A stretch of DNA of 64,000 nt, taken from the NCBI GenBank assembly GCA_963811025.1, contig CAWEPX010000003.1, forward strand, positions 115,190 to 179,189. Direction: 5' to 3'. This document shows positions 1 through 64,000 of the stretch, piece after piece. Source of the DNA: an uncultured delta proteobacterium. GTDB taxonomy: Bacteria; Desulfobacterota; Deferrimicrobia; Deferrimicrobiales; Deferrimicrobiaceae. The notes below the pieces were generated by a model that was not told where the DNA came from, did no database searches, and saw only the letters and a program-made list of their open reading frames with translations. The translations under genes were made by a program, and so were the position numbers. Position 1 is the stretch's first letter. Each line of letters begins with the position of its first letter.

Positions 1-532
1 CCGCCGCGACCGAGGAAAGGGCGCGGAGAAGAAACGTGGCGGCAGTGAGAAGCCCCTCCCGGGTGATTCCGATCACCGCGGGGAGGAAGAACGGCCCGTA
101 GCGCCAATCCCGCCCCCGGTCGACAAGCGGGACGATGACCGTTCCGTCGAAAAACACGTTGAGCGTGGCGGGAGCCGCCATGAGGAGGGTGAACGCGACC
201 GCGACGAGGAATCCCGCCCCCAGGAACTCCGCCGGGCGGATACGGGAAAGCGTGATGGCCGCCAGGGGGAGTGCGGCGTGGGCGAGCAGCGCGGGGATCG
301 ACCGGGAGAGGCTCACGCTGACCAGGAATATGAGCGTCGCCAGGAGTCTTGCCCTCGGGTCCACCCGTTGCAGGATGCCCGCCCGACGTGCCGTCTCCTC
401 CCGGAACATCGAGCGGGTGAAGAACAGGGACAGATCCCGGAGGGTCTTCTCGACGTGGGTCCTCCCCGGGACAGCTAGACCCCGCGACGCGGCCATCTCC
501 AGAAATCGCTTTTCCCTGGTGGTTTCGTCCAT
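1..532 (-). CDS. cbiQ: ECF transporter transmembrane component CbiQ (5' part; gene runs off window start)
   Basis: Minus-strand translation of 1-532 reads MDETTREKRFLEMAASRGLAV...DPRARLLATLIFLVSVSL...GITREGLL, the typical CbiQ DPRxKLL signature. ATG at 532. Immediately downstream of cbiN. Confidence 0.7.
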   Translation of the reverse strand, partial: MDETTREKRFLEMAASRGLAVPGRTHVEKTLRDLSLFFTRSMFREETARRAGILQRVDPRARLLATLIFLVSVSLSRSIPALLAHAALPLAAITLSRIRPAEFLGAGFLVAVAFTLLMAAPATLNVFFDGTVIVPLVDRGRDWRYGPFFLPAVIGITREGLLTAATFLLRALSSVAA

Positions 533-539
533 CGCCCCC

Positions 540-896
540 TCACGACCGCCTGTCGGCGGGAGGCCGTCCCCGTCGCGTCAGCCAGCGGGCGAGCAGGTAG
601 GCGCCTCCTCCCGAGGCGACGATCCCGAGGAAGGCGGAGAGAAGGTAGAAAACGCCCTGCGTCGGGAGGGGGGCGGTCTTCCGGCCGGGGAGGGCATAGT
701 CGGGCATCGGGGCCTTCCACGTATCCGCCGTGTTCTCCATCCCGGAAGGTGCGTAGCCGATCATCTTCCGGACCTCGTGGATCCCCCATTCGCCCCACGC
801 ACCCCCCGCCTTCATGATCTGCGGGAGATAAAGCCCGATGGGGGTCAGAAACGCCATCAGGCCCAGGGCAACCAGGAGTTTCCGGTATTCTCTCAT
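540..896 (-). CDS. cbiN: small two-TM cobalt/nickel ECF component (CbiN/NikN-like)
   Basis: 118 aa: N-terminal TM, periplasmic loop, C-terminal TM. Its ATG overlaps the cbiM stop (ATGA). Position between cbiM and cbiQ. Confidence 0.6.
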   Translation of the reverse strand: MREYRKLLVALGLMAFLTPIGLYLPQIMKAGGAWGEWGIHEVRKMIGYAPSGMENTADTWKAPMPDYALPGRKTAPLPTQGVFYLLSAFLGIVASGGGAYLLARWLTRRGRPPADRRS

Positions 897-1585
897 CGCG
901 CGGGTCCACTTTCCTGTGAGCCGAGAATCCAGGCGGATTTCGACCGGTGCAGGTACAGGATCACGATCCCCGTGACCAGGGCCTCGACCGCACCGATGAA
1001 GGTCATGTGCTGGATCATCATGACGGGAATGGCCACGGAGAGGGGATAGGGAGAGTAGAGGGCCCGCCCGTCCGGGGCCGTGTGCAGCAGGGGCTGAATC
1101 CCGAACATGACCGCCGTGGTGAATGCCGCCGCATTGATCCCGATGTATCCTGCCGCCCCGGCAGCCAGGGCTTTTCCCCTCTCGGAGGAGACCATGCGGG
1201 AGAGAAGACGGTACGTGTAATACCCCGTGAACGGCATCACGAAGGCGATGTTCAGGCAGTTCGCGCCGATCGCCGTCACCCCCCCGTCGCCGAAGAGAAG
1301 CGCCTGGATGGCGAGAGCGATGCTGATGGAGAGCATTGCTCCCCAGGGGCCCACGGCGATCGCGATCAGGACGCCCCCCACCGCGTGCCCCGTGCTTCCA
1401 CCCGGAAGGGGCACGTTGAACATCATCAGGAGGAAGGAGAAGGCTGCGGAGATGGCGAGGAGGGGAGCCCGCCGCGTGTCGAGGCTTTCCCGGACCTTCC
1501 GGGCCGCAATCCCCCAGAGAGGGACGCAGGCCGCGTATGCCGCGACGTACGTCGGGGGGCCCAGATACCCGTCGGGGATGTGCAT
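893..1585 (-). CDS. cbiM: cobalt/nickel ECF substrate-capture subunit CbiM (core from MHIPDGYL; in-frame upstream extension to 1807)
   Basis: MHIPDGYLGP... N-terminus and multi-TM body typical of CbiM/NikM. AGGAGA RBS upstream of the ATG at 1585. No stop separates it from an upstream MKL... start at 1807. Confidence 0.85.
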   Translation of the reverse strand: MHIPDGYLGPPTYVAAYAACVPLWGIAARKVRESLDTRRAPLLAISAAFSFLLMMFNVPLPGGSTGHAVGGVLIAIAVGPWGAMLSISIALAIQALLFGDGGVTAIGANCLNIAFVMPFTGYYTYRLLSRMVSSERGKALAAGAAGYIGINAAAFTTAVMFGIQPLLHTAPDGRALYSPYPLSVAIPVMMIQHMTFIGAVEALVTGIVILYLHRSKSAWILGSQESGPAR

Positions 1586-1921
1586 CGGTTCCGCTGTCTC
1601 CTGTCGAGTTTCCTTGTCCACACCGGGGAATCCGGTGGATTTGTCGTCTGTTACTGTCCCAGTTTTTCGGGTAAAGGGAAATTCCCGGCCGCAATACGGG
1701 CAGATGACGGTGTCGCCGGGCTTCCAGGCCCGCACTTCCTTCTGGGAGGCGCACGCCGGCAACAGGAGAAGGAGGGTGAGCAGGACGGTGAGAATTCGGA
1801 GCTTCATGGAGGTCTCCTTGCAGGGAGATTCCGGATGTCCGCGCAACTCTTGCGGGGTCGGCATAATCTCCATACTATAATGACCCGGCGCGCGACGCAA
1901 AGCGGCCGGGGAGGATGTCCG

Positions 1922-2719
1922 ATGGAAAACCGGGAATGGCTGGAATTCGCCGAGGACGTGGCACGGGGAGCGGGGAAGATCCTCCGGAAGAGCTACGGGA
2001 AGCGGCAGTCCATCCATTACAAAGGGGAGATCAACCTCGTGACGGACGTGGACCGGCAGTCCGAGGCCTACATCTTCGAGCGGATCCGGTCCGCCTTTCC
2101 GGACCACGGGATCCTTTCCGAGGAGAGTTCGGAGCACGTGTCCCCCTCGCCGTACCGATGGGTCATCGACCCCCTCGATGGCACGACCAATTATGCCCAC
2201 AATTACCCGTGCTTCTGTGTTTCCGTCGCGCTGGAACGGGACGGCAGGCTTCTTGCGGGTGCCGTGTTCGATCCGCTCCTGTCCGAATCGTTCACCGCTT
2301 CACCGGGGAACGGAGCCTTCCGAAACGGGGAGCGGATTGCGGTGTCCGGGGTGGACGACCTGCGCCGGTCCCTTCTTGCCACCGGGTTTGCCTACGACGT
2401 GAAGCAGGCGACCGACAACAATCTCGATTTGTTCCGGGAGTTCGTATTTACCGGGCAGGCGATCCGGCGCGACGGGTCGGCTGCCCTCGACATGTGTTAC
2501 CTCGCCTGCGGGAGGTTCGACGGGTTCTGGGAGCTGAAGCTCTCGCCCTGGGACACGGCCGCCGGGCTTCTCATCCTCAGGGAGGCGGGAGGGGTGGTGA
2601 CGCGTCTTGACGGTTCCCCGTACGATATCCACCAGCCCGACATCCTTGCCTCGAACGGCCACATCCATCAGCAGATGATGGCGGTGCTTCGCCGGGTTTT
2701 GGAGAAGGACGACCCATGA
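1922..2719 (+). CDS. suhB: inositol monophosphatase family protein (SuhB-like)
   Basis: 265 aa with DPLDGTTNY and WDxAAG motifs of the IMPase family. ATG at 1922. Confidence 0.85.
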   Translation: MENREWLEFAEDVARGAGKILRKSYGKRQSIHYKGEINLVTDVDRQSEAYIFERIRSAFPDHGILSEESSEHVSPSPYRWVIDPLDGTTNYAHNYPCFCVSVALERDGRLLAGAVFDPLLSESFTASPGNGAFRNGERIAVSGVDDLRRSLLATGFAYDVKQATDNNLDLFREFVFTGQAIRRDGSAALDMCYLACGRFDGFWELKLSPWDTAAGLLILREAGGVVTRLDGSPYDIHQPDILASNGHIHQQMMAVLRRVLEKDDP

Positions 2720-2795
2720 GCAACGGGGGGGCGCCTCCCGGCGGGAACGTCCCGCGGAAGCGGCCCCCCTCGGATGGAATTCCCCGGAACGGGAC

Positions 2796-3308
2796 CTACT
2801 TCTTCACGCCCTCCAGCAGTTTCACCGAGAACTTGTCGTGCTGAAACGGGTGGACATCCGGGAATTTCGCAAAGAGCCACCCCTTGAACACCTGCTTTCC
2901 CTTCTCCTGGATCTCGATGTTGCAGGCCGGATTCGACAAATCGTTGGAGGCGGATGTAATCTGGTCGGCCGTCATCGAGAAGTGAGGGAGGAAGTCGCCG
3001 GTCTTTACGACCAGGTCGGTATCCGGGATCGGGAACTCGGAGTTCAGGGGGATGGTGAACTCTTTCCGGGTCTTCGATTCCTTGAACTCCACCTCGATCT
3101 TCACGGCCTTCCACGCCGTCTTGACTTCCTCGGGGACGACAACCGTCTTTTCCGGCCCTCCCCCCATCGGTCCGTGCGGGGCTCCCGGCTGCCCAGGGAC
3201 TCCTTCCTGCATCGGCGAGGGAACCGGTGTTTGCTCTTTCTTCTGGCAGGAGGCTCCCGCGAAGGCAATCATCAGGAGCGCTGCGAACATCAGGGATATT
3301 CTCTTCAT
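2796..3308 (-). CDS. hypothetical lipoprotein
   Basis: MKRISLMFAALLMIAFAGASC lipobox signal. GGAGG RBS. 170 aa. Confidence 0.6.
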   Translation of the reverse strand: MKRISLMFAALLMIAFAGASCQKKEQTPVPSPMQEGVPGQPGAPHGPMGGGPEKTVVVPEEVKTAWKAVKIEVEFKESKTRKEFTIPLNSEFPIPDTDLVVKTGDFLPHFSMTADQITSASNDLSNPACNIEIQEKGKQVFKGWLFAKFPDVHPFQHDKFSVKLLEGVKK

Positions 3309-3384
3309 GGTTCCTCGTACCTCCTCGTTTATCGTGCCCCTCCAGGGGACAGATGTTGGTTTTTTCAAGGACTTGGCGCCTCGG

Positions 3385-3410
3385 GGCGGCGGCTCCGGTT
3401 CGAATCCCCG
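3385..3410. repeat. 26-bp repeat GGCGGCGGCTCCGGTTCGAATCCCCG (copy 1), tRNA T-arm-like fragment
   Basis: Identical 26-mer also at 3613-3638. Each copy lies just 3' of a tRNA-Ser gene but in inverted orientation. It does not fold as a complete tRNA. Confidence 0.6.
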
Positions 3411-3472
3411 CCATTGATGGTGGGGGACACTCCTGAGACGATCAACGATAACAGCCAGGAATGTCCCCCATG

Positions 3473-3566
3473 TGGCGGAGAGGGAGGGATTCGAACCCTC
3501 GAGGCGGGGATTAGCCACCTACGCGATTTCCAGTCGCGTTCCTTCGGCCAGCTCGGACACCTCTCC
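3473..3566 (-). tRNA. tRNA-Ser (anticodon GGA), long variable arm, CCA encoded
   Basis: Cloverleaf derived by hand: acceptor GGAGAGG/CCUCUCC, T-arm GAGGGUUCGAAUCCCUC, anticodon loop CUGGAAA. 94 nt. Confidence 0.9.
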
Positions 3567-3612
3567 GTACAACCCCGGTTCTCTTCGGCGGCACCGGCAA
3601 CTACCGGGAATC

Positions 3613-3638
3613 GGCGGCGGCTCCGGTTCGAATCCCCG
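3613..3638. repeat. 26-bp repeat copy 2, followed by CCGGATCTCCGG hairpin
   Basis: Exact match to 3385-3410. Confidence 0.6.
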
Positions 3639-3659
3639 GATCTCCGGCAATCGAAAAAC

Positions 3660-3753
<94 letters not shown>

Positions 3754-3816
3754 AAACCATCGGGGACGTTCCCGGTTCCCATTCGAGATGTGGAAGAGGA
3801 GTGTCCCCGCTCATCC

Positions 3817-3904
3817 TGGCGGAGGGAGTAGGATTCGAACCTACGGAAGCTCGCGCTTCAGCGGTTTTCAAGACCGCTGCCTTAAGCCACTCGGCCATCC
3901 CTCC
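3817..3904 (-). tRNA. tRNA-Ser (anticodon UGA), CCA encoded
   Basis: Acceptor GGAGGGA/UCCCUCC, T-arm GUAGGUUCGAAUCCUAC, anticodon loop CUUGAAA. 88 nt. Confidence 0.9.
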
Positions 3905-4036
3905 GTAACCTTACTCTTATAGCAAGCCCGTCCCGCGAGCGCCACCAAAAACGGGCGAAAATTGGAAAACCCCCGGGGGTATGGTACAAGGAGGAAAACC
4001 GGCTGTGGAAACCCCGTACGGAAAGGATCTACCCCC

Positions 4037-5131
4037 ATGAAGTTCGTCGATCTGCAGAGCCAGTTCGCGGCCTACGAGCCCGAGATCCGCAGGGAGATCG
4101 AGGACGTCCTGCGGGGCGCGCAGTTCATCATGGGCCCCAAGGGGAGCGAACTGGAGGGGAAGCTCGCGGCCCACGTGGGGGCGACGCACGCGATCGGTTG
4201 CTCCTCCGGGACCGACGCTTTGCTCCTGACCCTCATGGCTTACGGGGTCGGGGCGGGGGACGAGATCGTGACTACCCCCTTTAGTTTTATCGCCACGGCC
4301 GAGGTGGTCTCCCTCGTCGGCGCCACGCCGGTTTTCATCGACATCGATCCGAAGACGTACAACATCGATACGGCCAGGATCGAGGACGCGCTCACGAAAA
4401 ATACCCGCGGGATCATCGCGGTCAGCCTGTACGGGCAGTGCCCGGAAATGGAGACGATCCTTTCGGTCGGCGGGGAATACGGAAAGTTCGTCATCGAGGA
4501 CGGCGCCCAGTCGTTCGGGGCGGAGCGGAACGGCCGCCGCTCGTGCGGCTGGCCGCACGTGGGGACGACCTCCTTCTTTCCCTCCAAGCCGCTCGGCTGC
4601 TACGGAGACGGCGGGATGGTGTTCACGTCCGACGACAAGGTGGCCGACCGCGTCCGGGGATTGCGAAACCACGGACAATGGGAGCGTTACCAGCACCGGG
4701 CCATCGGGATCAACGGCCGGCTCGACGACCTGCAGGCGGCGATCCTGCTCGGAAAGTTCCCTCGCTTTCCCGACGAGGTGAGCGTCCGCAATTACATGGG
4801 GCAGCGCTATTCCGACCGGCTGGGGGATCTCGTCGGCGTTCCCGTCACGAGCCCCGGGAATACCCACGTCTTCGCGCAATACACCATCCGCACGCCGAGG
4901 AGGGACGACCTCGCAGCCCACCTGCGCGAAAACGGGATTCCCACGGCGGTGCATTACCCGATCCCGCTCCATTTGCAGGAGGCGTTCCGGGGACTGGGAT
5001 ACGGCAAGGGGGATTTCCCGGAAAGCGAGGCGGCGGCGCGCGAGGTGATTTCGCTTCCCATGTCCGCCTTTCTCTCCGAGGCGGATCAGGACGAGGTGAT
5101 CCGGCAGGTAAGAAGGTTTTTCGGGAAATAG
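4037..5131 (+). CDS. DegT/DnrJ/EryC1/StrS-family PLP-dependent sugar aminotransferase
   Basis: 364 aa; MKFVDLQSQF... and the conserved Lys region (FFPSKPLGCYGDGG) match this family. ATG at 4037 with an AAGGA RBS. Confidence 0.85.
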   Translation: MKFVDLQSQFAAYEPEIRREIEDVLRGAQFIMGPKGSELEGKLAAHVGATHAIGCSSGTDALLLTLMAYGVGAGDEIVTTPFSFIATAEVVSLVGATPVFIDIDPKTYNIDTARIEDALTKNTRGIIAVSLYGQCPEMETILSVGGEYGKFVIEDGAQSFGAERNGRRSCGWPHVGTTSFFPSKPLGCYGDGGMVFTSDDKVADRVRGLRNHGQWERYQHRAIGINGRLDDLQAAILLGKFPRFPDEVSVRNYMGQRYSDRLGDLVGVPVTSPGNTHVFAQYTIRTPRRDDLAAHLRENGIPTAVHYPIPLHLQEAFRGLGYGKGDFPESEAAAREVISLPMSAFLSEADQDEVIRQVRRFFGK

Positions 5132-5177
5132 CATGGGCGGGGAAACTCCTCCAACCGTACTACCGACAACCTCGAGG

Positions 5178-6291
5178 AATGTCCCCGGCTAAGTCCAGAC
5201 GCTACCCCGGCGAATCTCCATCTGATATTCTTCAAGTCGTGCATTCCTTTCCCTGGAGCAGAACCGGCGCGCTCCTCGTCAGGGCGGTCAACTGGCTGGG
5301 CGACGCGGTACTGACGACGCCCGCCCTCGGGGCGCTGCGTCTGGCATGCCCGCAGGCACGGATCACGGTCGCCGCCAAGCCTCGCGTCGCCGAACTCCTG
5401 CGGCACCACCCGGACATCGACGCGATCGAGGTATACGACAAGGACGGACGACACGCCGGGGCTTTCGGCATGCTCCGGAAGGCGAGGGAGCTGCGAAGGG
5501 GAGAATACGACGCCGCCCTCCTGCTTCAGAACGCCGTTGACGCCGCGCTCCTCGCTTTTCTGGCCGGCATACCGGAACGGATGGGGTATGCGACGGACGG
5601 GAGACGTCTCCTGCTCTCCCGGCCCGTCCCGGTGACGGACGAGGTTCTTTCCCTGCATCATGCGGAATATTACCTGCGGCTCCTCGCGGAGCTCGGCGTG
5701 CCCCCCGCTCCTTCCCCGCGGATGTCCCTGCGGGTGACGGAGGAGGAGATGGCGGCGATGCGGTCGCGGCTCGCCGCGCTGGGCGTACCGGAGGGGAAAC
5801 GGATCCTCGGGATCAATCCGGGAGCGACCTTCGGTTCGGCGAAGCGCTGGTTCCCGGACCGGTTCGCGGAGGTTGCCGAGGCGCTGTCGGAGGAATGGGA
5901 CGTTGCCGTTGTCCTGATGGGGTCGGTCCCCGAGGCCCCCCTGTCGATGGAGATCGAGACGGCGATGAGGCGCAAGCCCGTGAACCTGGCCGGACGAACC
6001 ACCGTACGGGAACTGATGTCCCTGCTTGCCTCCTGCGCGTTCCTGGTGACGAACGACTCCGGGCCTATGCACATCGGAGCGGCGCTGGGCGTGCCGGTCG
6101 CCGCGATCTTCGGCCCCACGGACTGGAAAAAGACCGCGCCGTGGACCCAAAAGGCGCGGGTCGTCCAGGTGGACGTCGACTGCTCCCCCTGCCACTTGAG
6201 GGAGTGCAACCGGGGGCACGAGTGCATGCTGGGAGTCACCGCGGAGATGGTCGTGACCGCCGCGCGCGAACTCCTGGCGGAGGCCCGGTGA
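5178..6291 (+). CDS. waaF: ADP-heptose:LPS heptosyltransferase (GT9, WaaF-like)
   Basis: ALLVRAVNWLGDAVLTTPAL N-terminus and C-terminal DSGPMHIGAALGVPVAAIFGPT motif of GT9. Start uncertain: ATG 5178 or GTG 5238. Confidence 0.8.
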
Positions 6292-6292
6292 C

Positions 6293-7375
6293 ATGGACCC
6301 GTCGGGGCCGCGGGCGATCCTCGTGGTGAAACTCTCCGCCCTGGGGGACGTGGCGCACGCTCTTCCCGTCGTCGGTTATCTCGGGAAGGCAGCCCCCGGC
6401 GCGCAGGTCGACTGGGTGGTGGACCGCCGGTTCGCGGGGCTTCTCGAGGGGAATCCGGGCCTGCGCCGCGTGATCCCCCTGGACCTCGGTGCGTGGAAAA
6501 AGGAGTGGGCGGCGGGGAGCTCCCGCCGCGAGGCGGCGAATGCCGTCCGGCTTCTGCGGGAAGGCGGGTATGATGCCGCGTTCGACATCCAGGGAAATAT
6601 CAAGAGCGGGGTGGTGACCCGGTTGTCGGGAGCAGGGCTTCGTTTCGGGTTCGACAGGAGCGGGGTGCGCGAATCCCCGAACCTGCTCTTTACGAACCGG
6701 CACGTGCGTTCTCGACCGGAAGATGTGCACGTGACGCAGAAGATCCTTCGCGTGGTGAACGCTCCCTTCGGGGGGGAGATCCCCTCGTGGTGGACCGTCC
6801 CGGGCATCGTCACCTCCGAAGCTGCCGACAATGAGGCGGCGCGGCTTCTCGGGGAACTGTTGCCGGATAGGAATCCCCGGCTGGCCATCCACGCAGGGAC
6901 AACCTGGAACACCAAGAAGATGGATCCCGATTTCTGGGCGGGAGTCGCCCGTCTCCTTCGGGAGCGGTTTCCCCGGGTCGGCGTATTCCTTTCCTGGGGG
7001 ACGGAGGGGGAAAGGGAGGAGGCGGAGGTGATCCGTCGGTTGGCGGGGGGGGCGACCCGCGTGCTTCCCCGCCTGGCATTGCGGCAGCTGGCGGCACTTT
7101 ACAAGGTCTGCGGATACATGCTCGGCCCCGACACCGGTCCCCTCCACATCGCGGCGGCGGCGGGAGCGCGGACGGTGTCCATCTTCCGCGGGAGCGACGG
7201 GAAGTATGCGGCACCTCGGGGGCCCGGACACCGGTTCCTCCAGGCTCCGCTTCCCTGCACGGCATGCCAGATCAAGGGGGACAAGGTGTGCGAGCGGGAC
7301 GCCGAATGCCGGAAGAGCATCCCGCCGGAGGCCGCCGCAGGGGCGATGGTCGGGCTCATGGAAGGTGTTACGTGA
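6293..7375 (+). CDS. ADP-heptose:LPS heptosyltransferase (GT9, WaaC-like)
   Basis: AILVVKLSALGDVAHALPVV ... GPDTGPLHIAAAAGARTVSIF. The ATG at 6293 is 1 nt after the waaF stop. Confidence 0.8.
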   Translation: MDPSGPRAILVVKLSALGDVAHALPVVGYLGKAAPGAQVDWVVDRRFAGLLEGNPGLRRVIPLDLGAWKKEWAAGSSRREAANAVRLLREGGYDAAFDIQGNIKSGVVTRLSGAGLRFGFDRSGVRESPNLLFTNRHVRSRPEDVHVTQKILRVVNAPFGGEIPSWWTVPGIVTSEAADNEAARLLGELLPDRNPRLAIHAGTTWNTKKMDPDFWAGVARLLRERFPRVGVFLSWGTEGEREEAEVIRRLAGGATRVLPRLALRQLAALYKVCGYMLGPDTGPLHIAAAAGARTVSIFRGSDGKYAAPRGPGHRFLQAPLPCTACQIKGDKVCERDAECRKSIPPEAAAGAMVGLMEGVT

Positions 7376-8121
7376 AAGGGGTGAGCGCGATCCTCATCAC
7401 GCGGAACGAGGAGCGCAACGTGGCCGATTGCCTCGCCTCCCTGGTCTTTGCGGACGAAATCATCGTCGTCGATTCGGGGAGCACGGACGGGACGCAGGAG
7501 ATCTGCCGGAGGGACCCGCGCGTGCGGTGGCACACCGAGGAGTGGAAAGGGTTCGGCCCCCAGAAAAACAGCGCCCTCGAGAAGGCGGCGGGACCCTGGA
7601 TCTTCAGCATCGACGCCGACGAACGCGTGTCGGACGAACTGGCCCGGGAAGTCACCGGGCTCGATCTGCCTTCTCTTTCCGTCGACGGTTTTCGCATTCC
7701 GAGGAAGAGCTATTTCGGGGACACCTGGGTGCGGCACGGGGGATGGTATCCGGACTATGTGATCCGTCTATGGCGCAAGGACAGGGGGAGATTCAACGAC
7801 CGGACGGTGCACGAATCCGTTCGCCTCCCCGGCCCCGTGGGGACGCTTCGGGGGGACCTCGTTCACTTCACCTACCGGGACACAGCGGACTTCCTGGAGC
7901 GGATGAGCCGATACGCGGCTCTCGGCGCGGAGGAACTGCGGAGGGAAGGGGTCCGCGGGACGCTCACCGACCTCTGGCTCCGTCCGCCGTTCACATTCGT
8001 TAAAATGTACGTTCTCAAGCGGGGGTTCCTGGACGGCGCGCTGGGTTTTCGCCTCGCGTTGCTCTACGCCCGGTACACCTACGCCAAATACGCGAAACTG
8101 AGGGCGCTTCATGGGGGGTAG
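7372..8121 (+). CDS. family 2 glycosyltransferase (LPS core, WaaE/KdtX-like)
   Basis: VSAILITRNEERNVADCLASL...DADE GT2 signature. Probable GTG start at 7372 overlapping the upstream stop (GTGA). Confidence 0.75.
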   Translation: MKGVSAILITRNEERNVADCLASLVFADEIIVVDSGSTDGTQEICRRDPRVRWHTEEWKGFGPQKNSALEKAAGPWIFSIDADERVSDELAREVTGLDLPSLSVDGFRIPRKSYFGDTWVRHGGWYPDYVIRLWRKDRGRFNDRTVHESVRLPGPVGTLRGDLVHFTYRDTADFLERMSRYAALGAEELRREGVRGTLTDLWLRPPFTFVKMYVLKRGFLDGALGFRLALLYARYTYAKYAKLRALHGG

Positions 8122-9240
8122 TCTCCGGGGGCGGGATGTCCGATCGATCGTGGTGTTCAAGCAGCGCCACATCGGGGACGTCCTTCTGTCCACGCCGGTC
8201 TTTCGCGCCCTGCGGGTATCGTTTCCGGGCGCGAGCACGGCGGCGGTGGTGAACGAAGGGACGGAGGCGATGCTGTCCGGGAATCCGGACATCGACCGGA
8301 TCGTGGTTTTCCGCCGATCCCGGAGGGACGCGGGAGGGATGGTACGCGGGAAGGAGGAACTGTCCTTCCTTCGGGCGATCCGTGCCTGCCGCCCCGATCT
8401 GGCCGTCCAGCTTACGGAAGGGGACCGGGGGGCGATCCTGTCCTTCCTGTCAGGCGCACGATTTCGTCTGGGAGTGGCTCCCGCGCAAGCCGGGGGATGT
8501 TCGGCAAGGAGCGTCTGTTTACCCATCTGTGCCCGCCGCCGGACCGGTATCGGCACGCGGTGCTCCGGGACCTGGAGATTCTGGCGGAAGCGGGGATCCC
8601 CCCGGCCGATCCCTCCCTGCGGTTTTTCTTCTCCCCCGGGGACCGGGAAAGTCTCGAGCGGAAACTGCACCGGGCGGGAGTTTCCGGGGGTATGCCGTAC
8701 GCGATCATCCATCCTACCTCCCGCTGGAAGTTCAAATGCTGGACGGACGAGGGGATGGCCGGGATCATTGCCCATCTGTCCCGGAAAGGGATCGTCCCGG
8801 TGGTGACTTCGGGGCCCGATCCTGCCGAGGTCGCCCAGGCGGACCGTATCGCAGCCCTATCGGGGGCTGATTGCGCCTCGCTCGCCGGCTTCCTGACTCT
8901 CAAGGAGCTGGGGGCGGCGATCGCATCGGCCCGTCTCTTCGTCGGAGTGGACTCCGCGCCGATGCACCTCGCGGCGGCGGTGGGGACACCGGCGGTCGCC
9001 CTCTTCGGTCCGACGGGGGCCTACAACTGGGCCCCGTGGGAGGGGATCGACTGGGGATACACGGCGGACAGGCCGGCGGGGACGCGGCAGGTGGGACGCC
9101 ACATCGTCGTGCAGAAGGAAGGGGATCTCCTGCGGCGGGGGAAGGACGAAGGCAGGCGCAACCCCGGCATGGAGGAGATCACGTTGGCGGAGGTGGCGGA
9201 GGCGGTCGACCGCGTTCTTCTCACGGGGGCGGGGCGGTAG
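8111..9240 (+). pseudogene. GT9 heptosyltransferase (WaaQ-like) interrupted by one frameshift near the G5 run at 8492-8496
   Basis: The N-terminal GT9 half (8111 frame, ...IVVFKQRHIGDVLLSTPVF...) and C-terminal half (8497 frame, ...VGVDSAPMHLAAAVGTPAVALFGPT) lie in different frames. They join at ccgggggatg. Confidence 0.65.
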
Positions 9241-9241
9241 C

Positions 9242-10350
9242 GTGTGGTCGATCGTCCACACCGAGTGGTCGGACGGGTTCGGCGGCCAGGAGCACCGGAT
9301 CCTGCTGGAGTGCGGGGAGATGGTGCGAAGGGGGCACCGAGGCCCACATCGCCTGCCGCCCGGAGGCGGCCCTTTTTTCGAAAGCGAAGGAGGCCGGGAT
9401 CCCGGTGCATACCGGTGCCGATCCGCTCTTCCGCCGACCCCGCCGCGATCCGAGGTCTGTTCTCCCTCTTTCGTAGGGAGAGGGTGCAAGTCGTCAACAC
9501 GCACAGCGGCAAGGATTCGTGGGTGGGTTCGATGGCCGCGAAGATCGCCGGGGTTCCGCTGCTGATCCGGACACGCCACATCTCGGTTCCGATCCGCAGG
9601 CACGCATTCAACATGGTCTACCGGTGGCCGGACGGGTACGTCACCACCGGGGAGATGATCCGCGATCATTTCCTTGCGGAGGGAATCCCGGCCGACCGGG
9701 TGGTCTCCATACCCACCGGTGTCGACCCGAAGAGGTTTTCGCCGACGGTCGACGGAAGTCGAATCCGGCAGGAGTTCGGCATCGCGCGGGATACTTTCCT
9801 CGTCTCGATGGTCGGGGTGTTGCGAAGCTGGAAGCGGCACGACCTCTTCCTTACGGCGGTCGGCCATCTCAAGGAACGGGGACTGTCGGTGCGCGCTCTC
9901 GTGGCGGGGGAGGGACCGCAGCGGGAGAATATTTCCACGGCGATCCGGGAACGGGACCTCACGGATTCGGTTACGATGACCGGGTACCGGGAGGATGTGC
10001 CGGAGATCCTCGCCGCGTCGAACGTGCTGGTGCTCCCCTCGGACCGGTTCGAGGGGGTCCCCCAGGTGATCCTCCAGGCCCTGGCGATGGAGCGGCCGGT
10101 GGTCGCCTCCCCCGTAGGAGGGATCCCGGAGGTGGTGCACCCGGGGGAAACCGGGCTTCTTTGCCCGACCGGGGATGCGGCCGCCTGTGCGGAAGCCCTG
10201 GCGCGCCTTGCCGGGGACCCGGCTCTGCGGGAGCGGCTGGGGAAGGCAGGACGGGATCTTGTCCTCTCCGGCTATACGACTGCCGCCATGTGCGATCGGA
10301 CGGAGGCGTTCTACGCTGTCCTGGCGTCCGGTAAGGGAATTGCCGCATGA
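9242..10350 (+). pseudogene. GT4 (group 1) glycosyltransferase with two N-terminal frameshifts (~9345 and ~9410)
   Basis: The N-terminus is spread over three frames: VWSIVHTEWSDGFGGQEHRILLECGEMVRRGH / EAHIACRPEAALFSKAKEAGIPVHT / ...VVNTHSGKDSW. The remaining 300 aa form an intact GT4 (EGVPQVILQALAMERPVVAS). One shift is an extra C in cacc. Confidence 0.65.
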
Positions 10351-10421
10351 TGGATTGGAGTCCCGGGTCATCGGGTTTGCGGGGACCGTTGCGAAGATCG
10401 GCCGACAGGGGGTGGCTTTAG

Positions 10422-11099
10422 ATGTGCACGGTAGGTTGCCTGATGTTCGGAATCCGGAATCTGCACCCGGAGGAGGTGGCAGGCCGCGATGTGATCGAAG
10501 TCGGGGCGTACGAGGTGCTGGGCTCCCTGCGCCCTATCGTGGAATCCTGGGGGCCAAGGGCGTATCTCGGGGTCGATATCGTGTCCGGAAACGGGGTGGA
10601 CGAGATCTGCGATGCCGAGGATCTGCTGGAACGGTACGGACCCGAGAGGTTCGATATCGTAATCTCCACGGAGATGATCGAGCACACGCGGAACTGGAAA
10701 AAGGTCGTCTCCAACCTGAAGCACCTGTGCCGGCCGGGGGGGATACTTCTTGTCACGACACGCTCCCGGGGTTTTCACTACCATGCCTATCCCTACGACT
10801 ACTGGCGCTACGAACCGGAAGACATCCGGGAAATCTTCGCCGACTTTTCGGTCGAACGGATCGAGACGGATCCTCGCGATCCGGGCGTCTTCGTGAAAGG
10901 CGTGCGGCCCGCCCATTTTGTCGAGAAGAACCTGTCCGGATATCCGCTCTACAGTGTTGTGACGGGGAAGAGGGTGATCGAGATCGAGGAAAAGGATTTT
11001 CGCTCGTACCATTTCCGGAAGATCCGGTACAAGAGGTGGAAGAAAGAGACCAAGAAGAAGGTGAAGGCGACGATGCGGTCATGGGTCTCTTCGGCGTAG
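10422..11099 (+). CDS. class I SAM-dependent methyltransferase
   Basis: EVGAYEVLGSL...DIVISTEMIEH methyltransferase fold motifs. 225 aa. Confidence 0.7.
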   Translation: MCTVGCLMFGIRNLHPEEVAGRDVIEVGAYEVLGSLRPIVESWGPRAYLGVDIVSGNGVDEICDAEDLLERYGPERFDIVISTEMIEHTRNWKKVVSNLKHLCRPGGILLVTTRSRGFHYHAYPYDYWRYEPEDIREIFADFSVERIETDPRDPGVFVKGVRPAHFVEKNLSGYPLYSVVTGKRVIEIEEKDFRSYHFRKIRYKRWKKETKKKVKATMRSWVSSA

Positions 11100-11277
11100 A
11101 GGAGTCCGGAAAAGCGGTTCCGAAGGCAGGTTTGCAGGGCAATGTTCCTGCAGGCGGCATCGGCGGCAGGAAGTCCTGCTTCGCCCCTCGGCACCTCCGT
11201 TGAGGACGAATTGGTGACCATATCGCACCACGGCATACGATGTCGTCGGGTGAAGGGATGAGGGACGGGGAGGCGAA

Positions 11278-12458
11278 ATGGGAGTAGTCATTTCCTGTTT
11301 CTCACGGATCGGAGGGATAGGAATCGCCAATGTGCTGTTCCACACGGCACGGGCTGCCTTCCGCGCGAGCATGCTCGACGCGGTGATCTGCTACGGGAAC
11401 CGGCAGGAAGAAATACCCTCCCGGTTGATTCGCCCGGTGCGGTTTCAGCCGGCGAAGGTGTTCTCGTTTCTCAAGGCCCGCTATTACTACACCTTGAAGC
11501 GGATGACGCTGGACAAGCGCGCGGCATCCTATTTGCGCACCCGGGGATGCGACATATTTCACGGATGGACGACGGAGTGCATCCGGTCGCTGATGGAGGC
11601 GAAACGACTCGGCGCGAAAACGATCGTGGAGCGGCCTGCGCCCCATCCCGACCGCCACGAGACGACTCCTGACGGAGGAGCATGAGCGATGGGGCATCCC
11701 GCCCTCCCGGGAAGAGGAAATCCGCTGGCTGAGAAAGATCGATCAGAGCTGCCGGGACGAGGTGGTGCCCCGGAGGAATTCGAGTCTGGCGGACCGTGTC
11801 GTCGTCCAGTCCGAGTTCGGGGTGCAGTCCTTCCTGGAAGAAGGGTTCCCGAGGGAAAGGCTCGTGCTTCTTCCCAGGGCCGCGGAAATCGGGGATTTCC
11901 CCCGGTCATCGGCGGAGAAACCCGGGTTTCGTGTTCTCTTCGTGGGGATGGTGTGCCTTCGCAAGGGTTTCCTCGACCTCGCCGCGCGCATGGGCCGATC
12001 TCATCTTGCCGGGTGCGGAGCTTTGGGTTGTGGGACAGGTCGATGACGAGGTTGTTCCGTTGCTGAAACCGTACAGGGATGATCCATCCATACGATTCTT
12101 CGGGCACGTCACGGAGGGGGTGGCCCGGTGGTTTACAGAATCCACCGTGTTTATTCTTCCGAGCATCGTCGAGGGAAGCGCCAAAACGACCTATGAGGCG
12201 ATGGCGGCCGGGTTGCCCGTGATCACAACGGTGAATGCCGGTTCCACCGTTCGGGATGGAGTCGACGGGTATATCGTCCCGATCCGGAGCCCGGAGGCCA
12301 TCCGGGAGAGGCTCCTCTTCCTTTATGAAAACCGGGAGGCTGCAAGGGATATGGGAATGGCCGCAAGAAGACGAATCGCCTCCTTTTCATGGGAAACGTA
12401 CGAAGGACGGATCGTTTCGTTATACCGGGAGCTTTTGGGGGCAGACCATGCGGCATAG
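11278..12458 (+). pseudogene. GT4 glycosyltransferase split over three frames (shifts ~11680 and ~12000)
   Basis: ORFs 11278-11685, 11762-12046 and 11796-12458 together form one GT4, ending ...EGSAKTTYEAMAAGLPVITT. Confidence 0.6.
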
Positions 12459-12515
12459 CCTTCCTTAGGTTTTCCGATACCAAACAAGACTTCCCCGCAA
12501 GGGAGGGAGTGTTCC

Positions 12516-13343
12516 ATGTCGCTTCGGTCTACGTTGCAAAGGCTGATCGGGATATCCGAGACCATCGTGCAACGCCCTAGGCTGTTAAACCAGTTACCGC
12601 ACGTTCACCGTGCGTTTTCCTTCCCGACAGTGGGAACCAGATGGCGCAGATCCCCATGCACCGCCCATGGACACATCCGGGACAACGCCCGATCCTTCCA
12701 ATCCGCTGATGGCGTTTTTCGATTCCCGCAAGGAAGAAGGGAAATCTGGAAGTGGGATCACTATTTTGATGTATATCATCGCCATTTCGGCAAGTTCGTC
12801 GGAAGGGACGTGAATGTCCTTGAAATCGGTGTGTACAGCGGTGGCAGCCTTGAAATGTGGAAGGCGTACTTTGGCCCCCGATGCCGAATCTACGGTGTGG
12901 ATATCGAAGAATCGTGCAAATGTTATGAAGACGATGCAACGGAAATCGTCATAGGAGATCAAGCAGATCGCGATTTCTGGAAAACGTTCAGGGAACGCGT
13001 TCCGGTCGTTGACATCCTGGTAGATGACGGTGGGCACCAGAAGGAGCAGCAGATCGTGACACTCGAGGAAATGCTTCCTCATCTTCAACCGGGGGGGGTG
13101 TATGTCTGTGAGGATGTTCACGGGGAACATAACGGGTTTTCCGGGTACATGCAAGGTCTGGTCAGCAATCTGAACGTGTACAAAGCAAGCGGGGAGAAAC
13201 GGATCGTTCATGCCACGGGGTTCCAGTCCTCGATTCACTCGGTCCATTTCTATCCCTACGTGACGGTCATCGAGAAAGCGGATCGACCGGTAAAACAGTT
13301 TCTTTCCCTGAAGCACGGGACGCAATGGCAGCCGTTTCTCTAG
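12516..13343 (+). CDS. CmcI-family (rhamnosyl O-methyltransferase-like) sugar O-methyltransferase
   Basis: WKWDHYFDVYHRHFGKF...VLEIGVYSGGSLEMWKAYFGP...GVDI pattern of the CmcI/cephalosporin-hydroxylase-like methyltransferase family. Confidence 0.7.
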   Translation: MSLRSTLQRLIGISETIVQRPRLLNQLPHVHRAFSFPTVGTRWRRSPCTAHGHIRDNARSFQSADGVFRFPQGRREIWKWDHYFDVYHRHFGKFVGRDVNVLEIGVYSGGSLEMWKAYFGPRCRIYGVDIEESCKCYEDDATEIVIGDQADRDFWKTFRERVPVVDILVDDGGHQKEQQIVTLEEMLPHLQPGGVYVCEDVHGEHNGFSGYMQGLVSNLNVYKASGEKRIVHATGFQSSIHSVHFYPYVTVIEKADRPVKQFLSLKHGTQWQPFL

Positions 13344-13405
13344 ATCGCAGGACGGACATCGAGTCGTTCTGCATGCGTTGACTGTTTTTCCCGAAAGGTG
13401 GAGGA

Positions 13406-14010
13406 ATGGAGAGGATAGAACTCGATGCCGAGGGAAGAGGAACTTCGGGTCCTGCCCGGATTCTCTATCTCATCGTGACCATGCCCGTCGGGGGGGCGGA
13501 GGAGCACCTGCTTTCCCTTGTGCGGATTCTGGACCAGAACCGCTTCGATCCCACGGTCTGCTCCATCGGGGGGAGTGGTCCCATCGGAAGGGAAATCGAG
13601 ACGGGGGGCACCAGGGTCGTGGAGTTGGGAAAACTGAAAGAAGGGGGATACGACGGGAAGATCGTTGCCCTCCTGCATGCCCACCTGTACCACGCCAACA
13701 TGTACGGCCAGCTCGCGGTCTTCAGGGAAGGGGTACCGGCCCTCTGTTCGATCCACAATACCTACGTGCGCCCCAAGCCCCACCACCGTTTCGTCAACTG
13801 GTGTCTCGCACGGGTGACCCCGAGAACCATCGCGGGAACCAAGGCGATCCGGGAGAAAATCCTCGAGCTCTGCAGGAACCGGGACATCGCCAAGTCCAAG
13901 GGGGAATCCGCCCTCGGACGCGTCAGCGAATTTTCCTGGGAGACCTACGATCAACGTCTGGTTTCCCTTTACCGGGAACTTATGGGCGGGAGCCGGCGGG
14001 GTGAACATAC
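13406..14010 (+). pseudogene. GT4 glycosyltransferase remnant (N-terminal domain fused to its C-terminal tail; central catalytic region missing)
   Basis: ILYLIVTMPVGGAEEHLL...HNTYVRPKPHHRFVNW jumps directly to ...FSWETYDQRLVSLYRELMG. It is a paralog of the gene at 14996-16169. Confidence 0.5.
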
Positions 14011-15010
14011 TTCTCCTTCTTCCCCGCCGCGAGCTTCCGAGCACCCGGCTCAGGCTCCGGGAGCCGTCACGTTTCTGGGAGAGGGAGGGTCATTCATGCC
14101 GGTTCGTCTCAATCCCTTCCGGTCCCGTGGATCGATGGGCCGTCCTGCGCCAGGCGGCCGAAAGCGACGTGGTGATACTCCAGAAGAAAACGTCCCTGAA
14201 TCGCTGGGACTTGGCCCAGTTGTCCCGGGCGAACCCGAGAATCGTTTTCGACTACGACGATGCCGTAATGTTCCACGAACTCGAGCACGGGGAGACCTTG
14301 AGCGGAAAGCATTTCGGGAAATTCCTTCGAACCGTTCGGGCCGCTCGGCACGTCGTGGCGGGCAACGCCTTCCTTGCCCGTTTTGCCTCGGATTCCGGTT
14401 GCGACGTGACGGTTCTTCCAACGCCTGTCGATCCAGCGAGGTACCGGCTCCGTGCTCCCTCCGATATGCGTCGGGATGGTCCTGTCGTCGGGTGGCTCGG
14501 TGTTTCGCAGAACCAGAGATTCCTTGAGATATTGCGCGGGGTATTCCCGGTCCTGCGGGGGAAGTTCCCCGGCATGCGGCTGAAAATCGTATCCGAAAAG
14601 TTTCCCGTGGATTTCGGGGTTCCTACGGAGAGAAAACCGTGGAGCTTGGCCGATGAACCGGCCGACATCGCCTCCTTCGACGTCGGGATCATGCCTCTTC
14701 CCGATACCCTATGGGCATGGGGAAAATGCGGCTCCCGGCTGATCCAGTACCTTGCTTCGGGTGTTCCGGTCGTGGCGTCTCCCATCGGCCTGAACCTGGA
14801 TATCGTACGGGAAGGCTGGAACGGGTATTTCGCCGCAACGCATGACGAGTGGCTCCGGAAACTCACGGCGATCCTTTCTTCGCCCGAGATCGCAGCGCAA
14901 ATGGGATACGGGGGCGGGAGGACATCTCGGCCCGTTATGCGCTCCGGCCATACGCGGCGGCATATCTGGAAGTGCTCGGGAAGGCTCCACACCGAATGGC
15001 GGGGCACATG
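14001..15010 (+). pseudogene. glycosyltransferase (GT4-like) with C-terminal frameshift near 14915
   Basis: MNILLLLP...IVFDYDDAVMF...LASGVPVVASPIGLNLDIV. The C-terminus continues in the 14849 frame (REDISARYALRPYAAAYLEVL). Confidence 0.55.
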
Positions 15011-16169
15011 GTTGACCGCGGAACGCGCCCCGGGGCGTCAGGGGCCATCCGGATCCTCCACGTCATCGTCGACCTCCCGGTCGGCGGTGCAGAGGAGCAC
15101 CTTCTCTCCCTCGTGCGAAATCTGGGCCGGGATCGCTTCGAATCCACGGTCTGCTGCATCGGGCGAAGCGCCCTATCGGGAAGGAGATCGAGGCGGAGGG
15201 GATCCGGATCGTGGAACTGGGAAAATTGCGGAAAGGGAGATACGACGGGAAGATCGTTGCCCTCCTGCAGGGAATACTGCGGAGCGGGCGGATCTCCCTG
15301 ATGCATACACATCTGTATCACGCCAACATGTACGGCCGACTCGCCGCCTTCCGGGAAGGAGTACCAACGGTCTGTTCGATTCACAACACCTACATCCGTC
15401 CCAAGCGACATCGCCGGCTCATCAATTGGTGGCTCGCAAGGCGAACGCCCGTGATCATTGCGGGGTCCGAGGCCATCAAATCAGACATCCTGCGGTACGA
15501 TGGCGTCCCTCCCGGGATCGTACGCGTGATCCCCTACGGCGTGGCTGTCGAGAAGTTCGATATCCCCGCGACCCGGGATGAAGCACGGAAGAAACTCGGT
15601 TTACCCGCAAACCGGTTCTACGTGGGTACGGTGGGCCGTCTCGAGGAGCAGAAGGGACAGCGCCACCTGGTCAACGCGATTGCAAGGCTTCGCCGGGAGG
15701 GCATGGAGGTCTCCCTCATTCTGATTGGCAGCGGACGGGAAGAGGAACATCTGCGCGACAGGTTCTCCGGGAAGGCATAAAGGACGACGTCCTGTTTCTT
15801 GGAACGCGTCGAGATCTGCCGGACCTCTATCGCGCAATGGATGTTTTTGCCCTTCCTTCACTCTGGGAGGGGCTTCCTCTTGCCCTCCTCTCGGCGATGG
15901 CGTCGGGGCTGCCCGTGGTCGTGACGCCTGTCGGGGGAATTCCTGAGGTCGTAAGGGATGGGGAAAACGGATTTCTCGTTCCTCCTGAAGACCCCGTAGC
16001 CTTGGCAGCGGCTCTCCGGAGGGTCCGGGAGAACGCGGAACTTGCTTCTGCCTGCGGGAGGTCTGCAGCCGAGACGGTCCGGACGGAGTATTCCCATCGA
16101 CGGAATGCGGAAAGGATCATGGAGGTCTACGAAGAGATCCTCGCGGGAAAACGTCCCGCAGGATCGTAA
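14996..16169 (+). pseudogene. GT4 glycosyltransferase, full-length paralog of 13406, with two frameshifts (~15190 CCC run, ~15780)
   Basis: MAGHMVDRGTRPGASGAIRILHVIVDLPVGGAEEHLL... / ...ELGKLRKGRYDGKIVALL... / ...LWEGLPLALLSAMASGLPVVVTPVGGIPEVV in three frames. Confidence 0.6.
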
Positions 16170-16178
16170 GGAGGGACG

Positions 16179-17123
16179 ATGGCCGGTAATCCGCAATCCG
16201 ACGTGTTCCTTTTGGGGGGAAACGGTTTCATCGGCACGGCTCTGTCCGACCGTCTCCGCGGCGAGGGGCGGCTGGTTACGGTCCTGGACCCGATGCCTCC
16301 GCGGGACCCGTCGCATCGCGAATATTGGATACCCGGGAAACTGGAGGACATCCAGCTCTGCGACAAGGTCCTGCGGCCGGGAATGACGGTCGTCCACCTG
16401 GCCTGCAGTTCCCTGCCGGAGCCTTCCAACCGGGACCCTCACGGGGACCTTTCCTCCAACCTTCTGCCGACGGTGCTGTGGCTCGGGGCATGTGCGGAAG
16501 CCGGTGTGTCGAAGGTCATCTTCATGTCTTCGGGGGGGACTGTCTACGGGATTCCCCGAACAACTCCAATCCGGGAAGATCACCCCACTGACCCGATCTG
16601 CTCCTACGGTATCGGGAAACTTGCCGTGGAGAAGTATCTCGCTCTCTATGGCCATTTGCGCGGTCTTCCGTCGTTTGTGCTCCGTGCCTCGAATGTTTAC
16701 GGGGAGGGTAAAGACCCGTTCGGGAAGCAGGGGGCAATCAACGTGTTCCTGGGGAAGGTTGCGCGAAAGGAGACGATATCCATGTGGGGAGACGGGAAGA
16801 TCGTTCGTGATTACCTCTACATCTCCGATCTCGTCGACCTGATCGTGCGATGTCTGGACGAGGGATCCCGGGACGGGTCCCATATTCACAACGCTGGCTC
16901 CGGCAAGGGCCATTCCCTTAGGGAAATCCTTGGGGAAATCAAGGATGTTACAGGAGAGGAGCCACGGGTTGCCTGGGCGGAGGGACGGAAGGACGATGTC
17001 CCAACGAACGTTCTCGACATCACGAGGGCCTGTTCCCGATTCGGCTGGAGCCCCCGGGTGACGCTTCGCGACGGGATCCGTAAGACATGGGAGTGGATCC
17101 GAGGGTCCGGGTACGCCCGGTGA
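16179..17123 (+). CDS. NAD-dependent epimerase/dehydratase (SDR family, UDP-sugar epimerase-like)
   Basis: LLGGNGFIGTAL Rossmann motif and YxxxK (SYGIGKLAVEKY). 314 aa. Confidence 0.8.
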   Translation: MAGNPQSDVFLLGGNGFIGTALSDRLRGEGRLVTVLDPMPPRDPSHREYWIPGKLEDIQLCDKVLRPGMTVVHLACSSLPEPSNRDPHGDLSSNLLPTVLWLGACAEAGVSKVIFMSSGGTVYGIPRTTPIREDHPTDPICSYGIGKLAVEKYLALYGHLRGLPSFVLRASNVYGEGKDPFGKQGAINVFLGKVARKETISMWGDGKIVRDYLYISDLVDLIVRCLDEGSRDGSHIHNAGSGKGHSLREILGEIKDVTGEEPRVAWAEGRKDDVPTNVLDITRACSRFGWSPRVTLRDGIRKTWEWIRGSGYAR

Positions 17124-17127
17124 CATA

Positions 17128-18297
17128 ATGGAAAATCCCGGGTCAGGGATGAAGATCGCTCTCGTCCGGTACCGCTACTCCTCCCACGGGGGCGCGGAGC
17201 GGTATCTCGACATGCTGGCGGCCGGTTTGCAGGCATCGGGGGCACAGGTCCGGGTCCTCTCCTCCTCCTGGGAGGGAGAGAACGTCACGCGATTGCCGTG
17301 GGAGAAGCTCTCCGTGCCTCGTCGTCCTGTCCCTTTGCGCCTGTGGCTGTTCGCCCGGGCGGTACGGTCGTGGGCGAGGGCGCACCCGGACTGGCTTCTC
17401 TTCTCCCTCGAACGGATCCCGGGAGTGCAGGTCTACCGGGCGGGGGACGGCTGCCACGCGGAGTGGCTGATCCGGAAGAGAGCGCTTCGCCCGTTGTCCT
17501 GGAGGCTGGATTCCCTCCGTCCGCTCAACCGGTCCTATCTTCGCCTGGAACGGGAGATGTTCCGCTCCCCGGCCCTGCAAGCCGTGATCGCGAACTCGGA
17601 ACGGGGGAAGGAAGAGATCTCCCGACACTACGGAGTGCCCCGCGGGAAGATCACCGTCGTATACAACGGGGTGGAACTCTCCCGGTTTCCGGAGAAGCGG
17701 AAGGAGGAGGCCCGGCGAATCCTGCGGTGCCGCTACGGTCTCTCGGAGGAGGGCCCCGTTTTCCTGTACGTAGGGTCCGGTTTCGCCCGCAAGGGAGTGG
17801 GAACCCTGGTTCGGGCGGCGGCCCGTCTCGCGGGGAAGGGGCGTTCGTTCCGGGTGATCGTCGGAGGGAAGGGGAATCCCGGTCCGTACCGGGGGATGGC
17901 GGGGGAGGCGCGGGACCGGGTGATCTTTCCCGGCCCGATCCGGGAACCGGAGGATCATTTCCTGGGGGCGGACGCCTTTGTCTTCCCCACGGTGTACGAG
18001 CCCTTCAGCAACGCCTGCCTGGAGGCGATGGCCGCCGGGATTCCGGTCATCACAACCCGGGTGAACGGCGTTTCCGAGATTCTCCGGGACGGGGAATCCG
18101 GCTTCCTCCTGGAGGACCCGATGGACGACTCGGCGTTGGCCGACGGGATGGACGCGCTTTTTTCCGGGGAAACCCGGAGCCGGATGGGACGCGAGGCGCG
18201 GCGGACGGCGGAGAAGCTTCCGGCCGAACGGAACGCCCGGGAGACGTTGCAGGTGCTCGCCCGCGCCTGGAAGGGACGGACCGGGGAAGCGTCCTAG
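17128..18297 (+). CDS. GT4 glycosyltransferase (WaaG-like LPS core glycosyltransferase)
   Basis: MKIALVRYRYSSHGGAERYL...EPFSNACLEAMAAGIPVITT. An alternative start at 17149 is possible. Confidence 0.8.
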   Translation: MENPGSGMKIALVRYRYSSHGGAERYLDMLAAGLQASGAQVRVLSSSWEGENVTRLPWEKLSVPRRPVPLRLWLFARAVRSWARAHPDWLLFSLERIPGVQVYRAGDGCHAEWLIRKRALRPLSWRLDSLRPLNRSYLRLEREMFRSPALQAVIANSERGKEEISRHYGVPRGKITVVYNGVELSRFPEKRKEEARRILRCRYGLSEEGPVFLYVGSGFARKGVGTLVRAAARLAGKGRSFRVIVGGKGNPGPYRGMAGEARDRVIFPGPIREPEDHFLGADAFVFPTVYEPFSNACLEAMAAGIPVITTRVNGVSEILRDGESGFLLEDPMDDSALADGMDALFSGETRSRMGREARRTAEKLPAERNARETLQVLARAWKGRTGEAS

Positions 18298-18317
18298 GGA
18301 TCCCGCGGTTTCTCCGC

Positions 18318-20618
18318 CTATACCAGCAAAACCAGAAGTTCCTCCGCCGCCTCCCGGAGCATCTCCTCGTATTTCGCCAGATTCGGCACCTCGCTGCCGT
18401 CGAGGAACCCCACTGCCCGTCCCTGCTGCTTCGCTGTGCCCCCGGAGGCGAGCACACGGTTGGCGCTCCCGCGGAGTCCCCTCCCCTCGTCCGTCAGCAG
18501 GTACCGGATCTTCGAGCCGGCCCGCAGCGTCACCCCCCGTCCGCACAGCTCGCGGGTAACCGCGGCGGCGACCGTGTCGGTGACGTACTGCTCCGGCGCC
18601 CTGGACAGGCGCCTCGCGACCGCCAGCGCCTCCGGCGGGACGCGCCCTTCCCGCAGTTCCGCCGCTGCGGATTCCACGATCTCCCGCAGGCGAGGCAGCA
18701 TGGTGCGCAGCGCGTCCAGGTTCCCGGCCTCGGCCATCTCCGCAAGCAACGCCTGCTGGAGGGACGCGACGAAGGGGGGCGTATCGGAGCGGCGCATCGC
18801 GATCCCGCGCGCCTTGATCCCGCCGCCCGCGAACGCCCCGACGAACCGGTTCGGGACGGCGACCGACGGGTTTCGCTTCGAGGGAAGGAAGGCGAGCCAC
18901 CGGTAGATCCCTTCCAGGGCGATCGGCATCCCCGTTTCGGCGGTGATGGCCTCCGCCAGCCGCCGGTAGTCTGCCTCCTTGGCGCCGGCGCGCACGACCC
19001 ACACGGCGTCGGTCAGGCCGTGCAGGAAGAAAAACCCCTCGCGCTCGGCGACCTCCTTGGCGCAGAGGAGCTTCTCCCGCCCCCAGGCGGTGACCGCCTC
19101 GTGCGCCTCGATCCGGCCGAACCGGGCGTTCCTGTACCCGAGGAACCCGAAGCAGACGACGAGGATCCACTTGAGCGCCGCCTGCCGCTTCCGGAAGAGG
19201 TCGCGCTCCTCGTCGGTGGCGGCCGTCCTCTGGCGTTCCTTGAGAAGCCGCCGTTTTTCGAGGACGGGGGCCAGCACCCCCGGGATGAGACCCCTGCGGC
19301 GGGCGCACGTGTGGAAGCCGATCTCGGGGACGGGGAGGCCCGGGCGGCAGCAGCGGCAGTTGACCGTCTCCGGGGAGATGTTGTACCGGTCCATGAGCGA
19401 CGGGTACATCGAGGCGAAGTCGAGCTCGCCCGTGTTTTCATGCAGGCCGGGCCGGGGCAGATAGGTGAGTCCCCCCTTGTCGGCCGTGACGAGCCCGGCG
19501 CCGGTCTTGAACTCTTCCGGCTCCCGCTTCTTGTAGGGTACGAGGATTCCCTGCGAAAGCGCCGCCGCGACCTGCATCGCCGAGATGGCGGTCCCCGGCG
19601 ACGAGCGGGCCATGCGCTGCAGCGGGATGCCGGAGAGGCGGCAGAGCTCGATCAGGCCCGGGAGGCCGGTCTCCCCGAAGAGGAACGAGTTGCGGGCGTC
19701 CACGTGCCACCGGCCGGAGAGGGTGTGCGGCGCGGCGCGGAAGATCACCCGCCCGTACGAGAAGTAGGACCGCTCGCGGGCGCGCCGGATGCCGTCTCTT
19801 TCCGGATCCTGCCCTTCCTGCGCGGGGCGTGCCCCTTTCCCGGTCGCCCTCCCCGGCGGTCGGGGGGCGCGACCGAGGGGGAGCGGCATGCGGAGCCGGG
19901 AGGCGAGGGCGAGCATCCGCGGCAGGAGGTAGTCGTCTCCGTACTCCGTGACGAGCAGGTCGGGGTCCGCGCGGGCCAGGAGCCGAAGGAACTCCCGGAG
20001 GAAATCCGTTCCGTTCTCCCAGCAGAGGACGTGGGTGGTGCCGTCGGCCGAGAAAACGAGCGGCTGTGCCCTTCCGTGCGCGGGGTGTCCCGTTCCTTCC
20101 GCCCGGAGGAAGGCGCGGGAGAGCGACGGGAGGGGAGAGACGACGTCCCACGGCGAATCGAGGGCGCGGGCGGAGAGAATCCTTCCGTCTTCCGCGCATT
20201 CCACCTCGGCGAAGGAAAACGGGAAGAGTCCGGTGGCGTACGCGAACTGCTCCTCCGGGGCGATGTCGGCGTTGGCGAGCGCCTCCGCCCCGAACGCGCT
20301 TTCCGCCTTCCGGACGGTCGCCCGAAGGAGGAAAGGCGCCGGGACGGCGAACGTCCACGCCGGGACCGTCCTGCCGGAGAAGAACTCGATCCCTTCGCCT
20401 TTCCGGACGTCGCATCTCCAGCGCCCGGCGGCGGCCCGGACCGCGGTCTCCCGCACGCTCCGGCCCGTCACGGCGAAGGAGGGGCGGAACGGGGCGAACA
20501 GGGTCACGGTGTCGCCGGCGGCCGTCCGGAACCAGACCTCCATCCCGTCCCGCGCGGCGAGGAGGTCGAGCACCCACCCGGTCAGGGAAAGGGCAGAGGA
20601 GTTCTTCAAACGTTTCAT
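18318..20618 (-). CDS. polB: family B DNA polymerase (Pol II-like) with variant motif C
   Basis: Motif A LDFASMYPSLM, motif B KWILVVCFGFLGYRNARFG, motif C HGLTDA in place of YGDTDS, and an exo-II-like YGDDYLLP. 766 aa from ATG 20618. The in-frame upstream extension to 20900 is low-complexity and is rejected as coding. Confidence 0.75.
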   Translation of the reverse strand: MKRLKNSSALSLTGWVLDLLAARDGMEVWFRTAAGDTVTLFAPFRPSFAVTGRSVRETAVRAAAGRWRCDVRKGEGIEFFSGRTVPAWTFAVPAPFLLRATVRKAESAFGAEALANADIAPEEQFAYATGLFPFSFAEVECAEDGRILSARALDSPWDVVSPLPSLSRAFLRAEGTGHPAHGRAQPLVFSADGTTHVLCWENGTDFLREFLRLLARADPDLLVTEYGDDYLLPRMLALASRLRMPLPLGRAPRPPGRATGKGARPAQEGQDPERDGIRRARERSYFSYGRVIFRAAPHTLSGRWHVDARNSFLFGETGLPGLIELCRLSGIPLQRMARSSPGTAISAMQVAAALSQGILVPYKKREPEEFKTGAGLVTADKGGLTYLPRPGLHENTGELDFASMYPSLMDRYNISPETVNCRCCRPGLPVPEIGFHTCARRRGLIPGVLAPVLEKRRLLKERQRTAATDEERDLFRKRQAALKWILVVCFGFLGYRNARFGRIEAHEAVTAWGREKLLCAKEVAEREGFFFLHGLTDAVWVVRAGAKEADYRRLAEAITAETGMPIALEGIYRWLAFLPSKRNPSVAVPNRFVGAFAGGGIKARGIAMRRSDTPPFVASLQQALLAEMAEAGNLDALRTMLPRLREIVESAAAELREGRVPPEALAVARRLSRAPEQYVTDTVAAAVTRELCGRGVTLRAGSKIRYLLTDEGRGLRGSANRVLASGGTAKQQGRAVGFLDGSEVPNLAKYEEMLREAAEELLVLLV

Positions 20619-20952
20619 GTACGCCTTCCGTTGCGTTGAGCGCCCGTTGGTGGAGTGCCGGTAACCGGGCCCCTGGCTCGCGCGGGCTTCCCATCGGCTA
20701 CGCTCGCCGCACCAGCAACCTCGTTCCACAGGCCGCCTCGTGGAACCCTCCCGTTGCCTCAGGTCACCGGCTGCCGGCGCAGCGGCCGCAGGAGGAGGGC
20801 CGGAGTGAGGTAAAGCGCAGCCGTGCAGGTTGACCGCACGGCGAGCCACGAACGAAGGCCCCCTCCGAGGCTGCGGAGCCGTCCCCGGATCCCCGGACAA
20901 GGGGCACGGGCACCCGCGGGGGAGCGGACACGCCGGGCGCAGCCTTCCGGGC

Positions 20953-21237
20953 TCACGGGAGGTTCCCCGAGGAGCCGGCGACCCGTCGCTCGAGCTCCTC
21001 CACGCGGCGCAAAAGCTCCCGTACCGCCCGACGCTCCTCGACGAGGATGCTCATCAGGATCGCCTCGAACGGGACGGCGCGTCCCGAGCAGGTGCAGGCG
21101 GCGGTGTGGTACCTTGCCGCGGCGAACAGTTCGTCGAAGAGTTCGCGGTCCTCGCGTCGCAGCGCGCGCCGGAACGCTTTCCACGACTCCTCTTCGCGGT
21201 ACAGCTCCTGGGTGAAGGGGAGCACCGTGCGGCCCAT
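20953..21237 (-). CDS. hypothetical 94-aa helical protein within the lexA-polB block
   Basis: ORF in the same orientation, 8 nt downstream of the ImuA-like gene. It is rich in charged residues and predicted coiled coil. Confidence 0.4.
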   Translation of the reverse strand: MGRTVLPFTQELYREEESWKAFRRALRREDRELFDELFAAARYHTAACTCSGRAVPFEAILMSILVEERRAVRELLRRVEELERRVAGSSGNLP

Positions 21238-21245
21238 ATTATGCT

Positions 21246-21986
21246 TTACCTTTCAGGGGGACACCCTTGCGATACCGTAAATGAAACGCAAGAGTGTCCC
21301 CCGCCAGACGCCCTCTGCCCTTCCCCTTCCCGGCGCAGGAGGAGGCACGGGTCGGCGATCCGGACGAGGTGGCGGAAGAAGCCGGCCCGGTCGCCCCCCC
21401 TGGGAGCACTTTCCTTTCCCCGCGGCATGTTCCCCGAAGCGGCGGGGACCGCTGCGAAGGGGAAAGCATCCGAAGCAGGGGGGTCCGAGCCGACCAGCAC
21501 TACCCGCGTGCCGCCCGCCGCGAGCCGGCGCAGGGACGAAAGACAGTTCCGGAATACCCGGCACGCCTCCGCGTAGGGAACGTCGGCGTCCGCGAACGTC
21601 TCCGGAAGCCCGAAGACGACCGCGAGCCCCGCCCCGGAGCGGTCGAGGGCGGCCTCAAGCCGCCGCGACAGGAGCGCCTCCATCTGGTGGCACGTGAAGG
21701 CGCGGGAGACGAGGATGCGGGAGAGCGCGGCCCTGCCGCTTCCGCCCAGTGCCCTCTCCGCCTTGCCGATCTCGTACGGGTCGAACCGGTTTCCGCCGTC
21801 CACCGCCACCACGGGCTCCCCGGCCACGAGGGGGCGGGCCAGCGCGCGCAGCGCCAGCCGGTGGGCGCCCGTCCCGAAAAAGCCGGCGAGCTTGCCCGGC
21901 GCGGGGCGCAGGCAAAGGGCGGAGGCGCGCTCGATGTCCGTGGCGGCGGGGGAGACGACCGGCGTATGGGGCGCGCGACCGGGCAA
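21246..21986 (-). CDS. ImuA-like (inactivated RecA/SulA-fold) SOS protein
   Basis: VVAVDGGNRFDPYEIGKAERALGGSGRAALSRILVSRAFTCHQMEALLSRRLEAALDRSGAGLAVVFGLP resembles the ImuA core, which lacks a Walker A motif. It starts 17 nt after the lexA stop. Confidence 0.5.
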   Translation of the reverse strand: MPGRAPHTPVVSPAATDIERASALCLRPAPGKLAGFFGTGAHRLALRALARPLVAGEPVVAVDGGNRFDPYEIGKAERALGGSGRAALSRILVSRAFTCHQMEALLSRRLEAALDRSGAGLAVVFGLPETFADADVPYAEACRVFRNCLSSLRRLAAGGTRVVLVGSDPPASDAFPFAAVPAASGNMPRGKESAPRGGDRAGFFRHLVRIADPCLLLRREGEGQRASGGGHSCVSFTVSQGCPPER

Positions 21987-22003
21987 GGCGGACTCCTTCG
22001 TTC

Positions 22004-22615
22004 CTACAGTTTCCGGAAAATGCCGACGACTTTCCCCGCGATCCGGAAGGACGGGAAGCCGTCCGGCACGTCGAGGGGGGCATAGGCGGGGTTGGCGGGC
22101 TCGAGGCGGACTCCTCCGTTGCGACGGCGGATCCGTTTGACCGTGGCCTCCCCGTCGACGACGGCGACCACGATCTCCCCGTCCTCGGCGGTCTCCTGCG
22201 CCCGTACGAGGACGTAGTCCCCCTCGCAGATGTGCGCCCCTTCCATGCTGTCCCCTTTCACGCGGAGGGAGAAGATCTCCCCCTCGCCGGCCAGCGAAGG
22301 ATCCAGGAGGAGTTCCTCCTCGGCGAGTTCAATCGCCTCCCGGGGGCTTCCGGCGGGCACCCGTCCCAGCACCGGGACGCGCAAGGGGGAAGGAAGCGCC
22401 GCCTCCCCGAGAAACTCGATCCGGCGGGGGGATTTCCGGTGGCGGCGGAGGTACCCCTTTTTTTCAAGCAAATCCATGTAATAAAAGGCGTTTTTCTCCG
22501 CGATCCCGAAACGGTCCGCCACTTCCCTCGCGGTGGGGGCGAAGGAGCGGGAGAGGACGAACTCCCGCAGGAACGTGAGAACCCTGCGCTGTCTGGCGGT
22601 CAGCGGCCTGCCCAT
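22004..22615 (-). CDS. lexA: LexA repressor (S24 peptidase)
   Basis: N-terminal winged HTH (LTARQRRVLTFLREF...) and C-terminal Ser/Lys dyad region (VKGDSMEGAHICEGDYVLV...GKVVGIFRKL). 203 aa. Confidence 0.9.
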   Translation of the reverse strand: MGRPLTARQRRVLTFLREFVLSRSFAPTAREVADRFGIAEKNAFYYMDLLEKKGYLRRHRKSPRRIEFLGEAALPSPLRVPVLGRVPAGSPREAIELAEEELLLDPSLAGEGEIFSLRVKGDSMEGAHICEGDYVLVRAQETAEDGEIVVAVVDGEATVKRIRRRNGGVRLEPANPAYAPLDVPDGFPSFRIAGKVVGIFRKL

Positions 22616-22646
22616 ATGGGTATGCTGACATACCCATATGGGCAGG
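22607..22646. promoter_or_regulatory. 40-bp perfect palindrome with two CCCATATGGG boxes, overlapping the lexA start codon
   Basis: CCTGCCCATATGGGTATG-CTGA-CATACCCATATGGGCAGG; 18-bp arms. The two 10-bp self-palindromic boxes are 22 bp apart centre to centre. Confidence 0.6.
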
Positions 22647-22672
22647 TCAAGGGGGTGTGGGAAAGGGGGTTG

Positions 22673-23455
22673 CTACTCTCCCCGGAAAGCGGGCGGCCGC
22701 TTCTCGAGAAACGCCCGCACTCCCTCGCGAAAGTCCCCGGTCCGGGCGGACGCGGCAACCCGCTGGCGCTCGTCCTCGAGCTGCGCTTCCAGCGGCTGGC
22801 ACAGTGCCCGGTTGTACAGCTCCTTCGCCCTCGCGAAGGCGAGAGTGGGGCCGGAGGCGATGCGCTCCGCCAGTTCCGCCGTCCCTGCTTCGAACGAGTC
22901 GTCGGGAAGGACCCGCTGGACGAGCCCCCACGCGGCCGCTTCTTCCGCGGTGAGCGTCCTGCCGGTCAAGGTGAGTTCCATCGCCCGCTGGGTCCCGACG
23001 GCCCGGGCGAGGAAAAAGGTGGCCCCGCCGTCCGGGGAGAGCCCGATGTTCTGGTAGGCGAGGGTGAAGCGGGCCGACTTCGCGGCGACCACGAGATCGC
23101 CGGCCAGCGCCATGGAGAACCCCGCCCCTGCCGCGACGCCGTTGACCGCCGAAAGGACGGGCTTGGGGACTCTCCTGAGGGACGCGATGAAGGCGTGCAG
23201 CCGGACCATGAGCTCCAGGAAGTTCGCGTCGGCTTCCCCCCGGAAGGTTTCCATCATCCCCACGTCGCCGCCTCCCGAGAAGGCCTTTCCGGACCCGGTG
23301 AACACGATGCAGCGGACGCCCGGGTCGTTGCCCAGGGATGAAACGGCGCCTTGCAGCTCCTTCCCCATTTCGAAATCGTACGCGTTCATCCGGTCGGGCC
23401 GGTGCATCCGGATCGTGGCAACGCCACCGTGCTTCTCGACGATTACCGTGCTCAT
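22673..23455 (-). CDS. enoyl-CoA hydratase/isomerase (crotonase family)
   Basis: [10 protein letters not shown]...[20 protein letters not shown] crotonase signature. 260 aa. Confidence 0.85.
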
Positions 23456-23540
23456 GGGTACCCCCTTTTCGCGGAAAATGCCACGGGCTCCTACGATAGC
23501 CTTGTACTACGGTCTGCCCCGATTGGGATATAATTCTGCC

Positions 23541-24023
23541 ATGCCCGTTTCCCGGATGTCCTGCCCCGCCTGCGGGGCGGATCTTGTCTACGATTCCCAT
23601 GAGGCGATAAAGGACTCGGACGGAAAGGAAGTGTGCCCTTACCGGGGCCGGGGGTACCCGAATCTGCAGGCGGGCCACGACCGGATCTATTTCGGAAAGT
23701 GGAGGAAGATGAACGCCACGCCGGTCGATATCCGGCGGGCCTACCATCAGCTCGAGCGACACTTGAAGGCGATCGGCGAGGTTCTCGAATCGAAGGATCG
23801 GCCCGCGGCGCGGCGCGATCTTGCCAAGGCGATCGAGGCGCTTGCGGCGGGGGATCCCGATGCGGAGTCTTCGGACGCCCTACGGTTCCTGGACCACGCC
23901 CTTTCCTACGCACACACCGCGATCGACGACCTCCTGCACGGGGAGGGCCTGCCCCCCCACGACCCCATGGAATTTGCGAAATGGTACGACGCGGTGGAAG
24001 TGCCGTTCAAGGAAGAGTGGTAA
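23541..24023 (+). CDS. hypothetical protein with N-terminal CxxC zinc-ribbon
   Basis: MPVSRMSCPACGADLVYD...CPY; helical C-terminal half. 160 aa. Confidence 0.45.
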   Translation: MPVSRMSCPACGADLVYDSHEAIKDSDGKEVCPYRGRGYPNLQAGHDRIYFGKWRKMNATPVDIRRAYHQLERHLKAIGEVLESKDRPAARRDLAKAIEALAAGDPDAESSDALRFLDHALSYAHTAIDDLLHGEGLPPHDPMEFAKWYDAVEVPFKEEW

Positions 24024-24051
24024 GCGGCACCGGAACCGGGGGAGGAAACCG

Positions 24052-24630
24052 ATGATAACGCTCGAACGATACCCAAGGGAAATCACCCTCCGCGACGGAG
24101 CGCGGCTCACCCTCCGCCCGATGGTGCGGGAGGACGTGGACCGGCTCTGGGATTTTCTCCGCCGGATCCCCCCGGAGGACAGGATGTACTTCCGGGAGGA
24201 CGTAACCCGGAAGGAAGTGGTCGAACGGTGGGCGGAACATCTCGAATACGATTCGGTGCTTCCCGTTCTTGCCCTCGAGGAGGGACGGGTGGTGGGGGAT
24301 GCGACCCTTCACCGGAACCGGAACGGCTGGAAGCAGCGCGTCGGGACGGTCCGGATCCAGATCGCGCCGGATTTCCGTCACCGGGGCCTCGGGACGGCGA
24401 TGCTCCGGGAGATACGGCACCTGGGGGAGAAGGGGGCCCTGCACTATCTCCTGGCGGAGGTGATCGAGGAGCAACAGGCCGCCATACGGGCCTTCGAAAA
24501 GATGGGGTTCGAGCGCGCGGTCTTCTTACGGAACTTCGTGAACGATCAGGAGGGGAGATTCCACAACCTCGTCGTGTTGCTCTACTCCATGGGGGATTCC
24601 GGACGGGGAACGCTTTCTTTTCCTCCGTGA
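24052..24630 (+). CDS. GNAT family N-acetyltransferase
   Basis: ...VRIQIAPDFRHRGLGTAMLREI... acetyl-CoA-binding motif. 192 aa. Confidence 0.75.
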   Translation: MITLERYPREITLRDGARLTLRPMVREDVDRLWDFLRRIPPEDRMYFREDVTRKEVVERWAEHLEYDSVLPVLALEEGRVVGDATLHRNRNGWKQRVGTVRIQIAPDFRHRGLGTAMLREIRHLGEKGALHYLLAEVIEEQQAAIRAFEKMGFERAVFLRNFVNDQEGRFHNLVVLLYSMGDSGRGTLSFPP

Positions 24631-24711
24631 TGTTTTTCCTGAAGTTTCGCGACCGGTTGGCCGATACCGTCATCAAAGGATGGTAGGGAGTCAGTCAACC
24701 CTAACCGGATC

Positions 24712-24746
24712 GGGGGCCGCAGGGACAACGGCCCCCTATTTTTTTT
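24712..24746 (+). terminator. rho-independent terminator (GGGGGCCG...CGGCCCCC + T8)
   Basis: GC stem followed by tattttttttt, directly after the GNAT gene. Confidence 0.75.
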
Positions 24747-24747
24747 A

Positions 24748-24775
24748 AGAGGCCGCGGGCCTCTTTCGTTTTTTT
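24748..24775 (+). terminator. second tandem terminator hairpin (AGAGGCC gcg GGCCTCT + T-run)
   Basis: Stem plus ttcgttttttt. Confidence 0.65.
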
Positions 24776-24781
24776 GATGGT

Positions 24782-24810
24782 TTGACGGGGGAAACCCGGC
24801 CGAATATCAT
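24782..24810 (+). promoter_or_regulatory. sigma70-like promoter TTGACG-N17-TATCAT upstream of the permease gene
   Basis: Read directly from the sequence; 17-bp spacer. Confidence 0.5.
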
Positions 24811-24847
24811 TAGGCTTTGTCGATTGGGGAGGGTGGCGCTAACCGAT

Positions 24848-26824
24848 ATGGGCATGGCATCCTTTTTTCAGCGCGCCAAGCGGTTCCTCCTGGGAGCGCC
24901 CCGCGACCTGTTCGACCCGAAACTCTTCCACCGGATCTCCCTGATCGCCTTCTTCGCGTGGGTCGGCCTCGGGGCGGACGGGATATCCTCCTCCGCCTAC
25001 GGCCCGGAGGAGGCGTTCCTCGCACTCGGGCGACACACCTCCCTGGCGATTTTCATCGCGATCGCCACGGTCATCACCGTCTTCATCATCTCGGGGAGCT
25101 ACGCCCGGATCATCGAGAAATTCCCCATGGGAGGGGGAGGATATATCCTCGCCGCCAAGCTGCTCGGGGAGAGGGCGGGGGTCGTCTCCGGCTCGGCGCT
25201 GGTCATCGATTACGTCCTGACCGTGACCATCTCCGTGGCGGCAGGAGTCGACGCGGTATTCAGCTTCCTCCCGCTTGGCTGGCAGACCTACAAGTTCTCG
25301 TCCATTGCCTTCGTCATCATCCTGCTCATCGTGCTCAACCTGAGGGGGATCAAGGAGTCGGTAACAATCCTCACCCCCATTTTCCTGGCGTTCATCTTCT
25401 GTCACGTCCCGCTCGTTCTCTATGCGGTCCTGAAACACCTGCCCGAACTTCCCACCGTAACGGCTACCGTGTCGGGGGATATGTCCGATGCCGTGGCGGA
25501 ATTGGGGTTGTTCGGGGTGGGCGTGCTTCTCCTGCGGGCCTATTCGATGGGGGCCGGAACGTACACGGGGATCGAGGCGGTCTGTAACGCCATGGGGACG
25601 CTTCGGGAACCCCGCGTAAAAACAGGGAAGAAGGCTCTCCTGTACATGGCCCTCTCGCTCTCGTTCGTCGCCGGCGGGATCATTCTGGGGTACATGCTAA
25701 ACGGGGTGGAACACATCCCCGGGAAAACGCTCAACGCCTCGCTGATCGAAGGGATCGCAGGCAACATCTGGGAGGGCCGGACCAGAAGCATCATCGTGGC
25801 GTTCGTTCTGGTGACGGAGGCGACCCTCCTGTTCGTCGCCGCCCAGACGGGCTTCCTCGGGGGTCCACAGGTCCTCTCGAGCATGGCGGTCGATTCCTAC
25901 ATGCCCCACCGGTTCGCGCACCTGTCCGACCGGCTGGTGACCAAGTACGGGATATATTTCATGGGGATGATGGCCATCGTGATGTTGTACATCACCGGCG
26001 GCTCCGTGAAGTACCTCGTCATCATGTACTCGATCAACGTGTTCCTCACCTTTACCGTCGACCAGTTCGGGATGTGCGTCCACTGGCTGAGAGAACGCAG
26101 AACGGCGACGGATTGGAAATTCGGGCTCGGAATGAACGGAATCGGGGTTCTCCTGACCGCATCGATCCTGACCGCGACGGTAATGATCAAGTTCCCGGAA
26201 GGCGGATGGTTGACCCTGTTGATCACCGGGACCTTCATCGCGCTTTCTTTCCTGATCCGGAGACATTACCGGAACGTGGAAGGGCACATGCAGAGGCTGG
26301 ACGAACTTCTGACGGGACTCCCCTCACTGACGGTGCCTTCCGAACAGGAGCCGGTTCTCCGGAAGGACGGTCCGACCGCCGCCATCATGGTGTCGGGCTA
26401 CAACGGGATGGGCATGCACGTCTTTTTCTCCGTGGTCCGGTCGTTCCCGGGAATGTTCCGGAACTTCGTCTTTCTCTCCGCCGGTGTGATCGACTCCCGC
26501 ACGTTCAAGGGGGTCGAGGAGATCGAAAATCTCGGAGAGGATCTGAAACGCCAGCTCGGGCAATACGTGGAGTTCGCCAAGGGGCACGGCTACTACGCCG
26601 AATTGCGTTATGAAGTCGGAACGGACGTCATAACGGTGGTCGACCGGCTGGCGCCGAAAATCGCAAATGATTTTCCCAACATCACGTTCTTCGCCGGCCA
26701 GCTTGTCTTCGAGGAGGAGACCTTCATCACGAGGGTGCTACACAACCAGACGGCGTTTCTCGCGCAGAGAAAACTCGTCTTCCACGGGCTGCCGATGATC
26801 ATCATGCCCGTCCGGGTGCTGTAG
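24848..26824 (+). CDS. APC-superfamily permease with ~200-aa C-terminal cytoplasmic domain (KimA-like / amino-acid permease)
   Basis: 12-TM core (GISSSAYGPEE... typical APC N-terminus) plus a soluble tail. Start MGMASFF.... Confidence 0.65.
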   Translation: MGMASFFQRAKRFLLGAPRDLFDPKLFHRISLIAFFAWVGLGADGISSSAYGPEEAFLALGRHTSLAIFIAIATVITVFIISGSYARIIEKFPMGGGGYILAAKLLGERAGVVSGSALVIDYVLTVTISVAAGVDAVFSFLPLGWQTYKFSSIAFVIILLIVLNLRGIKESVTILTPIFLAFIFCHVPLVLYAVLKHLPELPTVTATVSGDMSDAVAELGLFGVGVLLLRAYSMGAGTYTGIEAVCNAMGTLREPRVKTGKKALLYMALSLSFVAGGIILGYMLNGVEHIPGKTLNASLIEGIAGNIWEGRTRSIIVAFVLVTEATLLFVAAQTGFLGGPQVLSSMAVDSYMPHRFAHLSDRLVTKYGIYFMGMMAIVMLYITGGSVKYLVIMYSINVFLTFTVDQFGMCVHWLRERRTATDWKFGLGMNGIGVLLTASILTATVMIKFPEGGWLTLLITGTFIALSFLIRRHYRNVEGHMQRLDELLTGLPSLTVPSEQEPVLRKDGPTAAIMVSGYNGMGMHVFFSVVRSFPGMFRNFVFLSAGVIDSRTFKGVEEIENLGEDLKRQLGQYVEFAKGHGYYAELRYEVGTDVITVVDRLAPKIANDFPNITFFAGQLVFEEETFITRVLHNQTAFLAQRKLVFHGLPMIIMPVRVL

Positions 26825-26879
26825 GGGGAAGCCGGTTGGATTCCCCCGGGAAATGGGGTAGAAGGAGAGTCGGGACCGC

Positions 26880-27428
26880 ATGAAGGGCCGGGAGGTCGTC
26901 TACGATATGGGGGGAAGGACAAAAGGTACGCTCCTCCTCGTGCTGGTTCTGTCCCTGTCGCTGTGCCCCGTCCCCCCGGTGAACGGGGAAGGGCTCTCCG
27001 GCTCCCCGGCCGGTCCTCACTCCCATTTCATGAAATCCTCGAGCTGCCCGCGGTGCCACGTCTATCGCGGGTCCAAGCGGGAGAAGGGCCTGTTTCTCCC
27101 GGACACGGACACATTCTGCCTGGATTGCCACTCGCTCGAGGGACTGGGAATAACCCATCCGATCGCCATCCGGCCCGGGGACGGGCGCCGCCGATTGAGG
27201 GTGCCGACAGACCTGCCGCTGGACAACGAGGGGAAGATGTTCTGCCTCACCTGCCACAATGCCCATGGGCCGTTCCTTTCTTCGATCCGGGCGTTCGCTT
27301 CCCAGAAGGCGGCGAACCCGGGCGCACCGGCAGGCTCGAAACCCGCCTACCGGACCTACTTCGTGAGGCGGTCCGATCCCGTTCGGGGGTTCTCACCGTT
27401 GTGCGAGGAGTGCCACGGGAAACGATGA
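26880..27428 (+). CDS. tetraheme c-type cytochrome, secreted
   Basis: Signal peptide and four CxxCH motifs (CPRCH, CLDCH, CLTCH, CEECH). 182 aa. Confidence 0.75.
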   Translation: MKGREVVYDMGGRTKGTLLLVLVLSLSLCPVPPVNGEGLSGSPAGPHSHFMKSSSCPRCHVYRGSKREKGLFLPDTDTFCLDCHSLEGLGITHPIAIRPGDGRRRLRVPTDLPLDNEGKMFCLTCHNAHGPFLSSIRAFASQKAANPGAPAGSKPAYRTYFVRRSDPVRGFSPLCEECHGKR

Positions 27429-27979
27429 GGCGAAATCCCCATTTCAAATACCGGCGACGGACCAAGCTGGTCAACCCGAAGTTCCAGGGAGGGGCCGCGA
27501 TTCTCATCATCGCCGTCGTCCTCGCCGCCGGGGCGCTGGTCGCGGTTTTGCTGTTCCGTGACCTCCGGCAGGCCCTTGGGAACGCCTCTGCCAGCGGCCA
27601 TTTCGGGTTCCCGGCCCCCTACCGGATCGTAAGTGACATCCTGGTCCGGCAGCTTCTTGTCCTGTTCGCCCTTGTCTTCGCGGGAGGGTCTCTCGCGTTC
27701 CTGTGGTACGTGCGCAGGATACGGCTGGGGATATCCCGACTGACAGAGGTTTTCGAGGCTGCGGGGAAGGGGGACCTCTCTTCCCCGTCGAATGTACGGA
27801 GTTTCAAGGAACTCGTCGATTTCGGGACGGAAATCGATGCGGTCCGATCCTACACCCTTGACCTGATCGAGGAAATCCGGGGAGAGGCGAAAGCGATTCG
27901 GACGTCCGACCTGTCGCAGGTGGAGTTTGAAAAGCGATGGGATGCGCTCAAGGAGAAGATCGGGAGGATCGTACCGTGA
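27425..27979 (+). CDS. two-TM membrane protein with HAMP domain and no output domain
   Basis: Two TM helices followed by a HAMP-like segment (ISRLTEVFEAAGKGDLSSPSNVRSFKELVDFGTEIDAV). The ATG overlaps the upstream stop (ATGA). Confidence 0.55.
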   Translation: MRRNPHFKYRRRTKLVNPKFQGGAAILIIAVVLAAGALVAVLLFRDLRQALGNASASGHFGFPAPYRIVSDILVRQLLVLFALVFAGGSLAFLWYVRRIRLGISRLTEVFEAAGKGDLSSPSNVRSFKELVDFGTEIDAVRSYTLDLIEEIRGEAKAIRTSDLSQVEFEKRWDALKEKIGRIVP

Positions 27980-28533
27980 GCCCGTGGAGAGGGGGCAGGG
28001 GGGATCCTGCCGCGGGCCATTCGTTCTGGGGACGGTTCCTTCTTTTCTGGCTCGCCTCTTCCGGCGTGGGAACGCTCCTCCTGTTCCTTTTCCATTACCT
28101 GTACCTCACCCCCCCCTTCCCGGACGGGTATGCTGCGGTGTATTATGCCCTTCGCCACCTTGCGGATACCATGCTCCCCGTTGTCGCTCTCTCCCTCCTG
28201 GCCTACGTTCTCTTCCTGAGCGGAGCCGCGGCCTGGCTCTGCATCAACCTGCTCCACAAGGTCGCCGGGCCGATTTTCGGACTGGAAAAGGTTCTTGGGA
28301 CCTTTCTCAACGGGGCGCCGATCAGGCCGTTCTTCATGCGCCACGGCGACCAGGTGCCGGACCTCATCTCCGCGTTCAACGGGTTCGTGAGTCGGTTGCG
28401 GGAGGACCGGCGCAAGTGGTTGGGGGTGATGGAGAGCGCGGATCGCCTCGGCCTGCAGGACCGGGAGACATGCCGCGCCGGGATGGAGAAGGCCCTGGCC
28501 GAACTGGAAACTCTGCTCTCCCCATACCGTTGA
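27976..28533 (+). CDS. hypothetical polytopic membrane protein
   Basis: GTG start overlapping the upstream stop (GTGA). Four predicted TM helices plus a C-terminal helical region. Confidence 0.5.
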   Translation: MSPWRGGRGDPAAGHSFWGRFLLFWLASSGVGTLLLFLFHYLYLTPPFPDGYAAVYYALRHLADTMLPVVALSLLAYVLFLSGAAAWLCINLLHKVAGPIFGLEKVLGTFLNGAPIRPFFMRHGDQVPDLISAFNGFVSRLREDRRKWLGVMESADRLGLQDRETCRAGMEKALAELETLLSPYR

Positions 28534-28615
28534 CCTTGCCCCCCGGGCGGTTTTTTGCCAATATACGGGAAACGGGAAAATGAATGTGCGGGATACTCTC
28601 GAGGGAGGTCGACGT

Positions 28616-29020
28616 ATGAAAGCGATCCGGAAGGCGGGCTGGTTTTTCCTGTTGGCTTTGATGATGGCGTGCTGGATGGGAGTGCTCGGGTCGATCCGGG
28701 GGGAGGCACTGGCAGGCGTCATTGCGTCCCACGGGACCGATGGCGTGTCGGTCCGGGGAGCGGACATCGGCAAGCTCCAGGCCTTCCTGGAACAGAAGAT
28801 CGTCCTCCAGAAACTCACGGACTACGGAGTGTCCGCGGATGAGGCGATTGCCAAGATCCGTTCCATGAGCGACGCGGATCTGCACCGCCTTGCCTCCCTG
28901 TCCGACAGGGCAGCCGAAGGGGCGGACAGCGCCCTGGGTTTTCTGATCGGCGTGGCGGTCCTGATCATCCTCATCGTCGTGATCGTCAAGCTGATGAACA
29001 AGGAGATCGTCATACGCTGA
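28616..29020 (+). CDS. small secreted/C-terminally anchored protein (PA2779-family-like)
   Basis: N-terminal signal peptide and C-terminal TM (GFLIGVAVLIILIVVIV). Sits immediately upstream of the C39-like peptidase lipoprotein. Confidence 0.45.
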   Translation: MKAIRKAGWFFLLALMMACWMGVLGSIRGEALAGVIASHGTDGVSVRGADIGKLQAFLEQKIVLQKLTDYGVSADEAIAKIRSMSDADLHRLASLSDRAAEGADSALGFLIGVAVLIILIVVIVKLMNKEIVIR

Positions 29021-29022
29021 AA

Positions 29023-29619
29023 GTGATGCGAAGAGGGGTGATGGGCGCCGCCCTGCTCGCGGGCGGCGCCTTTTTCATTTTGGGGGGATGCGCGCAGGAC
29101 GTCGGGATCCGGGGGGGGAACCCTGCCATCCCGGAGGCGGAGGCAGGTATACGGCACGCCGCAGCCGCAACCGTCATCCCGCATGTTCCCTTTCTGCCCC
29201 AGGAGGAGGACACCTGCGGCCCCTCCTCGCTTGCGATGCTCCTGCGCTTTTACGGGATGGATGTCAGCACCGGGGAGATCATGCGGGAGACGAGGACCGC
29301 GGGGCTCCGCGGGACGCTCATCACCGACCTGGCGGCGGCTGCCCGGCGTCGCGGATTCGAGGCGGAGGTCGTGGATCTCGACCTGGAGCGGTTGCGGGAA
29401 AGGATAGCGGAGGGCATCCCCGTGATCCTGCTCGTGGACCTTGGGGCATGGGTCTACAGCCGCCCGCACTACCTGCTCGCATTCGGCGTGACTCCCGAAG
29501 GGGTGGTTGCCCACTCGGGAAGGGAGGAGGGAAAGGTGATCCCTTATTCCTCCCTCGAGACACAGTGGGCGAAGATGGGGCGGTTGGCGATCATCGTGCG
29601 AAGGAGGGTGTCGAAGTGA
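29023..29619 (+). CDS. C39-like cysteine peptidase domain lipoprotein (PA2778-family-like)
   Basis: LGGC lipobox. EEDTCGPSSLAMLLRFYG papain/C39-type catalytic Cys context. Confidence 0.55.
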   Translation: MMRRGVMGAALLAGGAFFILGGCAQDVGIRGGNPAIPEAEAGIRHAAAATVIPHVPFLPQEEDTCGPSSLAMLLRFYGMDVSTGEIMRETRTAGLRGTLITDLAAAARRRGFEAEVVDLDLERLRERIAEGIPVILLVDLGAWVYSRPHYLLAFGVTPEGVVAHSGREEGKVIPYSSLETQWAKMGRLAIIVRRRVSK

Positions 29620-30278
29620 CCGGCAGGAGAGGGAGACACCGCCGCTTTCGGCGGGAGATTCTGGCGCTTGCGATCCCCGGCCTTCTTCTGGCGGCGGTTT
29701 TCGCGATGACGGGGTGCGGGAGGATGCCTCACGTCATCGTGCTGGAGGATCCCTTGACGGCGGGTGAGCACCTCGAGCTTGGCGTGCTGTACGAGCGCCA
29801 GGGGAAGTTCGATCTGGCGATCCGGGAATACGAGCGGGCCCTCCGGAAGGACAAGGAGTGTTTCCAGGCCCGGGTGAACCTGGGAAACGTCTGGTTGGCG
29901 AAGAAAGAGTACGGGAAGGCGAGGGGGGAGTACGGGGAAGCGCTTGCCATGCGGCCCGGCGACCCCGAGGCGACCAACAACCTCGCCTGGGCGGCGATCT
30001 TTTCCGGCGAGCGCCGGGAGGAGGCGGCGGAGCGGATGGAGGCGGTCCTCTCCCGGAAAGCGAACCGAACCGTGACGCTGCTCGACACGCTCGGGGTGCT
30101 CCGGATGCGCATGGGCCAGCCGGGCCGCGCGGACGAGGCCTTCGCGGAAGCGGAACGGCTTTGCCTCGAGGCGGGCGGGTCCGGGTGTCCGGACGAGGTT
30201 CTGCGGGAGGTCCGGGATCACCGGGCGGAAGCTTGCGGGGGCTGCTTACCCTCCGCGGCGCCCCCTTTGGTAAAATAG
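29616..30278 (+). CDS. TPR-repeat lipoprotein
   Basis: GTG start overlapping the upstream stop. MTGCG lipobox. TPR helices (LGVLYERQGKFDLAIREYERAL...). Confidence 0.55.
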   Translation: MTGRRGRHRRFRREILALAIPGLLLAAVFAMTGCGRMPHVIVLEDPLTAGEHLELGVLYERQGKFDLAIREYERALRKDKECFQARVNLGNVWLAKKEYGKARGEYGEALAMRPGDPEATNNLAWAAIFSGERREEAAERMEAVLSRKANRTVTLLDTLGVLRMRMGQPGRADEAFAEAERLCLEAGGSGCPDEVLREVRDHRAEACGGCLPSAAPPLVK

Positions 30279-30282
30279 GCAC

Positions 30283-31209
30283 ATGTATCCTCCAATCCAC
30301 CCGGATCTTCGTTTCCACAATTACGCGTCGTATCTGCGGAGGCGACTCGGCGGGGCCGCGGTGCGAATCAGCGTCGATGGGGGATTCACCTGCCCGAACC
30401 GGGACGGAACCCGGGGCGAGGGCGGCTGTTTCTACTGCAACAGCGACTCCTTCACCAACGGGATCAAGTTTCCGGGTCTTCCTGTCGAAGAGCAGGTCCG
30501 GCGGACGATCCTTTCCCCGGGAAGGCACCGGAATGCCCGGCACATCCTCGTTTATTTCCAGCGGTTCAGCAACAGCTATGCTCCCCCGGACGAACTGGAC
30601 CGGATATACCGGGCCGCCTTTTGCCATCCCGACGTGGTAGGAATCGTCGTGGGTACCCGACCCGACTGCCTCGGCCCGGAGGTGCTCGACGTGCTGGAGG
30701 GGATCGGCCGAACCGGGTATGTCTTCGTCGAGATCGGGCTTCAGTCGAAATCCGACGCCGTTCTCGCGGGGATCAACCGCGGGCACACCGTCGACGATTT
30801 TGTGACTGCCGTTGCGGCGGTCCGGGAACGGAAGATCGACACCGGTGTCCACCTGATCTACGGGCTCCCCGGAGAGACGCGGGAGAATTTCGTGGAAACG
30901 GCTGGCTTCCTCTCTGATCTCGACGTGCAGGGGGTGAAGCTGCATCACTTCCACGTTGTGGCAGGGAGCGCCCTTGCGGAAGAGTGGAGGAAAGGAACGG
31001 TGAGGGTGCCGGAATACGGGGAATACGTATCGGTATGCGCGGATTTCCTCGAACGGCTCTCTGCGGAAGTCGCCGTGCTCCGGCTGATCGGATCGGCGCC
31101 CGCCGGGACGCTGATCGCCCCCCTGTGGGAGAAAGGCGGCAGGGAGATGGCGCAGGATGTGGCGGCCGAACTGCAAAGAAGAGGTACCTGGCAGGGAGCG
31201 CTCCGATAG
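30283..31209 (+). CDS. radical SAM protein, TIGR01212 (YhcC-like) family
   Basis: VDGGFTCPNRDG...CFYC cysteine cluster and a TIM-barrel-like remainder. 308 aa. Confidence 0.7.
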   Translation: MYPPIHPDLRFHNYASYLRRRLGGAAVRISVDGGFTCPNRDGTRGEGGCFYCNSDSFTNGIKFPGLPVEEQVRRTILSPGRHRNARHILVYFQRFSNSYAPPDELDRIYRAAFCHPDVVGIVVGTRPDCLGPEVLDVLEGIGRTGYVFVEIGLQSKSDAVLAGINRGHTVDDFVTAVAAVRERKIDTGVHLIYGLPGETRENFVETAGFLSDLDVQGVKLHHFHVVAGSALAEEWRKGTVRVPEYGEYVSVCADFLERLSAEVAVLRLIGSAPAGTLIAPLWEKGGREMAQDVAAELQRRGTWQGALR

Positions 31210-31232
31210 AGAGAAGCGGAAAAGGAGAGGAT

Positions 31233-31733
31233 ATGGGTGACGCGGAGAGGGAGTACCTTCCTCACTCGTCCCGGTGCTTCATTTGCGGGGACGAGAACGG
31301 GTGCGGTGTGCGTACCCGTTTCTTTGTCGAAGGGGATGCCGTGCGGACGCGGGTGACCCTGCCCCGCCATGTCAACGGGTACAAGGACGTCGCTCATGGA
31401 GGCGTCATCGCGGCTCTCCTGGACGAGTCGATGGGGTGGGCGGCCACGGTGTTCGGGAGCCGGCATCCGATGTATCTCACGGGCGAACTGACCGTGAAGT
31501 ACCTTTTCCCCGTTCCGGTCGGGGAGGAGATCGAAATCGTGAGCCGACTCGAGGAGGATTCGGGGCGTATCGCCTACAGCACCGGGGAACTCGTTTGCGG
31601 AGGAAAGGTCAGCGTGAGGGCGAAGGGAAAGTTCCTCCCGATGAGCAAGGAAGCGACCGGGCGCATCCTGTCCTACCTGAAGTTCGACCTGTGCAGGAAG
31701 TACCGGACGCTGTTCGACTACGCGAAAGAGTAA
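31233..31733 (+). CDS. PaaI/hotdog-fold thioesterase
   Basis: HGGVIAALLDESMG hotdog motif. 166 aa. Confidence 0.7.
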   Translation: MGDAEREYLPHSSRCFICGDENGCGVRTRFFVEGDAVRTRVTLPRHVNGYKDVAHGGVIAALLDESMGWAATVFGSRHPMYLTGELTVKYLFPVPVGEEIEIVSRLEEDSGRIAYSTGELVCGGKVSVRAKGKFLPMSKEATGRILSYLKFDLCRKYRTLFDYAKE

Positions 31734-31791
31734 CGGGTGGAAAAGGGGTATCGGGGCATCACCGCCCCGCCGACCCGGTCCGGCGGGGAGT

Positions 31792-32886
31792 TTATTTGAC
31801 GCGAATCCGGACCGTATAGGTAACGGGATCGGGCGAGAGGCCCGGCGGGATGTCAAGCTTCCCGGGGATCCCCTCCGGGGGGATCGATCCCAGTTTCCCC
31901 AGTTCTTCGAGGAATACGTCGGCAAACACCGCCGGGATGAGGACCCGGACGACATTGGAGACGACCACCGGCTTCTCCATGCGGCTTGTCGCGAAACGCA
32001 CCCTGTCCCGGCGGACCGCTCCCCCCAGGCGCAGGGCAACGGCGGCGATACGGTCCTCAACGCCGGGCCGGGCATCCCGATCGACTTCGATCGTCACTTC
32101 TCTACCGAAGGGCGCTTGCCGTAAGAGGCCCGGCGGTGCGGCGAAAACGTGCAACCCCTCGGTTTCCCCGGGCGGGGATTCCCGGAGGAAGGCCGGTTCG
32201 GTCGTCCCGCTTTCGGTACTCACCCGTGCGAGGCCCGCCGGAAGTTCCGACCTTGCAAACATGCCCGGTCTTTCGGGCATCGGTTCGGGAACTGCTTCCC
32301 GTTCCTTCCCGGTCGCTCCGCTCCCGGTACGCACCTGTTCTGCGGGGGCCGACGGAAGTTCCGGTCTTGCATGGACGGTCGGTTTTTCGGGTATCGGCGT
32401 TACGACAGCCTTCCGTCCCTCTTCAGGGGTCGGTTCGGCCTTGGCCCCACGGGTTGTGTCAGCGTCCGGGCGCTTCGCAACCGTTTCGGTTCTCGCCACC
32501 CGTACCCCGCTCTCGGCGGATGCGGGAGGAGACGGGACAGGCGTTGTCGTCGGCATCTCTTTCTGGATTCCGTAGACAAGGAGAAAGACCAGCACCACGG
32601 CAGCGGCTTCGAGCGGGATCTTGATGTGCGCGGGCAGGAACACCTTCTTCCACAAGGGTACCGCCGTCTTCTCCGCGATGCGCAGTTTGACCCCCTTGAG
32701 GAGTTCCGGAGGGGCCGCCTCGGCGGGGAGGCTTCGCAGGAGGGAGAGCGTCTCCCGGAGTGCTCTCTCCTCCTCGGCGCACCGGGAGCATTGCCGGATG
32801 TGGCCGGCGATCCCCTCCTGCTCCCTGTCCGAAAGGTCCCCGTCCAGGTAAGAGGAAAGCATATCCTGTGTCCTGGTGCACTCCAT
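31792..32886 (-). CDS. anti-sigma factor (zf-HC2 N-terminus, one TM, Pro/Glu-rich repetitive periplasmic domain)
   Basis: MECTRTQDMLSSYLDGDLS...HIRQCSRCAEE zinc-finger anti-sigma N-terminus. Located directly downstream of the ECF sigma gene. Confidence 0.7.
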   Translation of the reverse strand: MECTRTQDMLSSYLDGDLSDREQEGIAGHIRQCSRCAEEERALRETLSLLRSLPAEAAPPELLKGVKLRIAEKTAVPLWKKVFLPAHIKIPLEAAAVVLVFLLVYGIQKEMPTTTPVPSPPASAESGVRVARTETVAKRPDADTTRGAKAEPTPEEGRKAVVTPIPEKPTVHARPELPSAPAEQVRTGSGATGKEREAVPEPMPERPGMFARSELPAGLARVSTESGTTEPAFLRESPPGETEGLHVFAAPPGLLRQAPFGREVTIEVDRDARPGVEDRIAAVALRLGGAVRRDRVRFATSRMEKPVVVSNVVRVLIPAVFADVFLEELGKLGSIPPEGIPGKLDIPPGLSPDPVTYTVRIRVK

Positions 32887-32898
32887 CCTTGCCATCCT

Positions 32899-33525
32899 TT
32901 ACACGACCGGCGCCAGCATCTTCCGCAGCGCCATCCTCGCTCTGTGAAGCCTTGATTTCACCGTCCCCAGGGGAATGCCGACCGCCTCGGAAAGTTCCTC
33001 GTAGCTTAACCCCTCGACATCCGACAGCAGTACGAGCATCCGGGAATCTTCGTCGAGATTCGCAATCGCCGCTTCCAGGATCTTCCTGGTCTCCCGGGAT
33101 TCCACCATGCGGTCGGGGCGATCCTCCTCCCTGCCGGGAGGCTGGAAGGGTGAATCGCCGTCCCCTTGCGGTTCAATCGACATAACCTCCCTTGCGGCCC
33201 GGGTCGCACGCTGGCGAATGCGGTTCAGGGACCGGTTGGCCGCGATGCGGAGCAGCCACGTGGAGAGCGACGCCTCCCCGCGAAACCCCGCCAGGTTCCG
33301 GTAGGCCGAGAGGAACACCTCCTGCGCGACGTCCAAGGCATCCTCCCGATCCGACAACATCCGGAGGCAGAAGGCGTAAACCCGGTCCTGGTGGGTCCTG
33401 ACGATGGCGTCAAACGCCCCCGGTTTCCCCTCCCGGAATGCCTCCACCAAGAGGTCCACGGGTCTGTTTTCCGCCTCGCTCTTATTATTTTTCAAGCGGT
33501 TAGGCGGAGGAGCGTCAGAATCCAC
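32899..33525 (-). CDS. ECF (sigma-70 family, RpoE-like) RNA polymerase sigma factor
   Basis: Region 2 (VAQEVFLSAYRNLAGFRGEASLSTWLLRIAANRSLN) and region 4 (LSYEELSEAVGIPLGTVKSRLHRAR). Confidence 0.85.
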   Translation of the reverse strand: MDSDAPPPNRLKNNKSEAENRPVDLLVEAFREGKPGAFDAIVRTHQDRVYAFCLRMLSDREDALDVAQEVFLSAYRNLAGFRGEASLSTWLLRIAANRSLNRIRQRATRAAREVMSIEPQGDGDSPFQPPGREEDRPDRMVESRETRKILEAAIANLDEDSRMLVLLSDVEGLSYEELSEAVGIPLGTVKSRLHRARMALRKMLAPVV

Positions 33526-33731
33526 GGCGATCCCTTACCCTCCATATTGACAGTCGGTAGTCGGCTTCGGTTCCGGTGCCATGCGTCCCCGGGGGAGAAA
33601 CTTCCCTCGCCCGTTCTGTCCATTGTACTGCAGCAATGGTTGCGGTTGGGGAAGGTTTCTTGTATTTTAATAGTGAACCTACGGAACTTTGTACGCGTTT
33701 GCAATATCTCAACAAACAAGGGGGTCTGGGG

Positions 33732-34136
33732 TTGGGAATCTCGTCGGGTCTGCTCTCGGCTCTAACCGTGGTTGCCATTGTGGTTGCCGGCATATTGGCG
33801 TGGTACGTCTGGAAACTCGTAAAAACCATTGAAAAAGTTGCGGAGCACGTCGATGCGTCTTTCCGGCTTTTCGAGAAGGCGGCAGAGGAGATCCGGGTAA
33901 CCAATGCCTTAATCCAGGAGATCGCATCCCATGCCCGGAAGGGTGCGGCCAACATCGAGCACGTGACGGAAGGCGTGCGGAAAATGCGGAAGACGCTGGA
34001 CGCGGCAACGGGAGTTCTCGATTTCGCCGTCCTCCCGGTTCTGGGGACCATGGCCGGTGTGCTGGCGGGTTCGAAGGCCGGCATGTCGCATGTCGTGAAA
34101 CGAATATTCCGAAAGGAGGGTCGTCATGGCGAATGA
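33732..34136 (+). CDS. hypothetical membrane protein (DUF948-like; TM + coiled coil)
   Basis: Probable TTG start after an AAGGGGG RBS. Divergently transcribed from the ECF sigma gene. Confidence 0.45.
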   Translation: MGISSGLLSALTVVAIVVAGILAWYVWKLVKTIEKVAEHVDASFRLFEKAAEEIRVTNALIQEIASHARKGAANIEHVTEGVRKMRKTLDAATGVLDFAVLPVLGTMAGVLAGSKAGMSHVVKRIFRKEGRHGE

Positions 34137-34157
34137 AAATTGTAATGCGGAGGAGGG

Positions 34158-34419
34158 GTGTTCATGGCGTTCCTTGCCGGCGGCCTGATCGGCGCGGGGC
34201 TGGCCCTTCTTTATGCTCCTGTATCCGGCACGGAGGCACGGGTCAAGATCAACGAGGTCGTCGATGGACATGAAGAAGAAGACCGAAGGGTGGGGCATCG
34301 ACGTCAAGCAGAAGGTCGATTCCTTCATGGAGGAGGAGAAGGCGGTCATCAAGGCCGCCTACGACGCGGGCAGAGACGCGATGGAGAAGGAAAAAGCGAA
34401 GTACACGAAGGCCGACTAG
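34158..34419 (+). CDS. YtxH-like small membrane-anchored protein; apparent frameshift near 34290
   Basis: MFMAFLAGGLIGAGLALLYAPVSGTEARVKINEVVDG (frame 1) continues as MKKKTEGWGIDVKQKVDSFMEEEKAVIKAAYDAGRDAMEKEKAKYTKAD (frame 2). Confidence 0.5.
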
Positions 34420-34547
34420 CCCGTCGATCCTCTGTTTTCCTCGCAGGGAGAAAACAAGGCGGCGTTTCATTCCGCATCGGGAATCCGGGGTAGGGGGGGA
34501 ATTGCTCCCCCTCTCCCGCTCCGGGGCTCGGTTGCCCGCGACGGGCT

Positions 34548-35405
34548 CTACCGTCGAGACAATCCTTTGAGCAGAGCCGTGACCGCGAAAAACGCAGAGG
34601 CGAAAAGCACCACCGTCGCCCCCGTTGCGGTATCCAGGTAGTACGAGGCGGCTATCCCCAGGAGGCCGGAAACCATGGCGATGGCGATGGCTGCCCAGAA
34701 GGCGGAGGCGATTCCGCGGGCCACGTTCCGGGCGGCGGCTGCCGGAACGACGAGAAGGGCCGTGACGAGAAGGATTCCCACCGCCCGGATGGCGGTCGTG
34801 ACCACGAGGGCGACGACGAGGGCGAAGGAGATTTCCAGTCCGCGGACGGGGACGCCCATCGACTTGGCGAACCCCTCGTGGACACCGATGAGCATGATCT
34901 TGTTGAAGGCGACGAACAGGTAGGCGCCGACAACCCCAAGAAGCATTCCCATCCAGAGGAGTTCCGTCTCGGAAACCGCAAGAAGGTCGCCGTAGAGGTA
35001 GGCCTGCAGGTTGCGCGTGAGCCCCTTTTGCGCGCTGATGATGGCGATCCCGAGGGCGATGACCGTAGAGAAGAAGACCCCGATAACGGTGTCCGGGGAA
35101 AGCTCCGTGCGTCCCCTGACCAGGGTGATCGCCCATGCCACGAACAGGCCGAAGGCCACCATCGTGAGGAGAGGGTGGACACCGAGAAGCACGCCGATAG
35201 CCACGCCGGTGAAGGCGGAGTGCCCGATGGCGTCGGAGAAGAACGCCATCCGGAAGTGGACGAGAGGGACGCCTACAGCCGCCGCTGCGGGAGCGACGAA
35301 AAGCATCGCCAGGATCGCACGCTTCATGAAGAGCGGCTCCGCGAAGCCGAACGGCATGAGGTGCCCCATCGCGGAGAAAAGGAGATCGAGCAGCGAATGT
35401 GCCAT
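34548..35405 (-). CDS. znuB: metal (Zn/Mn) ABC transporter permease ZnuB-like
   Basis: 285 aa, 8 TM, TroCD/ZnuB family. ATGA overlap with znuC. Confidence 0.8.
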   Translation of the reverse strand: MAHSLLDLLFSAMGHLMPFGFAEPLFMKRAILAMLFVAPAAAAVGVPLVHFRMAFFSDAIGHSAFTGVAIGVLLGVHPLLTMVAFGLFVAWAITLVRGRTELSPDTVIGVFFSTVIALGIAIISAQKGLTRNLQAYLYGDLLAVSETELLWMGMLLGVVGAYLFVAFNKIMLIGVHEGFAKSMGVPVRGLEISFALVVALVVTTAIRAVGILLVTALLVVPAAAARNVARGIASAFWAAIAIAMVSGLLGIAASYYLDTATGATVVLFASAFFAVTALLKGLSRR

Positions 35406-36217
35406 CAATCCCTCGTTTCCTCTTCCTGCCCGGACTCCGGCGGCCCATGGAGGTGGCCGCGGCCATCGGCGTGGCCGTGACTTACCAGATGTGCGCCGCT
35501 GCCGTACATCGCCTCGAGGTTCTCCGGCGTAAGCATCTCCGTCGTAGCCCCTTGGCAGATGATCCTCCGGTTCAGACAGATGACGCGGTCGGCGTGGCGG
35601 CTGACCACGGAGAGGTCGTGGCTCACAAGGAGCAGGCTGAACCGGGACTCGCTGTGGATCTTGCTGAGGAAATCGCAAAACAGCATTTCGCCCGAGAGGT
35701 CCACCCCGGACACCGGCTCGTCAAGCAGCAGGATGTCGGGGTCGTCCCGAAGGGCAAGGGCGAGCAGGATCCTCTGGAGCTCTCCCCCCGAGAGTTTTCC
35801 CAGGGGGCGGGAGATGAGCCGGGCCGCGTCCACCCGGGCCAGGATCTCTTCGGCCGACCTCCTCGACCGCGCGGAGTGTCCGAAGACGACGGGATATCGC
35901 TGGGAGGAAAGCGCGAAAAAATCGATCACTCTCATCGGGGCGTTCCGGTCGAAGTCGAGCCGCTGCGGTACGTATCCGATCCGGGGGGCGCCCTCCCCGT
36001 GCTCCGCAGCGCGGCAGAACCGGATTTCCCCCTGGTAGGGGACGAGTCCCAGGATGGCCTGAAGCAGGGTTGTCTTCCCCGCCCCGTTCGGGCCGACGAG
36101 GGCGGTGACTTCCCCGCACCGGATGTCGGCCTCGATTCCGGACAGGATCTCCGTTTCGCCCGCGTGGACGGAAAGATCCCGGATTTCGAGCGTGTGGCGA
36201 TGCGCCGGGGGTGTCAT
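35405..36217 (-). CDS. znuC: metal ABC transporter ATP-binding protein ZnuC-like
   Basis: Walker A GPNGAGKTTLL, signature LSGGELQR, Walker B ILLLDEP. Confidence 0.85.
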   Translation of the reverse strand: MTPPAHRHTLEIRDLSVHAGETEILSGIEADIRCGEVTALVGPNGAGKTTLLQAILGLVPYQGEIRFCRAAEHGEGAPRIGYVPQRLDFDRNAPMRVIDFFALSSQRYPVVFGHSARSRRSAEEILARVDAARLISRPLGKLSGGELQRILLALALRDDPDILLLDEPVSGVDLSGEMLFCDFLSKIHSESRFSLLLVSHDLSVVSRHADRVICLNRRIICQGATTEMLTPENLEAMYGSGAHLVSHGHADGRGHLHGPPESGQEEETRD

Positions 36218-37095
36218 CGGTCTCCCAACGCCTCCGCGAGCGTCCGCAGATTCCGCCGCATGATGTCCTCATATGTCGATGGCGTCGTGGAACCCGTCGA
36301 CACCGGGTCGAGCGTGAGGACGGGGACACCGGCCTCCCCGGCGACCATTGCGGCGAGCCTCCCGGGGTACTGGGGCTCCGCGAAGACGGCGGCCGCTTTC
36401 TTTTCCCGGATCGTCCGGATGAGGTCCCGGATTTCGCCGGCGGAGGGCTCCTGGCCCGGCGTTTCCTCGATCCACCCCACGACGGTAAGCCCGAGGTCCC
36501 TCGCCAGGTAGTCGAAGACGTTGTGGAAGGTCACGATGTTCCGGCTCCGGAAATGGGCTGCCGCCTTGTCGAATTCCCCGGCGAGGATTTCGAGCCTGCC
36601 CACGTACGCGTCGGCGTTCCGGCGGAAGACCGGTTCGTTCTCCGGGGATGCGGCCGAGAGGGCCTTCTCGATCGCACGGACCTGCAGGATGGCGTTCCGG
36701 GGGCTGACCCAGGTGTGCGGGTTGATCTCCCCGCGGTCATTCCCCACAAGGAGAGGAGTCACGGAAGAAGCGGTTTCCACGATCCGGATGCCGGGGTTCG
36801 CCCGCCGTATGGGAGTGCCGAGAAAATCCTCCATTCCGTAGCCGTTCGCGATAAACAGGTCCGCTTCGGAGATCTTCCTCATGTCTCCCGGAGAAAGCGA
36901 ATAGTCGTGGGGGCATCCCAGGGTGGCGGGGAGCATCATCCTTACCGTGACGCCCGGTGCGTCGCCGACGACGTTCCGTGTGAAGATATCCATCGGAAGA
37001 AACGAGGTGAGGACACGAAGATCGGCCCCCTGCGCCGCCTGTGGAAAGGGGGATAAGATCAGCACGGCGGCAAGCAGGATGACGCGGCCGATCAT
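36214..37095 (-). CDS. znuA: metal ABC transporter periplasmic substrate-binding protein (TroA/ZnuA-like)
   Basis: Signal peptide MIGRVILLAAVLILSPFPQAAQGA and cluster A-I SBP fold. Lies immediately downstream of the Fur-family gene. Confidence 0.75.
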   Translation of the reverse strand: MIGRVILLAAVLILSPFPQAAQGADLRVLTSFLPMDIFTRNVVGDAPGVTVRMMLPATLGCPHDYSLSPGDMRKISEADLFIANGYGMEDFLGTPIRRANPGIRIVETASSVTPLLVGNDRGEINPHTWVSPRNAILQVRAIEKALSAASPENEPVFRRNADAYVGRLEILAGEFDKAAAHFRSRNIVTFHNVFDYLARDLGLTVVGWIEETPGQEPSAGEIRDLIRTIREKKAAAVFAEPQYPGRLAAMVAGEAGVPVLTLDPVSTGSTTPSTYEDIMRRNLRTLAEALGDR

Positions 37096-37544
37096 CGTTC
37101 CTTCTCCCTTCGGCTGCATTGCGGGCAGATGCCGAAAAATTCCAGGGAATGGTCTTTCACGTCGTATCCGAGAGTGCCGCGGATGTCCGCCTCGAGACGG
37201 GAGAGGTCGCACCGAAGGGATTCGAACGATTCGATCCTGCCGCACCCCTTGCAGACGACGCGATGGCGATGTCCTCCGTCGTTGGCCGCCTCGTAGCGGC
37301 GGCTCCGTTCGTGCAGCGCGACGCTCCGGACCATGCCGAGAGAAACAAGCAGGGAAAGGTTCCGGTAGACGGTGGACGCGTCGGGCTTGGGCGCCGGAAA
37401 TCTGTCCAGGATCTCCTTCGACGACAGAGGGATCGGGCTTTCCGTCAGGATGCGCAGAATCTCCCCTCTGCCGCGAGTGGCAGGGTGTCCCAACTTTCGA
37501 AGCTCTTCTGCGGGCGGTCCCACGGGTTTCCTCCAGCAATGCAA
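37092..37544 (-). CDS. zur: Fur-family metalloregulator (Zur-like)
   Basis: Winged HTH followed by HRHRVVCKGCG...CPQC metal sites. The TTG start at 37544 lies inside the palindrome; GTG at 37523 is an alternative start. Confidence 0.75.
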   Translation of the reverse strand: MHCWRKPVGPPAEELRKLGHPATRGRGEILRILTESPIPLSSKEILDRFPAPKPDASTVYRNLSLLVSLGMVRSVALHERSRRYEAANDGGHRHRVVCKGCGRIESFESLRCDLSRLEADIRGTLGYDVKDHSLEFFGICPQCSRREKER

Positions 37545-37572
37545 GTGTATTGCAGTTGCAAATATTTTGCAA
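37540..37572. promoter_or_regulatory. adjacent palindromes TGCAAGTGTATTGCA and TTGCAAATATTTTGCAA: candidate Zur/Fur operator at the zur-znuACB promoter
   Basis: AT-rich TTGCAA inverted repeats overlapping the 5' end of zur. Seen directly in the sequence. Confidence 0.5.
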
Positions 37573-37688
37573 CCGGGGGAGGTTGTCGAATCCTTGGATT
37601 TTCGGAATACATCTAAAGTCAGAGACAGGAACCCAACAACGAAACCGTTTCCGAGAACGTGTAGGCGCGAAACGAAGGAGAGACAGCA

Positions 37689-38222
37689 ATGCGCAGTGCA
37701 GGGGTCGTAACCAGATCAGGGGTCGGAATCGTCCTGCTTTCCCTCGGGATTCTGTTGTTCGGTACGGGTACGGCGGGCGCCGGCCCGCGGATCCTCAATG
37801 TTGATTTCGGTGATGACAACGGATACTGGGTGGATCTCATCGTCCGGGAGGTACGCGTCACCCCGATCGTCGCGCACGTGGGCGACACCATCCGGGTTGA
37901 TATGGTCCTGGAAAACCATGGGGACCCGATCAACAGGACCATACCGATCGATATCCTGGCAAACGGCAAGGAGGTGTCGGGCAAGCTGTTCACGTTCGGT
38001 TGGTCTAATGAACCGGGAAAGATTTACCGGGAAACGTTTCAGTGGAACACCAGCGGGGTGACGCCGGGGAAATACCGGATCCGGGGGGACGCGTTCGTAT
38101 GGGGTGACGATGACCCGTTCGACAATTCCCTCGACGTGAAGGAGTCGTTGGTCCTGCTTCCGGTCGGTGCGGCGTTCCCGGCGGGAAAAGAGGACGGGGG
38201 AACGGCCGTCGCAGTGAATTGA
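37689..38222 (+). CDS. secreted CARDB-like domain protein
   Basis: Signal peptide and a CARDB-like beta-sandwich motif (VDLIVREVRVTPIVAHVGDTIRVDMVLENHG). Divergent from zur. Confidence 0.5.
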   Translation: MRSAGVVTRSGVGIVLLSLGILLFGTGTAGAGPRILNVDFGDDNGYWVDLIVREVRVTPIVAHVGDTIRVDMVLENHGDPINRTIPIDILANGKEVSGKLFTFGWSNEPGKIYRETFQWNTSGVTPGKYRIRGDAFVWGDDDPFDNSLDVKESLVLLPVGAAFPAGKEDGGTAVAVN

Positions 38223-38306
38223 GGGGAGAAAGGAGGACGTCCCCGGACGGAATCTTTCCTCCCCTTCCCGCATCGAACGGGAAACGACGGGAAAGGAGGA
38301 AGACCC

Positions 38307-38627
38307 GTGAGGAAGCTACTCCCGGTTGCGCTGGCGGGAACAGTGCTGCTGTTCGCCATGTATCATATCCGGGCGAGCGAACCGCTTGCCTCTTTCGCAT
38401 CATCCTCGAGCCAGATCTATATACACGGGACTCCCGTATGTGTGACACAGCAGGGGAAGGAGATTGTGGCGCAGGTCGGAGAGTGTGGTGTTCTCCGGCT
38501 TCCTCCGTATGCCGAATCCCTGGAGAGACTTCCGTTCCATGGCCGTCCGGGGATGCAGCTTCCGCCTGGGCACCCCCCGATCGACCGGGAGATGTTCCCC
38601 GGGGAAAACCGGCGCGTGCTGATCTGA
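38307..38627 (+). CDS. small secreted hypothetical protein
   Basis: Signal peptide MRKLLPVALAGTVLLFA. 106 aa. Confidence 0.4.
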   Translation: MRKLLPVALAGTVLLFAMYHIRASEPLASFASSSSQIYIHGTPVCVTQQGKEIVAQVGECGVLRLPPYAESLERLPFHGRPGMQLPPGHPPIDREMFPGENRRVLI

Positions 38628-38636
38628 CCCTAAAAA

Positions 38637-38700
38637 CAGGGACGTTCCTAAGAACTCCTATCCACTATTCGTGAGTTCCTAGGAACGTCCCTGATACCAC
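38637..38700 (-). terminator. rho-independent terminator: 21-bp near-perfect stem (CAGGGACGTTCCTAAGAACTC / GAGTTCCTAGGAACGTCCCTG) with a T5 run on the minus-strand transcript
   Basis: Located between convergent genes. A-run precedes the stem on the plus strand, i.e. a U-run follows it on the minus strand. Confidence 0.75.
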
Positions 38701-38758
38701 GTACAAGACGGGAGGGCCTTCCGGCCCCCCCGTCGATCTTTCCGGGTAACGGTATTTG

Positions 38759-39685
38759 CTAGAACAGGTAGGTGAACCGAAGGGTGGTGCGGTTGCCTTC
38801 GGTACGGTTCTCGGTCGACGTCTCCCACTGGGTCTTCAGGCCCGCGGAGAATTTATCGCTGAAGAAGTAGTGCAGCGCCGGGCCGACCGCGAAGACCTGC
38901 TCCTCCGAATTCGAAATATCCCCGAAACTTCCCTCGTCCTCGGTCAGCTGCTTCAGATAGTACCCGGCCACCGCGCCCCGGAACCCCTTGAAAAACTCGT
39001 ATTCGAAGGAATAGTTGAAATGGAAGACCTGTCCGGGGGTGACTTCGGTGGAGAAGCCGTTGAACGGCGAAGGGGAAACGTCGTCGTTCTTGGTGCTGAA
39101 CGTATAGTGGATCCGCCAGGAAGTGGAAAACTTCGGGGTCAGAAACCAGGTGAACGCGTAGTACGGCTCGATCACCCAGAGGTTGCTCCCCGGGTTCAGG
39201 GCGTAATTCTTGTCGTACTGCCCCGTGGGCATGGTGAAGTCCAGTTCGAGCCGCTGCACGATCGGGCGCCCGAGCAGCTTCGTGTCGAGCCACTGGAGGA
39301 ACGGCCCCGCCGTCAGATCGCCCAGCACGCCCGGATTGGTGGGAAGTCCGCCCCCGTTGATGGAGACCACGGGGAGAAGAAGGTCCACCCCGATGTGGGC
39401 GCCCAGCAGCTTCTGCTTGTACACGTGTACGAGCTGGTTCATGGAAAGAACGCTGCTCACGCGCGGAAGGCCCGGAATGTCGTCGCCATTGCTGTCCTTG
39501 AACTCGTCGGACTGGTACACCTGGACGTACTCGGTGAAGAAGGTGCCCACGCCGGGAACGCCGCCGTCCAGGATGTCGGTCAGGCCGAGGTTGAGCGGCG
39601 GCTGGTTGAAGGCCTGGGCGGGGCTGCCGCAAAGCCCCGTCAGAACAAAGGCCATCAGGAGAAACACCGATCCCCGTTTCATCAT
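38759..39685 (-). CDS. outer-membrane beta-barrel protein (MetA-pathway/putative transport family)
   Basis: Signal peptide, alternating amphipathic beta strands, C-terminal ...FTYLF. Confidence 0.65.
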   Translation of the reverse strand: MMKRGSVFLLMAFVLTGLCGSPAQAFNQPPLNLGLTDILDGGVPGVGTFFTEYVQVYQSDEFKDSNGDDIPGLPRVSSVLSMNQLVHVYKQKLLGAHIGVDLLLPVVSINGGGLPTNPGVLGDLTAGPFLQWLDTKLLGRPIVQRLELDFTMPTGQYDKNYALNPGSNLWVIEPYYAFTWFLTPKFSTSWRIHYTFSTKNDDVSPSPFNGFSTEVTPGQVFHFNYSFEYEFFKGFRGAVAGYYLKQLTEDEGSFGDISNSEEQVFAVGPALHYFFSDKFSAGLKTQWETSTENRTEGNRTTLRFTYLF

Positions 39686-39822
39686 CCCCCCTCCTTGTAT
39701 ATCGTTATGCCGTTGTTCCGGCTTCCCAATACATATCCGCGGAGAATCTCGCCCGTCAACCTTTTCTTTGTTCGATTGCGCATTTTCCCCTGATACAATG
39801 GGACGCCACGAAAGGAGGGACC

Positions 39823-40557
39823 TTGGTTTTCTACACGGACCTGAGTGACGTGTATGATGCGCTCTTTCCGGTCTCCGACGCCCAGCGTTCCCTCTTCGAC
39901 CGGCTCCTCGCGTCGGGCCGTGTCCGCCGCGTCGCGGACGCCGGATGCGGCTCGGGGGCGCAGCTTCTCCCTTTCGCCGTCGCGGGGGCGGAGTGCCTGG
40001 GATTCGATCCCGATCCGGCCCTGGTCGCCCGGGCGGAGGCGAAGCTTGCCCCGTTTCCCGGGGCGCGCGTGGAGACCGGCGGGTTTGCGGACGTCGCCCG
40101 CATCGTCTCTCCGCCGGCCGACCTCATCCTTTGCCTGGGCAATTCGCTGGTCCACGTCCCGCAGGAGGAGGCGTCACGCTTTCTCCGGGACGCCGCCGGG
40201 GCGATCACGGGGGGAGGGGAGATTCTGCTCCAGATCCTCAACTACGAGCGTCTGCTTCTCGGGAAGGTCACGACGCTTCCCCTCATGCAGGCGGAGGAGG
40301 GAGCGATCGAATTCCGCCGGGGCTACGTGTGGGAGGGGGACCGGCAGGTGCGGTTCCAGACGGTGCTCCGGATTTCCGAGGGGGGCCAGCCCCGGATCGT
40401 GAGGAACGACATTCCCCTGTACCCGATCTATCCCGATGAGCTGTGGGATATGCTGGATAGGGCCGGGTTCTCCGGGATCCGGTTTTTCGGGGATTTCGCC
40501 GGATCGGATTTCTCGCCGGAATCGGACGCCCTCGTGTGCCGGGCGGGGAAACGGTAA
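39823..40557 (+). CDS. class I SAM-dependent methyltransferase
   Basis: VADAGCGSGAQLL motif I. 244 aa. Confidence 0.75.
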   Translation: MVFYTDLSDVYDALFPVSDAQRSLFDRLLASGRVRRVADAGCGSGAQLLPFAVAGAECLGFDPDPALVARAEAKLAPFPGARVETGGFADVARIVSPPADLILCLGNSLVHVPQEEASRFLRDAAGAITGGGEILLQILNYERLLLGKVTTLPLMQAEEGAIEFRRGYVWEGDRQVRFQTVLRISEGGQPRIVRNDIPLYPIYPDELWDMLDRAGFSGIRFFGDFAGSDFSPESDALVCRAGKR

Positions 40558-40558
40558 C

Positions 40559-41545
40559 GTGGATTTTTCCCGGGTGATTGCGGCGCGGCGGAGCCTGCGG
40601 GCATTCTCGGACAGGCCCGTGGAGCCGGAGAAGATCGAGCGGATGATCGAAGCGGCCCGCTGGTCCCCTTCCTGCGCGAACCGGCAGCCGTGGCGGTTCG
40701 TGATCGTGGACAGGGAATCGCCGGCGAGAGCATCCCTGGAAGAAGCGCTCGATCCGGGGAACGCCTGGGCGAAGCGGGCGCCGGTCCTGATCGTGACGGG
40801 GGCGCGCAAGGCCGATGGAGCCGTCGTGGAGAGCCGGGAATATTTCCTGCACGACACGGGACTGGCCACGATGAGCCTTGTCTACCGGGCGGTGGACCAG
40901 GGGCTCCTTGCCCACCCGATGGCGGGGTGGAAGGAGCAACCCGTGAAAGCCGCGCTTCGCCTGCCGGACGAGTTCCGTCCCATCGCCGTAATCGCCGTGG
41001 GGTATGCGGGGAAGCTCGGGGACGTGGACGAGGAGACACGGAGGAAGGACGAGAAGCCCCGCACCCGGAAGGAAACGGGCAAGATCGCCTTCCGGGGCCG
41101 CTTCGGCGATCCGCTCGCCGCTTCCCTTCCGTCCGCCCCCGCAAAGGTGTTCGAAACCGACATCCCCTTGCGGTTCGGGGACATCGACGCGATGGGGCAC
41201 GTCAACAACGCGGTGACGATGACGCTCTTCGAGCTGGGAAGGGCGAAGTTCTTCGCCGATGTGATGGGAGTGAGGAGGATCGAGGACTTCGAGTTCATTC
41301 TGGCGGAGGCGACCGTGCGGTACCGACTCCCGATCCTGCTTCAGGACCACGTGCGGGTTCGCATGCATATAACCGATGTCACGCGAAGTTCCTTCCGGTT
41401 CCGGGCCGAGCTGTTCGATCCCCGCGACGGACGGGTCTACACGGAAGCGGAGACGGTCCAGGTGATGTACGACTACGGGAAAGGCCGCGTCAAGCCTGTC
41501 CCTCCCGAATTTCTGGAAAAGGTGCGCGACTATATTGGCGGGTGA
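40559..41545 (+). CDS. nitroreductase-family domain fused to hotdog (4HBT/YbgC-like) thioesterase
   Basis: N-terminus IAARRSLRAFSDRPVEPEKIERMIEAARWSPSCANRQPWRFVIV (nitroreductase). C-terminus FGDIDAMGHVNNAVTMTLFELGRAKFF (4HBT). GTG start. Confidence 0.65.
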   Translation: MDFSRVIAARRSLRAFSDRPVEPEKIERMIEAARWSPSCANRQPWRFVIVDRESPARASLEEALDPGNAWAKRAPVLIVTGARKADGAVVESREYFLHDTGLATMSLVYRAVDQGLLAHPMAGWKEQPVKAALRLPDEFRPIAVIAVGYAGKLGDVDEETRRKDEKPRTRKETGKIAFRGRFGDPLAASLPSAPAKVFETDIPLRFGDIDAMGHVNNAVTMTLFELGRAKFFADVMGVRRIEDFEFILAEATVRYRLPILLQDHVRVRMHITDVTRSSFRFRAELFDPRDGRVYTEAETVQVMYDYGKGRVKPVPPEFLEKVRDYIGG

Positions 41546-41767
41546 AGACGCCACCGGACGGAGCAGATAGACAGGATTGCCGACAGTCGGCGTCCGGACG
41601 GTGTTTGTCTGCGGGGCGGAAAGAGCTGCGCAGGAAAAGTCTTCGGTTGAAAACCGAACTGCCGATTCATTATAATGACCGCCGATCAGCACCAGGGCAT
41701 GGTACCTGGCCCTTGGGCTTTTTTTTCCAACGCATTCCCAATTCCATGTTTTTTCGGGAGGTCGCTT

Positions 41768-44431
41768 ATGCCGAGAGCCGCGAAACGGTATGTTTATTTT
41801 TTTGGGGACGGAAAGGCCGACGGAACGGGAAAGATGAGGGACCTGCTGGGCGGAAAGGGGGCGGGCCTGGCGAATATGGTGAACCTGAAGATCCCCGTTC
41901 CCGCCGGATTCACCATCACCACGGAGGCATGCAATACGTACTTCGGGAACGGGAAAAAATATCCACCCGGCATGTGGGACCAGGTTCTATCCAACCTGAA
42001 GAAGGTGGAGAAGGCGATGGGGACGAAGTTCGGGGATGCGAAAGATCCTCTCCTCCTTTCCGTCCGTTCGGGATCGAAATTCTCCATGCCCGGGATGATG
42101 GACACGGTGCTGAACCTCGGACTCAATGACACGACGCTTAAGGCTCTCGTCGCGAAGACGGGCAATGAGCGTTTCGCTCTGGACACCTACCGGAGACTGA
42201 TCTCCATGTTCGGAAGCACCGTCATGGGGATCGACCGGCAGCTTTTCGAAAAGGTTCTGGAAGCGAAGAAGGCGGGCAGGAAGGTCCGTCTTGACACGGA
42301 TCTGACCGTGGAGGATTTACGGGACCTCGTCGGGAAGTTCAAGAAAGTCTTCGAGAAGGAAACCGGGAAAAGTTTCCCGAAGGACCCTCTCCAGCAGCTC
42401 AGGCTGGCCATCAATGCCGTGTTCGACTCCTGGTTCGCCGACAGGGCGGTCACCTACAGAAAACTCAACAATATTTCCCATGATCTCGGAACGGCGTGCA
42501 ACGTCCAGGCCATGGTCTTCGGGAATATGGGCGAGAACTCGGGCACCGGCGTCGGTTTTACCCGGGACCCCTCCACCGGCCAGAAGAAATTCTTCGCCGA
42601 ATACCTCACCAATGCGCAGGGGGAGGACGTCGTGGCGGGGATCAGGACACCACTTCACATCGATGAACTGAAAAGAAAAATTCCCGCCGCGTACAAGGAA
42701 CTGGAAAAGACCTACCGGAAGCTGGAGAGGCACTACAAGGACATGCTGGACATCGAGTTTACCATCCAGGACGGCAAGCTCTACATGCTCCAGACCCGGG
42801 TCGGAAAGCGGACGGCCGCCGCATCCCTGCAGATCGCCATCGACATGGTCAAGGAAAAACTGATCGACAGGAAAACGGCCATCATGCGGATCGACCCCGG
42901 TCAGCTGGATACGCTCATGCACCCGTCCTTTGACCCGAAGGTTCCCGTCAAGGTCATCGGCAAGGGGCTTCCCGCATCGCCCGGCGCCGCGGTCGGCACG
43001 GTCGTGTTCTCCGCGGAAGACGCCGAACAACGGGCCGAACGGGGAGAAAAGGTGATCCTGGTGAGAACCGAGACCTCACCCGAGGATATCGGAGGCATGG
43101 ATGCGGCCCAGGGGATTCTCACTGCCCGGGGAGGGATGACGTCCCATGCGGCCGTTGTGGCAAGGGGGATGGGCAAGTGCTGTGTCGCCGGCTGCTCCGC
43201 GCTCAATATCAACGAAAAGAAGAAGACCATGACCCTGGAGCCGCACACCCTGAAGGAGGGCGATACCATCACCCTCAACGGGACCACGGGGGAAGTCATC
43301 CTGGGGAAGGTTCCCCTCGTGGAACCGGAACTCACGGGGAATTTTCACACCATCATGAAGTGGGCCGATGAGGCAAGGGAGCTCGGAGTCCGGGCCAACG
43401 CCGATACGCCGGCCGATGCCCGCATGGCGCTCAAGTTCGGCGCGGAAGGGATCGGACTCGTCCGCACGGAGCACATGTTCTTCGAGGCGGAGAGAGTGCA
43501 GGCGGTGCGCGAAATGATCCTGGCCGACGACACGGAAGGGAGGAAAAAGGCCCTCAAGAAGATCCTCCCCATGCAACGAAAGGATTTCATCGAGATCTTC
43601 AAGGTGATGAACGGGTTGCCGGTGACCATCCGTCTCCTCGATCCGCCGTTGCACGAATTCCTGCCGAAAACCGATGAGGAACTGAGGGCGATCGCCAAGG
43701 ATCTGGGCGTCCCCTTCCAGAAACTGCAGGCACGCAACAAGGCGCTGCACGAGTTCAACCCCATGCTGGGGCACAGAGGATGCCGGCTCGGCATCACGTA
43801 CCCGGAAATCTCGGAGATGCAGGTCCAGGCCATCATGGAAGCCGCCTGTCATGTGGCCAAGCAGAAGATCAAGGCTATCCCCGAGATCATGATTCCGCTC
43901 ATCGCCGACGTGAAGGAATTTCGCATGATGCGCGAGTTGACGGTGAGGGTCGCCGAAGCGGTGCAGAAGCGGTACGGGGTCAAGGTCCGCTACGATGTGG
44001 GGACCATGATCGAAATCGCCCGGGCGGCCCTGCTGGCCCACGAGATCGCGCCGGAAGCCGACTTCTATTCCTTCGGCACCAACGACCTGACCCAGACGAC
44101 GTACGGCCTGTCGAGGGACGATGCGGGAAGGTTCCTGCCCTACTACGTGGCCCACGGGATCTTCGAGGATGATCCCTTCATCACCCTCGACCGGAAGGGC
44201 GTCGGTCTCCTCATGAGGATGGCCATCACAAACAGCCGGAAGATCAAGAAGGGGATGAAGATGGGGATCTGCGGGGAGCAGGTGGATCCCCGGTCGGTCG
44301 AGTTCTGCGACGAGATCGGACTCACCTATGTGAGCGGCTCCCCGTACCGGTTGCCGGTGGCCCGTCTTGCGGCGGCCCAGACGACGATTGCGAAAAAGAG
44401 GAAAAAGGGCACGTCCCTGTCGTCGGTGTAA
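41768..44431 (+). CDS. ppdK: pyruvate, phosphate dikinase
   Basis: 887 aa. Catalytic His region GGMTSHAAVVARGMGKCCVAG and C-terminal PEP-utilising TIM barrel. Confidence 0.9.
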   Translation: MPRAAKRYVYFFGDGKADGTGKMRDLLGGKGAGLANMVNLKIPVPAGFTITTEACNTYFGNGKKYPPGMWDQVLSNLKKVEKAMGTKFGDAKDPLLLSVRSGSKFSMPGMMDTVLNLGLNDTTLKALVAKTGNERFALDTYRRLISMFGSTVMGIDRQLFEKVLEAKKAGRKVRLDTDLTVEDLRDLVGKFKKVFEKETGKSFPKDPLQQLRLAINAVFDSWFADRAVTYRKLNNISHDLGTACNVQAMVFGNMGENSGTGVGFTRDPSTGQKKFFAEYLTNAQGEDVVAGIRTPLHIDELKRKIPAAYKELEKTYRKLERHYKDMLDIEFTIQDGKLYMLQTRVGKRTAAASLQIAIDMVKEKLIDRKTAIMRIDPGQLDTLMHPSFDPKVPVKVIGKGLPASPGAAVGTVVFSAEDAEQRAERGEKVILVRTETSPEDIGGMDAAQGILTARGGMTSHAAVVARGMGKCCVAGCSALNINEKKKTMTLEPHTLKEGDTITLNGTTGEVILGKVPLVEPELTGNFHTIMKWADEARELGVRANADTPADARMALKFGAEGIGLVRTEHMFFEAERVQAVREMILADDTEGRKKALKKILPMQRKDFIEIFKVMNGLPVTIRLLDPPLHEFLPKTDEELRAIAKDLGVPFQKLQARNKALHEFNPMLGHRGCRLGITYPEISEMQVQAIMEAACHVAKQKIKAIPEIMIPLIADVKEFRMMRELTVRVAEAVQKRYGVKVRYDVGTMIEIARAALLAHEIAPEADFYSFGTNDLTQTTYGLSRDDAGRFLPYYVAHGIFEDDPFITLDRKGVGLLMRMAITNSRKIKKGMKMGICGEQVDPRSVEFCDEIGLTYVSGSPYRLPVARLAAAQTTIAKKRKKGTSLSSV

Positions 44432-44443
44432 GCGAAAACGAAC

Positions 44444-44480
44444 AGGGCTCCCTCCGGTTTCCGGAGGGAGCCCTTGCTTG
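44444..44480. terminator. bidirectional terminator hairpin AGGGCTCCCTCCGG-tttc-CGGAGGGAGCCCT
   Basis: Perfect 14-bp stem between convergent ppdK and ggt. T-rich flank on the minus-strand side. Confidence 0.6.
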
Positions 44481-44501
44481 ACCCTCCTGTCCCGCCCGAC
44501 C

Positions 44502-46290
44502 CTACCACCCTATGGCATAGCCGGTATCCAGGCGCGCCGTCGCCACACCGTGGAGCACTCCGCTGCCGGCATCGTACCGTATGCCGAGAACCCGTCCGTG
44601 GCTCCAATCCCCGCCGACTTCCACCGTATGCCCCTTTTCCCGAAGGGCGGCTATCGTCGACTCGGGGATGCGGCTCTCCAGGTGCATGGTCCCCGGTTGC
44701 GCGCTGTGCGGGTGGAAGGATGCGGGAAAATGGCTCGTGTGGAAAGTGGGCGCGTCGACGGCGACCTGCATGTTCATGCTGAAATCGACGCAGTTTATGA
44801 AGAACTGGAGCGACCACTGGTCTTGCTGGTCCGCCCCCGGTGTCCCGAGCGCCATGAACGGCCTGCCGTCCTTCAGCACAATCGTGGGAGTGAGGGTGGT
44901 GCGGGGACGTTTGCCGGGCTGAAAGGCAATTGGCGTGGCCTTTGTCCAGGTAGAACATCTGCATGCGGGTTCCAAGGGGAAACCCCAGGCCCTCGATGAC
45001 CGGCGAACTTCGGAACCATCCTCCGCTGGGCGTGGCGGACATCATGTTCCCCCACTGATCCGCCGCATCCAGATGGGTGGTGTCTCCCTTGTGGATGTCC
45101 AGGCCTCCCTTCCTTTCCCTGGGCTTTACCGGCGGGGCGTTGCCGGGTCGCAGTTCCAGGGATGCGCATTCCGGGTCGATCAGCGTGCGGCGCTTTGCCG
45201 CGTACGCCTTGGAAAGAAGGATATCGAGGGGAACGTCGACGAAGTCCGGGTCGCCGTAATATTTTTCCCGGTCCGCGAACGCAAGTTTGGCCGTTTCGAT
45301 CAGGAGGTGGATGTATTCGGGGGAGTTGTGTCCCAGGGAGGCCAGGTCGAACCCTTCCAGGATGGTCAACTGCTGCAGGAAGACCGGTCCCTGCGACCAG
45401 GGGCCGCATTTGAAGACGTCGTACCCCCGGTAGTTCGCCGTTACCGGGTCTTCGACCCGGGTTGCGTAGCGAGACAGGTCCTCCTTCGCGATCAGCCCGC
45501 CGTGAAGCTTTCCCGTGGAGTCGGGGAGTCGGCTTTCGGTGATGAACGTGATGATCCGCTTCGCGATCTCTCCCTTGTAGAAGACGTCGTGAGCTGCCTG
45601 GAGCGCTTCCCGACGGCCTCTTCGTCTCTCCCGGGATTCCGCCTCCACGAGCATTGCAAACATCCCGGCAAGGTCCTTTTGGACATAGATCTCCCCCACG
45701 GCCGGAACCCGTCCGTCGGGGAGATAGGCCCGGGCCGAACTCGGCCATTTCTCCAGGAACTGCTCCTTGCTCCGCTCGAAGGCGGACGCAAGTCTTCCGA
45801 ACATGGGGAATCCCCGTTCCGCCAGGTCCATGGCAGGCGAAAGGACCTGCGCAAGTCGCATGGTCCCGAAGCGGGACAGGGCTGCGATCCAGGTCGAGAC
45901 CGCGTCCGGAACGGCGGCGGCCAGCAACCCGTCGCCGGGAATGGTCTCGATCCCGTTCTTCCGGAACCAATCGATGGTCGCTCTTTGCGGGGCGGGTCCC
46001 TGGCCGGAGAGGCTCACTACACGTTTCTCGTCCGCCAGGTAGATCAGGATGGGAACTTCGCCGCCGATGCCGTAAATGTACGGCTCCAGGACGGCCAGGG
46101 CGAATCCCATCGCCACGCCGGCGTCCACGGCGTTCCCGCCCTCCTCGAGAATGTGCAGTCCGATCCTGCTGGCAAGATAATGCCCGGAGGTGACCATTCC
46201 ATGCGTGCCCATGATGACGGGGCGGGTGGTGAACGCCCCCGTGTCGGGACCGGCCAGGATGGAGAGCATATCTCTGGAGTCGGTTGACAT
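44502..46290 (-). CDS. ggt: gamma-glutamyltransferase (apparent frameshift near 44960)
   Basis: N-terminal 450 aa in frame A (TTRPVIMGTHGMVTSGHYLAS...GTRMQMFYLDKGHANCL). C-terminal small subunit in frame B, ORF 44502-44975 (...TPGADQQDQWSLQFF...). Confidence 0.7.
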
Positions 46291-46338
46291 CACGCGCACC
46301 TTCCTTGGACGTTGCGGTTCACGGCTGCCCTTCAAAGG

Positions 46339-48133
46339 TCAGGACTGGCGGAGCCTGTCCCGCAAGGCCTTCAGTTGGACATCGAGGCGTTTCGGGAGGT
46401 GGCTGCCGAACCGGTCGTAGAAGACTTCGATATCGAAGTATTCGGACTTCCAGACATCCGGGTCGAGCCGGAAAAGCTCCTCCATGTCAGCGGGAGGGAT
46501 GGACAGACCCGAAAGATCGAGGTCCCCTTCTTCCGGCAACAGGCCGATGAACGTTTCCCTTGCCCCGACCTTGCCGTCGACCCTGTCGCACATCCATTTG
46601 AGGACCCGGCTGTTTTCGCCGAAGCCCGGCCACAACCATCGTCCGTCGTTCCCCTTGCGGAACCAGTTGACGTAGAAGACCCGGGGGGCCTTTTCCCCAG
46701 CCTGACCCCCATCTCGAGCCAGTGCTGGAAGTAGTCTCCCATGTTGTATCCGCAGAAGGGCTTCATGGCGAAGGGGTCACGGCGCACCCGGGAGACCTTG
46801 TCGAGGATGGCTGCGGTGCTTTCCGAGGAGGCCGAGGAGCCCAGGAAGACTCCATGGTCCCAATTGAATGCCTCGAAGACCAGGGGCACCGCTGCGGACC
46901 GGCGCCCGCCGAAAAGGAAGATGTCGATCGGGATCCCCTCGGGATCCTCCCAGTCACGGATGGCGCTCGGGCACTGGCCGATGTGGGCGGTGAAGCGGGC
47001 GTTGGGGTGGGCCGCAGGTTCTTCCTCGTCCGGCGTCCAGTCCCAACCCTTCCAGTCGATGAGGTGGGACGGGACCGGCCCGTCCATCCCTTCCCACCAG
47101 ACATCCCCGTCGTCGGTCAGGGCGCAGTTCGTGAAGATGATGTTCTCCTTCAGCATCTCTGCCGCGACCGGGTTGGATCCGTAGGAAGTGCCCGGGGCCA
47201 CGCCGAAGAGGCCCGTCTCCGGGTTGATGGCATGCAGTCGTCCGTCCGGACGGATTTTCATCCAGCAGATGTCGTCGCCGATGGTTTCGGCCGTCCAGCC
47301 GGGGATGGTCGGCTTGATCATCGCCAGGTTCGTTTTTCCGCACGCGGAAGGGAAGGCGGCGGCGATGTGGTACTTCCGTCCCTCCGGGCTTACGAGGCGA
47401 AGGATCAGCATGTGCTCGGCCAGCCAGCCTTCCCGCCGGGCGATCGCCGAGGCGATGCGCAGGCTGAGACACTTCTTGCCCAGCAGGGCGTTCCCTCCGT
47501 AGCCGGATCCGTAGGACCAGATCAGGTTTTCCCGGGGGAAATGGCTGATGTACTTGTCTTCTATGGGTGCGCAGGGCCAGTGGACGTCATGCTGCCCCGG
47601 CTCCAGGGGGGACCCCACGGAATGCAGACAGGGGATGAACTCTCCCTCGGTGCCAAGCGCCTCCAGAACCCGGGAGCCGACCCGGGTCATGAGGTGCATG
47701 TTGCAGACCACGTAGGGGCTGTCCGAGATCTGCACGCCGATCTTGGCCAGAGGCGATCCGACGGGTCCCATGGAGAAGGGGATGACGTACATCGTGCGCC
47801 CCTTCATGCAGCCGTCGTACAGGCCCTTCATGGTGGTTTTTCAGCTCGACGGGATCGATCCAGTTGTTGGTGGGGCCGGCCTCCTCCGCGGTAGGGGTGC
47901 TGAGGTAGGTGCGCGCCTCGATCCGGGCGACGTCGCTGGGATCGGACCGGAAGAGGAAGCTGTTCGGCCGCTTCTTGAAGCGGGATGGCGGTTCCGCTTT
48001 CCACCATCATCGTCATCAATCGGTCGTACTCTTCCCTGGAGCCGTCGGCCCAGGAGATCCGGTCGGGCCGGCACATGGCCGCAACTTCCTCGACCCAGCG
48101 CGTAAGCCCGGCGTGTCTGCATGTCACCGTCAT
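46339..48133 (-). CDS. pckG: phosphoenolpyruvate carboxykinase (GTP) with at least three frameshifts (~46640, ~47836, ~47990)
   Basis: The kinase-1a/GTP-binding regions are present but split between ORFs 47828-48235, 46371-47831 and 46339-46635. The 47836 shift is an A5 run where A4 restores VELKTTMKGL. Confidence 0.7.
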
Positions 48134-48451
48134 AGGATCATCCCCCCGTCGGTTTTCTTGTCGCGTGCTTTCCCTTCTTAAGGATGCGCGTTTCCTGCGA
48201 ATCCCGGGACTACCGTTAAGAAACTGGTTTCCCATATCCTTGCGCTGGCGATCGTGAACGACGCCGGTTAGAAAAAAATTATGGGACCGTCAGGAGGAGG
48301 GCAGGACACTTCCCTCCGGAGTCCGGAAAAGGGTTCCGGGAAAAAGCTACCCGTGATGAACAATGGGCAACCGGCAACCGATCACGAATCGCCGTGAGCA
48401 CTTGCCCGTGCGGACCGGCAACGGCGGATTCACGGGAAAGACCGGATGCGT

Positions 48452-48943
48452 TTAGCTCGGTCCTCCGCAATAGTGGGTCAGGACAGCGTACCGTGACTGC
48501 GACATGATCTTCGTCGCGACGGTTCCGAACAAGGCCCCCATGGCCCCCGGGTTGCCATGCGTCGAGATGAAAATGAGGTCGCAGCCTTTTTCCTTGGCCA
48601 CCTTGAGGATGCCGTCCACAGGGGATTTTTCCGTAACCTGAACCGTCTCGCACGGCACTCCGACCTCGGCGCACATCTTTTCCGCCACCTCGAGCGCCTT
48701 GGTCGCCAGTTCCTTACGGGACTCCTCCAGGTGCGCCATGTCATCCTGGAGCCTCTTGGCGTCCGAGCGAGCCGATAACGATTCGACCGAATACACCTCC
48801 AGGATTTCACGGGCGCTGAGCTTACCCGTGACATGGACCGCGATGATTTTTGCGTTCAGTTCTTTGGCCAGGAGAATCCCGTGGCAGGTACCGTACGCGC
48901 ATTTCCCCAACCCATCTGTCGGCAAGAGGATGTTCTTGTACAT
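48452..48943 (-). CDS. uspA: universal stress protein (UspA family)
   Basis: MYKNILLPTDG...ATP-binding G-x2-G-x9-G(S/T) region (FISTHGNPGAMGALFGTVATKI). 163 aa. Confidence 0.8.
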   Translation of the reverse strand: MYKNILLPTDGLGKCAYGTCHGILLAKELNAKIIAVHVTGKLSAREILEVYSVESLSARSDAKRLQDDMAHLEESRKELATKALEVAEKMCAEVGVPCETVQVTEKSPVDGILKVAKEKGCDLIFISTHGNPGAMGALFGTVATKIMSQSRYAVLTHYCGGPS

Positions 48944-49143
48944 GCGTTCTCCTTCGTCTGCACCCGGCCGGTATTCCCGGGTCCCGAGATGTGATTGCGT
49001 GCCGATTGTGAAGGAATTGGAAACGCATGTCAAGAGAGAGGTGTTGTGCGAACGTTCTTCGTGCGAGCATTGTCGAATCGGAAAGGGGAGCCGGGGTATT
49101 CGCGTCATTTCCTCCGGCGAGTGTATTTGGCATTACGAATACA

Positions 49144-49153
49144 GGGGGGGGGG
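49144..49153. repeat. G10 homopolymeric tract in the uspA/cdc48 divergent intergenic region
   Basis: acaGGGGGGGGGGttg counted directly from the sequence. Confidence 0.7.
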
Positions 49154-49240
49154 TTGTCTCGACATCTCTTCCGGGAGATGTATACTGTACACCTTAACCC
49201 CTTAAGAAATATGGTTGTTGCGGATCACTCGTATTTTCCC

Positions 49241-49269
49241 TTGACAGGGGGTTCCGGTTAAACATATTC
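49241..49269 (+). promoter_or_regulatory. sigma70-like promoter TTGACA-N17-ATATTC upstream of the cdc48-like gene
   Basis: Canonical -35 with a 17-bp spacer. Lies immediately 5' of the operator pair. Confidence 0.55.
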
Positions 49270-49271
49270 TC

Positions 49272-49306
49272 TGGTCTGACCATCAGTCCTAACGCTGGTC
49301 AGACCA
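49272..49306. promoter_or_regulatory. two FadR/GntR-type operator palindromes TGGTCTGACCA and TGGTCAGACCA
   Basis: 11-bp palindromes TGGTC-N-GACCA 24 bp apart centre to centre, overlapping the predicted transcription start. Confidence 0.6.
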
Positions 49307-49345
49307 CCCAACAACTGGCTTTAAATCAATGGTTAGAACGGTAGG

Positions 49346-51514
49346 GTGATGAAGACGCAGGTGAAACGAAAAGATGAGTTCTCGCTGCGCATAGTCAAAG
49401 CTTTTATCGAGGATGAGGGCAAGGGCCTTGCCCGCGTGGATGAGGATGTCATGAAGAGTCTGGGGGCCGTCCCCGGCGACGCTGTCATGATTACCGGCCG
49501 CCGGTCCACAGTCGCCCGCATTGCCCAGACCACCGCTAATTACTCCGGACAGAACCTGATTCAGGTAGACGGCATCACGAGGGACAATGCCCAGGTATCG
49601 GTGGACGAATGGTGCACCATCCAGAAGGTCCCGTTCAAGCAGGCCGACACCTTGATCCTCACCCCTGCCGATCCCCGCAGGCCGATCCCCAAAGATGCCG
49701 AGATCCGTCATATCATTCAACTTCTGGCAGGAATCCATGTGGTCATCGGAGACAAGGTCCAGATCGCACTCTTCGGAACCACGCCGCAGTTCTTCATCGT
49801 GGAAGGAGCGAGCCCGAGAGGGGCCCTCCGGATCACTCCCCATACGACGATAACCTTCCGGGCTTCCGATTATTCCTATGAAAAGGCATTCCGGGCAACT
49901 TACGAGGATATCGGGGGGCTGGAACACGAGCTTCGCAGTGTTCGGGAGATGATCGAGCTTCCCCTGAAGTTCCCCGAACTCTTCACCACGCTCGGGATCG
50001 ATCCCCCGCGGGGGGTTCTCCTTTCCGGACCTCCGGGAACGGGAAAGACCCTCATCGCAAGAGCCATTTCCAACGAGGTCCGGGCCCATTTCATCCACGT
50101 CAACGGCCCCGAAGTCATCCACAAGTTCTACGGGGAGAGCGAGGCGAAGCTCAGGATGGTCTTCGAGGAGGCCCGCAAGAACGCTCCCAGCATCATTTTC
50201 CTCGATGAGATGGACGCTCTCGCACCGAGGAGGGCGCATGTCGTCGGGGATGTGGAAAAGCGGGTGGTGGCGCAGCTTCTCGCCCTGATGGATGGGCTCG
50301 TCGCCCGGGGAGAGATCGTGATCATCGGCGCCACGAACATGCCGGAACTGGTCGATCCGGCTCTTCGCCGTCCCGGACGTTTCGACCGCGAAATCACCAT
50401 CGGCGTCCCGAACCGGGCGGATCGCCTCCAGATCCTGAAAATCCATTCCCGCAAGATGCCGCTCGCGGCGGATGTGGACCTGGTTCGTCTGGCGGAAATC
50501 ACCCATGGGTACGTCGGGGCGGACCTTGCCGCCCTCTGCTCGGAGGCAGGCATGGCGACGCTGCGTCGCATCATGCCCGGGATCAAATTCGAAGTGGATG
50601 CGAAGCCCAGCCTGCCAGATGATGCGATGGTCGAGGTTACCGCGGAAGATTTTCTGACCGCGTTCAAGTCGGTCGAGCCCACATCGACCCGGGAGTTCAT
50701 GAGCGAGAGGCCTCGCGTCTCCTTCAAGGATGTGGGGGGATCGCATGAGATAAAGCAGAAACTCCTGTCCCTCATCCGGCTTCCCTTGCTCGGTCTGCCC
50801 GTCTTCTCCCAATCCCGCGTGGGCCCCCCCAAGGGCGTTCTCTTCACCGGCGCCTCCGGTACGGGGAAAACCCTTATGGCAAGGGCTCTTGCAGGGGAGA
50901 CGGGAATGACCCTCATCTCCGTCGATCCTCCCACCCTTCTGTCGAAGTGGGTGGGGGAATCGGAAAAGGGCTTGCGGGAGGTCTTCAAGCGGGCCAAACA
51001 GGTATCCCCGTGCATCGTGCTCATCGACGAGGTCGAAGCCATCGCCCCGTCCCGGACCGCGGAAGATTCCGGCCGTATCTCCCAGAGGATCGTCAGCCAG
51101 CTCTTCCGGGAGCTCGATGATCTCCAGAGCTCATTGGGGATCGTGGTCATCGCCACCACCAATCGCGTGGATCTGATGGAGCCGGCGCTGCTCAGGTCCG
51201 GGCGCTTCGATTACGCCATCGAATTTTCTCTTCCCGACAGAGAGGACAGGATCGAGATACTGAATATATTCATGCAGAAGCTTCCTTTGGATAACCGGAT
51301 CGACATCGAAATCCTCGCCGACATGAGCGAAGGGTGGACGGGGGCGGATATCGAGGCCATGTGCAAGAAGGCGGTCCTGCTGGCGATGGAAGAGTGCCTG
51401 CAAAAAGACGAGCGGCCCGATTTTTCACGTTGCAAGATCACCTCGCGGCATTTCGAGCAGGCAATCGAACTGGGGACCTCCGCGACGGTCCATTCCGGGG
51501 CGACGAGGCACTGA
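49346..51514 (+). CDS. CDC48/VCP-like AAA+ ATPase (N-domain plus two AAA modules)
   Basis: Two Walker A motifs (GPPGTGKTL, GASGTGKTL) and two second-region-of-homology segments. N-terminal CDC48_N-like domain. 722 aa. Confidence 0.85.
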   Translation: MMKTQVKRKDEFSLRIVKAFIEDEGKGLARVDEDVMKSLGAVPGDAVMITGRRSTVARIAQTTANYSGQNLIQVDGITRDNAQVSVDEWCTIQKVPFKQADTLILTPADPRRPIPKDAEIRHIIQLLAGIHVVIGDKVQIALFGTTPQFFIVEGASPRGALRITPHTTITFRASDYSYEKAFRATYEDIGGLEHELRSVREMIELPLKFPELFTTLGIDPPRGVLLSGPPGTGKTLIARAISNEVRAHFIHVNGPEVIHKFYGESEAKLRMVFEEARKNAPSIIFLDEMDALAPRRAHVVGDVEKRVVAQLLALMDGLVARGEIVIIGATNMPELVDPALRRPGRFDREITIGVPNRADRLQILKIHSRKMPLAADVDLVRLAEITHGYVGADLAALCSEAGMATLRRIMPGIKFEVDAKPSLPDDAMVEVTAEDFLTAFKSVEPTSTREFMSERPRVSFKDVGGSHEIKQKLLSLIRLPLLGLPVFSQSRVGPPKGVLFTGASGTGKTLMARALAGETGMTLISVDPPTLLSKWVGESEKGLREVFKRAKQVSPCIVLIDEVEAIAPSRTAEDSGRISQRIVSQLFRELDDLQSSLGIVVIATTNRVDLMEPALLRSGRFDYAIEFSLPDREDRIEILNIFMQKLPLDNRIDIEILADMSEGWTGADIEAMCKKAVLLAMEECLQKDERPDFSRCKITSRHFEQAIELGTSATVHSGATRH

Positions 51515-51540
51515 ATCCTCGAGTGGTATCGGGGGGGAGA

Positions 51541-52278
51541 GTGCGGGAAAAACTGAAATTGTTCAAGCCGGTCAAAAAAACCAGGGTCTACGAGGAAATC
51601 GTTGTCAAGGTCAAGGAGATGATCGAGCAGGGCAAGCTCAAATCGGGAGACCAGCTACCCGGGGAACGGGAGCTTTCCGATGTGTTCCGCGTGAGCCGGT
51701 CCTCCGTTCGGGAAGCGCTCCGTTCCCTGGAGAGCAAGGGATATCTCGAAAGCCGTCAGGGCGACGGGACGTACATCGCCAGTCAGTCCGTGGAGTCCCT
51801 GGTCAGCACCCTGGCTTCCGTCATCTCTTCGGAGAAGGACAGCCAGATGGAACTTTTCGAGATGCGCCGGCTGATCGAACCCCAGCTTGCCTACCTCGCC
51901 GCGGAACGGGCCACCGAGGAGGAGATCGCCCAGATGGAGGAAGCCCTGGTCCTGCAGGAAGAGGCGATCGCCAGAGGGGAAACGGGAACGGAGGTTGACA
52001 AGGCGTTTCATTACATCATGGCAAACGCAACGAAAAACAAGGTTCTTCTCCGCCTGGCCGACCACATGAGGGATCTCCTGGCGGAAAGTCGGGACAAGTA
52101 CCTTCAGGTGGAGGGAAGACCGGATAAGTCCATAGCGCGTCACAGACAGGTGCTAGACGCGATCAAGGCGAGGGACGCAGATCTCGCCGCGCAAGTCATG
52201 CGCGACCACGTGCAAGATATCGAGAACTGTCTGTTCGCGGGAAATTATCACAAAGAAAGGGGGGATGCCCCGGCGTAG
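51541..52278 (+). CDS. GntR-family transcriptional regulator (FadR/FCD subfamily)
   Basis: N-terminal wHTH (GDQLPGERELSDVFRVSRSSVREALRSLESKGYL) and a helical FCD domain. GTG start. Confidence 0.75.
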   Translation: MREKLKLFKPVKKTRVYEEIVVKVKEMIEQGKLKSGDQLPGERELSDVFRVSRSSVREALRSLESKGYLESRQGDGTYIASQSVESLVSTLASVISSEKDSQMELFEMRRLIEPQLAYLAAERATEEEIAQMEEALVLQEEAIARGETGTEVDKAFHYIMANATKNKVLLRLADHMRDLLAESRDKYLQVEGRPDKSIARHRQVLDAIKARDADLAAQVMRDHVQDIENCLFAGNYHKERGDAPA

Positions 52279-52371
52279 ACGGGAAAGGGGGCGGTTTCGG
52301 GAAGCCGTTCATCATTTGCAAGGCAGTGATCGGACAGTCGCTTTGAGTAGAAAAAAAGGAGGAAAGACACG

Positions 52372-53013
52372 ATGTCTAATGTCGCAACAGCAAAAGCTGC
52401 TCAAGACCTATACGAAATCACAATCTGGTGCAGTGGAGTTACCCAGGACATGGAAGGAAGGCACCTGTCGCTCCTGCTCGCCAACGCCGCGAGCAAGGAC
52501 GGCAAGCACACCCAGGCATGGGACAACTACGCGGACCTGCCGGACCGGGTCGGCGTTCCCCTGCGGAAGTACACGCGCATCTGCGACGAAGAGATCGAGA
52601 TGCGGTACCTCTATGAGAATGCCACGCCGAACATGTCCATCGTCATGAACGACGCGATCGTCAAGGGGATCGACGTCCTGAGAGGCATGGAGAAGGGCGG
52701 GGTGCTCGTCGTCAACACCAAGAGGCCTGTGGACGAGATCCTGAAGCTCATTCCCAACAAGGATATCCTCAGCGCCATCGTAACCGTGGATGCCACCGGC
52801 ATCGCGGGCGGATCCGGACTGGAAAGCCTCGATTTCATGGGTTCGGAAGGCGGCGTGGAAGCTACCGCCGTCGGAGCCGGGCTGTCGGCGCCGCTGGTCG
52901 GCGCGGCCGCGAAGGTGTGCGACAAGTTGACACTGGAGAGCCTGGTCGCGGTTGCGGCGAACAAGGCCGGAGTGAAAGAGGGCAACAAGCAGGCAGTAGT
53001 AAAAACTCTATAA
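52372..53013 (+). CDS. porG: 2-oxoacid:ferredoxin oxidoreductase gamma subunit
   Basis: 213 aa. POR gamma fold (NTKRPVDEIL...). Strong AAAGGAGGA RBS. Confidence 0.8.
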   Translation: MSNVATAKAAQDLYEITIWCSGVTQDMEGRHLSLLLANAASKDGKHTQAWDNYADLPDRVGVPLRKYTRICDEEIEMRYLYENATPNMSIVMNDAIVKGIDVLRGMEKGGVLVVNTKRPVDEILKLIPNKDILSAIVTVDATGIAGGSGLESLDFMGSEGGVEATAVGAGLSAPLVGAAAKVCDKLTLESLVAVAANKAGVKEGNKQAVVKTL

Positions 53014-53033
53014 GTCACTGGAAGGAGAAGGTT

Positions 53034-53381
53034 ATGAGCAAAAAGTACAACGAAAACTTCAATATTCCGAAGCACCTCGAGGTCCCCATGGGCGCGGTTA
53101 TCCCGGCGCCGGTGAAGGAACAGCCGGCGATGAAGACCGGCAACTGGCGGACCGAGCGTCCCGTCATCGATCACGAGAAGTGCACGCTGTGTCTGAACTG
53201 CTTCGCGTACTGCCCGGACTCGAGCTGGCATCTGGACGACAAGGGCGAGCGGATGGTCTGGGATCCGATCTACTGCAAGGGCTGCCGGATCTGCGTCGAG
53301 GTCTGCCCGGCCGACGCTCTTCGCAACGAAAACGAGCTGGATTTCAAAGGCGGCGTGGCCCGTCTGGATAAACCCTACTAG
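53034..53381 (+). CDS. porD: 2-oxoacid:ferredoxin oxidoreductase delta subunit (2x[4Fe-4S] ferredoxin)
   Basis: CTLCLNCFAYCP and CKGCRICVEVCP clusters. 115 aa. Confidence 0.85.
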   Translation: MSKKYNENFNIPKHLEVPMGAVIPAPVKEQPAMKTGNWRTERPVIDHEKCTLCLNCFAYCPDSSWHLDDKGERMVWDPIYCKGCRICVEVCPADALRNENELDFKGGVARLDKPY

Positions 53382-53403
53382 AGATAAAGAGGAGGAATTT
53401 CAA

Positions 53404-54598
53404 ATGGCAAAAGAAACAGTCATGGCGGGTTGTTCCGCCGCCGCACACGCCGCCAAGGCCGCGAGGGTCGAGGTGATCAGCTCCTACCCGATCCGTCCGT
53501 ACACCGGCATCATGATGGAGCTGTCGAAACTGGTCGCCAACGGGGACCTCGACGCCGAATTCGTGCACGGAGAGGGCGAGCATGCCCAGGTCTCCATCGC
53601 GTTGGGCGCTTCCGCCTCCGGGGCGAGGGCATATACCGGAAGCTCGGGCGTCGGCGTGACCTACGCCATGGAAGTCTACTCCCCGACCGCCGGCGGGCGC
53701 TATCCCCTTCAGATGTCGATCGCCGATCGCGCCCTGGATCCTCCCGGAGACTTCGGTTCCGAGCACACCGACGTCATGAGCGCCCGGGACCAGGGATGGA
53801 TCATGGGCTGGGCGGAGACGCCCCAGGAAGTCTTCGACAACACTCATCATGTATTACAAGATCGGCGAAGACTCGACGGTGATGCTGCCCCAGTTCTGCT
53901 GCCAGGACGGCTACTTCGTCTCCCACATCCCGGGCAAGGTGTCCATCCCGGAGCAGTCCCAGGTGGACGAGTTCCTGCCTGCCTACAAGCCGCACCTTCC
54001 GCTCGATCCGACGAGGCCGTCGTCTCACGGTCCCCAGATCTATCCCGACCAGGGATCGGCGATCGACATCCAGAGGGCGATAGCCATGATCAACACCCCG
54101 AAGGTGATCGAGAAAGCCGTTGCGGACTTCAACAAGCAGTTCGGCCGGAACTACAGCCCCTTCGTGGAAGAGTACAAGTGCGACGACGCCGACTTCGTCT
54201 TCTTCCTCCAGGGCGCCCATTGCCGGACCGCCCGGTATGCCGTAGACCACCTCCGGAAGCAGGGGGCCAAGGTCGGAATGGTGAAGCTGCGCTTCGTGCG
54301 TCCCTTCCCCACCGAAGCGGTCGCGGAGAGCCTCAAGAAGTTCAAGGCGGTGGGAACCATCGAGACCAGCACTTCCTACGGCGGGGCCATGAAGGGCGGA
54401 AACCTCATTCACGAGGTCCGGTCGGCCTGCTACGATCTGCCCAAGGGACCCGCGATCACATCGTTCATGGCCGGACTCGGAGGGGAAGTGGTTACCCTGG
54501 AAGAGTTCTACAAGATGGCGAAGATCCTCGCCGAGGCGGCAAAGAAGGGAGCGATCGATCAGTACGTCTACTGGGTGAATTTCGACAAAGGGATATAG
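53404..54598 (+). CDS. porA: 2-oxoacid:ferredoxin oxidoreductase alpha subunit (apparent +1 insertion near 53842)
   Basis: Frame A reads MAKETVMAGCSAAAHAAKAARVEVISSYPIRP... to ...EVFDN. Frame B continues ...LIMYYKIGEDSTVMLPQFCCQDGYFVSH... to the end. Confidence 0.75.
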
Positions 54599-54663
54599 AT
54601 AACGATAAAACTATTTCGCTTGTCAGAATGGAACATTACCGCTGATAAGCATACAAGGAGTGA

Positions 54664-55650
<987 letters not shown>

Positions 55651-55925
55651 TGAATCGGGCATAAACGTGTATCGTTTTTCCCGCTTGCGAAACATGTGAA
55701 CGGAAGCAAGTGGGTTTGAATGAAAGCGAGGGAAACGTCGTTTCCTGTTGAAGGTCCCTGGGTACCGGCAGCGCTCCCGAGAAATGTCCCCCGGAGAGCG
55801 TTGCCGGACCTGAGGGGAATCCTGGCAACCACATAGGAGGAGGGAGGTGGGGAAAAGAGGGGTTGGAAGCTGCTAGAGGTGGCTGTAGGGGGCACATGGT
55901 CTGCAATCTTCCTAATGGAGGTGTG

Positions 55926-56906
55926 ATGACTATGCGTGTTCTAAGATTCCGGTTCGCCGTTCCGTTACTGCTTTCGGTCGCGTTAATCTTCTGCTTCGTG
56001 GACATGGCAGCGGCCGCATGGCCGGACAAACCTGTTGAATTCACGATCTCCGCAGGTGTGGGGGGCGGGGCGGACAAATACGCCCGGTTCCTGGTCGGCC
56101 TCAACGTAAAGAACCACTACATTTCCCAGCCGATTATTCCCGTCAACAAGCCGGGCGGGGCCGGGGCCGTGGCTATGCAGTCGGTGTTGAGCCAGAAGGG
56201 CAACGGGTACCAGATGCTCATCACCCTGAACAGCTTCATCACCACCCCCCTGTTCCAGAATCTGCCCTTCACGTACCGTGACTTTACCCCCATCGCACTC
56301 TTGGCCCTGGACAACTTCCCCCTCTGGGTCAAAAAGGACGCCCCGTGGAAAACGGCGATGGACTTCATAAATGACGCCAAGAAACGGACCATCATCGTCG
56401 GAGGGACGGGATCCAAGCAGGAAGATGAGATCGTCTTCCGTGCCATCCAGAAGATCATGGAAACCAAACCGTTCAAATATGTTCCCTTCAAGGGCGGCGG
56501 CGCCGTGGCCAAGGCACTGGTGGGCGGGCATGTCGAAGCCACCGTGAACCAGGTCAGCGAGGCGGGCCCCTTCTTCCCGGATTATTTGCGTCCCCTTTGT
56601 GTCTTCCAGGAAAAGCGGCTGGATATTCCGGGCTACGAGGATGTCCCCACCGGCAAGGAAGCGGGGATCGATTTCAACTACAACATGATGCGGGCGATCT
56701 TCGCTCCTCCGGCCATCTCCAAGGAGGCCCAGGACGGACTGGTGGGGCTGTTCAAGAAGATCTCCGATGGACAAGGACTGGGTAGCGTTCGCCAAGAAAA
56801 CCGGTCTGCAGAGGGATTTCATCACCGGCGACGCACTGATGAATTTCTGCGCGCAGTACGAGAAAAAGCACATCGAGATCATGAAGGCGCAAGGCTGGAT
56901 CAAGTA
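55926..56906 (+). CDS. tctC: tripartite tricarboxylate transporter substrate-binding protein TctC (frameshift near 56775)
   Basis: Bug/TctC family (signal peptide; GGGADKYARFL...). The conserved C-terminus ...KDWVAFAKKTGLQRDFITGDALMNFCAQYEKKHIEIMKAQGWIK is in the alternate frame. Confidence 0.7.
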
Positions 56907-57016
56907 ACCCGTTACATCGAGGGAGGGACTGTTTTTTAACGGCAATTCGAACGGGGGGTGTAGGGTCGAGTAAAACACCTTGCACCCCCCTTTACAAACC
57001 ACCTTGGGAGGCTGAA

Positions 57017-57487
57017 TTGAAAAGAGGTGAGTTGATCGTTGGGGCGGCATTTATCCTCCTTGCTGTCATCGTGATTGGCGACATGTACCGGATCGGCTCC
57101 GGATGGACGGAATCTGGCCCCGACGCGGGGTTTGTCCCCTTCTGGGAAGGCGTGCTCATGCTGGTCTCCGCCATTATCATATTTGTCGGCGGATTGAAGG
57201 AAAAAGGCGGCGAAAACTTCTTCGTCAGCAAAGAGGGATTCTGGGAGGCGGTCCGGATAACCTTCACGTCGGTCCTCCTGACCGTCGGGTTCATCTTCCT
57301 GGGAGCATACTTCTCCACATTTCTCTACTCCATCCTGTTCGCCCGCTGGCTGGGAAAGCATCGCTGGGTTTCATGCATTGCCTTTGCCGTCATTATCACC
57401 GCGTTCATTTTCTTCGGCATGGAGAAGGGATTGAAGATCACTTTGCCCAAGAGCCCGCTTTACGCGAGAGATTTGTTTATTTTCTAG
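57017..57487 (+). CDS. tctB: tripartite tricarboxylate transporter small membrane protein TctB
   Basis: 4 TM, 156 aa, between tctC and tctA. TTG start. Confidence 0.7.
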   Translation: MKRGELIVGAAFILLAVIVIGDMYRIGSGWTESGPDAGFVPFWEGVLMLVSAIIIFVGGLKEKGGENFFVSKEGFWEAVRITFTSVLLTVGFIFLGAYFSTFLYSILFARWLGKHRWVSCIAFAVIITAFIFFGMEKGLKITLPKSPLYARDLFIF

Positions 57488-57661
57488 GGAAAAAGAGTGG
57501 AAACGGGATTGCGCGATGAGCGGGGTTGTTCCGTTCATCTGCCTCCCGTTAACTTGATCAATACGGATTGTTAATAAAGATGTATTGCCACATCAGCGTG
57601 GAGGCGTTTCAAAGGTTCGGACATGCCGTTTGCTAGAACACCATAGGAACGGGAGGCATAG

Positions 57662-59185
57662 ATGGAAACCTTGGCTCACCTAATGACGGGATTCGGGGTG
57701 GCACTCCAGCCCTTCTCTTTGCTGATGATGACCCTCGGGCTTCTTCTGGGTCTTGCGGTCGGCGTTTTGCCGGGGCTGGGCGGTACGGCGGGTGTGGCTC
57801 TGCTGTTGCCCCTCACCGTCCTCGTTGCCCCTGAGGTTGCGATCATCTTCCTGGCCGCCATTTACTGGGGGGCCCTCTTCGGAGGGGTGATCACATCCGT
57901 GCTGTTCGCCATCCCGGGGGAACCGTGGTCGGTGGCGCTCATCTTCGACGGGTACCCGATGTCGAAACAGGGGAAATCGGGGCTGGCGCTGGCGACCTCC
58001 TTTCTCGCTTCCTTCGTCGGGATCATCATCGCGGCCGTCTTTTTCGTGGCCGCCGCGCTGCCCCTGGCCCTCCTTGCTCTTCGTTTCGGTCCCCCGGAGA
58101 TGTTCGCGATCATGATGCTGGCCTTCAGCACCTTCGTGGGGCTGGGAACCGGCAAGCCCTCGAAGACCCTGGTGAGCACCTCCTTCGGGCTGCTCCTGAC
58201 GGCGGTGGGCCTGGATATCGTCACGGGCAAGCCCCGGTTGAACTTCGGATCGATCACCTGGCTCAGCGGCTTCCATTTCGTTCCGATAACCATCGGCATG
58301 TTCGGTCTGGGGGAGATCCTGATCGACGGCGAGGACCGGTTCTCCACGGTGATCCGGGAGAAAGTAATCGCCAAGGTAGGCTGGAAAGACGTCAGGGAAG
58401 CATGGAGCGAGATCTGGAAGTTCTTCCCACAGACGATTGCCGCCTCCGTCATGGGCTTCTTCGTAGGGGTTCTCCCCGGGACGGGGGCGACGCCCGCCTC
58501 CTTCCTCGGCTACGGCCTTGCCAAACAGTACTCCAAGGATCCGGACAAGTACGGCAAAGGGGCAATCGAAGGGATCATCGCTCCCCAGGCGGCCGCCAAC
58601 GCGGCGGGTACCGGCTCCCTGCTCCCCATGATCACCCTGGGCATCCCCGGCTCCCCGACCGCGGCCGTCCTTCTGGCGGGCCTCTACATGTGGGGCCTGT
58701 GGCCCGGTCCGAGGCTCTTCCTGGAGCAGCCGGTCTTCGTCTGGGGACTTATCGCCAGTCTCTTCCTGGCCGGCTTTGTCTGCCTGATCATCTGCCTCGT
58801 CGGCACGCCGATGCTGGCCTCCATCATGAAGGTGCCCTGGGGTATCCTCACCCCGATCATCGTGGTCGCCTGCTTCGTCGGCAGCTTCGTGATGCGCAAT
58901 CTCATGTTCGACGTCTGGTGCACGCTCATCTTCGGGGTGATCGGGTACATCATGAAGAAGCTCAAATACCCGCTTGCTCCGCTGGCCGTGGCCCTCGTGC
59001 TCGGTGACATGACGGAGCGGTTCCTCCGGCAGTCCCTGATCCTGAGCGACGGATCGTTTGGCATCTTCTTCACCCGTCCCATCGCGGCCGTATGCTCGTC
59101 GTTCGCCCTTCTCCTTTTCCTGCTCCCGGTCGTCAAGATCATCCGGGGGAAGAAAAAGGCCAAGGCTACCATCGGACCGGGATGA
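57662..59185 (+). CDS. tctA: tripartite tricarboxylate transporter large permease TctA
   Basis: 507 aa polytopic. Conserved GxxxGxLPGxG motifs (LGLAVGVLPGLGGTAGVAL; FFVGVLPGTGATPASF). Confidence 0.85.
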   Translation: METLAHLMTGFGVALQPFSLLMMTLGLLLGLAVGVLPGLGGTAGVALLLPLTVLVAPEVAIIFLAAIYWGALFGGVITSVLFAIPGEPWSVALIFDGYPMSKQGKSGLALATSFLASFVGIIIAAVFFVAAALPLALLALRFGPPEMFAIMMLAFSTFVGLGTGKPSKTLVSTSFGLLLTAVGLDIVTGKPRLNFGSITWLSGFHFVPITIGMFGLGEILIDGEDRFSTVIREKVIAKVGWKDVREAWSEIWKFFPQTIAASVMGFFVGVLPGTGATPASFLGYGLAKQYSKDPDKYGKGAIEGIIAPQAAANAAGTGSLLPMITLGIPGSPTAAVLLAGLYMWGLWPGPRLFLEQPVFVWGLIASLFLAGFVCLIICLVGTPMLASIMKVPWGILTPIIVVACFVGSFVMRNLMFDVWCTLIFGVIGYIMKKLKYPLAPLAVALVLGDMTERFLRQSLILSDGSFGIFFTRPIAAVCSSFALLLFLLPVVKIIRGKKKAKATIGPG

Positions 59186-59428
59186 TCGATTTGTGGAAAT
59201 GCGCGGGGGGGATCCCCTTCCAAAGGGATCCCCCCGTTATTGCGATATGATGGATCAATAGGTAATGGGAACCCGGCAATCCTGCAAGCGGATAGAGAAG
59301 CTGTTGATATTCATGAAGAATACGACCGTGACCACCCACCGGGGAAATGTCATCTTGGAGAAGCGGCCTGGGTCGGCCATTTCCTTTAGCGGTCCCTGCA
59401 GCCGTTCTTTCCTGCGTGTGGCCTCGCC

Positions 59429-60370
59429 ATGACGCCAAACCGTAAAATCCTGATTACCGGCGGTGCCGGTTCGTGCGGCAGATACCTGGTCGCCTCGCTC
59501 CTCGCACAGGGGCATGAGGTGCGGGTGATCGACAAGGATATGGGTTCCCTTCCATCCATCGAGGACAGGAGGTTGACCCTTATCCGCGCGGGGGTCGAGG
59601 ACAGGGATGTCCTGAAATCCGCTGTCGAAGGCGTGGACGCCGTCCTCCATTTGGCCTGGTCCTTCTCCGAGGATCCCCTCACGGTGCTGGAGCACGACCT
59701 GAAAGGCCATATCTACCTCCTGGAGGAGATGGCCTCGCAAAAGGTCAGGCACCTGATCTATACGAGCACGGCGGTGGTATACGGAAAGCCCCGGTATTCC
59801 CCCATCGATGAAAAGCATCCCCTGCTGGGGGAAGAGGCGAGAAAACCCCTCTACGGGATCGCCAAGGCGGCTGCCGAAAAACTCTGCCTCATGTACGGGA
59901 AGACAAAGGGACCGCCGGCTACCGTCATCCGGTTCTGGTGGGCCTACGGGGAGGAGATCGGCGGGAAGCACCTGCGGGAGATGCTTCGGATCGCCTCGGC
60001 AGGGGATCCCCTGACGGTTCCCGCCGATTCCGGAGGGAGTTTCCTCCACATGGCGGATCTGGCAAAGGGACTGGAGCGATGCCTCTTCCGTCCCGAGGCA
60101 TTCGGGCAGACGTTCAATTTCTCTACCGTCTACGTCACGTGGGAAGAGGTGGCGGAAATGGCCCGGGATGCGACCGGTTCCCGCTCCGAGATCCGTTGCA
60201 TTCCGCGCGAAGAGTGGACGGGAAGCGCCTTCCTGGCCGACCCCTGGGAGCTGTCCGACGTCTCGGCCCGAGAACGGTTGGGATACGATCCCATGGAGGC
60301 TTCCCGGGCGAAGGCATCCCTTAAGAAGGCGATCGGAAACTGCTGGGAGGCGATGCGCAGGATAGCGTAA
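59429..60370 (+). CDS. NAD-dependent epimerase/dehydratase family protein
   Basis: ILITGGAGSCGRYL Rossmann motif; YxxxK (YGIAKAAAEKL). Confidence 0.8.
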   Translation: MTPNRKILITGGAGSCGRYLVASLLAQGHEVRVIDKDMGSLPSIEDRRLTLIRAGVEDRDVLKSAVEGVDAVLHLAWSFSEDPLTVLEHDLKGHIYLLEEMASQKVRHLIYTSTAVVYGKPRYSPIDEKHPLLGEEARKPLYGIAKAAAEKLCLMYGKTKGPPATVIRFWWAYGEEIGGKHLREMLRIASAGDPLTVPADSGGSFLHMADLAKGLERCLFRPEAFGQTFNFSTVYVTWEEVAEMARDATGSRSEIRCIPREEWTGSAFLADPWELSDVSARERLGYDPMEASRAKASLKKAIGNCWEAMRRIA

Positions 60371-60432
60371 TCGGCCGAACGCGACAGGATCGACAAAAAA
60401 GAAAGCGTCTTCAAGGAGCACGGAGGGATTAA

Positions 60433-61179
60433 ATGATCGATTTGGGCTGGTTCGGGTACATCGCATGGGATGCGGCATTCTTCTCCGCGCTGATGAGCAT
60501 CATCGTGATCAACCTGATCCTGTCGGGCGACAATGCGGTCGTCATCGCGCTGGCCGTCAGGAATCTTCCCAAAAAGCAGAGGTTGTGGGGGATCATTCTC
60601 GGATCGGGGCTTGCGGTCCTGCTGCGGGTCGTCCTCACCTTTTTCGCGGCGAAACTGCTGTTGATCTCCTTCCTGAAGTTTTTCGGGGGAGCGTTGATCC
60701 TCTGGATCGCGGTGAAGCTTTTCACGTCGGGGCACGAAGACGAGAACATCGAGGCCGCGGCAGGCCTGTGGCAGGCCGTAAAGGTGATTCTCGTCGCCGA
60801 CCTGGTCATGAGCATCGACAACGTGCTGGCGATCGCCGGCGCCTCGAAAGGGAACATGTTTCTCCTGCTCTTCGGACTGGGCACCAGCATTCCCCTGGTC
60901 GTGGGGACGAGCACGCTGCTGTCCATGCTGATGGACAAGTACCCGATCATCATCACCCTCGGCGCCGCCATTCTGGGCAAGGTCGGCGGCGAGATGATCA
61001 TCACGGACCCCTGGATCCACAAGACCTTCCATCCCGCGCACTGGATGGACTACGGGATGCAGGCCGTCTGTGCCGTCGGGGTCGTCCTGGTGGGGAAATA
61101 CCTGGTGAGAAGGAAGATCGCCCGGTCCGAAAATACGGTGGCAAAGAGCAAGCAGGTTCCCGTGAGCGAGAACGAGTAG
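60433..61179 (+). CDS. TerC-family integral membrane protein (copy 1)
   Basis: LSGDNAVVIALA and SIDNVLAIAG signature pair. 248 aa. Confidence 0.8.
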   Translation: MIDLGWFGYIAWDAAFFSALMSIIVINLILSGDNAVVIALAVRNLPKKQRLWGIILGSGLAVLLRVVLTFFAAKLLLISFLKFFGGALILWIAVKLFTSGHEDENIEAAAGLWQAVKVILVADLVMSIDNVLAIAGASKGNMFLLLFGLGTSIPLVVGTSTLLSMLMDKYPIIITLGAAILGKVGGEMIITDPWIHKTFHPAHWMDYGMQAVCAVGVVLVGKYLVRRKIARSENTVAKSKQVPVSENE

Positions 61180-61350
61180 GCGTGACAATCCTGACTCGCA
61201 ATAGTTATGAGGGGACTGCGGGGAGAAGCGGCTCGCATGCCGGAGGGGCCTGAATGAGCGTGCCTCTTCCCCCCGGAAACGGTTCGATCGTTCCTTGGCG
61301 GGGTTCGATTTGGAACACGGAGCCCGTATGGGCGATCACGGAGGCAGAGA

Positions 61351-62142
61351 ATGATTGATCTGGGCTGGTTCGGGCACATCGCGTTCGACGCGGCGTTCTT
61401 CTCCGCGCTGTTCAGCATCATCGTCATCAACCTGATTTTGTCCGGAGACAATGCGGTCGTCATCGCCCTGGCGGTCCGGTCTCTTCCGAAACGACAGAGA
61501 CTATGGGGCATCATCCTGGGATCGCTGCTCGCCGTGGTGCTCCGGATCGTCCTCACCTTCTTCGCCGCGCAGCTGCTCCTCATCTCCTTCCTGAAGCTGA
61601 TCGGCGGGCTCCTGATCGCCTGGATCGCGGTGAAGCTGTTTACGGAAGGGCACGGAGACGAAAATATCGAGGCGGCCGCGGGCTTGTGGCAGGCGGTGAA
61701 GATCATCTGCATCGCCGACCTCATCATGTCCACCGACAACGTGCTGGCGATCGCCGGAGCATCGAAAGGGAATATGTTCCTCCTGCTGTTCGGCCTGGGG
61801 ACGAGCATTCCCCTCGTGGTCGGCACGAGCACCCTCCTGTCCATGCTGATGGACAGGTACCCGATCATCATCACCCTCGGTTCCGCCATCCTGGGGAAGG
61901 TCGCGGGCGAGATGATCATCACGGATCCCTGGATCCACAAGACGTTCCATCCTCCGCACTGGGTGGAGTATGCGACGATGGCCGTGTTCACCGTCGGCGT
62001 GGTCGTGGTCGGAAAGATCATGCTGAAACGAAAGATCGCCAAATCGGAGGCGGATGGCGCGGCGAATGCGGGCCTCCATGGAACGGAACCGGAACAGGTG
62101 GCAGCGGGCAGCGAGCAGACCCGGAAAACAGGGAAGGTGTAG
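61351..62142 (+). CDS. TerC-family integral membrane protein (copy 2, tandem paralog)
   Basis: About 85% identical to copy 1 at both nucleotide and protein level. 263 aa. Confidence 0.8.
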   Translation: MIDLGWFGHIAFDAAFFSALFSIIVINLILSGDNAVVIALAVRSLPKRQRLWGIILGSLLAVVLRIVLTFFAAQLLLISFLKLIGGLLIAWIAVKLFTEGHGDENIEAAAGLWQAVKIICIADLIMSTDNVLAIAGASKGNMFLLLFGLGTSIPLVVGTSTLLSMLMDRYPIIITLGSAILGKVAGEMIITDPWIHKTFHPPHWVEYATMAVFTVGVVVVGKIMLKRKIAKSEADGAANAGLHGTEPEQVAAGSEQTRKTGKV

Positions 62143-62144
62143 AC

Positions 62145-62951
62145 ATGGCCATCGTGACGATCGCAAGATTGATTGGGGGCGGCGGGGAGGAGATCGGCAA
62201 GGAGGTCGCCGAGAAGCTGGGGTACGAGTATATCGGAAAGAATCGAATCCTCAAGGGCGTCGAGGTGAGCGGGGAGAAGTGGCTGGATTGGGGAAGGGAG
62301 CTGGACGAACACGCCCCCTCCCCCTGGGAGCGATTCGACCGCTCGTTCACCGGATTCGTGTCGCTGGTGGAAAGCGCCATATGCAGTTATGCCCTCGAGG
62401 ACAGGAAGGTGATTACCGGCCGTGGAGGGAACTGGCTCCTCAAGGATGTCCCGTTCGCCCTGCGTCTCCTGATCACCGGGTCTCCGCAAGAACGGGCCAA
62501 ACGGGTGAGCGACCGGGAGCACGTCAACATCGATACGGCCCGGAGGATGATCGAGTTCAGCGACCACGAGAGGATGGAGTATCTGTCTACCGTCTATCAT
62601 CGGGATCCGTTCGATCCGAGAGAGTACGACATGGTGTTCGACACGGATAAGATGGGTCAGGACGAGATCGTCCGGCTGGTCCTGGACGAAGTTCCCGCGC
62701 GAGAACAACGGGCCACGCCGGAGGCCCGGGAGACACTGCGCCGGATGGCGGTGGTGGCCAAGGTCAAGGCGGCGATCTGCACCGATCCGCGGACACATGT
62801 TCCCACGCTGGAAGTCGCCCATGACGGGAAAGGGATCGTCGTTCGCGGCATCGTTCACAGCCCGAAGGAGCAGAAGTTGGTCATGGAGATCGCAAACCGG
62901 GTGGCTATGCAGACTCCGGTCAGAAGCGAACTCCACTACCGCGGCGCCTGA
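62145..62951 (+). CDS. cytidylate-kinase-like P-loop protein with C-terminal BON domain
   Basis: ARLIGGGGEEIGKEVAEKLGYEYI P-loop-like N-terminus. C-terminal ...VAHDGKGIVVRGIVHSPKEQKLVMEIANRV BON-like segment. The ATG is 3 nt after the terC copy 2 stop. Confidence 0.6.
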   Translation: MAIVTIARLIGGGGEEIGKEVAEKLGYEYIGKNRILKGVEVSGEKWLDWGRELDEHAPSPWERFDRSFTGFVSLVESAICSYALEDRKVITGRGGNWLLKDVPFALRLLITGSPQERAKRVSDREHVNIDTARRMIEFSDHERMEYLSTVYHRDPFDPREYDMVFDTDKMGQDEIVRLVLDEVPAREQRATPEARETLRRMAVVAKVKAAICTDPRTHVPTLEVAHDGKGIVVRGIVHSPKEQKLVMEIANRVAMQTPVRSELHYRGA

Positions 62952-62998
62952 GATTCCGCCCGCACCCCCCGGCATACGGGGAACGGGCCATCATCGTC

Positions 62999-63871
62999 CT
63001 ACCCAAGGCGGATGCACATGATCCCCGCCACGATGAGCCCCGCGCCCAGCAGGCGGATTCGCCCGAAACGTTCCCGGAAGAGAAGGATTCCCCCCACTAC
63101 GCCCGCGATGGCGCTTACCTGGCGGACCGAGGTGGCGTACGACACCTTTGCCATCTGCAGGCCGATCCGGAAGGTGATGAACGACAGGAACAGGATGAGC
63201 CCTGCCGCAACCCCTCGCGGCCAGTGGACCCGGATCTCCTCGAAAAACCGGTTCGGGGAAATCGTCATGAGGGCGTAGGCCAGCAGGAAAAGGAACAGGG
63301 AAATATCCAGGTAATAGGTGTAGACGAAGACGTCGGCCACCGTGACTCCCCGCTTGTCCACGATCGCCCCCACGGAGTAGAAGAGCCCTGCCGAGAGCGC
63401 AAACAGGACGCCGGGCTGGCGGAGGTGAAGCAGGGGAAAGGAAATTCCTGCCCGGGAAAATTCCCGCATCTGCAGGATGTATGCGCCCAGGAACACGACC
63501 AGGATGCCGCCCATCCCGAGCAGGGAGAGGCGCTCGTCGAGGAAGAGGTATGCCCACAGGGGGATGTAAAGCGGGCCCGTCGTGGTGAGCGGGTAGGCGA
63601 GGGAGACGTCTGCCCGCTCGTACGAGGCCGTAAGACACGCGTGGTAGATCGAGAAGAAGAACCCGGCCGCGAGGGCGAACGGAAGGACCGGCCCCCGGGG
63701 GAGGGGGATCGCGCCGTGTCGCACGAGCCAGTACGCCGAGAAGATGGCGATCGCCGAGGCGTGCATGAAGACGTTGAAGGCGAGTTTGTGCCGCGTCGTC
63801 TTCAGGATCAGGTTCCATCCGGCGTGCATCACCGCGGACAGCAGGATGTAGAGCAGCGCGGTATCGGGCAT
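62999..63871 (-). CDS. EamA/DMT-family transporter
   Basis: 10-TM profile with two EamA repeats. Start MPDTALLYILLSAVMHAGWN. Confidence 0.7.
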   Translation of the reverse strand: MPDTALLYILLSAVMHAGWNLILKTTRHKLAFNVFMHASAIAIFSAYWLVRHGAIPLPRGPVLPFALAAGFFFSIYHACLTASYERADVSLAYPLTTTGPLYIPLWAYLFLDERLSLLGMGGILVVFLGAYILQMREFSRAGISFPLLHLRQPGVLFALSAGLFYSVGAIVDKRGVTVADVFVYTYYLDISLFLFLLAYALMTISPNRFFEEIRVHWPRGVAAGLILFLSFITFRIGLQMAKVSYATSVRQVSAIAGVVGGILLFRERFGRIRLLGAGLIVAGIMCIRLG

Positions 63872-64000
63872 CCTGCCTACAGTACGGTGCCGGGGTTTTT
63901 TTCGCAACCGGCGCAGGGACGCAGTGTCCGGCGCACTCCCCGGAACGTGGGGTTGGAAGAGCGAAAAAAAACTCTTGACGGGAGAAGCGTGCGTGGTATC

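Follow-up and report, generated by a model that had tools for sequence, protein, structure and literature searches.

In the stretch of DNA analyzed here (64,000 nucleotides, referred to as the window), the gene for CbiM, the S component of an ECF-type transporter, is preceded in-frame by 74 codons that carry a signal peptide and a CPYC motif, which raises the question of whether this extension is part of CbiM or belongs to something else. On the minus strand, translation of the window from an ATG at 1807 to a TGA at 893 gave an ORF of 304 codons without a stop. The ORF starts with MKLRILTVLLTLLLLLPACASQKEVRAWKPGDTVICPYCGREFPFTRKTGTVTDDKSTGFPGVDKETRQETAEP and later reads MHIPDGYL at 1585, and its first 74 codons are the extension. 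An initial sequence-only reading had described this uninterrupted run, which translation confirmed, and both ribosome-binding sites that it named are present, AAGGAGA (1819-1813) before the ATG at 1807 and AGGAGA (1602-1597) before the ATG at 1585. When the fused ORF was compared with family models, the Pfam CbiM match began at residue 76 and the NCBIfam match one position earlier, at the initial Met of MHIPDGYL (residue 75). The 74-residue extension alone gave weak zinc-knuckle matches in Pfam and NCBIfam, all below the family thresholds. The features of the locus, as we now read them, are as follows.

1..532, minus strand: 5′ part of cbiQ (T component), running off the left end of the window; CbiQ of the relatives has 305 aa
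540..896, minus strand: PDGLE-domain gene of 118 aa, the NikN/CbiN equivalent; overlaps cbiM by ATGA
893..1585, minus strand: cbiM/nikM, the 230-aa S component of an ECF-type Ni/Co transporter, from Pfam and NCBIfam models and homolog lengths
1586..1650, minus strand: 65-nt intergenic spacer between the small gene and cbiM, with the cbiM Shine-Dalgarno sequence AGGAGA (1602-1597)
1651..1807, minus strand: small lipoprotein gene, 51 codons in its native frame, broken by an extra T; from the 51-aa protein of the relatives and the DNA alignment
1651..1653, minus strand: native TAA stop of the small lipoprotein gene, kept in the window and out of frame past the insertion
1673..1675, minus strand: TTT run with the single-base insertion; relatives have TT (CCC-TT-ACCC), the window CCC-TTT-ACCC
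1870..1882, minus strand: conserved CATTATAGTATGG motif upstream of the small-gene ATG, in all 10 lineages compared
1922..2719, plus strand: divergent gene of the inositol-monophosphatase family, the conserved left neighbor of the operon; PF00459 in every relative

We aligned positions 1570-1830 of the window with ten independent metagenome contigs and found a mean column identity of 99% at the DNA level. A single extra T in the window accounts for the sole gap in this alignment, and every contig shares the TAA. The same single-T insertion is seen against every one of 34 related loci with the small ORF, whose aligned parts show about 80-97% DNA identity to the window, and it also holds against distant lineages (L171-176, 91% identity; L081, 82%; L082, 80%). 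Apart from the extra T, the window DNA in the small gene is identical to that of the relatives. Deleting one T in silico restored a frame that ends in GREFPLPEKLGQ followed by the stop, with REFPLPEKLGQ as the C-terminus. From the ATG of the small gene to the ATG of cbiM, relatives have 221 nt and the window has 222 nt, so that here the two genes share one frame, and the native TAA at 1651-1653 is skipped because the insertion shifts the frame. It had been suggested that a small upstream ORF was fused to cbiM by a lost stop; the small ORF is indeed fused, however, the stop was never lost, since the TAA is kept and a 1-nt insertion bypasses it.

The composition of the extension follows from this alignment. 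Residues 1-44 (through REFP) are its sole genuine protein sequence, and residues 45-74 (FTRKTGTVTDDKSTGFPGVDKETRQETAEP), 30 of the 74, are the frameshifted tail of the small gene together with the translated 65-nt spacer, including the Shine-Dalgarno sequence of cbiM. What had been described as a linker is, by the alignment and the deletion of one T, an out-of-frame gene tail plus an intergenic spacer, and the signal peptide and CxxC motif, real as they are, belong to a separate small putative lipoprotein and not to CbiM. We propose that the one-base insertion joins two unrelated things, a separate, conserved 51-codon lipoprotein gene and 65 nt of untranslated spacer, and that it does so by moving the last seven codons of the small gene into the cbiM frame. 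The small-protein family has a conserved C-terminus, PEKLG[KQ], which the frameshift in the window destroys. In relatives, the cbiM frame is already stop-free over the stretch of the extension (L177, frame 0), so a +1 insertion anywhere towards the 3′ end of the upstream gene gives an in-frame fusion and the long open frame in the window needs no special explanation. On this comparison, the open frame is no more than chance expectation once its cause is known.

We then looked at how cbiM begins elsewhere, using 160 related cbiM loci taken from genome and metagenome collections. An upstream stop closes the cbiM frame in 159 of these, leaving an open stretch with a median of 10 codons, and an upstream in-frame start with a signal peptide before cbiM occurs in 0/159. 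The best 120 database homologs of the fused ORF have 227-251 aa and cover the CbiM part only. With the 74-residue stretch as the query, the matches were stand-alone proteins of 51 aa, or of 73 aa where gene calling had started from an ATG further upstream. Fusion to CbiM is absent from all of the more than 120 members of this small-protein family examined (46-83 aa), and an exhaustive profile search of 1.84 billion representatives returned no fusion of CbiM to the small lipoprotein. The earlier suggestion of a periplasmic metal-binding module fused to CbiM is therefore not supported (0/159 loci, best 120 homologs of about 230 aa, small proteins of 46-83 aa). A search of related genomes for a separate small gene had also been advised, and a 51-codon gene is found in 34/34 loci carrying the region; in each of these loci with the small ORF, the stop of the small gene and a change of frame precede cbiM. 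The sequence-only reading had held that a stop before MHIPDGYL in orthologs would make the fusion an assembly indel, and that stop is what the orthologs have. Judged by these comparisons, the 74-residue extension is not part of CbiM and the fusion is not biological; whether the T is an error or a mutation, the fusion is neither conserved nor designed.

Once the artefactual extension is removed, the CbiM of the window is not unusual. Its core matches the models end to end, as expected of CbiM/NikM S components (TtNikM2, PMC3945884; Nik(MN)QO/CbiMNQO): Pfam PF01891 with E=5.8e-58 over profile positions 1-204 of 205, NCBIfam NF008873 with 318.7 bits (cut-off 225), and NCBIfam PRK11909 with E=2.4e-95 from residue 75 of the fused ORF. 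Counted in the translation, the protein starts with Met1-His2 (MHIPDGYLG) and has Thr65 and His67 (STGH). In NikM, the mature N-terminus is Met1-His2 with a conserved 9-residue loop, and His67 is the fourth nitrogen ligand; CbiM/NikM requires a free Met1 amino group, and a single residue added at the N-terminus of NikM abolished transport (PMC3945884). Lipoprotein processing of the fused protein would leave 55 extra residues and thus a CbiM without the Met1-His2 metal site, and a permanently extended CbiM would be non-functional. We infer that translation of CbiM starts at its own ATG (1585), leaving Met1-His2 free at the N-terminus, and that the small lipoprotein is made separately. An architecture of signal peptide, CxxC motif and CbiM would contradict the free-Met1 requirement of NikM/CbiM, and should be neither annotated nor interpreted.

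Could the joined frame nevertheless have a function? If the extension were a genuine N-terminal periplasmic metal-binding module of CbiM, delivering metal with or without later proteolytic release, then the open frame, the ribosome-binding sites at both starts, and the real CPYC motif and signal peptide would be accounted for. We consider this highly improbable, however, since the fusion is in no relative, the supposed linker is translated intergenic spacer and out-of-frame gene tail, the fused protein lacks the conserved C-terminus of the small protein (PEKLG[KQ]-stop), and CbiM/NikM needs the amino group of Met1 to be free (PMC3945884). We give still less credence, close to none, to programmed ribosomal frameshifting or translational coupling that deliberately links the small ORF to cbiM. 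The two genes do lie close together on the same strand in all relatives, but the relatives have a conserved TAA 65 nt before cbiM, which has its own Shine-Dalgarno sequence, and the spacer varies among lineages from 13 to 115 nt or takes up whole genes (nikR, or an outer-membrane-barrel-like gene).

The remaining question is whether the extra T exists in the organism or only in the assembly. With contig L187 as the indel reference, 10.4 kb of the window could be aligned, and over this length we found 10 indels inside genes that are not multiples of three. The small ORF has one of them, the extra T. A further two, 1-nt insertions at ~8485 and ~8497, split a GT9 (heptosyltransferase-like) gene into plus-strand ORFs at 8111-8806 and 8497-9240; in L187 this gene is an intact 375-aa ORF (2331-3458). 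The remaining seven, at ~9337-9490, scatter a GT4 glycosyltransferase gene (about 9242-10350, plus strand) over three frames, with single-base indels that include ~9337 and 9401-9414, and the gene is intact (374 aa) in L187/L188. Compared with L187 in the same way, L180, L171, L178, L189 and L190 had no such genic indels over 3-11 kb. The split GT9 and GT4 genes point to an indel-prone assembly. Because the same assembly has frame-breaking single-base indels in neighboring conserved genes, the extra T is most probably an error of sequencing or assembly, and we hold this reading with good confidence. A real and recent mutation of the strain, which would leave the small lipoprotein gene as a pseudogene or a truncation variant without the PLPEKLGQ tail, is an unlikely explanation that we nonetheless take seriously. 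Ribosomes starting at 1807 would then make an aberrant lipoprotein-CbiM fusion, and functional CbiM would still come from its own start. The lineage of the window stands apart (~3% divergence from the closest relatives, about 96-97% identity to the nearest contigs), and we found no exact matches to the 230-aa CbiM, the 118-aa PDGLE protein or the 304-aa fused ORF in public collections. The adjoining cbiM, PDGLE, IMPase and DUF2155 genes are intact, the 3.4 kb around the fusion contain no coding indel other than the extra T, and lengthening of a short T run is also a natural event. Against a mutation, the native frame downstream of the insertion is otherwise identical to that of relatives, including the TAA, and so shows no decay; the small protein is under purifying selection everywhere else; and the other frame-breaking 1-nt indels fall in glycosyltransferase genes of the same assembly, with none in the five other assemblies. 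Given this, the assembly is flagged for frame-breaking single-base indels, and any further unusual fusions or split genes in the window should be checked in the same way.

With the frame restored, what remains is a small gene in its own right. Its product in one relative (P0121, 51 aa) reads MKLRILTVLLTLLLLLPACASRKEVRVWKPGDTVICPYCGREFPLPEKLGQ, followed by the stop. By profile search, the family comprises at least 278 clusters at 90% identity, and the best 120 of these have 49-83 aa; the exhaustive search added a few distant small lipoproteins (P0248, P0250, P0252, P0260 and P0292). As a yardstick for a lipobox, we used a charged n-region, a hydrophobic h-region and [LVI][ASTVI][GAS]C with an invariant Cys. 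The small protein has K2/R4 in its n-region and an L-rich core, and Cys19 is invariant in 50/50 aligned members. At lipobox position -3, L or F occurs in 110 of 126 members, at -1 A, S or G in 125 of 126, and at -2 P, S, G or A, with Pro there in 49 of 126 including the window; the strict PROSITE-type pattern fits 72 of 126. In the window the putative lipobox is L-P-A-C (Cys19) and the mature part has 33 aa, a length shared by 102 of 126 family members. The mature motif of the family is W-x-P-G-D-x-[VI]-I-C-P-H-C-G-R-E-F-x-[VL]-P-E-K-L-G-[KQ], directly followed by the stop, and that of the window is W-x-P-G-D-x-V-I-C-P-Y-C-G-R-E-F-P-L-P-E-K-L-G-Q. CPHC is found in 107 members, and the window lineage has CPYC; about 15% of members have another residue in place of the His of CP(H/Y)C. 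Across 12 lineages, pN/pS is 0.19 for the last 24 codons of the native frame, which indicates that the small ORF is a real coding gene. In two members, L180/L181 (P0124) and P0188, CPYS stands in place of CPYC and the second Cys is lost. These are either sequencing variants or a sign that the second Cys is not strictly required, and they weaken a simple two-Cys metal-site model. In L178 (~1179) and L179 (~1612), whose lineage has the closest CbiM (93% identity), the apparent start codon of the small ORF is TTG and not ATG (ACG TTG AAG CTC...).

In the AlphaFold model of the small protein (mean pLDDT 78.6), the only elements are the helix of the signal peptide and a single beta-hairpin that holds the CPxC turn, too little structure for fold comparison to be informative; the beta strands are at 33-35 and 42-44, and mean pLDDT is 86 over residues 31-40. 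Searches of Pfam, NCBIfam and the PDB with native members gave only a sub-threshold resemblance to zinc knuckles, the best Pfam match being zf-C2HC_2 at 20.8 bits against a cut-off of 27. In the model, the small protein shares with zinc knuckles and half zinc-ribbons (zf-C2HC_2, Zn_ribbon_19, YnfU; also the beta-hairpin of the C2H2 finger) a CPxC turn between short strands. It has, however, two Cys, and a His in about 85% of members, where those have four ligands, and it is predicted to be exported and presumably lipidated, unlike cytoplasmic zinc fingers. We rejected membership in the zinc ribbons or zinc fingers, given one CxxC in the mature peptide against four ligands and the sub-threshold scores. 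Giant repeat proteins with a W..G....CP..G+.F.LP motif dominated the matches of the exhaustive profile search. These proteins (0.5-2.9 thousand aa; P0241-P0247, P0249, P0251, P0253 and others) have 5-18 tandem repeats of ~45 aa with the motif SP[YF]..G....V....W..G....CP.TGR.F.LP..LP; the repeats share a W..G....CP..G+.F.xP core with the small lipoprotein, and their second Cys is usually Thr.

The gene order in relatives is DegT, DUF2155, IMPase (opposite strand), the 51-aa gene, CbiM, PDGLE, CbiQ, CbiO and LarA, and the neighborhood in the window is the same as in these syntenic relatives. The relatives have 65 nt between the end of the small gene and the ATG of cbiM (230 aa), with these two genes in different frames; their CbiQ begins 8 nt past the PDGLE stop, and CbiO and LarA (Lar_N/LarA_C) come next. 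For the N, Q and O components, PDGLE and the start of cbiQ lie in the window, and cbiO is seen in the syntenic relatives. Compared with CbiMNQO systems, the N component of the window, a PDGLE-type protein, has a gene of its own. In some sister lineages it is fused to CbiM, as in the 348-349-aa proteins of L184 and L185, and the NCBIfam model NF005598 spans CbiM plus the PDGLE ORF. The gene nikR is inserted after the small gene in L001, L002, L182, L183, L185 and L186. We propose that the real operon consists of the small lipoprotein, CbiM, PDGLE (NikN-like), CbiQ, CbiO and LarA, with NikR added in some lineages. NikR in those lineages indicates a nickel uptake system of the ECF type, and the context is nickel-related in two respects, NikR inside the operon (six lineages) and LarA downstream. 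However the operon is otherwise rearranged, the small gene remains its first gene. In the initial set of 160 cbiM loci, it adjoins only four of the closest CbiM relatives (77-86% protein identity); judged by the source name of P0017, its distribution is thus limited to a Deferrimicrobia-like clade. Some sister lineages have an outer-membrane beta-barrel-like gene between the small gene and cbiM (L081, 2426-2946; L100, about 460-830; L178, about 1350-1560). The L081 copy looks frameshifted, and only a 3′ remnant is left in L178/L179 and in the spacer of L171-176. This gene suggests that the ancestral operon also encoded an outer-membrane component.

Upstream of the small-gene ATG, the CATTATAGTATGG motif is found in L001, L081, L082, L161, L171, L180, L182, L184, L185 and the window, with 1-2 changes in L184 and L185. 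This motif is a possible -10 region of the operon promoter. A simple scan called no sigma-70 promoter in 1500-2000. The operator of delta-proteobacterial NikR is of the type GTGTTAC-N13/14-GTAACAC (PMC545781); upstream of the small ORF in 10 lineages, we found no convincing NikR site, only GC-rich chance palindromes. The spacer between the small gene and cbiM contains a small, GC-rich hairpin at 1621-1637, CACCGGATTCCCCGGTG (minus strand), which could affect the relative expression of the two genes.

What might the small lipoprotein do? We speculate that it is lipid-anchored on the periplasmic side, where Cys36, His/Tyr38 and Cys39 may bind nickel, perhaps in a dimer, for delivery to the transporter. 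As a tentative proposal, the 51-aa CP(H/Y)C lipoprotein could be an undescribed accessory subunit of a NikMNQO-type ECF transporter, a membrane-tethered periplasmic peptide for nickel capture and hand-over, possibly a dimer or acting with the N-terminal site of NikM. Such a subunit would be restricted to Deferrimicrobia-like bacteria and would always head a (nikR)-nikM-nikN-nikQ-nikO-larA operon. The proposal draws on gene order, lipobox and Cys motif only. Since the DegT, DUF2155 and IMPase neighborhood is also syntenic, the linkage may partly reflect shared ancestry and is weak evidence of function.

Known precedents differ from the small lipoprotein in several respects. NikK and NikL are extra periplasm-facing components of NikKMLQO transporters with N-terminal transmembrane segments; they occur in nik operons without NikN, and a nickel-binding role has been suggested (PMC545781; PMC2667541). 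Like them, the small lipoprotein would be N-terminally anchored and periplasm-exposed, and its operon is of the nik type with NikR in some lineages. Unlike NikK/NikL systems, however, it has a NikN-like PDGLE gene beside it, and it is only 51 aa long (33 aa mature) and would be anchored through its lipobox. We rejected membership in NikK/NikL on the presence of the PDGLE gene and because no curated family threshold was reached; the distinction is drawn from descriptions. A second likeness is to Lar(MN)QO, in that a gene of the LarA family (superfamily reference PMC7583248) directly follows the transporter operon in relatives, outside the window, which links the system to nickel supply for the nickel-pincer cofactor.

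In Lactiplantibacillus, the nickel transporter Lar(MN)QO is associated with the lar operon, and we know of no small lipoprotein described for it. As a by-product of the frame correction, then, a tightly conserved, unannotated 51-codon gene for a putative lipoprotein is seen to head a nickel ECF-transporter/LarA operon, and its product is a modest but testable candidate for a new periplasmic nickel-handling component. Elsewhere in the window, at about 3400-3900, there are repeated tRNA-like sequences, with GFEPS in the ORF translations and self-matches at several BLAST offsets.

Follow-up and report, generated by a model that had tools for sequence, protein, structure and literature searches.

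The window, a 64,000-nt stretch of DNA from an uncultured Deferrimicrobiaceae, contains a block of four minus-strand open reading frames (ORFs) headed by lexA, as the original prediction had described, flanked by an enoyl-CoA hydratase and glycosyltransferases. The genes and features of the block, in the direction of its transcription, are as follows:

22645-22650, minus strand: -35-like hexamer TTGACC, found by reading the sequence, 17 nt 5' of the hexamer CAGCAT
22611-22642, strand not given: putative LexA operator, palindrome CCCATATGGGTATG-TCAG-CATACCCATATGGG
22004-22615, minus strand: lexA, from its ORF and profile matches
21246-21986, minus strand: iRadA, 246 aa, an ORF of the RecA superfamily without a P-loop
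20953-21237, minus strand: PPB2, 94 aa, helical, from its ORF and PF26485
20619-20952, minus strand: non-coding spacer between PPB2 and polB2, 334 nt, 73% GC
20655-20890 (core about 20700-20880), minus strand: copy of a dispersed GC-rich repeat with conserved hairpins
18318-20618, minus strand: polB2, 766 aa, from its ORF and PF00136

The first three genes are tightly spaced and accompanied by Shine-Dalgarno-like sequences, with 17 nt between the lexA stop and the TTG start of iRadA (AAGGAG is 7 nt 5' of the TTG) and the PPB2 start 8 nt past the iRadA stop. The product of 22004-22615 matches TIGR00498 (4e-54; 183 bits, cutoff 111), PF01726, and PF00717, combining a winged-helix DNA-binding domain with an S24 self-cleaving peptidase, and its translation includes VPAGSP, with the Ala-Gly bond that is cleaved, as well as GDSMEG and ATVKRI, which carry the catalytic Ser and Lys, respectively. 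It is the SOS repressor LexA, with all of the tested features of the family present.

The 246-aa protein has no match to any Pfam or NCBIfam family at E ≤ 1, and both its sequence profile and its fold are nearest to RadB, RadA, and Rad51, not RecA. The RadB Walker A motif GPYASGKT aligns with G-e-g-a-h-r-l of the window protein, in which GTGAHRL occurs in place of the Walker A GKT, and the predicted structure opens directly with the core beta-alpha fold, without an N-terminal helical domain. The protein is assigned as iRadA, an inactivated member of the Rad51/RadA family predicted to consist of the core ATPase fold only, and its relatives include archaeal proteins found in the same three-gene context (L075 and L081). 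The expectation of a RecA-fold protein without a P-loop was thereby upheld, while its labelling as ImuA-like found no family match and conflicts with the affinity of profile and fold for RadA, RadB, and Rad51.

The 94-aa protein is PPB2 (Partner of PolB2; arCOG07300), a three-helix protein whose N-terminal MGRT arm is flexible. Precomputed annotation places PF26485 (DUF8156) on this exact protein and on all listed homologues, and the protein opens with xGRT in all 73 loci (as MGRT in 68, while the other 5 start with GTG or another codon). The AF2 model (pLDDT 82.9) has helices at residues 5-25, 28-50, and 57-90 and a disordered segment at residues 1-4, and a fold search returned generic helical matches only. 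The local Pfam scan missed PF26485 on this protein, such that the assignment rests on the precomputed annotation, the gene-context annotation (which also gives PF26485), and the MGRT test.

The product of 18318-20618 belongs, on sequence evidence, to the archaeal PolB2 lineage of family-B polymerases, with a match to PF00136 (5e-29), euryarchaeal PolB as the nearest PDB chains (1e-47), archaeal-type PRK05761 as the best models, 82% identity to the catalogued PolB2 of CSP1-8, and about 37% identity to a haloarchaeal PolB2 over the conserved core (E 3e-39). The exonuclease domain PF03104 was absent even at E ≤ 1 and the 3'-5' exonuclease active site has been lost; FAEVE, RAAVD, or YGDYD stands in the Exo I region in place of FDIET, the Exo II Asp is replaced by Leu (archaeal NGDSFD vs YGDDYL), and Exo III, in an alignment read by eye, retains the Asp and not the Tyr. 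A Pol II-type bacterial PolB (group G1) was considered and rejected based on a score far under the cutoff of NF004421 (52.5 bits, cutoff 570), the LTD in motif C, and the lack of an exonuclease domain match.

Motif A of the polymerase is intact (LDFASMYPS, residues 399-407), while motif C (residues 535-537) is LTD, not DTD, with archaeal YIDTDG aligned to HGLTDA. The same site is LTD or IVD in all of the 53 PolB2 homologues, which conserve LDFASMYPS. On an older view of PolB2, the polymerase would be catalytically dead and the complex would serve a purpose other than DNA synthesis, for example sensing damage or regulating replication restart; this would fit the replacement of the first DxD Asp by Leu or Ile across the homologues (53/53), the loss of the exonuclease residues, and the description of these polymerases as inactivated by Makarova et al. 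2014 (PMC4104785). Such a role is highly improbable, however, as strict conservation among the homologues (n = 53) extends to the motif A Asp, the second Asp of motif C, and the KxRG/RRxD region, and the Dpo2 of S. islandicus, with IID at the same site, is an active polymerase without which targeted mutagenesis does not occur (as cited in PMC11791011).

The conserved D(K/R) motif of PolB2 follows a segment that resembles those of Rad51-type oligomerisation and is a putative site for iRadA binding. In the window the DK is at residues 380-381 with EEFKTGA just before it (segment EEFKTGAGLVTADKGG at 368-383), the 53 homologues keep E-x-F-K, mostly S/T then A/G, and then D-[KR]-G-G, and the haloarchaeal PolB2 keeps the segment as EFYKPMGTLHDADRGG. 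Reading by eye found no beta-clamp motif (QxxLF) in the window PolB2 (tail ...EELLVLLV) or the iRadA tail, and the clamp-motif columns for Deferrimicrobia entries are empty in the published table (PMC11791011); PolB2 tails from the Bacteroidota and Ignavibacteria carry QGSLFD or QQELF, and clamp-binding motifs in iRadA or PolB2 are common, though not universal, across the family. Given that no such motif is present in this clade, the route by which the complex would be recruited to a stalled fork becomes a point of interest.

The GC-rich gap of about 330 nt previously noted before polB does exist, is non-coding, and is filled by a repeat copy. An N-terminally extended PolB2 (TTG at 20900, 860 aa) was rejected, with no codon periodicity in the gap (codon-position GC of 0.71/0.75/0.74 in the open frame up to 20900 vs 0.69/0.53/0.91 in the polB2 body) and a frame that closes in relatives, just 5' of the aligned polB2 start in L009, L012, L013, and L032. 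Due to the missing codon signature upstream and the closed frame, the ATG at 20618 is taken as the real polB2 start and the 334-nt gap as real and non-coding. The gap contains a copy of a dispersed non-coding repeat shared with many unrelated loci, a finding that may be new: a 19-mer from it matches 108 metagenome stretches, 78 of the 80 retrieved are not PolB2 operons, and outside of PolB2 operons there are up to 36 overlapping matches (40-280 nt, about 70-90% identity), with compensatory changes at six predicted base pairs. The same junction in L007 and L011 carries the repeat in the opposite orientation, and in the relative L004 the spacer is missing and PPB2 and polB2 overlap by 4 nt. Within the clade, the PPB2-polB2 junction may be a recurrent landing site, both for signalling genes and for the structured GC-rich repeat, which can lie either way round.

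The spacer had no Rfam match at E ≤ 1 and its single-sequence fold was equivalent to that of shuffles (z = -0.14), and a structured RNA, riboswitch, or attenuator was rejected; no promoter consensus was predicted, and the operator motif is missing from the spacer, leading to rejection of a second operator. An inverted repeat that links the 3' end of PPB2 with the spacer is weak and possibly due to chance. An operon in decay, with polB2 uncoupled or silenced by the repeat, might be read from the 334-nt insertion without its own operator and from the gain of an operator in other split-junction relatives, but this is very improbable given the intact 766-aa polB2 ORF (GC3 0.91) with a Shine-Dalgarno-like GGAAGG 6 nt 5' of its ATG, the 99.5-99.7% identity of the locus across three independent assemblies, the intact polB2 of CSP1-8 behind a homologous spacer, and the lack of any predicted terminator in the spacer. 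The repeat may lower the expression of polB2 relative to PPB2 and iRadA. Because of the insertion and the lack of its own operator, co-regulation of polB2 with the other genes is an assumption of the analysis, and the repeat-filled junction offers a small natural experiment on how much coupling polB2 and its partners need.

Conservation of the layout was surveyed in 80 loci from GTDB species representatives, picked solely by similarity to the 246-aa protein and originating from the Deferrimicrobia, Nitrospirota, Nitrospinae, Bacteroidota, Ignavibacteriota, Chloroflexota, Acidobacteriota, Methylomirabilota, Poribacteria, and two archaea. All of the loci in which the three genes were detected (65/65) have iRadA, PPB2, and PolB2 on one strand in the same order, so that the adjacency to polB for which a neighbourhood survey had been proposed is retained. 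None of the detected genes in the other 15 loci are out of order and nearly all of these loci end at a contig edge; in L038 and L067 the downstream sequence is present and the partner genes are not detectable. This conservation is far beyond chance, and the same order is the only one reported for bacteria, with enrichment of lexA (PMC11791011). In every Deferrimicrobia-type locus retaining the upstream flank, lexA is 6-58 nt 5' of iRadA or slightly overlaps it.

Upstream of the block, the palindrome with the core GTATR-N4-YATAC (22620-22633) is likely the LexA operator, judging from its position and distribution. The lexA start codon (22613-22615) and CAGCAT (22622-22627), a weak -10-like hexamer, both overlap it, and the core is at the same position in nearly all Deferrimicrobia loci. 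The core motif occurs once in the 64-kb window and, in 491 kb of unrelated loci, is confined to the two lexA genes present. Additional copies adjoin the polB2 and iRadA start codons only in split operons (L016, L028, and L032), and an operator may be re-created before polB2 whenever foreign genes split the operon. The TTGACC hexamer is kept in the closest relatives, and the weak lexA promoter hexamers were not called by a consensus promoter scan. From this arrangement we infer a transcription start at or beside the lexA ATG, yielding a leaderless mRNA, and the palindrome may cover the -10 element and transcription start of leaderless lexA, iRadA, and polB2 transcripts. The palindrome has no description in PMC4104785, in PMC11791011, or in the results of a full-text literature search, which also returned no paper naming Deferrimicrobia together with LexA. 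It is conceivable, though held tentatively, that the palindrome as a Deferrimicrobiota LexA operator and the PPB2-polB2 junction as a recurrent landing site are both undescribed.

Collectively, the block is very probably a bacterial PolB2 mutasome operon (iRadA-PPB2-PolB2) joined to an upstream lexA. In the undamaged cell, LexA would bind the palindrome over the -10 element and its own start codon, repressing a shared lexA-iRadA-PPB2-polB2 transcript. Upon damage, RecA on single-stranded DNA would stimulate LexA self-cleavage at the Ala-Gly site and the operon would be transcribed; the presence of lexA in the operon and the conserved operator-like palindrome lend indirect support to damage-induced expression. 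The products would then assemble, as modelled by Timinskas et al. 2025, into a complex of three PPB2 chains with single copies of PolB2 and iRadA, in which the PolB2 loop before the DK docks on iRadA as Rad51 subunits do on each other and one PPB2 MGRT arm is between PolB2 and iRadA, near the DNA (PMC11791011). Lacking proofreading, the complex could extend mismatched or lesion-opposed primer ends, providing damage tolerance with mutations as the price. Mutagenic damage tolerance has been shown genetically for the archaeal Dpo2, and translesion activity of the bacterial complex is proposed by analogy to the Sulfolobales (PMC11791011, PMC12926913).

A lexA-imuA-imuB-dnaE2 cassette in variant form, with ImuB and DnaE2 replaced by a family-B polymerase that an ImuA-like protein recruits, shares with the block a leading lexA and, next to it, a RecA-fold protein that lacks a P-loop, and the published ImuA1 and ImuA2 groups likewise lack Walker motifs (PMC12926913), but it is effectively refuted by the grouping of the 246-aa protein with RadA, RadB, and Rad51 and not with any NCBIfam or Pfam model, by the archaeal relatives in the same three-gene context, by the lack of a PPB2 counterpart in the Imu cassette, and by the published PolB2 phylogeny, which suggests that the operon passed as a unit, and only once, from archaea to bacteria (PMC11791011). 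Of the variant SOS mutagenesis cassette originally predicted, the link to SOS and the family-B polymerase core stand, as does the absence of ImuB (DnaE2 is also missing, with only lexA, iRadA, PPB2, and PolB2 present), whereas the block is not a refilled Imu cassette and constitutes a separate operon of archaeal origin (PMC11791011).

The PolB2 mutasome operon is a damage-tolerance polymerase system acquired from archaea and already catalogued in the same lineage, and is not new. Its components, including iRadA, PPB2, the MGRT arm, the DxD substitution, and the DK motif, were defined by Timinskas et al. 2025 (PMC11791011), whose data file 1 gives LexA-iRadA-PPB2-PolB2 and the motif LTD for both Deltaproteobacteria bacterium CSP1-8 and Ca. 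Deferrimicrobium borealis, and a lexA-containing four-gene operon was reported in Leptospirillum ferriphilum (LFML04_0990-0993; Makarova et al. 2014, PMC4104785). No new principle emerges from the locus, but its clean set of four genes and its well-delimited candidate operator make LexA control directly testable, and as the bacterial PolB2 system has so far been described in silico only, well-resolved loci are candidates for the first bacterial experiments.

The operons of CSP1-8, Ca. D. borealis, and Leptospirillum have the same four genes in the same order as the window, and the catalogued lexA-type bacterial operons share with it the PolB2 motif HGLTDAVWV (LTD) and the lack of a recorded clamp-binding motif. 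PPB2 and polB2 abut or overlap in Deferrimicrobia relatives such as L004, while the window has the 334-nt repeat-derived spacer. The Dpo2 system of S. islandicus, the archaeal case studied by experiment, has the same three-protein set, dead exonuclease, DK motif, and damage link, and its PPB2 shares the MGRT arm with Thr at position 9, though the substituted DxD is IID and LTD in the window; archaeal PolB2 is regulated by Orc1/Cdc6-type factors, not LexA, and its clamp is PCNA. ImuA-ImuB-DnaE2 (ImuC) is likewise a LexA-controlled mutagenic polymerase module with an inert RecA-superfamily subunit, but it employs a family-C polymerase and the inactive Y-family adaptor ImuB, without PPB2, and ImuA belongs to the RecA lineage and the window iRadA to the Rad51/RadA lineage; the two cassettes arose independently. 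The E. coli Pol V (UmuD'2C-RecA-ATP) is a multimeric translesion polymerase induced by SOS that counts a recombinase and a small oligomeric protein among its components (an architectural parallel drawn in PMC11791011), with a Y-family catalytic subunit unlike the window PolB2, and E. coli Pol II is a SOS-induced family-B polymerase, but consists of one subunit and has both the DEDDy proofreader and the DTD motif intact.

The block on the minus strand of the window is headed by lexA and ends in a family-B DNA polymerase gene, and all four of its ORFs are present where the original prediction had placed them. Its features are as follows.

22611-22642: palindrome of 32 bp, CCCATATGGGTATG-TCAG-CATACCCATATGGG, with the core GTATR-N4-YATAC at 22620-22633, overlapping the lexA start codon
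22004-22615, minus strand: lexA, encoding a full-length LexA (TIGR00498 at 183 bits, cutoff 111; matches to PF01726 and PF00717)
21246-21986, minus strand: iRadA (inactivated RadA/Rad51-family protein, 246 aa), with a TTG start 17 nt past the lexA stop and AAGGAG ahead of the start
20953-21237, minus strand: PPB2 (Partner of PolB2, 94 aa), starting 8 nt past the stop of the preceding gene
20655-20890: one copy of a dispersed GC-rich repeat (~180-235 nt), inside the spacer 20619-20952
18318-20618, minus strand: polB2, with a match to PF00136

The LexA translation shows both the Ala-Gly cleavage site and the Ser/Lys dyad. GC content within the operon (window 18000-22000) is above that of the flanks, at 0.70-0.75 in polB2 and iRadA versus 0.58-0.66 in the adjoining glycosyltransferase and permease genes. 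Elsewhere in the window, three tRNA-Ser genes lie in tandem on the minus strand (3473-3904; anticodons GGA, GCT, and TGA).

The 246-aa product had been read as ImuA-like, making the block a variant of the lexA-imuA-imuB-dnaE2 SOS cassette, a reading that does not hold. No Pfam or NCBIfam model, ImuA models included, matched the protein at E ≤ 1, and its 228 close homologues, from Deferrimicrobiota and "Deltaproteobacteria" MAGs, are all unnamed. A profile built from 28 of these homologues, which recovered 1516 cluster representatives from a library of 1.8 billion proteins, had archaeal RadB (E 4.7e-4) and RadA (2.5e-3) as its top matches in the PDB, and in the profile alignment the RadB Walker A motif GPYASGKT stands opposite G-x-G-A-H-R-L. 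Because family models are silent, RadB and RadA are the best PDB matches, and the Walker A motif is replaced, the protein is, on profile and motif evidence, an inactivated member of the Rad51/RadA lineage and not of the ImuA or RecA lineage.

The other two products are also characteristic of a PolB2 system. For the 94-aa protein, PF26485 (DUF8156) is precomputed on the exact window sequence and on each listed homologue; its N-terminus reads MGRTVLPFT, and xGRT begins the ORF in 73/73 related loci from many phyla (MGRT in 68; the other 5 start with GTG or another codon). The model of PPB2 has helices at residues 5-25, 28-50, and 57-90, with the four N-terminal residues disordered. The nearest solved relatives of the polymerase are euryarchaeal PolB enzymes (~1e-47). 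Motif A, LDFASMYPS, is intact, HGLTDA stands at motif C where the archaeal enzymes have YIDTDG, YGDDYL aligns with the Exo II motif NGDSFD, and none of the exonuclease-domain models matched the window PolB2. Throughout 53 full-length homologues motif C is LTD or IVD and E-x-F-K-...-D-[KR]-G-G is kept, the Lys being followed in most of them by S/T and then A/G. A beta-clamp-type QxxLF tail (QGSLFD, QQELF) ends the PolB2 of Bacteroidota and Ignavibacteriota (loci L045, L049-L054, L062-L066, L073, L078, and L085); such a tail is absent from the Deferrimicrobia PolB2, including that of the window (18321-18380), which end in ...EELLVLLV or similar, and the accompanying iRadA shows no beta-clamp-type motif either.

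Gene order was surveyed by searching GTDB species genomes with a pattern from the iRadA alignment, which gave at least 593 confirmed loci, the best 80 of which were compared. iRadA, PPB2, and PolB2 occur in the same order on one strand in all 65 of these 80 loci in which all three were detected, and the other 15, nearly all ending at a contig edge, have no detected gene out of order. The best 80 span Deferrimicrobia, Nitrospirota, Nitrospinae, Bacteroidota, Ignavibacteriota, Chloroflexota, Acidobacteriota, Methylomirabilota, Poribacteria, and Abyssobacteria, along with two archaea (Bathyarchaeia and Thermoplasmata). Among them, lexA lies directly 5' in every Deferrimicrobia-type locus with its upstream flank present and in several loci from Nitrospirota, Methylomirabilota, Poribacteria, and Abyssobacteria, and in none of the surveyed loci from Bacteroidota or Ignavibacteria. 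Three short contigs labelled Limnocylindria/Actinomycetota (L008, L025, and L039) carry the operon with an iRadA 67-91% identical to that of the window, labels that probably reflect binning error rather than recent transfer. Additionally, one single-cell genome, Nitrospinae bacterium AH_259_B05_G02_I21, has an iRadA-PPB2-PolB2 set on each of three contigs (L043, L047, and L060), which could mean that the operon has paralogues or that amplification or assembly produced an artefact.

The palindrome core, GTATR-N4-YATAC, recurs at the same site, 5' of lexA, in nearly all Deferrimicrobia loci (L007-L042), usually once per locus. It has one copy within the 64-kb window, and a scan of 491 kb of unrelated loci found it nowhere but at their two lexA genes. 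In three Deferrimicrobia loci the PPB2-polB2 junction is interrupted, by a hybrid sensor histidine kinase in L016 (6950-10270), by a hybrid sensor histidine kinase and a GGDEF protein in L028 (7960-13170), and by a 0.7-kb insert in L032 (5699-6350); all three have an extra palindrome copy adjoining the polB2 start codon, and L028 and L032 have a further copy adjoining the iRadA start. This is the behaviour expected of an operator for the operon's repressor, although the regulation itself is inferred from sequence. TTGACC lies 17 nt 5' of a weak -10 (CAGCAT) within the palindrome, a pair at which a consensus promoter scan called no promoter; in our reading it would place the transcription start at the lexA ATG and yield a leaderless mRNA. 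As a candidate LexA operator of Deferrimicrobiota, the palindrome may lie on a leaderless transcript, and a full-text literature search returned no paper naming Deferrimicrobia together with LexA.

The frame ahead of the polB2 ATG (20618) is open to 20900, with codon-position GC of 0.71/0.75/0.74 versus 0.69/0.53/0.91 in the gene body, and is closed in four relatives; lacking gene-like codon-position GC and an open frame in those relatives, the 334-nt PPB2-polB2 gap is real and non-coding. The spacer is 129-682 nt long in the nearest clade, and is missing in L004, whose PPB2 and polB2 genes share 4 nt. At this junction, relatives carry the repeat in either orientation, and in L007 and L011 part of the spacer is inverted relative to the window. 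A 19-mer from it matches 108 metagenome stretches (PolB2 operons were 2 of the 80 fetched, L087-L166), and the repeat is present at at least 78 loci unrelated to PolB2, with up to 36 overlapping matches outside PolB2 operons (40-280 nt, ~70-90% identity), many at contig ends. The copies share conserved hairpins with compensatory changes at six predicted pairs; the single-sequence fold of the spacer is unremarkable (z = -0.14), and an Rfam search of the spacer and repeat returned no family. Since matches with shared hairpins recur at many non-PolB2 loci, the GC-rich gap is identified by sequence comparison as a dispersed non-coding repeat copy inserted at the junction. The window polB2 lacks a separate operator, and its SOS control would therefore depend on read-through.

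Most likely, LexA would repress the operon by way of the palindrome, and its self-cleavage upon DNA damage would release transcription of the putatively co-transcribed genes. PolB2, iRadA, and a PPB2 trimer would then assemble into a proofreading-free polymerase that, by analogy with Sulfolobus islandicus Dpo2, would extend lesion-opposed or mismatched termini; extension of such termini by Dpo2 was shown genetically, according to work cited in PMC11791011. What the analysis demonstrates is the identity of the genes, their motifs and folds, the synteny, and the conservation of the operator-like palindrome, with LexA binding, co-transcription, assembly, and activity being inferred.

As to function, the original prediction of a module for SOS mutagenesis centred on a family-B polymerase is right; its family assignment is wrong, the genes forming an already published iRadA-PPB2-PolB2 operon and not a variant Imu cassette. 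PolB2 was linked with arCOG07300 and an inactivated radA, in bacteria too, by Makarova et al. 2014 (PMC4104785), with lexA within the same predicted operon in some bacteria and a four-gene example in Leptospirillum ferriphilum. Timinskas, Timinskas and Venclovas 2025 (PMC11791011) renamed the partners iRadA and PPB2, reported an MGRT arm, a DK motif, and a docking segment like that of Rad51, modelled a 1:1:3 heteropentamer, and found iRadA-PPB2-PolB2 to be the sole gene order in bacteria, with lexA enriched alongside. A 2026 survey groups such enzymes as G2/PolB2, with an inactivated proofreader, in a proposed novel mutasome (PMC12926913). A haloarchaeal PolB2 from the PMC11791011 table is 37% identical to the window PolB2 over the core (E 3e-39). 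In the same table, "Deltaproteobacteria bacterium CSP1-8" and Ca. Deferrimicrobium borealis both appear with the arrangement LexA-iRadA-PPB2-PolB2 and the motif HGLTDAVWV; the CSP1-8 locus (L009) has a PolB2 82% identical to that of the window over its full length and a spacer with 80% identity. The gene features of this block are those by which the PolB2 mutasome operon is defined, a system already described, the window's own lineage included.

Follow-up and report, generated by a model that had tools for sequence, protein, structure and literature searches.

The DNA polymerase encoded by polB2 in the window, by which we mean the whole 64,000-nucleotide stretch of DNA that was analysed, is very probably a bacterial PolB2 (G2) enzyme of archaeal descent that belongs to a lexA-led mutasome operon and acts as a proofreading-free extender. 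The PolB2 family, which comprises the archaeal B2 group and G2, its offshoot in bacteria, has been described previously (Rogozin 2008, Makarova 2014, Kazlauskas 2020, Timinskas 2025), and the absence of proofreading and of one motif C Asp are published hallmarks of all its members. The window protein is an ordinary member of this family, and the system to which it belongs is already known. Its placement in G2 is based on signature motifs and on a published table (supplement of PMC11791011), in which the PolB2 of Ca. Deferrimicrobium borealis is listed with HGLTDAIWV/LTD and an operon of type 1a with LexA. The features on which this reading depends are collected in Table 1.

Table 1. Features of the polB2 locus, with positions in the window; fractions refer to 135 family representatives.
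Feature	Position	Strand	Description
polB2	18318..20618	minus	766-aa B-family DNA polymerase, assigned to the bacterial PolB2 (G2) group by its signatures
Motif C, HGLTDA (H533-A538)	19005..19022	minus	L535 for first Asp; H533 (127/135) for Tyr; D537 kept (135/135)
Motif B, KWILVVCFGFLGYRNARFG (residues 483-501)	19116..19172	minus	K483 134/135
Motif A, DFASMYPSLM (residues 400-409)	19392..19421	minus	D400 invariant (135/135)
D(K/R) motif, D380-K381	19476..19481	minus	PolB2/G2-specific, upstream of motif A; D 135/135, K/R 127/135
GRWHVD (302-307) at Exo III position	19698..19715	minus	Tyr to Arg303; Asp307 kept
Degenerate Exo II, YGDDYLLP (226-233)	19920..19943	minus	Catalytic Asp to Leu231; Asn to Tyr226
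Two candidate Exo I strands	20094..20183	minus	RILSARALD 146-154 and RAFLRAEG 168-175, both without DxE
Non-coding spacer PPB2/polB2	20619..20952	minus	334 nt
PPB2 (partner of PolB2, arCOG07300-like)	20953..21237	minus	94 aa; starts MGRTVLPF
iRadA, inactivated RadA/Rad51-like	21246..21986	minus	246 aa; identified by profile and model
lexA, first operon gene	22004..22615	minus	203 aa; LexA_DNA_bind 8.8e-14, Peptidase_S24 1.6e-31 (Pfam)
Putative promoter and LexA operator	22608..22650	minus	Upstream of, and overlapping, the lexA start

Polymerase and exonuclease sites

The polB2 product begins with MKRLKNSS, and the choice of start codon matches that of close homologues (for example, MKRLKNVPALLTGWVLD). 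In a phmmer search against the PDB, LHGLTDAVW of the protein was aligned with LYIDTDGLY of Thermococcales PolB. The first-pass annotation had read motif C as HGLTDA and motifs A and B as intact, and both the translation of the open reading frame and the PDB alignment bear this out. The single-Asp motif C in which a conserved His replaces Tyr is a defining feature of PolB2, and the D(K/R) motif is a further PolB2/G2 feature (PMC7544198, PMC11791011); D380-K381 aligns with 253-DK-254 of Saccharolobus solfataricus (Sso) Dpo2.

The annotation had also proposed that orthologues be inspected for the same substitution. This comparison was carried out on 135 diverse family representatives, with identity down to 28%, and the first motif C Asp is absent from every one of them; position 535 is occupied by I (67), L (47), Y (11), N (4), M (3) or V (3), and the pattern across the family is LH[GA][IL][VT]D[SA][LV]W. 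Among 81 genomic loci, a recognisable motif C is present in 77, always as H-x-[LIM]-[TV]-D, with HGLTDA proper in 39, and DFASMYP is present in 80. The missing Asp is a conserved signature of the family and not a defect.

The AlphaFold model of PolB2 (pLDDT 94.4) superimposes on the KOD and 9N polymerases with a TM score of 0.72 (Foldseek) and retains a complete exonuclease domain. A Pfam search of the protein returned no exonuclease-domain family, the polymerase domain being the sole domain found (DNA_pol_B, PF00136, 3.6e-29). Profile alignment to P. abyssi PolB places Exo I at the first candidate strand and strand order in the structure model places it at the second; because DxE is absent from both, either choice leads to the same conclusion, and the reported lack of an Exo I motif stands. 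The segment YGDDYLLP had been described as exo-II-like, which is correct as to position, since it aligns with YNGDSFDLP of Deep Vent PolB, but not as to its catalytic residues: with Leu at the Asp position, where none of the 135 representatives carries Asp, and Tyr at the Asn position, Exo II is therefore dead too. In the Exo III segment, G302 and R303 are invariant, and H305 (132/135) and D307 (130/135) are nearly so. In total, only one of the five catalytic residues of the exonuclease is left in PolB2, which, together with the Pfam result, agrees with the exonuclease deficiency that the annotation had suggested as a possibility.

PolB2 keeps the complete B-family fold and the polymerisation residues D400, D537 and K483. 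The original interpretation of PolB2 (Rogozin 2008, Makarova 2014) was that of a catalytically dead PolB, a purely structural or regulatory subunit, and the loss of the first Asp of DTD, the destroyed exonuclease site and the constant partnership with another inactivated enzyme, iRadA, would be in keeping with it. However, across all 135 sequences the three polymerisation residues, like the remainder of motifs A and B, show little or no variation, a degree of conservation that one would not expect in a dead active site. Moreover, purified Dpo2, with IID as its single-Asp motif C, incorporates nucleotides robustly and has no exonuclease activity (PMC8764526). We consider a dead subunit improbable, and, by analogy with Dpo2, the milder suggestion of the annotation that the enzyme might be catalytically attenuated also appears unwarranted.

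Archaeal affinity of PolB2

The best PDB sequence matches of PolB2 are archaeal PolB enzymes (1e-47 with the single sequence, 1e-112 with a profile). BLASTP comparison with a partial Sso Dpo2 sequence, taken from the supplement of the 2025 paper, gave 36% identity over 222 residues (321-541; E 2e-41); the alignment keeps DK and motifs A, B and C in register, with LHG(L/I)(T/I)D at motif C. A Deferrimicrobium orthologue is among the bacterial PolB2 proteins of the 2025 supplement, and its stretch from motif B to motif C is near-identical to that of the window PolB2. An exact-sequence database look-up of the window protein returned no match, and a 99%-identical protein (P0001) was taken as a stand-in.

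A diverged Pol II-type SOS polymerase that has lost proofreading would, like E. coli polB, be a bacterial B-family polymerase under probable LexA control. Nevertheless, the NCBIfam Pol II models score only 29-53 bits against cut-offs of 570-1435 (NF004421, 53.2 bits against 570), as opposed to 328-356 bits for archaeal-type models, and the PDB profile matches Pol II at 1.7e-35 as against 1e-112 for archaeal PolB. Pol II is, moreover, a single-subunit enzyme with all exonuclease residues, whereas the window gene has iRadA and PPB2 as partners and its product carries both the D(K/R) and the His signature, so that descent from Pol II is highly improbable. E. coli Pol II and RB69 gp43, which the annotation had recommended for alignment, are accordingly not the appropriate reference points for a protein with the signature of the archaea-derived PolB2/G2.

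The annotation had raised a sequencing error or a single-genome change. An error in sequencing or assembly, or recent decay in this one genome to a pseudogene, for which nothing but the unusual motif speaks, deserves practically no credence: it is refuted by a 99%-identical protein on an independent metagenome contig and by the family-wide motif, with HGLTDA in 39 other loci and a first-position Asp in no homologue, and the open reading frame is intact, with a product of 766 aa.

Operon and partner genes

The gene order is lexA-iRadA-PPB2-polB2, all on the minus strand, with polB2 last. Among 52 related loci with at least 3 kb of upstream sequence, this order recurs in 44 and iRadA-PPB2 alone precedes polB2 in six more, such that iRadA-PPB2-polB2 is found in 50/52. 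The 99%- and 70%-identical contigs repeat the four-gene order, and loci L001 and L002 carry iRadA-PPB2-polB2. In the literature, iRadA-PPB2-PolB2 is the only order seen in bacterial PolB2 mutasome operons, with lexA enriched alongside.

Profile searches with the iRadA product matched RadB (7.7e-4) and RadA (3e-3). The core of its model, which begins near residue 30, has pLDDT >90, and its best Foldseek matches (~1e-10) are RAD51 (some of these being chains of paralog-complex entries), RadA and DMC1. At the Walker A position the sequence is GFFGTGAHRL, in which GK[ST] does not occur and the Walker A Lys is missing. The protein thus has what the published definition of iRadA specifies, a Rad51/RadA-type fold without the N-terminal domain or the ATPase residues.

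PPB2 has been described as an alpha-helical protein of ~90 aa whose N terminus forms a conserved MGRT arm (MGRT motif, PMC11791011), and an M/V-GRT N terminus is present in 70/70 related loci. PF26485 (DUF8156) is recorded for the PPB2 product of the near-identical locus L001 (tblastn, 100% identity); the window PPB2 gave no DUF8156 match in the local Pfam copy, only a sub-threshold match to PSD5, and BLASTP against the Sulfolobales PPB2 of the 2025 supplement showed nothing in common except the MGRT start. A simple regular expression for the beta-clamp motif, Q[LIVMA]x[LIVM][FLWY], found no instance in PolB2, iRadA or PPB2; a clamp-binding motif in PolB2 or iRadA is a feature of some mutasomes and not all.

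The operon has a GC content of 0.71, above that of its flanks, which encode enoyl-CoA hydratase upstream and glycosyltransferases downstream. The higher GC content, and the fact that the first motif C Asp is likewise missing from primer-independent PolBs (piPolBs), could be taken to indicate a piPolB or a polymerase that replicates a mobile element, virus or casposon, but with no integrase, cas1 or other mobile-element genes seen, with the flanking genes conserved in the 70%-identical relative and with polB2 alongside its three companions in the 44 loci above, such an origin can be set aside with near certainty.

Regulatory regions

The region preceding lexA contains TTGACC at 22645-22650 and a -10-like CAGCAT, the latter overlapped by a perfect 17+4+17 palindrome at 22608-22645 with the core GTAT-N6-ATAC at 22620-22633. 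The palindrome also overlaps the lexA ATG, and the lexA transcript is probably leaderless. In 27/28 related loci the core is located 15-19 nt ahead of lexA, and it also occurs 15 nt upstream of polB2 in three loci in which polB2 is not adjacent to PPB2: the gap is 3.3 kb in L023 and 0.65 kb in L027, and in L022 no lexA, iRadA or PPB2 was detected within 5 kb upstream of polB2. From this distribution, the 20-bp palindrome TATGTAT-N6-ATACATA is the probable LexA operator for Deferrimicrobiota, and it may be a previously undescribed one. Such a motif would permit the SOS regulon of this uncultured phylum to be predicted.

The spacer between PPB2 and polB2 differs in length between close relatives, and its 334-nt form is common only to the closest ones. 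Comparison with close relatives revealed no conserved ORF in it, a search against Rfam gave no family match, and there is no excess of RNA structure (z = -0.14). It contains no LexA box, no promoter and no convincing terminator, and its sequence is not repeated elsewhere in the window. Because this spacer, devoid of a LexA box, separates the two genes, the co-transcription of polB2 with PPB2 is an assumption.

Proposed function

Archaeal Dpo2 is a damage-inducible polymerase needed for targeted mutagenesis (PMC8764526, PMC11791011). Its insertion fidelity on undamaged DNA is high, and its speciality is the extension of mismatched or lesion-paired termini (PMC8764526). Given that Dpo2 is an active, exonuclease-free extender of such termini, the most likely role of the window PolB2, by analogy, would be SOS-induced translesion extension. 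The activity, the absence of exonuclease function and the extender behaviour attributed to PolB2 are extrapolated from the Sulfolobales enzymes, to which it is 36% identical over 222 residues. The damage-tolerance role raised by the annotation fits the place of polB2 at the end of a lexA-led operon and the damage-inducibility of its archaeal homologue; simple low fidelity, which it had also suggested, is not what the behaviour of Dpo2 on undamaged DNA would predict.

Bacteria took up the PolB2 lineage from archaea, and its two partner genes with it. In the mechanism that we propose, on the basis of archaeal Dpo2 and of published modelling, DNA damage would lead to LexA cleavage and derepression of the operon, and PolB2, one iRadA and a trimer of PPB2 would come together as a mutasome, the architecture of which is an AlphaFold model in the literature (PMC11791011). 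PolB2 would then elongate mismatched or lesion-paired primer ends without proofreading, allowing replication to resume with mutations as the cost. There is a small chance that the locus departs from this scheme, in that the His533/single-Asp site and the full-size exonuclease-like domain with GRxHxD confer a chemistry or substrate range unlike that of Dpo2, which may involve, for example, a dependence on different metals or an exonuclease domain put to a new use.

On the preferred reading, a misinterpretation is averted, in that a seemingly broken polymerase would be a translesion enzyme that is both conserved and specialised. This locus presents the lexA-iRadA-PPB2-polB2 mutasome in a clean bacterial form, and, as knowledge of bacterial PolB2 mutasomes is in silico, it is a reasonable candidate for a first biochemical test.

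Comparison with known systems

Pol V (UmuD'2C-RecA) and ImuA-ImuB-DnaE2 are, like the proposed mutasome, LexA-controlled multiprotein translesion machines with a RecA-family component (PMC11791011). However, their catalytic subunits belong to the Y or C family, and the part of the RecA-like partner is taken by bacterial RecA or ImuA and not by a Rad51/RadA-type protein. E. coli Pol II (polB) shares with PolB2 the status of an SOS-controlled bacterial B-family polymerase, but it is of a different lineage, acts as a single subunit and has both DTD and the exonuclease residues D156, E158, D229, Y331 and D335 intact. Pol zeta (Rev3) is a B-family enzyme with an inactive exonuclease that extends mismatched or lesion-paired termini within a multisubunit complex (PMC8764526); in contrast to PolB2, it keeps both motif C aspartates and falls in a Delta-like clade, and its partners Rev7, Pol31 and Pol32 are unrelated to those of PolB2.

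The archaeal Dpo2 enzymes of Sulfolobus islandicus and Saccharolobus solfataricus are closer, with the similarity noted above running from the DK motif to motif C, a motif C that has His and a single Asp, the exonuclease site missing, and iRadA and PPB2 encoded alongside. They differ in that the Dpo2 exonuclease domain has been described as structurally decayed (PMC11791011), whereas the model of the window PolB2 shows a complete one. In archaea the genes are ordered PPB2-PolB2-iRadA, unlike those of the window operon, regulation involves Orc1-2 instead of LexA, and the clamp partner is PCNA.

The closest counterparts are the bacterial G2 operons (Makarova 2014, Kazlauskas 2020, Timinskas 2025), such as those of Leptospirillum ferriphilum (LFML04_0990-0993) and Ca. 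Deferrimicrobium borealis (MCP2500802.1), which have the same four-gene order. The D(K/R) motif, the dead exonuclease and the MGRT start of PPB2 are common to these operons and the window locus, and motif C reads HGLTDA(I/V)WV in Deferrimicrobium and HGIVDSLWI in Leptospirillum. The window locus shows no essential difference from other G2 loci; particular to it and its closest relatives are the 334-nt spacer and a loop at PolB2 residues 253-274 that is longer by ~20 residues.

Polymerase and exonuclease motifs

The four motifs that the first-pass annotation had named were all found in a single 766-residue protein, whose MKRLKNSS-type start is also seen in close homologues and whose only Pfam match is the polymerase domain. 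In a phmmer search of PDB sequences, archaeal family-B polymerases were the top matches (Deep Vent, 9e-48), and the predicted model displays a complete B-family fold (pLDDT 94.4; TM 0.72 to KOD/9N polymerases). Because LHGLTDAVW is aligned with LYIDTDGLY of the archaeal enzymes, the motif C Tyr is replaced by His533 and the first Asp by Leu535, as had been read from the sequence alone; D537 corresponds to the second, catalytic Asp, which is retained. In a family alignment of 135 sequences (28–90% identity), the D(K/R) signature, D380-K381 in this protein, has Asp in 135/135 and Lys or Arg in 127/135. Just past the invariant R250, residues 253–274 (about 19797–19862) form a Pro/Gly/Arg-rich loop insertion of ~20 residues (pLDDT about 57), common only to the closest Deferrimicrobiaceae relatives.

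In the same phmmer alignment, VTEYGDDYLLP pairs with ITYNGDSFDLP. The segment described earlier as exo-II-like was therefore correctly placed, but Leu231 occupies the position of the Exo II catalytic Asp. At Exo III, the Tyr is replaced by Arg303 and Asp307 alone is kept. Two strands are candidates for Exo I: RILSARALD (146–154), placed by profile alignment, and RAFLRAEG (168–175), placed by strand order in the predicted model. Neither contains DxE, which bears out the reported lack of a recognisable Exo I motif, and neither has an acidic column across the family alignment. The exonuclease site is destroyed, and the polymerase catalytic residues are retained.

Coordinates of the features (residue numbers refer to PolB2; L022, L023 and L027 are related genomic loci)
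Feature	Position	Strand	Remarks
polB2 ORF	18318-20618	minus	766 aa from MKRLKNSS; sole ORF of region
Motif A, DFASMYPSLM	residues 400-409
Motif B, KWILVVCFGFLGYRNARFG	residues 483-501
Motif C, HGLTDA	residues 533-538
YGDDYLLP	residues 226-233
Spacer	20619-20952		334 nt, GC-rich, non-coding; between PPB2 and polB2
PPB2	20953-21237	minus	94 aa; starts MGRTVLPF
iRadA	21246-21986	minus	246 aa; RadB/RadA profile matches, RAD51-type model
lexA	22004-22615	minus	203 aa; Pfam LexA_DNA_bind 8.8e-14, Peptidase_S24 1.6e-31
Palindrome CTGCCCATATGGGTATG-TCAG-CATACCCATATGGGCAG	22608-22645	minus	perfect, 17+4+17; directly upstream of lexA
Core GTAT-N6-ATAC	22620-22633	minus	within palindrome
TTGACC	22645-22650	minus	precedes palindrome
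Palindrome copies, L027	3353 and 4956
Palindrome copy, L022	4968
Palindrome copy, L023	4953

Conservation of the motif C variant

A search of 5.8 billion proteins returned more than 1,193 homologues at E ≤ 1e-10, the source names pointing to Candidatus Deferrimicrobiaceae / Deferrimicrobiota, and an exhaustive search of cluster representatives gave 744 clusters at E ≤ 1e-30. One homologue, 99% identical, comes from an independent metagenome contig of 38.7 kb. The column of the first motif C Asp contains no Asp in any of the 135 aligned sequences (I 67, L 47, Y 11, N 4, M 3, V 3); D400 and D537 are invariant, H533 is found in 127 and K483 in 134. Among 81 genomic loci from one-per-species genomes, motif C is recognisable in 77 and always reads H-x-[LIM]-[TV]-D (HGLTDA itself 39 times), and motif A reads DFASMYP in 80. 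These loci are drawn from Deferrimicrobiota, Nitrospirota, Terriglobia, Rokubacteria, Binatia, Planctomycetia and Acidimicrobiia. Whether orthologues share the substitution, a question raised by the first-pass annotation, is thus answered: the variant is family-wide, and the independent contig, the alignment and the 81 loci rule out a sequencing error. The pattern across these sequences marks the motif C substitutions as a conserved family signature under selection.

Some representatives of the family have 1210–1306 residues (P0136, P0142, P0189, P0237, P0245, P0246, P0248, P0249 and P0269), and their match to the query is interrupted within motif B, at residue 490, as would be expected of an intein inserted at a classic PolB site.

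The lexA-iRadA-PPB2-polB2 operon

On near-identical and 70%-identical contigs, a one-strand unit encodes LexA (203 aa), a 246/223-aa protein without a Pfam match, a 94/97-aa DUF8156 protein and the polymerase. The 246-aa iRadA gives weak single-sequence matches to archaeal RadA, and profile matches to RadB and RadA. Its model core is confident, and the top structural matches are RAD51 (including chains in paralogue-complex entries), RadA and DMC1, at about 1e-10. The Walker A position reads GFFGTGAHRL, with no Lys-Thr/Ser. After the conserved LLLRREGEG, its C-terminus (21246–21320) reads QRASGGGHSCVSFTVSQGCPPER, at low model confidence, whereas most relatives run on with GW(R/K)ATLR; the divergent tail may reflect a frameshift or simply be unconstrained.

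Wherever its start could be read, in 70 related loci, PPB2 begins with M/V-GRT. Among 52 related loci that extend 3 kb or more upstream, 44 have lexA-iRadA-PPB2-polB2 in colinear order, and 6 others have iRadA-PPB2 without a lexA match. A simple regex found no clamp-binding motif in PolB2, iRadA or PPB2. The GC content of 18001–22000 is 0.71, compared with 0.57–0.67 in flanking 2-kb bins; the genes flanking this operon are identical in kind in the 70%-identical relative.

PPB2 and polB2 overlap or sit within 60 nt in most related loci; among the closest relatives, the spacer varies from about 100 to 480 nt. Within the spacer of the window, no conserved ORF, LexA box, Rfam match, repeat or fold signal was found. 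Given this featureless stretch, co-transcription of polB2 with PPB2 is only assumed.

A candidate LexA operator

The palindrome upstream of lexA spans a −10-like CAGCAT, at 17-nt spacing from TTGACC, and overlaps the lexA ATG, an arrangement suggesting that lexA is leaderless and autoregulated. In 27 of 28 Deferrimicrobiota-type loci, its core is 15–19 nt upstream of lexA; in the 380 kb of these loci it occurs only 32 times. Three other core sites precede polB2 by exactly 15 nt, in L022, L023 and L027, the loci in which polB2 does not directly follow PPB2: in L022, none of lexA, iRadA and PPB2 was found within 5 kb upstream of polB2, and inserts of 3.3 kb (L023) and 0.65 kb (L027) separate PPB2 from polB2. 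L027 carries a further core site, its third box, between lexA and iRadA. The sequence past its polB2 box (ATGGGCAACCCGCTTACC) is also similar to the 5′ end of lexA, which would fit a duplication of the promoter and start of that gene.

Across loci L002–L045, the 20-bp consensus is TATGTATR-NTAN-YATACATA, probably the LexA operator of Deferrimicrobiota. Nitrospirota loci have GAAC-N4-GTTC-type boxes, not the palindrome, at the equivalent place. The presence of the palindrome at lexA and, in the three loci, at polB2 supports LexA control of polB2. Among the papers searched, none links LexA with Deferrimicrobi*.

Function and relation to known PolB2 systems

The archaeal homologue Dpo2 of Saccharolobus solfataricus is 36% identical to the window PolB2 over 222 residues (BLASTP, E 2e-41), with its DK (253–254), motif A, motif B and LHGIID in register (LHGLTD in the window). 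In experiments on archaeal Dpo2, whose motif C is IID, the enzyme polymerized robustly, showed no detectable exonuclease and inserted nucleotides with high fidelity on undamaged DNA. Opposite lesions its insertion was poor, but mismatched and lesion-paired ends were extended efficiently (PMC8764526). It is the damage-inducible polymerase needed for targeted mutagenesis (PMC11791011). By analogy, the window PolB2 is most likely a damage-induced extender of aberrant primer ends: DNA damage would trigger LexA self-cleavage and derepress the operon, and the PolB2-iRadA-PPB2 complex would then assemble and extend such ends without proofreading. The functional guess of the first-pass annotation was therefore largely right. 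An exonuclease-deficient enzyme in damage tolerance agrees with the lost exonuclease site, the lexA operon and the Dpo2 biochemistry, but catalytic attenuation is at odds with the robust activity of Dpo2, and plain low fidelity with its accurate insertion on undamaged DNA.

Models of the E. coli Pol II type score the protein far below their cut-offs. By its sequence and gene content, the locus is the PolB2 system of the literature. As described by Makarova et al. 2014 (PMC4104785), PolB2 occurs with an inactivated RadA and arCOG07300, and some bacteria, such as Leptospirillum ferriphilum (LFML04_0990-0993), have lexA in this operon as well. Within archaeal B2 is nested a bacterial subclade, G2, which is characterized by an unconserved Exo I, a single conserved motif C Asp, a highly conserved motif C His and a group-specific D(K/R) motif (Kazlauskas et al. 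2020, PMC7544198). The partners were named iRadA and PPB2 by Timinskas et al. 2025 (PMC11791011), who modelled a PolB2-iRadA-(PPB2)3 complex joined by the MGRT arm of PPB2, and reported iRadA-PPB2-PolB2 as the sole bacterial gene order and an enrichment of lexA in its vicinity. In their supplementary table, Ca. Deferrimicrobium borealis has the motif string HGLTDAIWV / LTD and operon type 1a with LexA; the motif B–C stretch of that protein is nearly identical to that of the window PolB2. The motif C feature is thus already known, as a published hallmark of a family in which this phylum has been tabulated.

Follow-up and report, generated by a model that had tools for sequence, protein, structure and literature searches.

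Judged by its named homologues, the window analysed here (the whole stretch of DNA, 64 kb in length) comes from a member of Candidatus Deferrimicrobiaceae, candidate phylum MBNT15. It carries a lexA gene on the minus strand, which is followed on the same strand by three further genes, and an enoyl-CoA hydratase gene, also on that strand, ends 57 nt upstream of lexA. The genes from lexA onwards are the following.

22004 to 22615, minus strand: lexA, 203 aa; the product has a winged helix-turn-helix domain with the recognition helix IAEKNAFYY, a Ser/Lys dyad and an Ala-Gly cleavage site.
21246 to 21986, minus strand: iRadA-like protein (earlier called "ImuA-like"), 246 aa, with a RadA/Rad51 fold and without a Walker A motif.
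20953 to 21237, minus strand: PPB2-like small helical protein, 94 aa (Pfam DUF8156, PF26485), with an N-terminal MGRT.
18318 to 20618, minus strand: PolB2-like, archaeal-type family-B DNA polymerase (Pfam DNA_pol_B), with the start taken from the public gene call.

The product of lexA is a complete, cleavable and canonical LexA. It matched the Pfam domains LexA_DNA_bind (PF01726, E=8.8e-14) and Peptidase_S24 (PF00717, E=1.6e-31) and scored 183 bits against the TIGR00498 equivalog, for which the cut-off is 111. In addition, its alignment to the LexA of E. coli (7b5g) paired VPAGSP with VAAGEP, GDSM with GMSM and TVKR with TVKR. As for the genes that follow, a profile of 8 iRadA-like orthologues matched archaeal RadA (E=1e-6), and the Walker A motif GxxxxGK[ST] was not found in the iRadA-like protein. 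The translation of the PPB2-like gene begins MGRTVLPF, and the polymerase matched the NCBIfam PRK05761 subfamilies at E=4e-106, yet below their cut-offs. PMC11791011 describes both the MGRT motif of PPB2 and the gene order iRadA-PPB2-PolB2, and it names lexA and SRAP as enriched neighbours of bacterial PolB2 operons. Judged by these features, the genes after lexA appear to be a bacterial iRadA-PPB2-PolB2 mutasome operon. In all of the relatives, lexA adjoins the iRadA-PPB2 module, and SRAP adjoins it in some of them; in L175, L176 and L185, polB2 is divergent from lexA-iRadA-PPB2 and does not stand at the operon end.

The start of lexA lies within a long palindrome, which reads CCTGCCCATATGGGTATG-CTGA-CATACCCATATGGGCAGG. 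This palindrome and the elements distinguished within it are listed below; none of them is assigned to a strand.

22607 to 22646, no strand: 40-bp palindrome with 18-nt perfect arms and a 4-nt gap, established by reading the sequence, by the repeat finder and by shuffles.
22633 to 22642, no strand: upstream CCCATATGGG box (in the orientation of lexA), overlapping the spacer between the -35 and -10 elements; not conserved.
22611 to 22620, no strand: downstream CCCATATGGG box, made up of operator flank, ATG and the first two bases of a Gly codon.
22620 to 22633, no strand: operator core GTATG-N4-CATAC, 14 bp, the proposed site for one LexA dimer, invariant across orthologues.
22616 to 22637, no strand: 22-bp phylogenetic footprint (positions +/-11), defined by a per-position conservation table and a position-weight-matrix.

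A first-pass annotation of this DNA, made from the letters alone, had described a perfect 40-bp palindrome, and the repeat finder found the same structure again: the arms, at 22607-22624 and 22629-22646, are 18 nt long, 100% complementary and 4 nt apart. No longer perfect inverted repeat occurs in the 64-kb window. Given the base composition of the window (62.6% GC), 1.7e-4 such inverted repeats would be expected by chance per 64 kb, and the longest perfect arms obtained in five shuffles measured 9-11 nt. The palindrome is real and far from chance. The annotation had also drawn attention to a 10-mer, CCCATATGGG, present once in each arm, and the exact positions of the two copies (22611-22620 and 22633-22642, centres 22 bp apart) agree with that description, as does the location of the lexA ATG in the downstream arm, where the start codon is the complement of 22613-22615 and falls inside the box at 22611-22620. 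The statement that the 10-mer has no further copy in the window was likewise borne out, since just these two exact copies exist; copies with one mismatch were found only at 24843 and 61323, which is the chance level.

The comparison set comprised 21 distinct lexA upstream regions, whose LexA proteins are 55-99% identical to that of the window, drawn from contig look-ups, a genome scan with the LexA protein and a metagenome scan. The scan of the genome collection with the LexA protein yielded at least 8 relatives, and those listed were all close. Exactly one GTATR-N4-YATAC was present directly before lexA in all 21 distinct regions, centred on what had been presumed to be the "loop" of the palindrome, and each of the first 17 related loci held exactly one copy of the core, before lexA. 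No copy of GTATR-N4-YATAC was found in 37 lexA loci of other phyla. In the 64-kb window, the exact sequence GTATRNNNNYATAC was found once, at 22620-22633. The dyad stayed constant before the lexA orthologues while the surrounding intergenic DNA diverged, and this held for 21 of 21 distinct regions. Counted from the centre, positions 3-7 were invariant and paired in all 20 aligned regions, and the core of L306 was the same; positions 8-11 were strongly conserved, and positions from 12 outwards were conserved only inside the clade of the window. The lineage consensus is ATATGTATG-N4-CATACATAT. The site in the window, ATGGGTATG-N4-CATACCCAT, which scores 28.5 bits with the position-weight-matrix, is off this consensus at positions 8-10 of both arms (GGG/CCC vs ATG/CAT).

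The clade with about 55% identical LexA (L016, L175, L177 and L179; GC 53-59%) is informative about what the dyad belongs to. Here the dyad is a 22-bp palindrome, perfect save for the spacer of L175, and it lies 21-46 nt upstream of the lexA start; the lexA leader, of 20-46 nt, has a clear Shine-Dalgarno sequence. It is located 17 nt past TTTACA, TTTACT or TTGACC, with TAACAT or TAGCAT at its centre. Because this clade keeps the dyad away from the start codon, it is the promoter, rather than the coding sequence, that the dyad belongs to. The relatives with a lexA leader show no extended palindrome.

In the window, the dyad coincides with the following putative promoter elements.

22645 to 22650, minus strand: putative -35-like hexamer TTGACC, separated from the -10-like hexamer by 17 nt.
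22622 to 22627, minus strand: -10-like hexamer CAGCAT at the palindrome centre; putative promoter element.
22613 to 22615, minus strand: lexA ATG and predicted transcription start, 6 nt past the -10-like hexamer and without a Shine-Dalgarno sequence.

The geometry in the window is thus TTGACC, 17 nt, CAGCAT, 6 nt and ATG, with the dyad centred on the -10-like hexamer and ending within 5 nt of the ATG. At the -10-like place, the orthologues carry CAACAT, TAACAT, TAGCAT, TAGTAT or TACTAT. The -35-like hexamer TTGACC is conserved in the clade with at least 80% identical LexA and in L179, and no -35 element could be recognised in the clade whose LexA is about 70% identical. A consensus promoter scanner called no promoter in 22450-22850, because CAGCAT matches the -10 consensus at just 3 of 6 positions; the proposed promoter is based on the geometry conserved across orthologues and not on the scanner. 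In every Deferrimicrobiaceae region, the ATG lies 6-7 nt past the -10-like hexamer. No Shine-Dalgarno sequence was seen before lexA, while Shine-Dalgarno-like sequences do precede the enoyl-CoA hydratase gene upstream and the three genes that follow lexA in the operon; the survey, which assumed that each ORF begins at its earliest possible start codon, was crude and noisy, and only the comparison within the operon was used. Because of the short distance from the -10-like hexamer to the ATG and the missing Shine-Dalgarno sequence, Deferrimicrobiaceae probably have a leaderless lexA mRNA whose first base is the A of the ATG.

Outside the footprint, the palindrome behaves differently from its core. 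In a manual count, the arms were complementary at 18 of 18 positions in the window, at 17 in L012, at 16 in L010, L011 and L014, and at 14-15 in L017, L013, L004 and L006; in the distant clades, complementarity beyond position 11 was near chance. Five regions have an A at position 9 of the left arm, and four of these keep the unmatched C in the right arm; L014 alone has a compensating change there (A...T for G...C). Because unmatched changes persist in sister regions, the perfect outer arms would be a recent, strain-specific state, and the outer 7-9 nt of each arm appear to be a recent palindrome extension specific to the clade and perfect only in the strain of the window. These arms may, we infer, be neutral, for example as the outcome of template-switch correction of a quasi-palindrome, or weak selection for a hairpin could have shaped them instead. 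A site for a single dimer leaves unexplained why the outer arms are near-perfect (14-18 of 18 positions) in the clade whose LexA is at least 87% identical.

One explanation that takes the long arms at face value is that the palindrome serves mainly as a nucleic-acid hairpin, either as an RNA stem hiding the lexA start codon or as a block or terminator of read-through from the hydratase gene, a role that could add to LexA binding. We consider this unlikely. For the 141-nt region, the predicted folding energy is -66 kcal/mol (z = -4.4), and the minimum-energy structure and the centroid alike contain the 18-bp stem; most of the extended arms (14-18 of 18) belong to the clade with a co-directional hydratase gene, or a remnant of it, just upstream; and the change in L014 provides one compensatory pair. 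However, the stem is not followed by a U-tract (the sequence continues with CCGCUGACC), and the scanner found no terminator on either strand of 22450-22850. No family of Rfam 15 was matched, the generic hairpin matches reaching 18-22 bits against gathering scores of 74-84. Moreover, the outer arms gather unpaired changes in the sister genomes, as the four regions with an unmatched C illustrate, and L300 and L301, which have a co-directional SRAP gene upstream, are without the extended palindrome. If the A of the ATG is the first transcribed base of lexA, the upstream (5') arm is untranscribed and absent from the lexA mRNA, and a hairpin in this mRNA is therefore unlikely. The first-pass annotation had suggested that such a hairpin sequesters the start codon and that the leader be folded as a check. 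Folding does predict a very stable 18-bp stem, but a leaderless mRNA would not contain its upstream arm and the leadered relatives lack the extended palindrome, so the suggested sequestration is not supported. A hairpin is possible in transcripts that read through from the upstream gene.

A further scenario concerns the extended palindrome. In the clade of the window, the operator would have grown into a near-perfect palindrome of 36-40 bp that does more than bind one dimer: a cruciform or hairpin would gate the leaderless promoter and the start codon and insulate the lexA-PolB2 operon from read-through, or the outer arms would recruit extra LexA dimers, in either case adding a second control layer on an error-prone polymerase operon. 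We regard this scenario, too, as improbable.

Even less credible is the model proposed in the first-pass annotation, under which each CCCATATGGG is a LexA box and two dimers sit two helical turns apart on a dimer-of-dimers operator. In its favour, both 10-mers are perfect in the strain of the window at the spacing given above, and E. coli and Verrucomicrobia offer known cases of lexA promoters with LexA sites in tandem (PMC4951493). However, among the 21 distinct regions, the upstream box is intact only in the window (with the identical L001 and L002) and in L012, and both boxes are intact in only these 2 of 21. In genomes that encode a 90-99% identical LexA with an unchanged recognition helix, the upstream box reads CCCATATAGG, CCCGTATAGG, CCCGCATAGG or CCCGGATATG, and it is missing from all of the more distant relatives, in which the central dyad is kept. 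The downstream box is retained in 8 of 21 distinct regions, all of them in the clade with a LexA beginning Met-Gly, so that it is conserved only where it encodes these two residues. Each 10-mer occupies positions 7-16 counted from the palindrome centre, so that one half of it is operator flank and the other half lies outside the operator; in the downstream copy, CATAC-CCAT-ATG-GG, operator flank is followed by the start codon and the start of the Gly codon, and the upstream copy is its mirror image. The half-sites of the 10-mer are also closer together than in any LexA motif compared, and the window holds no other CCCATATGGG. The dimer-of-dimers arrangement is thus contradicted by an upstream box degraded at 90-99% LexA identity beside an invariant central dyad, and the CCCATATGGG boxes appear to be a strain-specific by-product rather than recognition units. 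The outer boxes were also considered as degenerate tandem LexA sites, a possibility rejected because no overlapping 14-mer resembles GTATG-N4-CATAC.

The recognition helix of LexA bears on which protein binds the central dyad. Every LexA associated with the dyad has the helix IAEKNAFYY or a close variant, which lacks one residue compared with the helix of E. coli LexA and of the aligned LexA proteins from other phyla. The form IAEKN[AG]FYY pairs with GTATG...CATAC (17 regions), and the form IAVKNGFYY pairs with GTATA...TATAC (4 regions: L009, L015, L301 and L306). The residue that changes from Glu to Val sits at the N-terminal end of helix alpha-3, the helix that makes most of the base-specific contacts, and changes in specificity map to its N-terminal part (PMC4951493). 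This covariation of helix and operator probably goes back to one evolutionary event, represented by four sequences. An outgroup LexA with the helix GPRGPQKTL, encoded in a lexA-dinB operon, has a different palindrome, GGTCTACAAATGTAGACC, just past its promoter. Because of the covariation, and because self-repression of LexA at a dyad in its own promoter is a general rule (PMC8565304), LexA is by far the most likely binder of the dyad. Co-occurrence alone does not single out LexA, because the dyad is invariably accompanied by the complete lexA-iRadA-PPB2(-PolB2) module, and one perfect consensus site, on L188, has no lexA within 11.9 kb; nevertheless, a different regulator, encoded elsewhere or within the cassette, is highly improbable in view of the covariation with the LexA helix, the general rule of self-repression and the description, in PMC11791011, of the other cassette proteins as polymerase subunits.

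We also searched for further operator sites. With the position-weight-matrix, nothing else in the 64-kb window reached 12 bits, and in the flanks of the related loci the best other match scored 13.5 bits, compared with 28-38 bits for the lexA sites. A core with one mismatch at 39697-39710 was rejected as an operator because it scored below 12 bits and adjoins a Shine-Dalgarno sequence. The metagenome scan, for which the 18-base consensus ATATGTATGNNNNCATACATAT was the query, gave at least 120 matches; among the matches listed, nearly all were TA-rich, microsatellite-like DNA from few samples, and only L185, L261 and L270, all of them lexA loci, and L188 were informative. The perfect consensus site on L188 lies beside an esterase-like gene on an unrelated contig of 63% GC.

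Direct observations are the features of the sequence, their conservation across orthologues, the way operator and LexA helix covary and the assignment of the encoded protein to the LexA family; from them we infer that LexA binds, that the promoter is used, that the mRNA starts without a leader and that the genes are co-transcribed. On this basis, it is likely that the palindrome holds the lexA autoregulatory operator, in which one LexA dimer sits on the central GTATG-N4-CATAC over a leaderless lexA promoter and probably controls the downstream mutasome operon. The dimer would bind the central 14-22 bp. The dyad would cover the -10 element and reach the transcription start of lexA, and bound LexA would therefore exclude RNA polymerase. 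Upon DNA damage, LexA would cleave itself, stimulated by RecA, and so free the promoter, and this release would induce lexA together with the iRadA-PPB2-PolB2 translesion mutasome genes, probably as one operon. The first-pass idea of a lineage-specific LexA box over the lexA start is thus very probable, as indicated by the 21 of 21 regions and the helix covariation, but the box would be the central GTATG-N4-CATAC and not CCCATATGGG. This motif differs from both CTGT-N8-ACAG and GAAC-N4-GTTC, consistent with the mismatch to these two consensus sequences that had already been pointed out.

Several known systems resemble the proposed operator. The Cheo box GAAC-N4-GTTC of Firmicutes and Actinobacteria is likewise a 14-bp dyad of the form 5-N4-5 on the lexA promoter; it also occurs on the promoters of SOS genes and is bound by one LexA dimer via helix alpha-3 (PMC4951493). 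The two do not match in sequence, because the half-site here is (AT)GTATG and that of the Cheo box is CGAAC, and the recognition helix here, IAEKNAFYY, is aromatic-rich. The motif TGTTC-N4-GAACA of Verrucomicrobia also has the form 5-N4-5 and was first inferred from a comparison of lexA promoters. Its targets are lexA and a mutagenesis cassette, which in some cases form one lexA-cassette operon, as is proposed here. However, its sequence differs, true tandem sites are frequent there whereas one conserved site is present here, and the Verrucomicrobia motif is supported by gel-shift and mutagenesis experiments, whereas the present motif is predicted from sequence. The lexA promoter of E. coli, with two CTGT-N8-ACAG SOS boxes, shares the overlap of operator and promoter and the autoregulation, and it is the precedent for the idea of two boxes. 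In E. coli, though, the dyad is longer and both boxes match a regulon-wide consensus, whereas the two 10-mers here match no conserved consensus and the real site would lie between them. Finally, the PolB2 mutasome operon (Timinskas, Timinskas and Venclovas 2025, PMC11791011) agrees with the present one in its iRadA-PPB2-PolB2 order, its MGRT start and an iRadA without the ATPase motif; the passages of that paper covered here mention LexA twice, lexA appearing only as an enriched neighbour, and give no operator or LexA motif.

By 2021, 17 LexA motifs had been reported (PMC8565304), and LexA is unusual among bacterial regulators in that its binding motif has changed many times. GTATG-N4-CATAC did not match CTGT-N8-ACAG, GAAC-N4-GTTC, GTTC-N7-GTTC, TGTTC-N4-GAACA, TTAC-N3-GTAA or GGTT-N10-AACC, and within the literature covered, which was incomplete, we found no report of it as a LexA motif. 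The perfect 40-bp palindrome and its twin 10-mers have little wider importance in themselves, and the finding is relevant mainly to researchers working on the evolution of the SOS response and on the PolB2 mutasome. Should GTATG-N4-CATAC be confirmed, the uncultured MBNT15/Deferrimicrobiota and a related clade would have their first LexA motif, and their SOS regulons would become readable directly from metagenome-assembled genomes. It would also present a simple recognition switch, in which Val replaces Glu at the start of the recognition helix and position 5 of the half-site changes in parallel from G:C to A:T. In addition, it would provide a regulatory handle on the bacterial PolB2 mutasome, an archaeal-derived translesion complex whose link to bacterial DNA damage has so far consisted only of its lexA neighbourhood.

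The lexA gene of the window heads the following set of genes.

18318-22615, minus strand: lexA first, then the genes for an iRadA-like protein, a PPB2/DUF8156 protein and a family-B polymerase of archaeal type, in that order

The PPB2/DUF8156 product begins with an N-terminal MGRT, and a gap of 334 bp (20619-20952) separates this gene from the called start of the polymerase. These genes match the bacterial PolB2 'mutasome' operon as described in PMC11791011; the gene following lexA, which the first-pass annotation had labelled ImuA-like, is better named iRadA.

Several further inverted repeats were observed in the window. The second most striking of all lies at 38637-38693, where arms of 21 nt (CAGGGACGTTCCTAAGAACTC / GAGTTCCTAGGAACGTCCCTG) are 95% complementary across a 15-nt gap; it sits between a pair of convergent ORFs, possibly as a bidirectional terminator. 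In addition, a stem of the GGGGGACAC...GTGTCCCCC type is common to two hairpins, one within the 3'-terminal part of iRadA (21256-21302) and the other (3421-3470) adjoining a tRNA-Ser gene; GGGGGACAC occurs in four copies, an excess over chance that is only marginal. The tRNA genes form a cluster.

3473-3904, minus strand: three tRNA-Ser genes with anticodons GGA, GCT and TGA

Within this cluster, the 3' end of one gene (3661-3753) pairs with adjacent intergenic DNA to form an inverted repeat at 3625-3685.

A perfect copy of the consensus site, ATATGTATGCAAGCATACATAT, was found at 672-693 of a soil contig (L188), 60-80 bp upstream of a gene for an FrsA-like esterase, with neither lexA nor PPB2 within 11.9 kb; because the GC content of this contig is 63%, a chance match seems unlikely. 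The same operator as in the window accompanies a LexA 97% identical to the window's on a 3.7-kb contig (L011, DATHRT010000089.1) binned as 'Candidatus Limnocylindria' (Chloroflexota); the contig was probably misbinned, and gene transfer is the less likely cause. Other possible LexA motifs were noted as well. In a lexA-dinB operon headed by the outgroup LexA P0161 (helix GPRGPQKTL), the palindrome GGTCTACAAATGTAGACC directly follows the promoter TTGACA-N17-TTATAT (L303, 5930-6000, also L304 and L305); it may represent a further, uncharacterised LexA motif. GTTC-N7-...GTTC-like direct repeats (AACGTTCGGGTACCCTTCGTTCGGGACCTGTTCGG), located about 40-80 nt upstream of lexA in two Gemmatimonadaceae loci (L020 and L021), are similar to the alphaproteobacterial LexA motif, which is likewise a direct repeat.

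The upstream neighbour of lexA differs among relatives. In the clade whose LexA is about 70% identical to that of the window, the place of the enoyl-CoA hydratase gene is occupied by a gene for an SOS-response-associated peptidase (SRAP), upstream of which no operator-like site was found in this clade.

L300 5260-5931, L301 5262-5933 and the contig encoding P0167, same strand as lexA: SRAP gene, directly upstream of lexA

The GWC2_65_14 genome (L007, 2900-2960) lacks the hydratase gene except for its last ~60 nt, which remain upstream of lexA; the DNA upstream of the operator has evidently been remodelled recently.

According to PMC11791011, iRadA-PPB2-PolB2 is the sole gene order in bacteria. 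In the clade with a LexA about 55% identical to that of the window, polB2 is divergent from lexA-iRadA-PPB2 (L175, 7649-11559; L176; L185), and 204 bp of intergenic DNA lie between them. On its opposite strand, the palindromic operator of this clade offers a further -10-like hexamer, TAACAT, which is preceded by TTGATC at a distance of 17 nt, a pattern suggesting that a single operator might serve both divergent promoters, on the lexA side and on the polB2 side.
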